A stretch of 58,064 nt of DNA, the filler included, from Platydemus manokwari (lineage: Eukaryota), in the NCBI GenBank assembly GCA_037951405.1. It is 4 parts of 4 records of this genome, joined end to end, with 100 filler letters (N's around TTAATTAATTAA, not from the genome) between each part and the next. Parts side by side here need not be neighbours in the genome. Positions count along the whole stretch, not along the records: positions 25,024 to 38,604 come from JBBMOY011681400.1; 3 more parts are not named here. The stretch is one strand, 5' to 3'. Every line of letters begins with the position of its first letter. Within the stretch, counting starts at the first letter, position 1. A program made the translations under genes and the position numbers. This document shows positions 1 to 58,064 of the stretch, piece after piece. The notes under the pieces were generated by a model. The model was not told where the DNA came from, did not search any database, and saw only the letters and a program-made list of their open reading frames with translations.

Positions 1-19399: not shown

Positions 19400-20160
19400 A
19401 ATACTCTGGCATTTAATGCATCGCCCTGGAAGACAAACGAGGAAAGCCAAAAGTTCTGACTTTGCTATAGTTTCCCTGAAACCATGACACATGTACCACA
19501 ATGTTGCAACCCAAATAAAAAGCTACAAACTGCTCACCATGATGCATGCCTGAACAAAATTGTTGATTGTATTCAATCAAAAAATATTATTGTAGTAGTG
19601 AGCCAAATGTGCTCACTGTTACCAGAAAGAAAGGATCGCATCGATTTATTGGTTACTGATCTAGAGCGAAAAAAGATCTTTCTGGTAGACATGAAATGTC
19701 CGATTGACACAATACAAAACTTCGAGGAGTCAAACAAAAATAATATAATTCCTTATATCTATTTTAGAAATGAGCTAACCAAATTGAAACCAGATTTCAA
19801 TATTGAGCTTTTCACGTGTATTATAGGCTCACTCGATACAGCTCCGGTCTCAACCGAAGCAATTTTGGCAATAATTGGCGTGCCGAAGAATAAAATCCAA
19901 AACCTGGTCAAAGAATACGCAACCTAAAATGTTGAACATTCGGCAAAAATCTGGAATTTTCTCTCGACCGGTGTTTTGATAGATTTTATCTAACACAAAA
20001 AACAATCAACCGATTCATACCCAACAGAAAGCCGAGATGAATGAATGAAAGAGCAAAACTGCCTTCACTAATCAAAGCTTTCAGACCCAAGCAGGTCACA
20101 ATCAATCCAATGAGCCCAACAAATTTGTATTTAAATAAATCTTGTAACACATATAATTGT
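19400..20160 (+). mobile_element. 5'-truncated non-LTR retrotransposon with restriction-like endonuclease (R2/R4/NeSL-type)
   Basis: CYSFPETMTHVPQCC (degenerate CCHC knuckle), AHHDACLNKI (RH[N/D] motif) and RIDLLVTDLERKKIFLVDMKCP (PD-(D/E)xK core) in ORF 19484-19927, followed by a likely 3' UTR. Confidence 0.85.
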
Positions 20161-23100
20161 TAAATCTAATAATTAATTAGCTATAACACTAGCAAAATAG
20201 GTATAATCATAAATAATAATAACAGTTAGATAAAAAAAACCCAAAGAACAAAGACAAATTGCGTATAAAATGGTTCAGGACCTGAAAAATAAACAAAATA
20301 ATCACAAAATTGCCTATAGAAAATCCTACGCAACTCTTGTCGATAATATATTTGTTTTATCTTTTAAAGATGTAAGTTAAATTGATATAATAATCTTGAT
20401 TTCGATTTGTTGTTAGTGTCCCAGTTTATAATTCAAGCTATTGATTACATAAATCCTCATTTTCTACTTATCATTAGTTTGTTCATTTTTGTAACGGTTA
20501 AAAAACCAACAATAGGAATTCAATCACCATGCATAATTTTTATCATCTTTAAGTGACTGTTTGCATGAGTGTCTCTCATACCTGCACTTAGGCTCGTAGA
20601 ACTTCGTCTGGCTTTCTACGCATTTTACAATATGAATTGTATTTATTTATTCAAAAATTTCAACGTAATCTTAAGAAATCTTAATTTGTCGCCTTGCAGT
20701 GTCTTAAATAAGTTAGATCATGTTTATTTTTTAAAAACATTCTTTGATTATACTTACCTACATATGATTTATGATAATTTGATGATGTTTGATATTATCG
20801 AGCAGACAAATGTAGTTCAGAATTTCTTTCTCTTGTAAGTACTTTCAAATTCAATATTATCCAAACATATTCTACGATTTACATGAACCAACAAAGTAAA
20901 ATATATGCTCATAGTTTTAAAAAATTTCTTCAAAAATTCCGTTTATTTTCAGCTGAAATTTTTCATTTTCATCTCAGAGAGACAGAAGTATTGAGATGCG
21001 TGGAAAACACTAAAATATTTTACAAGACGCACTTATTAATCTCATGAACTCGGCACCTATTGCATGAAAAGAAACCTATTTCAAAAATGAGGATTATTTT
21101 TGAATTACTGTTAATAGAATAAGTGAGGTGAAGTTATTTCCCTGAACTATATTTGTCTATTTGATTATACCAAACGTTGCCTACACGACAGCCGGTATTA
21201 GTTAAGAGAATATTTGGAACTTTAATTTCTGATTGAATTTCGTACGAGCAGAACGTGAATAAAACATATGTGTTGATTTGAAGATAGATGATAAATATTT
21301 TCCTTCTACTAAATACTATATGTAAAGAAGAATTAAATAATTGTCTCGTTTTTCTTTCATTTTTCTACCAGGTGGGAGTGGATTTTATGAAAGGAGATGC
21401 AAATCATATTAGGAGTGACGAAAATATCATATTGAAACAAAAATAAAGGCATCGATTTTTATATTTATCGTTTTGTTTTGACGAGCTCATTTCCTTGTAA
21501 AAATATTTATCACGAACATTTCCATTAATGCAATGCTCCAATAATTTACAAAATCTATAAATATTGTGATAGAGATATGTTTGTCAATTTAATTAATTCG
21601 TTTGAAATGAAAAAGTCATTCAAATAGATGTTGTAAGAAACTTAACAAAAAAGAACAGCCGTGGAACTGAAAAAAAAATACGCAAGGATCCGATCTTATG
21701 ATATTATACGATAAATTTGAAAACAACTTTAATAATTTAGTTTCTCCAAATCTCTTCATGTTTATACCATGTTTATTCAAATAATTCGTTTTTAAATCAC
21801 ATTTCTTTTTCTTTTAAGTACTTCCAAATTCAATTTATAGATTCAACATATAATAATAACCGATATAACACTATCACCAAGAAGTTTTCCTTGTTTTATT
21901 CAATTCGCTTTCGTACATTTTCAATCTGAAGGTCAGCTTTATAAATTATTACCATTTTAATAATCAATGATAAAATTAGAAATTAAGTGAGGTTACAAAT
22001 TTAATTATCAGATTTCAGTTCCTTCAAATTTATAAGGCACAATTCCGAGATTTTATTTAATAATTCAACTCAACTATTTTAAATCCGTTTAATTAGTTCA
22101 TTGGCTTCAAATACAAGCCTCCACAATCACAACAGAGTTAAAAATTATTATTGTATTTTTGTTAAATAAATTGATTTTTTACTTTTCATCTAACCAATAA
22201 AAGTTATTAGTTTATTGATTTATTATTTCATGAGAATATTTATGAATATCGAAATAACTATGGACACACATTGAAATTGTGATTAATAATTATAAAAAAT
22301 ATTGATACTCACTACCAATATTTCGATGATTAAGTCGAATATGATGTAGTAGTGCAGCTCTGTTAAAAAAAGTTGCAAACCTCTGAGTAGGAATAACCGA
22401 CAATTATTTTGGATTTCACTTCTAAATAATTTTCTAGAATTTTGAATAACTGGACGTAATAAAAAAATATATTAATATTTTAAATCTCCCCAAGAAAGGA
22501 AACCCAAGAAGCAAATAAGCTTTCCAAGGAAGTCAAAAAGCTTTTAATAGATAAATCCATATATGCATTTAATTCTAATTAAGGAGAATAAATCAAATTA
22601 GATTAAATATATTATGTTAAAATACTTCATCATGTAAAAAAATATTGAAAGAATTAAGATTCTATCAAAGGAGTTTGTGTAAAATTATTTGTAAACCTCT
22701 TTCAACTATAAACAGGTTGTCGTTGATAGTAAAATATTAATGCGTCTAGATGATCCATAACGACGAGAAAAATCGGTTAATAAATCACCAAAATCTTCAA
22801 ATTTTGTAGTAAGGTAATATGTGAAAAGAAACTGGACACATCACGACTTACAGACAAGACCTACATTAAAAAAACCACTTGAATTTTCCAACGAAAAATT
22901 TTAAAATCTTTGTTTGCCAGTAATAAATTTATTTCCTAAATTTCCGATTTTAGTTATTTTAAGTTTGACAGCCATATTGAAATTTTCTGTAGGCGGCATT
23001 TCTGTTGATAATAATGTCATCGAAAATTATAATCAGAGTAATCACAAAATGTATGATCACATATTTTATTTGTATAAGATCGTTGATCGAATTTATATTG

Positions 23101-24923
23101 ATTTCTAATATTAAATCCGGATAATAATAATATAACTAATTTTGAATTTACTGAAAAATACATTAGTATAAATGTTATCGCATTTTGTAAACAAACAAAT
23201 GATGCCGATAGCATTTTATAATTCACGTTCAATTAAATAATCCTTTTAAAATCATTGATTTCTCAAATTTATTTGACAATCTGATACTTTTTCAGTAAAT
23301 ATTAGTAGAAGTTTTTCCCAGATCGATTACTTGACGTAAAGATTTTTATTCTTTTGAGTGTTGAGCCATTCTTGTGAAATTTGTGGAAACAATACAGTTT
23401 TCTTTTGCACTGCAAATAAATTATAATTCTTTACACACATATAAACTTCATAATTCTTTCTGAATATGTCTGTATTCTACAGAATAATTTATTCAACAAA
23501 TCAATAACAAAAATTAATATCTGGTTTATTTTCATTTCCATATTTATGACGTTCTGTCTTCTAGGAAAATAAACGATGTCCTGCAGTAAAAATAATATAT
23601 TATAAGTAAAAGATAAAATACGTTTATGGAATGGAATAGATTTGATATAATCTAAAAGCTAATTGAAAGAAATGATTGGCAAATTTTAATTTTAGCTTTC
23701 ATCAATTCTAGAATGATTGTATCAATTAATAATTAAAGGTATTCATTTATTTAATTAATCGAAATGAAGACGATCCTGGCTATTTTTAGTTTACTTTCAA
23801 ATCAGGATATTAGTCCGTTTAGAAGTTCATCAATCGTCTAGACTTTGATATTAATGAGAATAATAATTTTTAAAATTATTGTGTTTCAATGTAATTACTT
23901 TGTGCGTCTTTAAATTAAGGATTTTTGATGTTTTTTATAATCACGATTTATGGGAGATATTTTATAAGAAGTAAATTTTCCAATCAGTCCAGATTTTGTA
24001 TTTAAAGAACTGTGTATGATCTTCTGAAATGTCACTGAGGGAGATTACAAACCGAAATGGTTTTGCATGCTCTTCTGGTTCCACTTGATAGAATCAGAAT
24101 GCCAAAAATGTCGATAAAAGACTAGAGTAGGATAAAAAATGCTTCAGAAATTGTAATTGCATACATCAATTCAGATGCCCTTTGAATTTTCTTTGGAGTT
24201 TTTAAAGGTTGAATTGGTTTCGTTCATTTTCGTTAACAGGAATTATCGATAAATACTAAGCCGGTATCTTTCCTATTCCTTTATACCATGTCAATTTTGT
24301 TTTGAATATATTAAATATTCGATCTTAAATATTTCTTCCCCACGAAGTTATTTAGTGGGATCACTTTCATTTGCTTTCATTTCACTGCTTATGTTTCCTA
24401 TTATCCTTCGTTTATTTTATAAGCCTAATGGTATTTCTGACAGTAACTTGAAAAAGGTAACCACAATTCGAATCTCGATTGGAAAAATCATTATGAAAAT
24501 TTTTTGTGGACATTTTTGTATTATTCAGACCAGAAATTGAACACTTGATGATGTATGGGAATAATTTTATTGGTTAATGAAAGCTTTTGACGCAATTAAA
24601 AGTGAAACAAACCATGTATTAATTCTCACAAGTTTCTCACAGGAAAGTTCAAGTAATATATTAGAGTCTTAGAGATATCTCCTCTAAATTTATTTCTCCC
24701 TTAATAGAAATTTCTCTTGAGAGTTTTCAAGAGTTTTCATGACAATTGAACAATTCTCGGCTGTAATTAAATATTGTTCTTTATTGTTTTAATCGAATAT
24801 TACAGGCTTTTTGAAAATCGTTATTATATTTTATTAAAATACTTAATGAAAGATTCTCTATTTTTGTTACTTCCTAGTCATTCATATATCTTCAATCAAT
24901 ACTTCATCACCAAAAATGTTACA

Positions 24924-25023
24924 NNNNNNNNNNNNNNNNNNNNNNNNNNNNNNNNNNNNNNNNNNNNTTAATTAATTAANNNNNNNNNNNNNNNNNNNNN
25001 NNNNNNNNNNNNNNNNNNNNNNN
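24924..25023. other. Assembly gap with artificial TTAATTAATTAA linker
   Basis: N44-TTAATTAATTAA-N44, identical at all three gaps. Confidence 0.97.
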
Positions 25024-25503
25024 TAACTCATGGATAATCACATTGGACGGATAATTATGCGACCACATATAAATAATTGCGATAATGTCCGATAGTCGTA
25101 AATGACTGCGAGAAAAGAAAGAGTCCGAACGAATTGAGCGACGGGTTTTGCATGTCTTGCAATACCAACGCATGCCATCAATCGAATATGCAAGGTTATT
25201 TAACGAGCAGCTATTGTTACATACATTACACATATATGTGTTGTGTAATAGTCGATATTTGGCTAACCATGAGATGCATGAACGCACGTCATTAGTGTCT
25301 TTCTGTAGTTGGCGCATTCGGTAATTTTCGGTAATTTCCCCCAATATTTGATCGTGTGGTAGAATAAATTGTGGTGCTTTTCTATTTGCCATCTAAAATG
25401 TGTAAATAATTATGTAAATTTTATAAAAATCTTAATACATCTTATAAAGCTAATCAATAAAATGTCAATAAATTATATTATTATATCGCCTACTTTAGGC
25501 GCC
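25024..25503 (-). mobile_element. Merlin (IS1595/ISXO2-like) DNA transposon 5' end, cut by the gap
   Basis: ORF from 25392 reads CISWLAKYRLL...CNVC...WYCKTCKTRRSIRSDSFFSRSHLRLSDIIAIIYMWS, the typical Merlin Zn-ribbon N-terminus. Candidate GG-starting TIR GGCGCCTAAAGTAGGCGA begins at 25503 on the minus strand. Confidence 0.85.
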
Positions 25504-27499
25504 ACTATATCATTTTATTGAAGATCAATTATTATGCATTTAAACAAATTTTTTAAATTTTTATATAAGTAAAGATTTTATTATTTTAAATAAATTCAAT
25601 TAAAATAAGTCCTATTCAATTAAAAAAAATAGTATAAACAATTCATTGCTTAAATTTCTAAAATATGTAAATTTCCAGTATGTTCTGAAAAGAAAATAAT
25701 TTGTCAGATATTTTGGAGTTTAACAAAATTAATTTGAATAAAATAGAAATATTGGTGTTAAAAGAATATTCAAATAAAAATAAATCATGTTATAATGCGC
25801 GATAAACAAATATAATGAAGTTTGCTATTTATTAACTTTTTCATATGATAAGGAAGTGTTCGATAGATAATATTAATAGTATTTAAAATATAAATAACCA
25901 TGGATTATATTATAAGGATTCCTGCAAAATATGAAATAATACTCAATAATAAGTAACTAAATTATTTGAAAAAATTTTTGTGAATAAAAGTAAGATAATG
26001 AATTTTACAATCGTTAATATATACATATCATGTAGCGTTCACGGTTAGATTCTTAGGTTATAAGAGTCAAGTGGTTATCTCTTTAATGAAATTACACAGC
26101 TACACAAAATAAAAAATACACATCATAGTGTTGGGTAGGTGACAAAAATAGCCAAAATGTTCACGGCACTTCGATTGTATGTACTCGCAAAATTTTTTCG
26201 GCCAACATTTCGATTTCTATTATTGTATTTCTTATCATTTTATCTCCTGTCATTATTCTGTCGATAATTATTATAACTATTATTATCTATGCTATTTCCC
26301 TGATTGCACATGAATTCATTATTTGCATTCCAATTGGGACTATTTAGAGATAGAGATCAAAATTAATTGTTTTTATAATAATTCGTAAAATTTATTTGAT
26401 CAAACTTTTTTCACTACACTCACCTTTCTAATAATTATGTTTATTAGTAACATAACAGGAAATAATAAATCAAAACGAAAATGTATGTTCATAAAATTTA
26501 TGGTGCTTCTTAAACTAACGATAATTAAAAACAAACCTATGCAATTATTTTTGCATAATTATTGAACTGTGATTAACTCACATTAATGGAAATACAAAGA
26601 GAAATAATTTATTATAATAAAAATTTTACAATGTTCTACCGCGTACTTATGTTTTCAAAAATTATATACCACACAAATCTTTGATGAGTCAAATATAAAT
26701 TGTCTCAAAAAAAATTTATAGGATACGAATTCAAAACGCTAATTAAAATTTTTGACTACTTATTTCCAAATAGATTGTTATTTTCAAAAAAAAATATTTG
26801 AATTAAAATTTCATATTTCTTGACGTTTCAAACTGTAATAGTTGCTTTGTAACTTCAAAAGAATTTTCAAACTGAACGTAAATTGGTGAAATGCGTAGTG
26901 TTTTTTACCGATTATTTATTTCATTCAACGACTTTACGATTTATTCGCAAATTATTTTACCAGCTGGCGTTTTCCTTATAATAATTTTTTTATTTATTTA
27001 GAACAGGAATAGTCGAAACGAGGTACAGTTAATCTAATACTTGCTGAGATTTTTCGAATAAACACTGATTTATAAATTTGCATAGCTACTAATTTCTCGA
27101 AATTGTGGTTGCTTATTTATTTATAATTGTAGTTGGAACCACTTATACTTTTTTGCGAATTCACTATTAATTTATAGTCTTGTAGCTAAATTTCTACTCT
27201 TAGAAGTACTATTTCAAAAATTGCTTTCTCTGACAAAGCAGTGTCTCATCAATTAGATTAGTGTGAAGTTTCCTAGTATTATTATATTATAGTATATTAT
27301 GAACTTATATTGTAGTACTTTTAATTTATTACTGTGCGTGATTATATTCATAGCGATTACTCCTATATTGATTTTCATCGATTAATATCATTTCTTCATT
27401 AATTTTAAATTATTTTTACTTGTTATTTTATCTTCATTTCGATTTATTCTCTTATATTTTTATCTATCCCTACTAATAGTATTATTTAATTTTATTACT

Positions 27500-28430
27500 T
27501 TTAAGTTTTCCTTTGCGCATACACCCAGTTATCGTTCAAATTCAAAATGTAGATTATTTATTAATACCAAAAACCATGACTATGAAACATAGAGATATGA
27601 TCTCACTGAAATTCCTTTTTTGATTTATGGTATGTGAGATTTCAAGTGGTCTAATTTTGGTGGAACTTCGTGGCTGCAAAAATTAATAGTACGAATAAAA
27701 GTTAATGTATAAAACTTTTTTTCCGATCTCTTAAGTAATTCTCAAGATTAATATTTAATTGATATCTGATCGATAGTAATTACCTCAACACAATTGTAAC
27801 TGATATTTATTGTCCGAGAAAATCAATTATTATTTGTATAATTTTATTTAAATTTTAATGAAGCATCAAATTTCTGTGTAACATGTTTAAATAGTTTATT
27901 CAGTTCCTCTGTTATGTGTTTAGTTTTTATAATGATGTATAATGCCGCTTTTACTTCATAATTTCTTTGGTAATTTATGTTTCTAATTATATTTCTTATT
28001 AAATTATCTTTTCCTGGTAGCAACAAAGGTCAATTGTTCTGAATTTTGAATAAGTAAAGCTTTTTTAATATCTGTAAAAAATTTTATTGTTGTTTTGTGT
28101 TCTATTTATTAATATTTTGTTTTTGTATTAAGCACCCCTTCATGTTTTGAGATCTCGCACCATTTCATCTCGCGAAATTTCATATAAGCTGAATTTGTTT
28201 TATTTTTAATTTGATAACGATTGTTGGTCGGTGTTTGAATTGATCTTCGAAGTTTTTTAATTATTGTCAGAACTACTTACTTATGTTATGATAACATAAA
28301 ACAATATTTGTTTTCTGTTTTATATGTATGGGGGTCATCGTATTCGTCAAATTATTGATGATTATAATTGCTGGTTGGCTTGGTGATTCAATTGTATAAA
28401 CAGGGTTTATCTACCAAAACCTTTAATTCA
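27500..28430 (-). mobile_element. Highly decayed LINE (L2/CR1-like ORF1 plus APE endonuclease) fragment
   Basis: Degenerate IIINNL and KHRPTIVIKL (ORF1-like) motifs, followed by weak endonuclease-like motifs. Many stops. Confidence 0.35.
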
Positions 28431-28469
28431 TTATAAAGACGTTCACTTTCAAATTTATTTTCAAAATGT

Positions 28470-29330
28470 CCGCCATTTTCATTAATGCAAAAACGAATTA
28501 GCTTCTCAAATGCTCGATAACATACCTCTTTATTACCCTTTCATCAACATCATGTACTGGGTTGCAAATTTTATTTTCAAGTTCATCTAATTTTGTGAAT
28601 AATTTTGATACAGGATTTCTTTTACAATGTTCCACAGAAAGAAATCAACTGACATTAAGTTTGGTGATCTAAGTGCCACTACAAATGATTTCTTCGGTGA
28701 CTATTCAAAGTGGTTCAAATGACTGATGATAGTTTGTATAAATGCAGTGGGGCTCCATCCGTTATGGTCACACTTCCGTCTTTTACATGACCTAGAAGGA
28801 TTTTTGAAGCATGGAAGGATAATTTGCATTGTTAACGATTGCTTTGAAGAAATAGATCACAGAAACTCCTTGTATCGAAATGTTTACACCGTATTTATGG
28901 ATTTCGTATGAAGACGATTTTGGTTTTTATCAGACTAAAAAACACCGTTATGATTATTAACTGATTCATTAAGATAGAACTTGGCTTCATTTGTTCAAAT
29001 AATTTTTTGTACTAATTATTGAAATCTTAGTATTTCAGTTGTCGATCATGGACATCTTCATTATGCTCCTGAAACATAGAAAAATGATAGTTCTTGAGAC
29101 CTAAATTCATTTTAAGAATGCGATGAACCGAAGATTTTGAAATGCTAAGGCTTTAGGTATCTTTCATATGGAGAAGCACTATCCATTTCATTCACACCAT
29201 TAACAACTCCTCCAACTTCATTGTCATAATTATTAATATTATTATCCTTAACTCTTCTAATTGATTCAAATCTCTCAATTAAAGAAGGAATTGACTTGAG
29301 ACAGCTATTTTATAAGTCGTTTGACTGCTG
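28470..29330 (-). mobile_element. Tc1/mariner (IS630 superfamily) transposase remnant
   Basis: Minus-strand frames give LSISKSSVHRILKMNLGLKNY, FYLNESVNNHN (FHLNG.VNKQN-like) and RSPNLMSVDFFLW (SPDLxPxDFFLWG-like). Frameshifted. Confidence 0.8.
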
Positions 29331-30229
29331 CATTTTTAAAGTTCAATGGATTCCTTGAGATTCGCTCGAGATCTTTATGTTTGATAGCTCATTAAAATAA
29401 TTTGATAAAAATAATGAGAGTAAAGACAACGATTTTATATAGATAATAATATAAAGAATTGTTAATGTATAATGAATTAATAATAATAATGAATTAATAA
29501 AAAAATCATTTTTGTTGAAATTGAAAATCAATTAAAAAAATATTTAGCACTAAAATCGAATTATAAATAAAAGTTGTAGAACGTGGGAATATTTAAGGTA
29601 ATTAATGGCCAGATTATTTCGGTTTACTGCTGATGACAAGTCAGTGAATGTGCATTGGCAAAAATTTTAAATTAACTGAAAGTAAAATATTAATTTTTCC
29701 GATTTAAAAAATATACAGAAACAAAGTAAGTTGTTATATTTATTAATATTTACTACAGATCTTGTTCGTGAGATGCTAGAATGTTAAAATTTATCTGCGG
29801 TATCGTATAATAGGTGTAGAATAAAAGTATTTGCTTATTAGGAGGTAAACTACTAATACCGCGATAAAATTTTATACGGTATCGCAAATTTGTCCTATTT
29901 TTGATAGAACATAGTCCTTGATGTTTTGCTAGATTTTGTATACACAATTTTAAGCAAAATTATAAGTACTTGAGTTTTTTCTTAGTGAGAACCGAGAGTT
30001 AAATATTGGAAGTTTAATCTTATTAAATAAGACATTCAATGAATGATGTGCTTTATTAACAAAATATCACCGCAAAACTAAGGCATCATAGAAAATATGA
30101 TGATTGTCAATGCAAACATATAAATAAAGCTCAGAATTAATTTGTATTATAATTTTTATTTATTAAATATGGTTTATACTACTACAATTATAAATAAAAT
30201 ATAAAATCTGCTACTATAGTTAAATTGGG

Positions 30230-31560
30230 AAGCTGAAGTATCCTGTAGTAATGTCATTTAGGAAAAATCATTCATAGTAGAATTGATTTTGGCAGAGCAA
30301 TAAAATGTTAGGTGCGAATTCTGTCGATGTCAATCAAGCTCTGAGAATCATCCCCTTACTGTCATTATTACTGAATTAAATATAATAAATTACTCATAGT
30401 GTATGTTTGATTATAATTTACATCGTCTTCTATTTCGAATTTGCGTTTACTTTTTGTGCATTTTTCTTTTTTTTCTTTGGGTTTATATAGTTTCTATTGT
30501 TCACTGAGATTGGTTAATCTCTTTATTAATGCTTTGTTTACGTTTTTTGTTATTTGTTTACATTTACGTTCCTGTCGTACGTATATGCTGCCATCCCTAG
30601 ACAGTCTTTACTCGTATTCCAATATATAAATATTCAAATGAATTAAAATATATAATTCTTGGCATCCCAGCTGGAATATATCCATAACTGTATTTTACAT
30701 CGATTCCATGTTCGTAATCTGAATCTGAAATACTCAATAATTTGGATAAATCTATATCATCTTTTACAATGCCATCGGTGATGTTGGGATCATCATTAAT
30801 TATAGAAAAATTTTGAAAATCGGTAGTGTGTACAGGTTTTTTAAAATGACTCAATGCGAAATTGGTTTTCCCAATTCCTAAGGGACCGATAAATAAGTGG
30901 GTTTTTTGATCCCAAACATCGAAATGAGATAAGTTAAATTTATTGTGTTGCGCCTCTGTGATAAAGCCAAACTCTGAATCTAAAGACTTGCAACATTTTT
31001 CTCTTTAAATAATAAAGTTCCGGTTTATTTAATTTTATTATAGACATGGCTGCTTTGCTTGACCTGGATGCAATGACATTCGGCCAAATGGACTCCATGT
31101 TAATTTTGGTTCGGGAACCCGATAAAACTTGATGGCCACCTTCAACTCTAGCATCATTCTTGATAGTAATCTATTTTTCGTTGGATGTTTGCCTCCATAA
31201 CCCCTTTGCAAAAATTCACATCCAATTATTTTCTGGCAGAGGCATAAGTCATACGTATAAAAATATTTTTAATTTGAAACAAAATAAATTATGTAAATAT
31301 GTAATACATGACCATAATTCATGGTTGCGAAAAGTTCAATGTGATGATGTAACAATTCTGAGACTTCTTGACCAACAACGAAACTGGCATTCTTATCCCA
31401 AAGTTTCATATTGTATGATTTTCTATTTTGAAAATCGCATAACGGTATGCTAAATCTTTAGTTAATGATTATGTTGGTATTTGATCTTTAGTTACAACAT
31501 TAGGAATGAACAATATAACTCGAGTATTGTTTTGCGCAGCTTTTCAATTCAATCAACTGA
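30230..31560 (-). pseudogene. rep: Endogenous CRESS-DNA-virus-like Rep (HUH rolling-circle endonuclease plus SF3 helicase), decayed
   Basis: In order on the minus strand: YRYAIFKIEN (motif I-like, ~31415-31450), VVGQEVSELLHHHIE (HUH motif II, HHH at 31341-31349), IDY/xIKNDARVEGG (YxxK motif III across a frameshift), HLFIGPLGIGKTNFALSHFKKP (Walker A, 30864-30887), DGIVKDDID (Walker B) and IDVKYSYGYIPAGMPRIIYFN (motif B'/C). Confidence 0.8.
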
Positions 31561-34500
31561 TTGTTGTCTGCTCTGTTTCCAATAGTTTCGTTTTACACTT
31601 TAGATTGATCTCTCCTTTTATACTCTTCTTGTTCTTCAGTCGACTACTCATTAACCGAGGAAATTAAAATCATAATTGTGATTTGATTTATTTTATTTTT
31701 CATTTGAAATTTTCTACATAATTTTATTGTTGGCTTATTTTGATAAAGTGGGATCATACTTGGAAGTTTGAAATTTAAATGATGATTTATTTTTTAATCG
31801 TCAATTTATTTTCTCTTGCTTTCGAAATGTTTACAATGGAAATAAAATATTTTTGGTCAAAATGTATTTATAATTACATTTTTTTTCATTATTTATCAAT
31901 AATATGAAATCATATAGTTTTATCCAAGGAATAATTTAGCCAAAGTATTGTCTTATAATGTTAAAATATAAGTTAAAAATAAAATAATTAGTTTATTCAA
32001 AACTCTTACATCTATATTAATTTGAGAATTCATGGGTTGTTTCGAGACAACTGATTTAAGCCTAATTTTTAATGATGATAATTTTATTACAAATTCATTC
32101 AATAGTAATTTATAATCTCTTATTTCTTAAAATGTTGGTCTCACTAAAAATGTTTTGAAACGTAGCATGTATCTCTTATTTATGCTGTAATTTTTGCTGA
32201 ATGTCAGCTTTTCATGTCCTAAACGTAATTGGCTCAGATATAAACCGACGTATATATAATTCTGATGAAGCATGAATTCGATAAGGAGTTATAGACCTGA
32301 CTACATTTTGATTTATTTTCATTAGATTTTTTAGTTTAGTTTTCAGCTTATTCTGTTTTAGTATTTATAAAGATTTAGTGGTGTTGAAATTTAGATATGT
32401 AGTAGATTGAATGATTAGTTTGTCCTCAACTTATGCATTATGGGAATGATCAAGCGAAAGTTCACAATTTTAATGTTGACATTTTATGGATTTTAAAGAA
32501 TAATAGATTTAAATGATCGTTTTAAACAAAAAATATATTTATATTAAAAGATGATGGTTCAGTTTAATTTATTTGAATGTTTTGATTTAATGGACTTTTG
32601 TGTTTGAACTTCTTAAATGGTTTTCAATTCGTTTTTAATGAGATTGTATCACCTACCATCACTAATAATTTACTTTCAGAAACTTTGTGAAGTAAACAGT
32701 TTTCAAGATTGTTTACATTAAAATTGATCTGCGGGGTCGTGAATGTTTAAAATGATGTTAATTTTTCAACAGTTTGATCTCGTAATAATTGATTTATTAT
32801 TATTTTGTCACAGAGGAACAATACAAATCAATTGTTTAAATAATTTTTATTTAAAACAAATCAATACAGGCTGATGAATTTTATAACAAAACCTTTAAAT
32901 TTTCTTTAAGAGTTTTCATAATATATTTTTTAAACAAATTATTATTTATATAACCAAAAGGTCTTATCCTATTGGTTTGTTTACTCAATTATTTAAAATA
33001 ATATTTTATCAAAGATGATTAGATTATCTTCTAAAATATTTCAAGTACATGGTTTTCAATTAATTATTAGATTCTAAACACTTGTAGTTGATTTTTGTAA
33101 AAGCTATTTGTGATGAAAATTCATCAGCTCATATAGTTGCTGAAGTTCGATACTTTGTACTTAAAATTGTTCGATCACCCTCAAATTTTTATTATTTTTT
33201 TTATTTTGGATCCTATGATTTACGATTTTAAAAGTTCTTTAACCTTTAAATTTTTTCTGACATTACAAATTTTATTATATAATTTATTGACATTTAAAAT
33301 TGCTAATAAATTTTTTCCTAGACCTTTTTAATTTAATTTAATTTAATTGTCTTAATTCACATACAATATTTGTTTTTTTAATTATAATTTTGTTTATCTA
33401 ATTATTTATAGACAATACTATATATTTTATACATATTTTATATAAATTGAATTGATTTACAAGTAATCACTAGTTTACAAATAATCACAAATGATAAACT
33501 AGTGTTATTTTTGCATTTATAAATTGACTCGAAAAAAATTAAATTTTACCAAAATACACAAAAAAGAAAATAGCATCGACGATAATAACAAAATTGTGTT
33601 CTTACGGAACTATTCAATTACGAATAAATTCTCCCAGTGCTAATGAAAATAGTAATCTTACTAATTAGTGCATTATTTTCAAAAGTTATATTTTATTTGT
33701 AAAATATCTACCTCGAAACTATAGATTGAACCCAGTTCAACTAAACTATAAATAAAATTTCAAATTCAATTAACTGTGGTTAAGGAAGCCTTATACCTAA
33801 CCACCTTCAAGTCTCTAGTGAAACCAGGGGTCTATTACGGTCAATGATATGAGTCATCTCCCTAAAATTCCTTTATCTGAATGGCATTTTAACTTATAAA
33901 ATTGATAAAAGGATTTCATGGTTATTTGTCAAAATTTATTAATTAATCTGATTTATTATTATTATTCTTCACCATTAATTGTGAATTGTCTTACAATTTT
34001 ATTTTATTTATCTTTATTATTTATTCTATTATTTTATCTATATTCTAAATTGTTAAACATATTTTTATTGAACGCAAATTTTAGAGTCAGATTATAAATA
34101 AACTTGGAACTTATTTGATAGTATTTTTATAAATTGAACCTAAATTATAACCCATCAAACCATTACAGTATCATTCAACGCTTAATCACTTATTATACAA
34201 ATATATTCCTTATGTTTTTTTGTATAATATGTGTATAACATTTTATATAACATTTATTACGGCTTTGAATTTTTCTGAAGATTTGATTGCTTTAATTTTG
34301 TTGAATAATTATTTAAAATTTAATTTGCTGTTGTTATGGCTATTTTAATTTTGGAACTACTAAATCTTAGCATGCTCTTTATTCCTAAATATGACTCCTT
34401 ACACTATATAGGTTTGCACTGAATTAATCAACATATAATTCTCATTATAAAGCTATATTTATTATGAAACTTTAGAAAGAGTTGATCAGACATCGTATAA

Positions 34501-37500
34501 ATATGATTTAAGTAACTGTCTATTGTTTAAAAATTTAGGGAACAGTGTTATATCTCTTTTGAAACAAACACAGGCTGCTTCTGGGTTCTCTCAAACTAAT
34601 ATCGTATCCGGCCGGGTCTCACCACAATATCTAATAACTTAATCAAAATGCTTCTTCTGATTCTTAGATCTTCCATAACCACACTTGTTGCGAGTTACGT
34701 TAAATAAATACAACGCTTACCTTAGTCAATAAGTCTGATTGGATGTCTATTTAAAAAGTTATTTCCGCTTTTTAAGTACTAAATATTGTTTCTAATTCAA
34801 TATGACAATTACTATTTAGTAGCTCGAGCTTCCTGTTTTTCGATTTTTTCACGATTTTTTAATTGTTTTATAATTATTAACATTTTAAAGCATAATTTAT
34901 TATTGCATATTATTGGGTTTAATAAAATTATAGGTTTGACATAGCCTGGATCAAAACAAATTTAAAATTACGAGTATTAAATGAGTGTTGAAATCCTATA
35001 AATAAATTTAGCACTATTATATTTTATTGATAATCGTTAATTATTATAACTGATTCCAAAAATTTTATGTAACTTTATGGACAGCTATGAGATTAAATTG
35101 CAAGAAATTACAAAATTAAAGTTAATTATTTTCGTTTTTAAAATAACTATTTTGATATTATTGTTTTACTCAAAAAAATTACGTTTTTTTCTAACTTTAC
35201 TCGTAACTTATCAACGTGTAGAAATTTGATCGAATAATTCGGATTACCATGAAAATGAATTAAGCTTGGATTGTAACAGATTATTAGATTGGATTATTGT
35301 GTAGGAAGTATAATATTACATCCAATTTATTAATTAAATTGGAGGTTTGTAGTGTTTGTTATTGGCTTTTACTGGTCCTAGAAGGCTTCCGTATTTTGTA
35401 TCAGGTGGTTCGAAAAGTTCTCAATGCATTCTGAATTCCTTGTTGTAATATAAATGATTTAATGCATTCCTTGAATAGCTTGTGTTCGCATTTCCCAAAG
35501 AGCGCTGTTGAAACCAATGATGTTGATATCAAGCATTTATAAATATCACATTCATTGATAAATTGTTTATATAAGAGAAATACCTCTATTATTCTTAACT
35601 TATCCTATAAGTAGGTCAGGATAGTGTCTTCATAATGTCAAAGACTTGAAACTCAATTAGTACTTTTTGATCAATAATAGCCTCTATTTTTTGATAAGCT
35701 AGGCTTTGGTCCCATTGATTGATTAATATTTTTATTCTATTTTTTTATGATTCTTTCTCTTTTATACATAATTTCTTCGATTAATGAGTAATTTCCCGAG
35801 TAAATATTACTGAAAATTAATTAAAAATTACTGAAATATTTAAAGGTTGAAAATATACAATTTATTGACTGTTGCAACAAGAATTATTTTTCCCGCTGCA
35901 GCAAGTTTTGGTGGTAATAAACGTAGACAATAATATGTTAATAAAATTATAATGATTATATATGCACAGAGATATAATGAATATAATAAAGACTCGATTA
36001 ATATTGGTAGAATTTAAGAAAGCGAAAGTTAAACAAGAATCAAAAGAACACAAAAATGTGCCAAAATGCCCATCGCACTGCACACGTAGATTGTTGCAAA
36101 ATATCAATACGAGGGATATTTGAAAATTAAATGGAGGCGACTGTTAATTAATTAATGATTACATGATATTTGCGATAACAATACCGCTATTAATTATAAT
36201 GTAAAATTTACTCAAAAAATCTTCTTTAGTTAATAGTGCTTATAATCTTTACTCACTTCTTTTATTACTTCCACTCTGAATCCGAACATAATATTTTTTT
36301 AGTGAGTGAATGTTATTATGTGCTCTGACTTTATATATTATTTTTCTACTGATGATTATCGTTAGTTTTGTCTCCATTCATTTTAGGTTTTATTTATTCT
36401 ATAGTAATTTTTCGTTATTCCATTTTAGTGTCTGGTTACTGTTTTTATTTGTTCATAAAATATGTAACAATTTTCTGATTTACTATTTTTGTTTCGCTTC
36501 TATTTTTATTTTCTTTTTGAATAAAACAACATTTTATTTTTCTCATATCACTTATTGCTATTTTTTTATTATTATTTCATCTTATTTGCTTTATATATGG
36601 TTTATGATTTTAATCAATTATTTAGAATTTGTCGAATGTAATGCCGATTTACAATTTATAATATTTATGAAACAATAATCATACAAATAGATAATTATTC
36701 AAAATCATAATCATACAAAAAGTAATTATGAAATAATATTATTGGATACTATTATTATGAAATAATCAGGTCAAGCTGAAGTAAAATAATGCAAATCAAA
36801 GCTTTTTAAAAGTTGAAGAGAATCAATTCAAAAGTTTAAATAGCAGTTTAAAGATCAGTTAAATGTAAAGATATTGAATCAGTTTTGGATTTTAGAATCG
36901 GTTTGATTTTAAATCAGTTAGATTTGGATTGATTGTTTTAGAATGTGAGTTTGGAGCAAGATTGGAATTGTATTGATTATTTGGAATTGTTTGATATTGT
37001 TGAGACCCGATTTGGGTTTTAGATTTTGGAGAGATGTTTTTATTGATGTTTGGGTTTTCGTTTTTGGTGAGATGCTGATGTTGAATTTTGGTTTTAGTTG
37101 GGTGCTACCCTTAACATATTGATATCGAACTCGATATAGAAAAAATAAAAACTTAAAAATAAATGCTAGCATCAGAATTGGTTTAACAATCGAAAAAAGA
37201 AAATGTATATTAAAAAGTTTATCGATTATAGAAATATGGTAATTTCTCCAAAAAATTTATTTGTGTTATCACTATTAAAACACAAGAAGTCAATAAAACT
37301 ATTATTGACCACAAGAAAATATACTTACTAGAAATGAAAAATAAACACTTTAAGAATTATACTAATATCTCAAGTATAAAGATGATTGCATAAGAGTTTC
37401 CGACCATAAAAGACCGGAATTTTTCTCGAGAATCGATTTTTTATGGGGTTTTGTGCGTTTGTTACAATCTTAAGGTTTTACTTTTCATTTGTTAGAACTT

Positions 37501-38528
37501 TGAGAACTTGTTCTTGTATTTGATTGGTAGATTTTCTTCAATTTCTTATATAATTGATGCATTTCGATGTTCGTTATTTTGTGTATGCATTGAAAAAAAA
37601 ATAATTTTGATTTGAAGATCTATGATAGGCTTTGGGCATGTAGTTTTATTATGCCCGAATGGCGTTTTGTTCAGGATTTTAGTCTTGTTTGTCATACACT
37701 ACAAAATTTAGGTGTTAATTTTTGTGTGTATTGATCAATGTATTATATATTGATTTTTATTTTTTAAGATTTTAAAAGTTCTCTTAAGGATTTTGATTTA
37801 AGATTTCCTTCATTTTCCTTCTGATTGTTCACTCCATTGAAATCAGAGAGTTTTATTAATCTCTGGCTCGCTACTGGGGAAGCATGTGTGACTAGTCAAT
37901 GTGTATACCCTTCTTAATTCCATATTTTGATAGTAATTTTAAAATGTTTTTCACATGGGTCTTATGTCATTATTTATTTTATTTGAAAAGATTTGAATTT
38001 TATTGAATTCGATTTTAGTTTATTTTAATGAACAAATTATATAGTTATCATGATTATGTTGGGAGATAAGCTAGGATTGGCCGTCACCAAATACCACGAA
38101 CAAATGATACAGTTACTTTGTCTGACAATTGCATATATAATACAAAATGCTAATAAATTCAGAATGGCATGAACGCTCATTAATATCGATAAAATTTGCA
38201 AAGCTTTAATTCCGTACTAATGCAATTGCTTCAAAAACTTGTGCGGAGAAAAATAATATAGAACATAACCTGAATAGTTTTGAAACTTATATATTTCTAA
38301 AGTTGTCCATTATAACTGTTAACTATCAAAATTTAAATTTTGCTACAAGAATTAGATGAAGTACATTCTTCAAAATGTAGGGATTATGCTGTTCTAATGT
38401 ATGTCAATATTGTGAGTTCGCTATGTTGGGTGAAGCGTGTTGTCATCAAATGGAAGATAGACAATTTAGGTAATATTTTATAGATGTTGTGAAATCCTAT
38501 GGAAAGAGTGTTTAGAATATAAAGTAAA

Positions 38529-38604
38529 TATTAGGTCATCCGAAAAGTAATGTCCGTTTTTTATTAAAAGAATAAAATTGAAAAAGATTTTGATTGAGAT
38601 TTAT
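38529..38604. mobile_element. Mariner-type terminal inverted repeat abutting the gap
   Basis: TA followed by TTAGGTCATCCGAAAAGTAATGTCCGTTTTT resembles mariner TIRs. Repeats commonly terminate contigs. Confidence 0.55.
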
Positions 38605-38704
38605 NNNNNNNNNNNNNNNNNNNNNNNNNNNNNNNNNNNNNNNNNNNNTTAATTAATTAANNNNNNNNNNNNNNNNNNNNNNNNNNNNNNNNNNNNNNNN
38701 NNNN
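38605..38704. other. Assembly gap with artificial linker
   Basis: N44-TTAATTAATTAA-N44. Confidence 0.97.
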
Positions 38705-39017
38705 TAAATAAACTGGTTTTACCATATAATTTTGAATTTAATTTATATTGTATTTTGTTTATAGTAACCGCTAAACCTCTAGAATTTACATTAAAATATC
38801 CAATAATAATCTATATATAATCATTATCAAATTATTATCTTTCAAATTTTTCATAATCGCAAACCGTAACACCTATATTGTGTAGGTCATAAAAAGAAAG
38901 AAAATGAAATCGAAAAACATGGAAATAACTATCAAAGGATTGATACACACATATTCAGTAAGCTCAATTTTCAGCAGTAAATCACATTCTTACTATATTT
39001 CAACCCATTTTATAATT

Positions 39018-39406
39018 TGAATGGGTAAACTGGCAACAAACATAGAGAAAAGCAAATGACACGAGAATAACAAGAAAATTTGATAACACACCGACCTATC
39101 AAATGATAAGTGAAGCCACGAGATATCAATTGAACACACATGTTAAGTCTATGAAAGGAGTCGAATTTCGAGAGCACCTGTAAGTCTTTTTCTTTGTGAT
39201 TTTTACGTTATTTTATGACAAACAGTCTCTGTGGTTGTCTTCTGTTTTGTCGTTTAACTTTCGGGTGCTGATTTCCCATGCGTTGACTATCCATTGTTGC
39301 TTTTGCGTGATTTTAATTGTTTAGCTACAATTTGGGTTTCATAATCTATTGTGATTTATAATTACAATTTTCAGTATTCAGCGCCTGTTGGTTTTATTAC
39401 ACCCAT
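39018..39406 (+). mobile_element. Second, diverged copy of the solo-LTR-like family at 6487-7030
   Basis: ATGGGT...ACCCAT termini. Shares acacaccga, tat(g/a)aa(a)gag and ACTTTCGGGTGCTGAT blocks, in the same order. Confidence 0.5.
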
Positions 39407-41499
39407 ATTACTCATATTTACAAAAATGCACACTCTACCTCCTCCTGATTGAATTACAAGAAACACGGAATAACGAAACAAACTTTTTTTAATTAAACAT
39501 CAATTCAACACAAGAAAAATGTTGATGCAAACAAAAATAGAATGCAGGTAATAAAGATTGCAAAAAGGACTTTCATAGTACCTCAAGAAGAAATAAATTA
39601 CTAACAAGACAGCGAAATGTTAAAACATTGATGCAACATATAGCATATAATGGGACTGAGAATTATTACATACATCCACAAAAGTAACTTCCGTAATTCC
39701 ATGTTGAGTTTACTTAAGTGCAAGCGGAAAACTGGGTCAAACATGTCATCATATTATCAAATTGTATGAATAATTAACGAAAGCTGTACAAAATTTATAG
39801 TGTGTCGCAGAAAGTAAGTTCCATATCTCTTCTTATCTAAAGAAATTTTGATTGATGTTAGATGTTATTAAATTATACAAATAGAATACATAAAAATTCA
39901 AGTAAACAAGTTTATTAGTAAATTCAAACGAACCCATTAATGAAATAATACAATAACTTGGAATTTTAGAGGTACACAAATGTGTATAGACTTGGAATTC
40001 AAATAATAAATTCGAGTCAGCCTTTAAAAGAAATCATATTTAAATATGTATCTGATATTCTAGTTAGGACTTATATGTTTTGAGTTTTGTTTAAAATATT
40101 AATAAATCTATTGTGCGTCGAACAATATAAATCTAATTATCGTCGAAAAATAGTAGTCTAATCAATATTCATTATTAGTAACATACTATTGTCAAACTCA
40201 TTGTCAATCTTAATATTGAGGATCTAAATTAAAAAGTTCGAGATAAATAATTAAAAACAAAACAAGATTTCAATAGATTACTATGGCCGGTTACAAACAC
40301 TGGACGGAGAATGTCGAAACAGAAACCAAGTGACAAAACAGCAATAAGATCGTGTGGAATAGATCCTCCAAATTAAGATGAAAATGAAGGAGAAATGCTG
40401 AGAGTGCTACAAAATAAATCAAGATACTCATGGATATCTCAAATCTACCCTCAAAAGGGTACGATACACACTGACTCGATGTGAACATGTGTCAATAACT
40501 GATCAGATGCCTCCAAATACTAATCCATGTATAGAACTCGATCTTGAATGGGCGCATGTCAACAACAGGTAACAATTACAATGGTAAGCCAAAATATTTT
40601 TAAAAGGTTCAATCTTCTACCATAATCGTCTTCTTAATAATCGTCGTTTCTGACCATCACTCGCCAATGGCAATGTATTTGTAATCATACATAAAATCAT
40701 TAAATTCAATGAGATTCAGTTGTAGTTCATCATACCCATAAATATCAAAGTTTTTATTTTCTGTTTTACTGCTAAAGCTATTTGACATACTACTTTAAAT
40801 TTTATTTTGACAAAATCATTTGATACTCGGTGACTCAAAACTTTGCTTGTTCTAACTTTTCCATTGATTTATTGTTTCTTGATTATAATAAAATTTCGTC
40901 CGAATTTCACTTACCTTTTCCCCAAGAATTCTTTATTAATTAAATATTTGTCGCCGTCCAAATATTTGTTGCAATATGTAATTATAATCAGCTCTTTACA
41001 TTTCAATTACTATGAAACGTATCGTTTAATTTTCTTAACTTTTATACATCATTGTTCTTCTAATCTCTTCATTTTCACATTTGAAATATATAAAAAATTT
41101 CAAACAGAGAAGATTTAATACTTTCCTACTCCAGATTTTCTAGTAAGTGTAAACACAAAACCAATGCCAACCTCTGACAATGCTGCTTTCAATCAAAGCA
41201 TGATATTGCCTGGAGTTTCTATTTTTTTTCAAAGTATCAATTCATTAAACGAAGTCACAATTCATCAAATAATCGTCAAAAATCAAACCTGATTCAAACA
41301 ACTAACAGAAGCATTCTCTTCAGGAATCTGACGTCTAATAATTGCAAAAATACTAGACCATTTGTAATATAGTTATTAAAAACTTTTATATTATCTATTT
41401 CTATCGCAACCAAAATATTCGTCACAACTCGCCTAAATAATAAATTAGTCGTATTATTTCTTTAAATCTGATATGATATCATGGTACAAAATTCGTTTT

Positions 41500-41990
41500 C
41501 ACACTTGTTTTTCTAGTCAATTTCATAAAATTTCTAACTTGTCGTGGGTTTTCTCCAATATGGGTCATACGATTACCCAAATTATTCTTTCAGTTTTTTA
41601 ATTTATCAACATCTTTTTTGAATCTTTTTGCTTTAATCGCATCAAACTCTTAATATTTTATTTAAATGTATCATAAAATTTAGGATTTCTTTAATTCCGA
41701 GTCTGTCGATCCAACGATATACTTCATCTCTCATTACAGATAATTCTGCTTTCCTTTATCTTCTAGAAGCGTTTTTACGAGATTTTTAAGAATTGATTGT
41801 TGAAAATTATTTCGATTCAAGGGATATTCTCTTTGTCGATATCCAAAATTACCACAGTAGTGTACAGCGTATCTCATTGAAGAGATTTTTATTAAGTTCT
41901 TTATCTACAGTTTTGTGCCATGCGACCTCTTCTACCGAAAATCTCGAAAACACGTAACATGTTGGATTGACATTGCAATTTGACCAACAG
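41500..41990 (-). mobile_element. Decayed LTR-retrotransposon gag/protease fragment
   Basis: Degenerate zinc knuckle (C..GRRGRMAQNCR) followed by VVILDID (protease-like). Weak. Confidence 0.3.
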
Positions 41991-43089
41991 CAGAACTCCA
42001 ATTAGTAGTGTTAGGATTCAATCCACAACGCCCACAATCAACATTTACGCCCACAGAACATAATGACAAAGCAAAAGAGCTAATCACGAATGAAAATATC
42101 AAAAAATTCTAAAAATAGAATTATGTAATTCCATAAATAGATCAATAATTAGGAATAGAATTTTACAATTACGCAAATAGATTAATAAATAAAAGAAGTT
42201 AAAAATAGAAATACGTAATTACTAAAATAAAAATATTGTGATTAGCTGAGAAAAGCAACAAAATTCTAGACAAGCATTCAAAAAGTGAATCGACAAAAAA
42301 TTACTAGCGAACACTAGAAACGCAGCAGATATTTGGAGTCAGATCGAAGAATAATCACGACATCTGCTACAACCACAGCACCCAAGGAATTAACAGTACT
42401 AAACTACAAAGGCATAACCTCAACAAAATAAAATTGCCAATACTCATCGCAAAATACATATTCAAAAAATTCAATAATCAACTTTATAAAGGGATCAACA
42501 ACATTCAAAAGATAAAATAGAAATAGGAATAACAAAAAATTAATGAAAAATTGCTCATTAGAATCACAAAAAGAATAAGACTGGTTGAAATCCATAAGAC
42601 TGACGGTTGCACGTGAGACTCAACTTCTTTTATAAATTTGTCGAGTGAATTTACTTGTCGTCTGATAGATTTACTTTTTTCATTGGCTGAAATGGTTTAA
42701 AAACAGTTTCTCTTCTACTTCCCGCACCATAGACTTGTCTTGGTGTTTGTTGCATGTTATTGATGCGCTCCAATTTATGATCGATTTCTATCCATGGGTT
42801 GGTATTTTGAAAGACTATAATTAAATGTCGTCCTTTTTCATTGTTATTCTGATTTCTCCTTAGATATCTTACTTGATTTAAACACATTCTCCCAACGTAA
42901 AGGTATATATCGTCAGTTATTAAGTAACAGACGTTTAATTTGTGTCATTGTGCAACATAATTTATATTATCAATTATACCCATTTATTATCTATTTATCG
43001 ATAAAGACACATCATAAGAAAACCCAAACTAACAAATAACCACATAAATAACCGTCATTTGATATACTTATAAAATAAATATTATAATT

Positions 43090-43900
43090 CATCAACAATG
43101 AATACGTTTGACGTTGATCCGTAAATCACAAACACGAAAGCTTTTTAAAACAAGATCCTTTATTGAGATTCCGTTGGAAATCAATAAAATCTCAATACAG
43201 CAATAACCCCATATGTAAGAAAGTAATAAAGCCAAATATCTATAAGAACTTAAAATCTTTGATGCAAAATATCAAAAGAAGATACCCAGAAACTTTCAAT
43301 ATGATTACACGCAAGAAGTTACTATTTTTAAACCCAAAACTCAATAATGGATTGCAGTTTGGTTCATAGTTGACTACTTTTATATTAATTGATAATAAAT
43401 ATTTGAAACAAATGAAGATTGACTGTTTACCCAACAATGTTTTCAGTGGTGTATTATTTAAAACATCACAATAAACGTTATCATTTTTGATTTTTTTCTT
43501 CATTGATCACAGGCGTATACCTGAACTCAACTCAAAATTTTAATTCAAGGCACATCGTAATCATTGCTACTCAAGAATTAATAATTGTACATTCCAATGT
43601 GACAGTAATAAACCTAATATAAGTAAAATCACAACTATATAATAATTCATATAATAGTCTAAATACTATTATAGAAGCCTTTTGCAAGAAACCAAATAAA
43701 ACCCAGTTACAAGCATAATAAAACAATCTCCCAGTAAAAACAATAATTCAATGCTAGTTAGAAACTGGTTAATTTCCCATCTTGTTCGATTGATTCGAGA
43801 GCCCGACCATTTCACTCACTTATAATGTGCCCATAGGCAATCAATGTTATTCTATTTTTGTTTTAAATCAGTATATCATTCACGTATAAATGGCTCTAAA
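43090..43900 (+). mobile_element. Penelope-like element remnant (RT plus GIY-YIG)
   Basis: Ordered degenerate motifs: MNTFDV (M.SFDV), NGLQFGS (DG.AMGS), VDYF (YVDD), TLSFL, then FQCDSNKPNISKITT (GIY-YIG YIGxT region). Confidence 0.55.
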
Positions 43901-44125
43901 ATAATAAAAATTATGTACATCTATCAGTGACACTCTGCTCAATATAGATAAGTTTATCACAACAAGTTACAAACAGCTGAATTTAATAATGAAAATAAAT
44001 ATTAAATTCTGGACCTCGATTAAATTATTTAAATAATAATTTCTACAAAATTTTTAAAAAAGTAAAATAAAATAAAAAGAAAATAAATGTATAAAACAGT
44101 AAAAGTAAATAAAAAAAATTTTATT

Positions 44126-45406
44126 TTAAATTAATTCTCTTGTAAAGTGTTTCTCAATGTCTAAAAAACGTCTTAAACCCCAATTTGGAGTTCTTAAAAT
44201 AGTATCAGATTCCAATGACTTTAAAATATTTCCATTGACATCAGTAAAAATTTTCCACTGTTTCTTCTGAATATTTTTAGTAACATTTAATGAAGGATCT
44301 AGATGGAAATTGCAAGATAAATAGCAATCATCGAACTTTGGAACCAATAATCCTTCTCCAAGATTAATGTGATAAATTTCAGGATTGAATTGAATCATAT
44401 AACGAAAAAAATCAATGAGAAGAACACTTAGATCGACTGAATTAGCTGAAATGATTGGGAATTTGTTATGAGTCAATTCCTTTAAAGGTGGAATTAAATT
44501 TTGCGATTGTAGATAATGGATAATTAACGAAACAATTTTAAAACCGGTGAAAAACATACTCGGACCATCATTTAATACTTCTTCATGTATATAAATTTGT
44601 TTAATAACTACACACAATGGTGCGAAATAATCATATGATATACAAAGAAGACGTATCAATTCACACATCTCTAAAGACGTATCATGTTTTATAGATATAT
44701 CAACATTTATGTTCAAAATGTCGTCAAAATAATGGCAAATTGGAAACTTACAGCAATAAACACAAGGATTGATCATATAAGGATTAAGTGTTTTAAGATG
44801 TCGTGTAACCTTTTTTAATATGTCTACTGAACTAAATTCGGTATTGTTATCTAAAATAATCTTCATGTCTAAATCACTATTAAATTTTCCTAATCCACTG
44901 AGAGTTGACCCAAATATTCTCATGCGTGCCGAAGGAAGTAATTCTCTAACACTGTCATCAATATTGCTTAAATAGCAATTTCTCAGTTTGATATCATATT
45001 CAGAAATTTTATAAAAATCATAAAATATCTGAATTTGTTCGGATAATGATGATGCTTTGTAAATAGAATTCCAAAACACTTGAGGGGATCTATCGATTTC
45101 AACATAATTTATAGATGACTTAATAAAGTTCATAGCATTATTTAGATTTGAATGTGGTATACTGCGAATTGCTTTAGTTTCACGAAATAATCTAAAATTG
45201 ATTGAACGAATAGGTTTAAGATTCATGAAAGCTCTTGTAATATCATAGTCAGAAGAACATACCATTAGTGATATCTTATTATATGGCCAATATATTATTT
45301 CCTTAATTCCACAGTTTCTAAATTTGTATACTAAATCTGGCAATGAGAGGATATTGTTGTAAAATATAATACTATTTCGAGCAATTTCTTTGTTGACAGG
45401 ATTCAT
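44126..45406 (-). CDS. MTPAP: Non-canonical poly(A) polymerase, mitochondrial PAP (MTPAP/PAPD1)-like, single exon, 426 aa
   Basis: Pol-beta NTase signature FGSTLSGLGKFNSDLDM, third Asp in NVDISI, PAP-associated region LDPSLNVTKNI and a C-terminal WGL motif. The ORF is uninterrupted. Confidence 0.8.
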   Translation of the reverse strand: MNPVNKEIARNSIIFYNNILSLPDLVYKFRNCGIKEIIYWPYNKISLMVCSSDYDITRAFMNLKPIRSINFRLFRETKAIRSIPHSNLNNAMNFIKSSINYVEIDRSPQVFWNSIYKASSLSEQIQIFYDFYKISEYDIKLRNCYLSNIDDSVRELLPSARMRIFGSTLSGLGKFNSDLDMKIILDNNTEFSSVDILKKVTRHLKTLNPYMINPCVYCCKFPICHYFDDILNINVDISIKHDTSLEMCELIRLLCISYDYFAPLCVVIKQIYIHEEVLNDGPSMFFTGFKIVSLIIHYLQSQNLIPPLKELTHNKFPIISANSVDLSVLLIDFFRYMIQFNPEIYHINLGEGLLVPKFDDCYLSCNFHLDPSLNVTKNIQKKQWKIFTDVNGNILKSLESDTILRTPNWGLRRFLDIEKHFTRELI

Positions 45407-48173
45407 AATCTAAAATTAAATAATAATATTTTAAAAAACGAACAATGGAATTATATTTTTTAAAATACTTATTCTACAATTTATTAAATATATAATTATC
45501 TAAAATAATGCCAATTTGTATGTGTACTTAAATTAAACAAAATACCTATTTCTTTATTTTTGGTTTAAAGTAGAATTAATTAGATTTTCAAAAACATTTG
45601 TTAAATCATGCATAATAAATGAATGAAGTACAATTCTTTGAAAACTTACTTCAAAAATAGTAATATAAATTTGAAATTGACCTCATAAATCTTAAACAGA
45701 AATTAGAATAAGATAATTCCATTATCCATTCTTTCCAAGTGATTTCTGAAATTGAAATTAGAAAATGCGTAAGTTTAAATCCTTAGATTAAAAACATTCA
45801 CAAAATGTTAAGTTTTTCGAACAAAAGTATTACAGCGATGAATGCAAACATGGTGATCACTGCATAATTATGAAATAGTTATCAAGAAAAACATTAATAA
45901 TATCCAAAAACTACATATTATGTTAATTTTTTATAAATGAGAAGCTAATCAATGAAATAATAATTGCATGTTTCTATTTTGCAAAGATTTAAGAAGTCTT
46001 GTAACAATAAATAATTGGCTCGCAAGCCGTTTCGTTTTAATGTAGGGATAGCAAAATCAAACACCCTTCATCTAAAACAAATATTGAGCAGTAAATATTT
46101 CCAGGTTGTTTTATATTTTAACTTAATTATTTCAAATATTTTTATGTATGATTGAAAAATATTTTTATATAAATCTATCTAATAGTTATTACTTGACTAA
46201 TAAAATAATGAAACCAGTTCCACATCCTTGTCAGAGTCTACACATAAATCGTTAGGTGGCTATTTTCTATCCAGTGTTCATGTGGTTCTTTAAATTAAAA
46301 GTAAAATAAAGAATTTTAAAGATACGAAATCATTAAATAATGTTATAAATATATTGAAATTTTAATACTTGGTGAAGACGATTCTGATGATATTAGCTTA
46401 AAAGTTGAAGCAGAAGATTTTATGAAGTGATTTTCTGAGAATAAGAAATAAATCTTTCAGCAACCTTCTACTTATATCTTGTCAGTTGAATCATTAGGGT
46501 ATATACAAACTAGAGATGGATTATAAATAGATTAAAATAGCACGAATAATGTGAAAAAGCAATTGAAGTTGTATCAAAAAGCAGTCTGTGCACAAATAAA
46601 AATGTACTAAGATTTATGCGTATATATAATGTAATAAATAGTGTAAATAGATGCGCACTAGAAAGCAGTAAATAAAAAAAAGTCGAAGTAAGGTTGGCAA
46701 GTATGTTTTCCAATCTCTTTGAACGATGTTTGAGAAAGATAAAGATTCGAATGATATGAAATAAAGGAGTTCTATGGCGAAAATCAATGTGATAAAAGGA
46801 ATTTCGCCGCTTTATCGACGAAGTTGGTATAATGAAGAAATTTTGAATATTTCAACCAGGAATAAAATCAGTTGATGTTGTTGAGAAAAGACGATTTAAA
46901 CATATTCGAATTATTATTGAGGAGCATAGTCGTTGGTCATAATATTTCATTGAGAAAATGTTACACGAAAATATTTCAGTTTTTATGGCTTCTTCTTTCA
47001 ATTAGAAACTAACAAACTTGATCAAGCATCTGATTTTAATTTAAAGAAAATAAATGACACAGGATCACTGACAGTAATTAATAATTTAAAGATCTAAATT
47101 AAAAATTTGACAAAGCATCTTTTAGAAAATATTGTTATTAGGCCTTATAGAAGTCTTGGAACTTCCTTTTAGTAATAGTTTCCACGAAAAGTGGATCAAT
47201 GAGGATATACTTAGACTTTCGATAAGTGAAAGATTTACAAATGCGTGTTATCTAAACGTTACTGGAGTCATCAAATGTCCCAAAAGTCTTTTATTAAGGT
47301 TCCATCAATGTGAATCACACTTAATCTAACAGATGAGTTGGTTTGATTTGTTTTTTGGTTAAAAGTATTTTCATGCCATGATGAATGATATTATAGTGTC
47401 CTAGTGATAGTTGTTTATTTAAGCTGATTATTCTGGGTTATAATTGTAAATCACAATTGTGCATATTAAAAAAAATCATCAATGTTTTATACTTAAAATT
47501 AAAATTAGTTGAAAACACTAACAATCAAAAAATATATCACAATGAGATGAGCACCCGAAAGACACAGAGTTTACCAACCAAGATATCTTTATATCATATA
47601 CTTCTCGAAAAGGTTCACATCAGTAGTCTAATTTATTTTTAATTTTTTAATAATGCAACAGTTATTTAATGCATATAACAATAGAACAATGAAGCGATCA
47701 CAAAAATTTGCTTCGGATGTAATGTTGCTGATTTTAAGATATGGAAGAATTTACACATAAATAGTGAATAAGAAAAATAATAGTGCCGGAGTTAATAATT
47801 TTGTCTCCAAATAATAATAGTCCAAAATTAGAGAAGCGGATATTGAAGTTTTTATGTGAATTTGTGGGAAACGGTTAAATTTAAAACAATTAAATTTAAA
47901 ATATGATTGAAGTTTCGTAGAATTTTTCTTGCAAGAATTTATCTTTTATATTTACTTTTTGGGCAATTTACTGTTTTTGGACAACTGTTTTTAAAACATT
48001 TCTTATTTTTACTTACCTTTGATTGGTTTGTGCTCATTCTTTTTTCGTTTAATACTTTTTTGTTTATTTATTGTTTATCTGCTGTTTTCAATATATATAT
48101 ATATTGGGTGTATAACCTTAAAATTTCGATTTGATAAAAGATGTCGCTGGGAGTATTGCTTGCATATAATGTC

Positions 48174-48273
48174 NNNNNNNNNNNNNNNNNNNNNNNNNNN
48201 NNNNNNNNNNNNNNNNNTTAATTAATTAANNNNNNNNNNNNNNNNNNNNNNNNNNNNNNNNNNNNNNNNNNNN
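48174..48273. other. Assembly gap with artificial linker
   Basis: N44-TTAATTAATTAA-N44. Confidence 0.97.
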
Positions 48274-51200
48274 ATTGATCATCTAGATTCTAGATTAAAC
48301 AATCTAAAGAAAATTTCTTATTGAATTTCCACCACTTGAATTGAATTTAAATTCTTTAGTTTTATTTTTCAAATGAAAACTATTACAAGTTTTCAAATTA
48401 CTTCATTGTATTTTTTAAAATTAAAATTATAGATATTAATTTTATTAATTTTCTTAATTGTTTGAAAAAATAAATAAATTTAATATCCATGTATTTTATT
48501 AGATATTTTTATTTGATTAAATAATTATTTTTTCTACGAAGAATTTCTACAGTTTGGAATAGTTTTAAAATTTAATTAAACTGAACCCTTAACAAACTAG
48601 AAACTGTGACCAGAGTTTTAAAATTTAGATACTCTAATCACAATTTGATGATCATCAGTATAATTAATTAATTTTCAAACATCACTGTAAATATTGTTAA
48701 AAATATTAATTAAAAAATGCGATATTATAAAAATTATAAAAATTAAATAACCGGAATCATGCTTATCTCGATATCTATATTATAATGTATATAATTTTTC
48801 AATTTATTACATTTAAAATTATTCTGATCAATACTGAAGTTATGTAAACTTCTCAATAAATTTGTTTGAATACTTTTATAACAAAATTATATTCTTTCCG
48901 GACTTAATTTCGTGAAAAATATTACCACTGCTAACAATAATAATTGGTACGTAAAATACAGAATAACGTTTGTCATTAAAAATTATATATTTAAATATGA
49001 AAACTAAATAACAAATTCACTTTAAAAAAAGAACATTAATTTTTCAATGATTGCTTCTATTTTCTTTTTAGGTTTATGAGATTTTCAATTTTTCATTATA
49101 AATATTTTTCGTACCTTATTTTCTATAGATAAACAGCCAAAATAATATACCACGATCGAACCAACGACCTTAAAATAATCACTCAAAAGCTTCTTTCAAC
49201 TGATCTACCGAGTTCCACTTTTAATTTTAAAATATATAATATAATTTCATATATAAATTTTTAAATCCTCATCATTTCGAAATATCATTTGTCTTGCTGT
49301 ATTATTTTGAAATGTACATCTAATAATAAAAATGATTGCCGCTCTTATTTTTTATTTAGACATGATCAACATTCTTGTTAGTGTTTCTACGATTTGAATT
49401 TTATCACACAACCAAATAGAATTTTTTAATGTTTTAAGCATTTCGTAATTTTAGTTTTCTTTCTCATGATCTTATAAACCTTTGTTATTTTCATTTCTTT
49501 TTTTAGATTTTCAAATTTGCATAATCTCTATTCTTAAGTAAATAATCTCTTCAATCCTCTTGATTAACTACTTTGTTTTTCTTTTTGGTTATAAACCTGT
49601 ATCAGTTCTCTCATCAAGTATTTCGTTTTTGTGGAATCTTTAACATTTCCAGTTTCAAGTGTTTCTGGACCGAAACAAAAAATTATTTTAAAATGTCATA
49701 GAAAAGAAAAGTTGTATTTTTTATGGTCATTACTCCTTTAAAGCCAAAGAAAGAGAGCAATTATAATTTAATTCTGTTCTTATTATTATTAACATAAATA
49801 AGTGTTTGATTATATATTTGATCGTACAGAATTTTCCAGCATAAATAACCTCAATGCTATGCTCACTGTTACATGCTGCAGAATTTTTATTCAAAACATT
49901 AATCGACTGTTTTATTTCTGAAATTAATCAAATCGATTTTTAACTGTATCAGAATCAATTTTAATTGAAAAGAGGTGTTTGAATTTTTTATATATTTTAC
50001 ATAAACTTTATATGAGTTAATGGAAACAAATTTTAATTAAGAGTTTTAAATCATTCATATTTTTAATTTAAATTTATTTATCATCTATTCTGACATTTCA
50101 CAGCCTGTGTTCGGTAATTGATTTTGAAAAACTTAAAAAGTATTTTAGAATTATATTGAACCAAATTAGTTGTGATCATTTACGATTAAATGGTTTTGAT
50201 TTTAATGAAATAAATTACTGCATTTGACACCTATAAAGAAAAATCAACGCTAGTAATGTTTTTTACAGTTCAATGTCAAGGAATTAATTAAAATGCTTTT
50301 ATTGAATATTTTGCATTTGGAATTTAATAGATAAAATTATTAAATTATTTTTTATTATGGTTATAATGATCTGTTGATTGAACCTTAGGCGATATATATA
50401 TACGTGTTTTTTTGATTTAGAGTTCACGAACTGTTCCGAAAGTTGCTAAAGAATTTTCATGAGCTAATATAATTATCTACATAGATATAAGATATGTGGT
50501 GATATACAATAATGGTTATTTATTCATTTCTCGACATTAAACACAATAGCAGCATCTTATTTTGTTCATTTATTTATTTCAGTTTAGTTTGATTTGAAAA
50601 TTCTTTTCTAAATATCGACATTAATTTAAATTTTTCTAACACAATATATTTTCTAAGCATGCACACAAGCTTTAAAACACACTCGACTAATTGTATGTCC
50701 AAAATTGTATCTGATATGATGAAATAAAAACCATTAACTACTAAATTTGTTGACATTACTAACACAATCGGATCAATTTTATTATCGTTTTAACTGCGGA
50801 TAATGTTACAACTAATTTTCATCTACCAAATACCTAATAAATGTCAACATTTTATTGCCGAATGTAAATTGTTTTAACAAGTGTTTCATGGAGATATTTT
50901 AAAAATATTTTAAATATTGAAATGTGTTTAATATGAAGAATTCACTGTTTGACGACAGTGATAAAAATATTAAATTTAATCAAATGCCATATGAGACAAG
51001 TATTTGATGATATTTAGGTTTAATTTTTTAATTCATTTGAATCTTTATTATGAAAAAATAAATGCAGTGATATTGATGTCTCCATACTTTGAAATGAACA
51101 AAATCATTGTATACAAGGAACACATAATTCCAGATAAAGTGCACAGTAACCAAAAGCTCATCAAATATGACCTGGAAAAGTAAATGAAGGGAATTTAACA

Positions 51201-53819
51201 TCATATTAGGCAGGAGGAATTATAATCCTTCATCTTTATCAATAAGCTTTGCAAATGAATAGACATGTTTACCATGATAATTTTAAAGTTTACTTTTTTT
51301 ATCACTTTCTGTTAAGTACCAGTGAGAAAAATCAAAAGCTTTGCAAACAATTACTTAATAATATATGGTTTATTGCGAGGATTAATTATATAAATTATTT
51401 ATATGACGGTTATCTAACTCAGTTAAATGAAACATTAGCGAGGAACATTTGTGCATAAGTATATAAAAGTGAAATTATATATCTCCTTATTCCTACAAGG
51501 AACTATAAGTTGCTCTTTCACACACACACACATATAAAGTGAAGTCTAATGAAAGATATTGTGTGTAGCTTTTATATTTTATAATTATTCCTGTATATAA
51601 TTATAATTTCTGGGAGAAAGCCCGATGCTTTGAAATTTCTGTTTTCCTGTTTATATATGTTTTTATAAATAACCATGTAGAATTAAAATGTTGGATAATA
51701 TAAATAGAAAATATTAATAGGAAATTAAGTCGATAAAATTCGCTAAATAGAGACTTAATAACCAATTATAAAAAAATATAAATAAAATGTTGAAATCCCA
51801 TCAAAATAAATCAATTGACACACAATAAAGTCAGGAGTATATAAGCAATCTGTACAATTTTGAGTTATAGTCAGGAACATTTAATTCAAGTAGATAAGAA
51901 AAAGATAGATATCACTTTAAAAACAAAATGTCGAGAAAGCTAGGAGGAAGTATTGACCGAATTTGATACTATTTTATGATTACGATTTTCTCAATAAGCA
52001 AAAATAAGTTTTTATTAATTAACAATAATTTGTTTTTTCTCAATTTTCCTATCACGAATTTTAGCTGCATTTACATCCTTTGTCGTGTTCCTAGCCACAT
52101 AAGGGTTTCATAATTTAATAATAGAAATAATAAAAGTATTCTAATAATATTTGTGTTTACTTTGGAACATTTTAGTTGATACAGTTCCAATGTGCATATT
52201 TAATGCCCATATAATATTTAGCTTACTGTCGATGATTTCCTCTTGCTCAACATAATTTTTATTTCAAGATCACTGACAGACTTTCTGAAAATATTGGTAT
52301 TACATTTGGCTTTCGAATGTTGTATTAATTCATATAAATTCATGTATCAGCACCATGTTAGGCCTTTTTTAGATCAACGCTACAAGTTGATGATTCATAT
52401 TTAAGTCCGTGTACCATGTACTTCGGACCTCAATAACCAAGAAACCCTAATCTATTCGTTCCTAAGGGAACAGTGATTTCACAATCTGTGTAAAACCAAA
52501 CCAATAAATCTTATTATTTACCAGGAAGCTTTTAAAGTAATAGTTTTGTAGATCTTCATATTTATCTTTATGTTTAACTCCGTGGGGTTCCCTAGTATCA
52601 TTATCATATAATTCTTCCAAAGTGATTTTACAAACCTTCTATAAAAAGTTAACGACTACTAACTCACTATTAAATTATTAATGCGAAGTTGAAATGCTTT
52701 GATAACACAAAGTTATCGTAACTATAAAGTCATCGTTTAACTATTAGTTTCTCATATACACACTATTGGTACTGGAATTCTTGAATAAAGTATTTAAATG
52801 GCAATTTATCAATTAAACCATCATAAATTTACATTATTCAGTGTCGATGGTAGCAATAATGTGTCTGAGCAAACATTCAATCGTTTAGGGATTTTTTGAC
52901 CATTATTAAGAATTTTATCTTCACTTATTTCAATATTTTTTACTTTAATTTCTTCTTTAAAGTTTTGAAAATTAGTTTTATCAATATCGCTTGAATTGGT
53001 AGAGATACATTATTCATTTATATAATTTCGATTTATCAGTTTTTCTAAAAATTTCAACTTAAAAAGTCAAAATTAAATTTTTATATATTTTTCTCAAAAT
53101 GCCATTTTCAACCGGATTTTTATGAAATTAGAAATACAACAGATGGTCACTAATTTTAGATAGATATTTTATCGATACCAGAACAAAACAAACCCACATA
53201 CTTCCTATTTTTGTTGTGTTCGAAATATGTATTCTGTAATATTCAAAATAGTTTTCATTCGAAAAATTAGTATATAAATTACTGCGAATATTTATTTAAT
53301 ATTGCCCATGTAGATTCCAAAAATAGTATATTCAGATTCAGGGTTACTGAATTCTTCCTGTTCCACAGATTATGGTATAATTATGTACGAATAAAATAGA
53401 TTTTTGAAGTTGCAAATAGAAGGAGTTGCAAAGTCAATATAAAATTTCCGAGAACCATAGATATATTTAATAATAATATTTTATTTTATAAGTAGTTTAA
53501 ACATGAAATATGAAAACTGACAAAATTATAAATTTCATACTTCTAGCGATAACGATATTGCTCTAAATGAAAGTCATTTTTTAAATCTTAAAACTATACT
53601 CGGGACTATAGTGTTAGCATTAATTTTTCTCTCAGTCAATAATCTTGAATTCTGTTCCAATTAAGAAGATTTTATGAGCGATTTAAAAAAAAAATTATGG
53701 ATTTATAAGTCTAAGTATATTTCCAGGTACAACTTTTATATATAATGTGGTTTATCTTACTAAATTTCTTATAATTTAGCTTTCATTACAAAAATTTATA
53801 AATAAACTTAAATTTATAA

Positions 53820-54850
53820 TAGAAATAATGAAAAAAATCACATTTTATTTTATAAAATTACACTTTTGCCTACTTTTTTTTTACCGAGTTAAACTTTATT
53901 CCAGAGTTTTTGTTAACATAACCGAATTATTGTTTATTATTATTCTAGATACGCACCACAACCGGGGTTAGTTATTAAGCATTTTGTTTAATAATATCTT
54001 TTTGTTGTTATTTTTCGAATGAATGATAAAGTAAACGTGTAGAATTCCTATTAATATTTGACTTTTTAAAAATTACAATTTCTAATTAGTGTTTGCATAA
54101 AGTTTATTCTATAGATTTTGTTAACAAAACTGATCTATCGTTTATTATTCTTATAGATACGGACCACAACCGGGGTTAGTGATTAAGAATTTTGTTTAAT
54201 AATGCCATTTTGTTCTTTATTTTTTGAATGAATGAAGAAGTAAAGCCGTACAAATTCATATTATTATATTGAAAATATTAATATATTAATTTTAAAAATT
54301 ATATTTCCAACTAGCTTTTTTCTAGGTTAAAGTTTATTCCAAAAATATTTTGTTAACTGAGCCGATTTATCGTTAATTATTTGTCCAGTTATAGAGCCCA
54401 CCGGAGTTAGTTATTGAGAATTTCATTTAATAACATGTTTCGTTGTCAATTTTCGAATGAATGGAGATAGGAAATGGTACGGTTGATTGATAATTAATTA
54501 AAAATCCAAACTGATTTATTGAAAAATTAACATTTTATTATATAAAATTGCAATTTTAACTAGTTTCGAATCAAGCTAAAGTTAAATTTTTAAAAGTTTT
54601 TGTTAATAAAACAATTTCATCTTTTATAATTCTTATAGTTATGGACCACAACCAGGGTTAGTCATTGAGAATTTTGTTTAAAATTGTTTTTTTTTGCTGT
54701 TATTTTTCGGATGAATGAAGTTATGTGGCAAAAATTCATACTGAAAAATAATGAAAAAATAATATTTTATTTTTAAAAATTAAAAATCTAACTAGGTTTA
54801 CACAACAGTTAAGGTTTATTCTAAAGGTTTTCGTTACTGGGGCTAGTTTA
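53820..54850 (+). repeat. Tandem ~210-250 bp intron-exon repeat, about 4.3 units
   Basis: Recurring blocks aa(g)tttattc..a..ttttgttaac, tag[exon]gttagt.att(a/g)ag.attttgtttaa and ttttcgaatgaatg, with exon starts at 53949, 54157, 54389 and 54639. Confidence 0.85.
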
Positions 54851-55158
54851 AGGTAATAATTGAAAACCCCTAATATGATAAGCATCAATAGGATCTCAAG
54901 ACAATTAAAGGTCACGGCTTATAATAAGCACATGTATGCATGAGTAAAAAGGTTTAATATTTTATTATTATTTTGAAAATAAATTATTATTAATTGTTTT
55001 ATTAAATTTTCAATATTAAATTCTTTGTACAAAGTTTTATAATTTTTTAACCTTATCTTTTGAATTCAGTTAATATTTAATGCCTTTGTTATTGTATTTT
55101 AATCAAGAGTTAATTATTTACATTTTTCTTCTAGATATGGACCTCCACCACCAGGGGG
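53949..55158 (+). CDS. Micro-exon array (partial gene) encoding Gly/Tyr/Pro/Gln-rich repeats
   Basis: AG|exon|GTTAGT units at 53949-53966 (ATACGCACCACAACCGGG), 54157-54174 (ATACGGACCACAACCGGG), 54639-54656 (TTATGGACCACAACCAGG) and 55135-55158 (ATATGGACCTCCACCACCAGGGGG). Spliced in phase 2 they read (G)YAPQP-GYGPQP-GYGPQP-GYGPPPPGG. Confidence 0.8.
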
Positions 55159-57399
55159 GTTAGTTAATGGGTTTTTATGTAATGCTTTTGTTAGATTTTG
55201 TAAAATTAATGATGAAATTTACAAATAATCGAAAAATTCAAATTTTCGAAGACCATCAAATGCATTATTGAAACAATGGCTAACGTGATCCGCATTAATT
55301 ACCAGAAGATATTTATTATTGTGCAAATCATGACTATATTATTAATAATACTCAACTAAAATATGGAGTTTTAAAATTGTTTCAAATTTTAAATTAATAA
55401 CACAGAACAAAATATAATTTTAACAAGTTAAAATAATGTTTTTATCTTCCAGGCCTTTCATAAATTTGATTTTGATCATAAAACTCTCGATTAATCTTCC
55501 TTTATTTACTCACTCAATTTAGATTTTCCTACGAATTCCATTCAGGAAGATACAACTGTAAAAAACCCTATTATATTTCAAAGACGACCTGAAGAAATTT
55601 CCACCTGGTCGTGAAGAACATTTTTATCTGAAATAAATATTAATTTTTTTAGTTTTTTTTACAATATTAGGTATTATTATGTAACTGAGAATCTTAACTC
55701 TGTGATTTGAACTTATGAAATATCATGTTACATATTATAAAATAATTGATCGCACACAATTACACTCATAAGCATTCACGACATTATACGCGTCGGATGT
55801 CGGGATTTCGTCCTTGTGTGAATTTACAAAATCAACAAATATACAACTAACTGAGCTAAGCCTTCTTTTGTTTGATCTTATTGTATGAACAATTAACGAA
55901 ATCATAAAAATGATGAGCTTCTTTCGATTTCAGAAACCAGATTGTATGTTTCTATTATCCGGATCGTAATAGTTGAATGTACTGACCATAAATAATAATT
56001 TAATATATAAATAAAATAAATATAAAACAACAGAAGTAAGGCGTTTATTGATCATTCAAACGAGACTTATAAAAATAATGCAAGAGTAAATAATATGATA
56101 AAAAAAGAGTTGTGTGATGCTTATTTATACGTCTAATGGTTTCGACAAGTTTTGAAGAGAAGAATACAGTAAACCACTTAATTATTGGTGGCCTCGGTAA
56201 TAGCAAGTTAGCACAATTCAAGAATTGGAGAAAGAAAGTTCATTAATTAAGAAATAAGAAATTATATAAACGTTCTCTGATTCTTGTATTAGCGATAAAC
56301 ATCAACAGGGTGCAGTTTAATCCGTTAACGATTGTATTTATTCAATAAATGCTTTTCAAACATGTTTTTTCTTCATAAATACATATTGATTTTAAAATTT
56401 GTTGTCGATTTCTGTTAAAACGTGTTTTATTTGAGCTAATTATGTAAATGACTTCAGATTATTCTTTATGGTTGCTATTTCAATGTTTATTTTCTTTATT
56501 CCAAATTAATGGAACACCATTGTGGCTAATATGTGGTTAATTCTCTGAATTCTATATTGTTGTTTAATTAATCCTAATCATTTTTATATTATTTATAATG
56601 ACTATCAGGAATTTAAAATTTGGTGCTTAGATATAATGTTGAATGTTTGTCCGCATTATATGCTATTTCTCTTTTATTTTTATTTATAAGTTATTTTTCA
56701 AACGTACGAATGCTAAATATCATTGTTTTTCACAAATATTTACTGCCGATTCTTCTATACAAGTTTCGACTACCAACTTCTTTTTATCTAATATTCAGTT
56801 TAGTATTGACTTAATTAATTTTCACTTTTTCATCAACATCATAAATATTGATAACTTTAAACTGAATAATAATAATTATTGTCTTTGAATGTTTGGGATC
56901 TGAACATTCGACTTTCATATCTTCAAGATGACATCCAATTTCATTATGAAAAATTGATTTAACTATCGAAAAACAAGATAAATTATTAAAATATTATTTA
57001 TTATAAATGTTATAAATATTTACTGAAATATCAATTCATTTTTTTCTTGGAAATGTCAATGGTTTTCAAATTGTTTGTTTACAATGTAGTTTTGTCTGCA
57101 AAATAATCTAGTTAAAATACATTCTATTTGTACAATAAAGCACAATCTTTTCAGATTTACTTTTTTTAACTTTAAACTCGAAAATTTCAATAGGCGAGAA
57201 ATTTTGAAATTTATCAGGACTTTTATATATGGAATATTTAAATAATAATACAAATATATGTAAAATCATTAAATCCGCAGATAAACAATTTACCACTCCT
57301 ACTCTTAAGCTATTTATAAGATTTTTACTGAATGAAAAATGATTTTTCAACTGTGTGCTCTACCATATGGTGTAAATGATTTTCAATTTTATAACCATA

Positions 57400-57830
57400 A
57401 TATGTCTTCATAGGTTGGACATTAATAACCAAAAATGATTTTAGGGAGATCAAACAGAAAAAGTGAAATAATTGTGAAGCGATTGATGTTAAACATTGAT
57501 TTCAGAAATATTTCAGGGCGTTTTCAATCAACTCTACTTTTAATTTATCTGGTTTAACAAATAAAACTACTAATTTTCGAAATTCTTTGAAGGATAGATA
57601 TGATATTATATTTGACAAGGCTAAAAACAAATAACTGGTTGCTTGGGAAGTCTTGAAAAATTTATATTTGCTTGAACAAATTTAAGTTGATGGAAAATTA
57701 AAGCCAGAAAAATAGTGGATTTATATAATTTAGCTTCTAATTTGTTGAATAGATCATGGATATTTCAATAAACTTTTAATATAACGTGTGAAAGATGTTA
57801 GGTATCTAGAAGACACCTATGTATCTTGAA
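57400..57830 (+). mobile_element. P-element/THAP9-like transposase remnant
   Basis: Degenerate NFRNSLKDRYD, AWEVLKNLYLLEQ and RVKDV segments in the expected order, with stops. Confidence 0.4.
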
Positions 57831-58064
57831 GAGTAGTTAGGCGAGTTTTCTGGAACAGGCGCAGAAATATGAATAATTGAATAAACGTGAGGGGATTATA
57901 AAAAGAAAAAATGAAAATATTACATAAACAGAATACATTACTGGTGGTTATATCTGTACCTTCGAGACACAAAGAGCAACGGCTAATAAAGCATATGAAA
58001 TAATCGTAGTCGATACATCTAAACTCAATCCTAAACATGAAAATAAAATAGTCTAATTTTTTAT

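Follow-up and report, generated by a model that had tools for sequence, protein, structure and literature searches.

A decayed Rep gene, composed of an HUH endonuclease and an SF3 helicase, lies on the minus strand at 31463-30624 of the stretch of Platydemus manokwari DNA analysed here (58,064 nt, termed the window, to which all coordinates refer), and this interval represents the full span of detectable homology. The remnant (the fossil) is broken into four collinear pieces in three frames. The window itself consists of four pieces of DNA separated by 100-nt spacers at 24924-25023, 38605-38704 and 48174-48273; the three spacers are identical and contain a 12-nt linker that has stop codons in every frame, which we take to be the mark of joined contigs. 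Features of the 13.6-kb piece carrying the fossil are as follows:

24924..25023, no strand: spacer of 44 N, 12-nt linker and 44 N, left end of the piece
25024..25392, minus: zinc-finger ORF fragment, cut by the spacer, with weak Pfam zinc-finger hits below cut-off
28388..29310, minus: decayed transposase relic in a multi-copy repeat, labelled by eye
30597..31004, minus: Rep piece 4, an uninterrupted frame of 135 aa encoding SF3 Walker A, Walker B and motif C
30662-30642, minus: PRIIYFN of the Rep fossil
30704, minus: IDVKY of the Rep fossil
30770-30756, minus: Walker B of the Rep fossil, IVKDD
30887-30864, minus: Walker A of the Rep fossil, GPLGIGKT
30988..31164, minus: Rep piece 3, remaining motif III region and predicted oligomerisation helices (profile 90-149, 40.9 bits)
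31163..31255, minus: Rep piece 2, end of the HUH domain to motif III (profile 59-89, 20.4 bits)
31174-31163, minus: motif III of the Rep fossil, IDYY
31253..31313, minus: intron-like AT-rich insert of ~55-61 nt directly after motif II; the frame differs across it
31311..31463, minus: Rep piece 1, HUH domain with motif I, GQE and motif II (profile 8-59, 33.2 bits)
31346-31332, minus: motif II of the Rep fossil, HHIEL
31373, minus: GQE of the Rep fossil
31457-31443, minus: motif I-like RFSIP of the Rep fossil
38605..38704, no strand: spacer, 100 nt, right end of the piece

The sequence-only reading had described Rep motifs in canonical order on the minus strand, and all of those it named were found when their positions were checked. 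RCR motifs I, II and III are ordered and include a single catalytic tyrosine, though they are split across frames, and the C-terminal SF3 helicase carries Walker A, Walker B and motif C, with Walker B differing from the family pattern at one position. A search with X-read frames yielded the first relative, P0004 (1 of 277 candidates confirmed, E 7e-15), and a search with P0004 returned 375 proteins at E<=0.001, 150 of which entered further work. A clade profile of 21 database relatives, built without any window sequence, gave four collinear matches of 33.2, 20.4, 40.9 and 125.6 bits, compared with a top score of 7.3 bits among 4328 domains elsewhere in the window. With a broader profile of 84 sequences, the 3' pieces scored 20.3 and 124.7 bits and the 5' pieces weakly, at 7.7 and 0.7 bits, the background reaching 6.0 bits at most. 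By tblastn, the window was matched by 143 of 151 relatives (E<=0.01), with 149/149 HSPs on the minus strand between 30 and 32 kb. Pfam assigned no family to any of four readings of the fossil frames. The matches exceed chance, and the Rep observation is confirmed as real at the level of sequence. Its extent is smaller than initially proposed, as the outer margins at 30230-30620 and 31464-31560 are without significant match, and 3' of 30624 no significant homology to the Rep profile was found. The open tail formerly given as 85 aa is the part, counted from a TTG codon, of a stop-to-stop ORF of 135 aa (30597-31004). Motif III had at first been read as YGGK within a single frame, which was abandoned when closer relatives revealed the frame changes.

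Piece 1 is 45% identical to P0014 over 47 aa and contains an in-frame stop at 31460. Both following pieces were compared with P0025: piece 2 (55% identity, 29 aa) has an in-frame stop at 31228 and a frame shift at its 3' end, near 31165, and piece 3 (51% identity, 57 aa) has a frame shift near 30990. Within piece 4 the match extends over 30959-30663 (profile 160-264, 125.6 bits), with 51-59% identity to P0012, P0013, P0025 and P0073 versus 31% to the Rep of the extrachromosomal element PEVE, and five residues are deleted after Walker B relative to the relatives. An arginine finger is unrecognisable in the fossil, scoring 0.9-4.1 bits, equal to background; 11 of the 16 relatives scanned, several being fragments, carry one. 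The inactivating damage thereby comprises two stops, three frame changes, a short deletion and a missing 3' end. A 1678-nt contig of sequencing run X1 reproduces 30269-31946 without gaps and with 2 differences, which makes assembly errors an unlikely source of the breaks, although X1 may be the window's own source data. Judged by its reading frames, this copy cannot encode a two-domain Rep and is most likely functionless, barring a supply of small RNAs.

In CRESS Reps the tyrosine of motif III nicks one DNA strand and a ring-shaped helicase unwinds the DNA, so that the element's own genome is copied in the nucleus. Profile and fold searches for the family assignment used relatives P0004 and P0010 and alignment A3 rather than the broken copy itself. 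Reps fill the top 11 PDB rows for the family profile (E 1e-22 to 5e-5), which upholds the CRESS assignment made beforehand; cellular ATPases appear at E>=4e-4 only and are confined to the Walker A region. P0004 falls among CRESS Rep clusters of the ESM Atlas (score 0.97), part of its neighbours being bacterial Rep clusters. The AlphaFold model of P0010, whose helicase is 45% identical to that of the fossil, has a pLDDT of 88.9; against the PDB, Vientovirus Rep ranks first, and SF3 proteins of AAV, papillomavirus and PCV2 as well as some MCMs follow lower down with low TM-scores, while unclassified CRESS Reps are on top against BFVD, with the PEVE Rep at rank 7. According to the passages available from PMC10288648, Helitrons fuse a Y2 Rep to an SF1B helicase, and Replitrons possess a Y1 Rep without helicase and short terminal direct repeats. 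The helicase of the fossil is of the SF3 type, which sets it apart from Helitrons, and its very presence sets it apart from Replitrons. Among GTDB prokaryote genomes, 0 of 19 pattern matches were confirmed as relatives, and none was confirmed in a plasmid search. A cellular AAA+ ATPase, a Helitron, Replitron or Polinton, a bacterial pCRESS sequence or contamination could be invoked on account of the bacterial clusters near P0004 and of the ATPases and MCMs in the lower PDB ranks; such an origin has a next to negligible probability and is already largely refuted, given one-tyrosine HUH motifs combined with a fused SF3 helicase, the differing architecture of Helitrons and Replitrons, the lack of GTDB and plasmid matches and the recurrence of stops and frameshifts in the X1 contig, which is gap-free with 2 differences over 1678 nt. 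Collectively, the sequence and model comparisons point to a CRESS-type Rep rather than a cellular ATPase or Helitron.

To place the fossil within this family, a careful tree was calculated from 27 rows that we picked from the top hits, including two named references. The fossil and the PEVE Rep share one 11-row clade with a support of 99/98, in which P0025 is nearest to the fossil (92/90, 54% identity). The fossil falls outside PEVE's own 4-row subclade and, as the clade base is unresolved, cannot be described as nested in it. A quick tree of 50 rows concurs, with both in a 12-row clade (support 96). Of 21 clusters looked up, 2 bear an informative name. PEVE sits on a long branch, and its helicase is 31% identical to that of the fossil over 141 columns, below the 41% of P0159, the Rep of a CRESS virus from a bird sample; the link to PEVE therefore depends on the tree. 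The connection with PEVE proposed in the sequence-only reading is borne out by the 99/98 clade. An origin from an ssDNA virus or Rep-based mobile element, proposed along with it, is supported, but the closest named relative, PEVE, is not a small circular genome, its segment record L001 (5699 nt) having 243-nt terminal inverted repeats. Likewise, the proposed link between this Rep lineage and its host is supported, but it is not new, since PIVE_3p of Schmidtea mediterranea precedes it. In the portions of Liu et al. 2011 (PMC3198968) at hand, PIVE is an integrated element of S. mediterranea, and PIVE_3p is listed beside two PEVE large-segment Reps in the tree labels of supplementary file 1. Because an integrated PEVE-type Rep is thus already published, the fossil is a further example and not a new system. 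Among other sources seen as excerpts, the PEVE Rep is mentioned by Rosario et al. 2018 (PMC6186406), PEVE is cited, by citation only, in PMC9241645, and fluke genomes are described as holding CRESS-derived capsid sequences (PMC10269781). No report of this fossil or of the wider PEVE clade was found in the literature searched, which included few subscription papers.

Further members of the clade were sought in sequence collections. IMG/VR scans confirmed none of 11 candidates with P0004 and 1 of 63 with alignment A2, namely PEVE itself; the sole IMG/VR match of P0001 (L010) proved to be a chance match on a phage-like contig without Rep ORF. A metagenome scan confirmed 7 of 196 candidates, of which L002-L004 are PEVE-subclade copies, whereas L005-L008 are distant and were left out of further analysis. 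In L002:1-4596, a PEVE-subclade Rep gene (P0004) lies inside a non-LTR retrotransposon with a Ulp1-type protease and a zf-RVT domain, and an independent integration of a PEVE-clade Rep is seen here; L003 and L004 are further broken Rep copies with the same dataset prefix. By eye, about three tandem repeats of ~120 nt follow the Rep gene in L002.

Since profile position 59 is met on both of its sides, the insert at 31253..31313 represents extra sequence. Its GC content is 0.16, compared with 0.31-0.37 in the matched pieces, and a GT lies at 31312, with 0 of 7 GT..AG pairs fitting without cutting into matched sequence. None of the 718 61-nt windows in the matched pieces is as low in GC, versus 13% across the 13.6-kb piece, and for this reason the insert need not be an intron. 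The case for introns is stronger in those relatives for which DNA is available. PEVE's motif I is located upstream of the deposited 272-aa Rep that lacks it, in a different frame. A 56-nt GT..AG intron is predicted at L001:4028-4083 (best of 26 pairs, +14.7 bits), the removal of which puts RCR motif I in frame and moves the start of the profile match from 36 to 9. A predicted 40-nt intron ranks 1 of 18 in L004 (+16.7 bits), and another of 40 nt is joint first of 27 in L002, where it is weak (+4.5 bits); the L003 candidate (rank 8 of 10) is unsupported. Additional AT-rich GT..AG candidates, unscored, occur upstream of motif I in L002-L004. P0013 and P0039 contain an extra hydrophobic stretch right before motif II, of 17 residues in P0013, which is possibly a read-through intron at another position. 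PEVE-clade Rep genes, that of PEVE included, are accordingly predicted to carry short introns at several positions.

Beside the fossil, no capsid gene, origin hairpin or terminal repeat was found. Searches for repeats, hairpins, nonamers and terminal repeats gave AT-rich chance matches only, the canonical nonanucleotide is absent from 28.5-34 kb with no stem-loop origin near the fossil, and no inverted terminal match pairs the 3.5 kb upstream of it with the 3.6 kb downstream. Loose NANTATTAC matches number 25 in the window and 2 in 28.5-34 kb, the latter outside any hairpin loop. A Pfam scan of the six X-read frames of 25024-38604 returned one weak zinc finger, and the same scan missed Rep itself. 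Apart from Rep, the ORFs and repeats of the PEVE large segment (L001) have no match in the window, and neither companion ORFs of PEVE or PIVE (NS1/E1-like helicase, others) nor their terminal inverted repeats occur around the fossil, the PEVE small segment lying outside the queries. Signs of an origin and of a circular genome may have been lost or never captured. One PEVE ORF, L001:207-1040 (minus), is a candidate capsid gene, for now a lead only: its ESM features resemble ssDNA-virus capsids (smacovirus 0.95), and each of the 10 rows shown is a cluster containing capsid families, although only 5 of the top ten have a family in common. This ORF yielded no Pfam match, no PDB sequence match and no other IMG/VR relative, its single-sequence fold was unusable (pLDDT 31.5), and no match to it lies around the fossil. 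The PEVE intron or capsid may already have been noted in the original PEVE description or in Repbase.

These data bear on whether the fossil could stem from an ordinary small circular CRESS virus with Rep, capsid and nonanucleotide stem-loop, that is, from a sister lineage and not from a PEVE-like linear element. We regard this as unlikely. By structure and sequence, cruciviruses and unclassified CRESS viruses are the best named neighbours outside the clade, the fossil is not nested within the PEVE subclade, and its nearest relatives P0025, P0012, P0013 and P0010, known from contigs of 1.0-4.3 kb, may have genomes of either form; the sole named member of the clade, however, has terminal inverted repeats, and the canonical nonanucleotide is missing in 28.5-34 kb, where the two loose matches lie outside hairpin loops.

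As the window consists of four separate pieces, adjacency between features on different pieces is unsafe evidence. ETS, ArfGAP, glutamate dehydrogenase and poly(A)-polymerase-like genes are located on pieces other than that of the fossil. The ArfGAP exon has 106 hits, the named organisms among them all being flatworms at 69-78% identity (best of all hits, 89%) but none a planarian, and a GC content of 25-30% suits a planarian without proving it. Because N spacers part these host genes from the fossil, the host identity of its own piece is inferred. On the other pieces, we observed a long single-frame ORF for a 354-aa ETS-domain protein at 171-1235, and another at 44126-45409 (minus) for a 427-aa mitochondrial poly(A) polymerase-like protein, to which only two close relatives exist (49-52% identity). 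A 155-aa ORF at 19460-19927 (plus), adjoining the glutamate dehydrogenase exon, resembles by eye the restriction-like endonuclease end of a non-LTR retrotransposon and has no Pfam match; a diverged tandem-type repeat region with ~69% self-identity spans 53810-54825.

The 13.6-kb piece of the fossil is AT-rich, rich in multi-copy repeats and devoid of recognised host genes. Its relic at 28388..29310, presumably Tc1/mariner-like from its motifs, gave no Pfam match, and X1 variant contigs are abundant over it (e.g. 21 contigs at 28487); the fragment at 25024..25392 we take to resemble a Merlin/ISXO2-type transposase. A search of sequencing runs listed the stretch in one run, X1, and in no RNA run. 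At 11.8, the depth of the fossil contig there resembles that of nearby unique contigs (6.4-10.6 in 7 other listed long contigs), depth not being copy number. The fossil is continuous with its repeat-rich flanks in the assembly; X1 gives no independent bridge, as neither fossil edge is spanned by 31 letters in the contigs listed, and, of the listed records, 4 shares 18 nt with 5 and is separated from 3 by a 61-nt hole. Before 31953, one X1 contig has a long loose end, which marks the limit of a repeat or perhaps a different allele close to the element's upstream edge. Decay and repeat-rich flanks make integration in a flatworm chromosome likely.

Whether integration was a one-off viral capture or the fossil is a dead copy of a Rep-driven, capsid-less, PIVE-like transposon that spread within its host genome can be addressed from the same data. 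The latter is highly unlikely in our estimation. No second near-identical copy occurs among the X1 rows listed, at 85% likeness, where contigs prove presence and not absence; the other-letter rows at 31521 and 31823 stem from a single contig bearing all depth, and the 3.5 kb upstream and 3.6 kb downstream lack an inverted terminal match. In favour of the transposon, PIVE is in Repbase as an integrated repeat, such elements are treated as ssDNA-virus-derived transposons by Liu et al. 2011 (PMC3198968), short host-style introns suit long nuclear residence, and the broken copies L003 and L004 share their dataset prefix with the integrated L002.

We therefore conclude, with a probability of roughly 0.75, that the fossil is a decayed PEVE-clade Rep gene that probably entered a flatworm chromosome as DNA and has decayed since. 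The source would have been a nuclear DNA virus or virus-like element of flatworms resembling PEVE, and a piece of its genome may have entered a germline or stem-cell chromosome via end-joining repair or Rep-driven strand transfer, and the integrated copy would then have decayed without selection. If the insert is an intron, its retention favours capture of DNA over retroposition of a spliced mRNA.

Animal genomes commonly contain CRESS-type Rep fossils, and since a PEVE-related one is known in a planarian, this fossil alone is modest news. It does offer a host label that would connect the metagenomic Reps P0025, P0012, P0013, P0010, P0039 and P0073 to flatworms, and it shows the PEVE lineage, little studied since 2002, to be wider than its single sequenced element. 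A more far-reaching reading, possible if doubtful at present, is that the fossil represents a second branch of unclassified flatworm nuclear DNA viruses typified by PEVE. Such viruses would combine a CRESS-type Rep with a linear, inverted-repeat-ended genome and an ssDNA-virus-type capsid gene, their Rep genes would have gained short host-style introns repeatedly, at up to six positions, and they would integrate into hosts repeatedly; PEVE would then be a true virus, the deposited Rep of which is without motif I only through an unannotated 56-nt intron. If true, the predicted introns and the capsid lead would alter the classification of PEVE, and both are leads worth following.

Spliceosomal introns are also present in Reps of genomoviruses, some geminiviruses and porcine circovirus, those of the PEVE clade being predicted only. 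Zhao et al. (10.1101/687855) trace Rep introns back to two origins, both with a fixed location, in an accessible text that leaves planarians unmentioned; the introns predicted here measure 40-60 nt and, in contrast to these fixed places, occupy several positions. Among known systems, unclassified CRESS Reps (such as that of Periparus ater CRESS-DNA-virus sp., QTE03536.1), PCV2 and Vientovirus share RCR motifs I-III, the oligomerisation region, SF3 Walker A/B and motif C with the fossil and are the best fold matches, yet they fall outside its 11-row clade, and the CRESS virus hallmarks of capsid gene, circular form and stem-loop origin are shown by none of the sequence around the fossil. PIVE comprises a PEVE-related Rep integrated in a planarian genome and, going by the publication, resembles in this the probably integrated fossil; it encodes a parvovirus-NS1-like PIVE_1p in the parts of that source seen and is catalogued as a repeat, whereas the fossil is a lone broken Rep. 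PEVE differs from the fossil in being extrachromosomal, in its 243-nt terminal inverted repeats and in further ORFs, none of which match the window, and the two belong to separate sub-lineages with 31% helicase identity. Both nevertheless possess the HUH and SF3 layout within a shared supported clade, probably the same host phylum, a short GT-starting insert within the HUH domain, albeit at different positions, and the common signature GQE / HxE/Q / GKTNFAL / KY-IPAG-RII.

What the first reader, a model, noticed from the sequence alone, without database searches (positions are those of the whole stretch)
53949..55158. Tandem array of symmetric micro-exons encoding GY(G/A)PQP repeats: a micro-exon-gene-like module invisible to ORF calling
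Seen in sequence: four GC-rich islands of 18, 18, 18 and 24 nt. Each has a pyrimidine tract plus TAG before it and the same GTTAGT donor after it, and three of them lie inside a duplicated ~210-250 bp AT-rich unit. All four lengths are multiples of 3 in the same phase (2-2). Among the three 18-nt copies, differences are synonymous (TAC/TAT, CCG/CCA, GGA/GGT at junctions) apart from one Ala/Gly change, while the flanks have diverged much more. Established knowledge: arrays of symmetric micro-exons that vary proteins by exon skipping define the schistosome MEG genes. GYP-rich low-complexity tails occur in annexin A7/A11, galectin-3, scramblase and penta-EF-hand proteins. Inference: this organism builds a tunable Gly-Tyr-Pro repeat domain with one repeat per exon, so repeat number could be set by combinatorial skipping. 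The flanking exons and host gene are not identifiable in this window.
Basis: partly seen in the sequence, partly recalled or inferred. Interest (0 to 1): 0.85.

Follow-up and report, generated by a model that had tools for sequence, protein, structure and literature searches.

The report
Tandem 18-base coding micro-exon array
A short stretch of very AT-rich animal-like DNA holds four tiny (18-24 base) exon-like islands, copied in tandem together with their introns, that each appear to encode one Gly-Tyr-Gly-Pro-Gln-Pro repeat of an unidentified protein; the sequence evidence for real exons is good, but no transcript could be checked and the principle is already known from other genes.

Summary
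There are four GC-rich islands at 53949-53966, 54157-54174, 54639-54656 (18 nt each) and 55135-55158 (24 nt). Each follows a pyrimidine tract plus TAG and is followed by GTTAGT. All read (G)Y(G/A)PQP(G) or YGPPPPG in one phase (2-2).

- a fifth, decayed copy (54389-54405, 17 nt, frame-breaking) with intact splice signals;
- a truncated further unit at about 54810-54846.

Three intact islands plus the decayed one sit in a 208/231/251-bp tandem repeat of exon plus intron.

Among the four intact copies, codon positions 1+2 vary at 2/12 sites against 80/133 in the flanks (p=0.005). Third positions vary at 4/6, which is the flank rate. This is a protein-level selection signature, from a small sample.

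Inside the array the flanks are nearly as conserved as the exons, so "flanks diverged much more" holds clearly only for the outlying 24-nt exon.

No RNA data were reachable. Splicing, exon skipping and the host gene remain untested.

Closest precedents are the seven avian fast troponin-T P exons (one pentapeptide repeat each), schistosome micro-exon genes, and spidroin exon-intron repeats.

Verdict: probably genuine duplicated coding micro-exons (about 0.65), a new member of a known kind. Combinatorial skipping is unsupported.

The parts
53949..53966 (+). Micro-exon E1, 18 nt, phase 2-2, reads (G)YAPQP(G)
   Evidence: TAG acceptor at 53946-53948 and GTTAGT donor at 53967-53972
54157..54174 (+). 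Micro-exon E2, 18 nt, phase 2-2, reads (G)YGPQP(G)
   Evidence: TAG acceptor and GTTAGT donor at 54175. Differs from E1 at one site, GCA/GGA
54389..54405 (+). Decayed copy (unit 3): 17 nt, reads YRAHR and shifts the frame. Either a pseudo-exon or a frame-breaking exon
   Evidence: CAG acceptor and GTTAGT donor at 54406 are kept. There is a 1-nt deletion and three extra changes at codon positions 1+2
54639..54656 (+). Micro-exon E4, 18 nt, phase 2-2, reads (G)YGPQP(G)
   Evidence: TAG acceptor and GTTAGT donor at 54657. Its three differences from E2 are all synonymous third positions
55135..55158 (+). Micro-exon E5, 24 nt, phase 2-2, reads (G)YGPPPPG(G). Lies outside the tandem array
   Evidence: TAG acceptor and GTTAGT donor at 55159. 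It carries an in-frame 6-nt insertion. Exon identity to the others is about 80% against flanks of about 58%
53800..54846 (+). Tandem array of the exon-plus-intron unit: four units with start-to-start spacing 208, 231 and 251 bp, plus a truncated fifth unit from about 54810 that has no island
   Evidence: the repeat finder families D1-D11 and alignment A1. The unit motifs occur nowhere else in the piece
53909..53917 (+). Branch-point-like TTTGTTAAC, 32-40 nt upstream of the acceptor. Repeated at 54117-54125 and 54349-54357, and at 54599-54607 as TTTGTTAAT
   Evidence: The fit to the YTRAY branch consensus comes from established knowledge and was not tested
54012..54028 (+). Conserved downstream intronic block TTTTCGAATGAATGAAG, about 45-60 nt after the donor. 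Repeated at 54221-54237, 54450-54466 and 54704-54720. The first ~35 nt after each donor are also about 80% conserved
   Evidence: A role as a splicing enhancer is inference only
55453..55522 (+). Speculative terminal exon. It is the first good acceptor after E5. In phase 2 it gives Gly plus 22 mostly hydrophobic residues and then TAG. AATAAA lies at 55632-55637
   Evidence: An open stretch of this length is expected by chance about 1 time in 7 in this AT-rich DNA, so this is weak

Best explanation
These are genuine internal coding micro-exons of an unidentified + strand gene in an AT-rich, intron-rich eukaryote.

Each 18-nt exon encodes one hexapeptide repeat, (G)Y(G/A)PQP. The glycine codon is split across the junction (phase 2-2). 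The 24-nt exon encodes YGPPPPG. Spliced in series they would give a Gly/Tyr/Pro/Gln-rich, probably disordered, low-complexity segment.

The array grew by unequal crossing-over or tandem duplication of a ~210-250 bp unit made of the exon plus its whole intron. Every unit is symmetric, so gain or loss of a unit keeps the reading frame. Units are born and die: one has decayed to a frame-breaking 17 nt and another is truncated.

Shown here: the anatomy, the duplication, and the codon-position pattern of substitutions. Inferred: that the islands are spliced at these junctions, and what kind of protein region they make. Not determined: constitutive or alternative inclusion, and the host gene.
For: - Exact AG/GT boundaries, pyrimidine tracts and an invariant GTTAGT donor in all copies.
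- Branch-like TTGTTAAC at a fixed 32-40 nt upstream.
- These are the only exon-like candidates in 9.8 kb: 4 on +, 0 on -, against 0.017 expected in simulations.
- Islands are 50-62% GC in a 24.7% GC background.
- Lengths are 18, 18, 18 and 24. The only indel among intact copies is 6 nt.
- The six variable sites are four third-codon positions, all synonymous in the GY(G/A)PQP frame, plus two second positions. In the other two frames most or all changes would be replacements.
- Codon positions 1+2 vary at 2/12 sites against 80/133 flank columns (Fisher p=0.005). Position 3 varies at 4/6, which is the flank rate.
- The outlying E5 keeps its exon and splice sites while its flanks have fallen to about 58% identity.
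- The decayed unit 3 shows what loss of constraint looks like. Its flanks are at similar distances from units 1 and 2 as unit 4's flanks are.
Against: - No transcript evidence at all.
- No flanking conventional exon, start codon or recognisable protein domain lies in the piece.
- All copies descend from one ancestor. The splice-like boundaries therefore count as one observation plus its maintenance.
- The selection test rests on 18 aligned sites.
- Inside the array the introns are almost as conserved as the exons. Youth of the duplication could explain much of the intactness.
- The frame-breaking unit 3 also keeps perfect splice signals. Signal retention alone therefore does not prove function.
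Confidence: 0.65

Rival explanations
1. Relic or non-functional repeat. The unit once contained, or by chance resembles, an exon, but the array is now untranscribed or unspliced DNA: pseudo-exons of a dead gene, or an intronic or intergenic tandem repeat. The intact copies are intact only because the duplications are young.
For: - Intron flanks inside the array are 69-83% identical against 78-94% for the exons, a modest difference. Whole exon against flank is p=0.13 for the three 18-mers.
- One unit is already decayed and one is truncated.
- No host gene, ORF or domain lies in 9.8 kb.
- No RNA support exists.
Against: - Substitutions among intact copies avoid codon positions 1+2 (2/12 against 60% in the flanks, p=0.005), while position 3 evolves at the flank rate.
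- The only indel in intact copies is in frame.
- E5 keeps its exon and signals despite flanks near background identity.
- GC-rich islands should erode in a 25% GC genome if they were neutral.
Confidence: 0.25
2. The reader's reading, which is a special case of the best explanation. The exons are real and are combinatorially skipped. Repeat number in the protein is tuned at the RNA level as in schistosome micro-exon genes, and the host is a MEG-like gene made mostly of micro-exons.
For: - All intact exons are symmetric and in the same phase, so any subset keeps the frame.
- There is a predicted run of four consecutive micro-exons under 70 nt and divisible by three. This matches part of the operational MEG definition in PMC7653826.
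- The first ~35 nt after each donor and a block about 50 nt downstream are well conserved, as is often seen near regulated micro-exons.
- The avian troponin-T P exons are a precedent for regulated inclusion of repeat micro-exons.
Against: - Nothing here bears on splicing choice. Symmetry is equally expected for constitutive repeat exons such as those of collagen or PEVK.
- MEG products carry signal peptides, and most of the coding region is micro-exons (PMC4350168). Neither can be seen here.
- MEG micro-exons are, from my own knowledge and not checked in the papers read, generally not tandem copies of one peptide.
- The intronic conservation can be explained by recent duplication.
Confidence: 0.2
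3. The feature belongs to the other strand or to a mobile element or satellite. The AG/GT boundaries are then incidental.
For: GTTAGT reverse-complemented is ACTAAC, a branch-site-like word. The unit is AT-rich repeat DNA.
Against: - On the - strand the islands are bounded by AC and CT, not by splice sites, and no exon-like candidate is found there.
- The copies are strictly head-to-tail and local, with no dispersed copies in the piece.
- No Rfam family or tRNA is present.
Confidence: 0.05

Closest known systems
P exons of the avian fast skeletal troponin T gene (Tx segment)
   Same: This is a run of adjacent micro-exons produced by intragenic duplication. Each encodes one copy of a short peptide repeat: seven P exons give seven tandem AHH[A/E]E pentapeptides. 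They lie in a variable, non-globular region and are spliced in as a regulated block (PMC11016001; PMC7581897).
   Different: The peptide is different (His/Glu-rich against Gly/Tyr/Pro/Gln-rich), as are the exon length and the organism type. In troponin T the host gene, the inclusion pattern and the protein product are established experimentally. Here none of these is known.
Schistosome and tapeworm micro-exon genes (MEGs)
   Same: They have very small symmetric exons, with lengths divisible by three, in consecutive runs. They are invisible to ORF callers and hard for gene finders. Symmetry permits frame-preserving exon skipping (PMC7653826; PMC4350168).
   Different: MEGs are defined at the whole-gene level: at least 7 exons, micro-exons at least half of them, and a signal peptide. 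They are reported as restricted to flatworms. From my own knowledge, not checked in the papers read, their micro-exons encode different short peptides rather than tandem copies of one repeat with homologous introns. The gene-level features and the taxon cannot be assessed here.
Repetitive exon-intron units of flagelliform and Argiope MaSp2 spidroin genes
   Same: Introns delineate the repetitive coding units. Exon and intron are duplicated or homogenised together. The repeats are dominated by G, P, Q, A and Y codons, and YGP(G) motifs are common (PMC9779670).
   Different: Spidroin exons are hundreds of bases long and hold many motif copies, and their introns are strongly homogenised. Here each exon is a single hexapeptide and the units have diverged 17-30%.
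Collagen 54/45-bp exons and titin PEVK exons (from my own knowledge, not tested here)
   Same: These are repeat proteins built from many short symmetric exons that arose by tandem exon duplication. Repeat number changes by exon gain or loss and, for PEVK, by alternative splicing.
   Different: Those exons are 45-90 nt and hold several repeat periods. The motif and phase conventions are different.
G/Y/P/Q-rich low-complexity tails (annexin A7/A11, penta-EF-hand proteins, scramblases, GRINA/TMBIM, the synaptophysin tail, the cephalopod rhodopsin tail; from my own knowledge)
   Same: The composition and short-period repeat of the predicted peptide resemble these XYPPX-like tails.
   Different: As far as I know, these tails are not encoded one repeat per micro-exon. 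No annexin, EF-hand or other domain exon is present in the piece, so no link is shown.

Membership tests
Micro-exon gene (MEG), operational definition of PMC7653826 | Exons shorter than 70 nt with length divisible by three | tested here: met
   18, 18, 18 and 24 nt between AG and GT. These are predicted from DNA only.
Micro-exon gene (MEG), operational definition of PMC7653826 | [quoted passage not shown] | tested here: inconclusive
   There are four predicted exons in a row only if the 17-nt decayed unit is skipped. No transcript confirms their use.
Micro-exon gene (MEG), operational definition of PMC7653826 | [quoted passage not shown] | not testable with these tools
   No flanking exons are identifiable in the 9.8-kb piece. 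The contig could not be extended.
Micro-exon gene (MEG), as described in PMC4350168 | The product has a signal peptide or is secreted, and the gene is found in platyhelminths | not testable with these tools
   No 5' exon was found and the organism is coded or unknown. CpG observed/expected of 0.97 and GC of 24.7% do not identify a taxon.
Micro-exon gene (MEG) | Protein variants generated by differential splicing of the micro-exons | not testable with these tools
One-repeat-per-micro-exon tandem arrays (type example: avian fast TnT P exons) | Adjacent micro-exons of equal phase, each encoding one copy of a short peptide repeat | tested here: met
   YAPQP, YGPQP, YGPQP and YGPPPPG, all phase 2-2.
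One-repeat-per-micro-exon tandem arrays (type example: avian fast TnT P exons) | The exons are paralogues made by tandem duplication together with their introns | tested here: met
   Units with 208/231/251-bp spacing are alignable over their whole length.
One-repeat-per-micro-exon tandem arrays (type example: avian fast TnT P exons) | Purifying selection on the encoded peptide | tested here: met
   Codon positions 1+2 vary at 2/12 sites against 80/133 in the flanks, p=0.005. Position 3 varies at 4/6. The sample is small and the copies are non-independent.
One-repeat-per-micro-exon tandem arrays (type example: avian fast TnT P exons) | The exons are actually spliced into mRNA, with regulated inclusion | not testable with these tools
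Troponin T P exons themselves | An AHH[A/E]E-type His/Glu repeat within a troponin T gene | tested here: not met
   The peptide is GY(G/A)PQP. This is an analogue, not a member.
Annexin A7/A11, penta-EF-hand or scramblase type GYP-rich tail | The repeat region is joined to an annexin, EF-hand or scramblase core domain | not testable with these tools
No such domain appears in any open stretch of the piece.

The most novel reading that the evidence does not exclude
The locus is a length-tunable low-complexity module. Tandem symmetric 18-nt exons, each one GYGPQP repeat, are included in varying combinations, so that the length of a disordered Gly/Tyr/Pro/Gln segment is set at the RNA level. The 17-nt unit, which keeps perfect splice signals, would act as a frame-breaking 'poison' exon that switches the product off. 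This would be a MEG-like diversification mechanism outside the secreted flatworm gene families, and it would evolve by unequal crossing-over of exon-intron units.
Probability: 0.15. Interest if true: 0.65.

Novelty: new member of a known kind. Interest (0 to 1): 0.45.

Why it matters
If the exons are expressed, this is an unusually clean example of a peptide repeat built one repeat per 18-nt exon. It preserves the whole birth-and-death series in 1.3 kb: young duplicates, an older diverged copy, a decayed frame-breaking copy and a truncated unit.

Such arrays are missed by ORF callers and by most gene finders and read aligners, so repeat domains of this kind are probably under-annotated in AT-rich genomes.

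It would also be a convenient natural system for two questions. One is how very short exons are recognised, given the conserved donor-proximal and branch-site blocks. The other is whether the length of low-complexity regions is tuned by splicing.

If the exons are not expressed, the locus is simply a decaying tandem repeat and of little interest.

Tried and rejected
From then on, no letters of 54751-54794 were sent to any search tool. Rfam and tRNA scans were run beside them. Local scripts and the earlier alignment A1 still contained them.

3. Related loci. One metagenome scan with a degenerate acceptor-exon-donor pattern gave a single GC-rich bacterial contig, L001, which is a chance match.

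4. Extending the contig or naming the organism. Two exact look-ups with the look-up of encoding contigs and ten with the listing of cluster members found none of the piece's ORFs on record.

5. Neighbouring genes. No open stretch of 45 aa or more has a credible Pfam hit. The most protein-like stretch (52465-52638, - strand) gave only two weak hits in 1.84 billion proteins. Both were inflated by repeats in the targets: a DX-module repeat protein and a TPR protein. I rejected both.

6. Upstream and downstream exons. No phase-compatible first exon or internal exon was found. A 17-nt AG...GTTAGT segment at 49360-49376 does not fit the phase. A possible terminal exon at 55453 is no better than a 1-in-7 chance.

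7. Literature. No paper in the library holds GYGPQP-type strings. Searches for 18-nt exon arrays gave nothing relevant.

8. Inverted repeats. The TTTTGTTAACAAAA palindrome upstream of E2 could pair with its copies in neighbouring introns. It is a perfect palindrome only in unit 2 and is AU-rich, so I did not pursue it.

9. Minus-strand reading. Rejected, because there are no splice boundaries there.

Full report
**Observation**

The piece (48274-58064) is 24.7% GC with no CpG depletion: observed/expected is 0.97.
- 53949-53966, 18 nt
- 54157-54174, 18 nt
- 54639-54656, 18 nt
- 55135-55158, 24 nt

Each follows a pyrimidine-rich tract ending in TAG and is followed by GTTAGT. Five of the eight highest 18-nt GC peaks of the whole piece are these islands or their decayed copy.

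I ran a mechanical scan for pyrimidine tract + AG + segment of 40% GC or more + good donor. On both strands it returns essentially only these four. When restricted to symmetric lengths and 50% GC or more, it gives 4 on the + strand and 0 on the - strand. In 1000 first-order Markov simulations of the piece the mean is 0.017 and the maximum is 1.

A separate scan asked for AG...GT segments whose translation uses only G, Y, P, Q, A, S and N. It finds the same four, and only in the frame with one leading base. The products are YAPQP, YGPQP, YGPQP and YGPPPPG, with a Gly codon split over each junction.

The repeat has more units than three. The repeat finder gives families with start-to-start spacing of 208, 231 and 251 bp, and a five-way alignment shows homology across the whole unit.

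The third unit carries an island that has decayed to 17 nt (54389-54405). It has a 1-nt deletion and several replacement changes, and it reads YRAHR and then shifts the frame. It still has a CAG acceptor and a perfect GTTAGT donor.

A further unit begins at about 54810, with the upstream intron motifs, but breaks off without an island (family D8). The unit motifs occur nowhere else in the piece. TRF does not report the array.

**Is it coding?**

All copies descend from one ancestor, so the shared boundaries are one observation plus its maintenance. The informative question is how the copies have diverged.

Among the four intact copies, six of the 18 aligned sites vary. Positions 1, 4, 10 and 16 are third codon positions in the GY(G/A)PQP frame, and all four changes are synonymous. 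Positions 6 and 12 are second positions, giving Ala/Gly and Gln/Pro. In the other two frames most or all of these changes would be replacements. The only indel is 6 nt.

I compared this with unambiguously aligned flank columns, leaving out the YAG and the donor hexamer:

| Sites | Variable | Comparison with flank |
|---|---|---|
| Flank columns | 80/133 | reference |
| Codon positions 1+2 | 2/12 | Fisher p=0.005 |
| Codon position 3 | 4/6 | same rate as flank |
| Positions 1+2 with decayed unit added | 5/12 | no longer distinguishable |

This is the pattern expected of purifying selection on the peptide in four units and loss of constraint in the fifth.

Caveats: the sample is tiny, the copies are not independent, and AT-rich flanks are hard to align.

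That needs qualifying.
- Inside the array, exon identity is 78-94% against 69-83% for the proximal flanks. Whole exon against flank is not significant for the three 18-mers (p=0.13).
- Only the outlying 24-nt exon shows a clear contrast: about 80% in the exon, 100% in the donor, and about 58% in the flanks.

**Splicing signals**

All five units keep YAG and GTTAGT. A branch-point-like TTTGTTAAC (TTTGTTAAT in unit 4) sits at a fixed 32-40 nt upstream of each acceptor in the array. Its fit to the YTRAY consensus comes from established knowledge, not from a test.

The first ~35 nt after the donor are about 80% conserved. A block TTTTCGAATGAATGAAG about 45-60 nt downstream is kept in all four array units. 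These could be intronic elements that help recognition of such short exons, or they could simply reflect recent duplication. I cannot tell which.

Predicted introns are 190, 464 (214 + 233 if unit 3 were used) and 478 nt.

**Host gene**

The host gene is not identifiable.
- No open stretch in the piece has a credible Pfam match.
- No phase-compatible upstream exon is found, and no other exon-like candidate.
- The first good acceptor after E5 (55453) would add Gly plus 22 mostly hydrophobic residues and a stop, with AATAAA 110 nt further on. An open stretch of that length is expected about one time in seven here, so this is only a lead.
- Rfam and tRNA scans are empty.
- The most protein-like ORF (52465-52638, - strand) gave only repeat-inflated chance hits.

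**Transcript evidence and outside sequence**

None could be obtained.
- The only public run holding the locus is DNA.
- A metagenome pattern scan gave one chance bacterial match.
- Exact-protein look-ups meant to extend the contig found nothing.
- Single exons (5-7 residues) are too short for any protein search.

**Mechanism, best reading (confidence about 0.65)**

These are real internal coding micro-exons of a + strand gene. Each contributes one Gly-Tyr-(Gly/Ala)-Pro-Gln-Pro repeat to a low-complexity, probably disordered segment.

The array expanded by unequal crossing-over of a ~210-250 bp exon-plus-intron unit. Symmetry (phase 2-2) makes every gain or loss frame-neutral. Units are born and die.

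- Shown: the anatomy, the duplication, the codon-position bias and the in-frame indel.
- Inferred: the splicing itself and the nature of the protein segment.
- Unknown: constitutive or alternative inclusion.

The main rival (about 0.25) is a relic or unexpressed repeat whose intact copies are merely young. I put it at about 0.2 overall, and nothing here tests it.

**Comparison with what is known**

- The closest functional precedent found is the avian fast troponin T gene. Its seven P exons each encode one AHH[A/E]E pentapeptide of the Tx segment and are spliced in as a regulated block (PMC11016001; PMC7581897).
- Schistosome and cestode MEGs share the small symmetric exons. However, they are defined at gene level: at least 7 exons, micro-exons at least half of them, runs of four or more (PMC7653826), and a signal peptide, with a reported restriction to flatworms (PMC4350168). 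Only the exon-size criterion, and arguably the run criterion, can be checked here.
- Repetitive exon-intron units in which introns delineate G/P/Q/Y-rich repeats, and are duplicated with them, are known from flagelliform and MaSp2 spidroins (PMC9779670).
- Collagen and titin PEVK exons are further analogues, from my own knowledge.

The locus is therefore best filed as a new member of a known kind: tandemly duplicated symmetric micro-exons, one peptide repeat per exon. It is not a new category, and it is not a demonstrated MEG.

**Verdict**

Interest is moderate (0.45): the sequence-level case is neat and worth a transcript check, but splicing, the host gene and any skipping are untested, and the principle has clear precedents.

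Noticed in passing
window 54389-54411: The decayed 17-nt unit keeps a CAG acceptor and a perfect GTTAGT donor although its coding content is destroyed. If it is spliced in, it would shift the frame. It could be a recently dead exon or a frame-breaking 'poison' exon.
   Followed up: partly
window 55453-55637: The first strong acceptor after the last micro-exon opens a phase-compatible 22-residue hydrophobic tail (PFINLILIIKLSINLPLFTHSI) ending in TAG at 55520-55522. AATAAA lies at 55632. This is a possible terminal exon, but it is near chance level.
   Followed up: partly
window 49360-49382: A further pyrimidine tract + TAG + 17 nt + GTTAGT segment lies 4.6 kb upstream. It has the same unusual donor hexamer, is AT-rich, and is not phase-compatible with the array.
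   Followed up: partly
window 54116-54129 (also 53908-53921, 54598-54611): The branch-site-like motif is embedded in a 14-nt palindrome, TTTTGTTAACAAAA, which is perfect only in unit 2. Copies in successive introns are mutually complementary and could in principle pair and loop out an exon. The pairing would be weak and AU-rich.
   Followed up: no
window 54012-54028, 54221-54237, 54450-54466, 54704-54720: A conserved intronic block with tandem GAATG words lies about 50 nt downstream of each array donor. It is absent downstream of the outlying 24-nt exon. It could be a splicing enhancer or just shared ancestry.
   Followed up: no
window 51519-51534: A short (CA)n microsatellite.
   Followed up: no
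window 52465-52638 (- strand): This is the most protein-like open stretch of the piece (58 aa, about 30% GC). It has only repeat-inflated weak hits in 1.84 billion proteins and is probably not coding.
   Followed up: yes
They are AT-rich low-complexity intron sequence. No search was made with them afterwards.
   Followed up: no
L001 401-426: The only metagenome match to the degenerate acceptor-exon-donor pattern lies in a GC-rich bacterial contig. It is a chance hit.
   Followed up: yes
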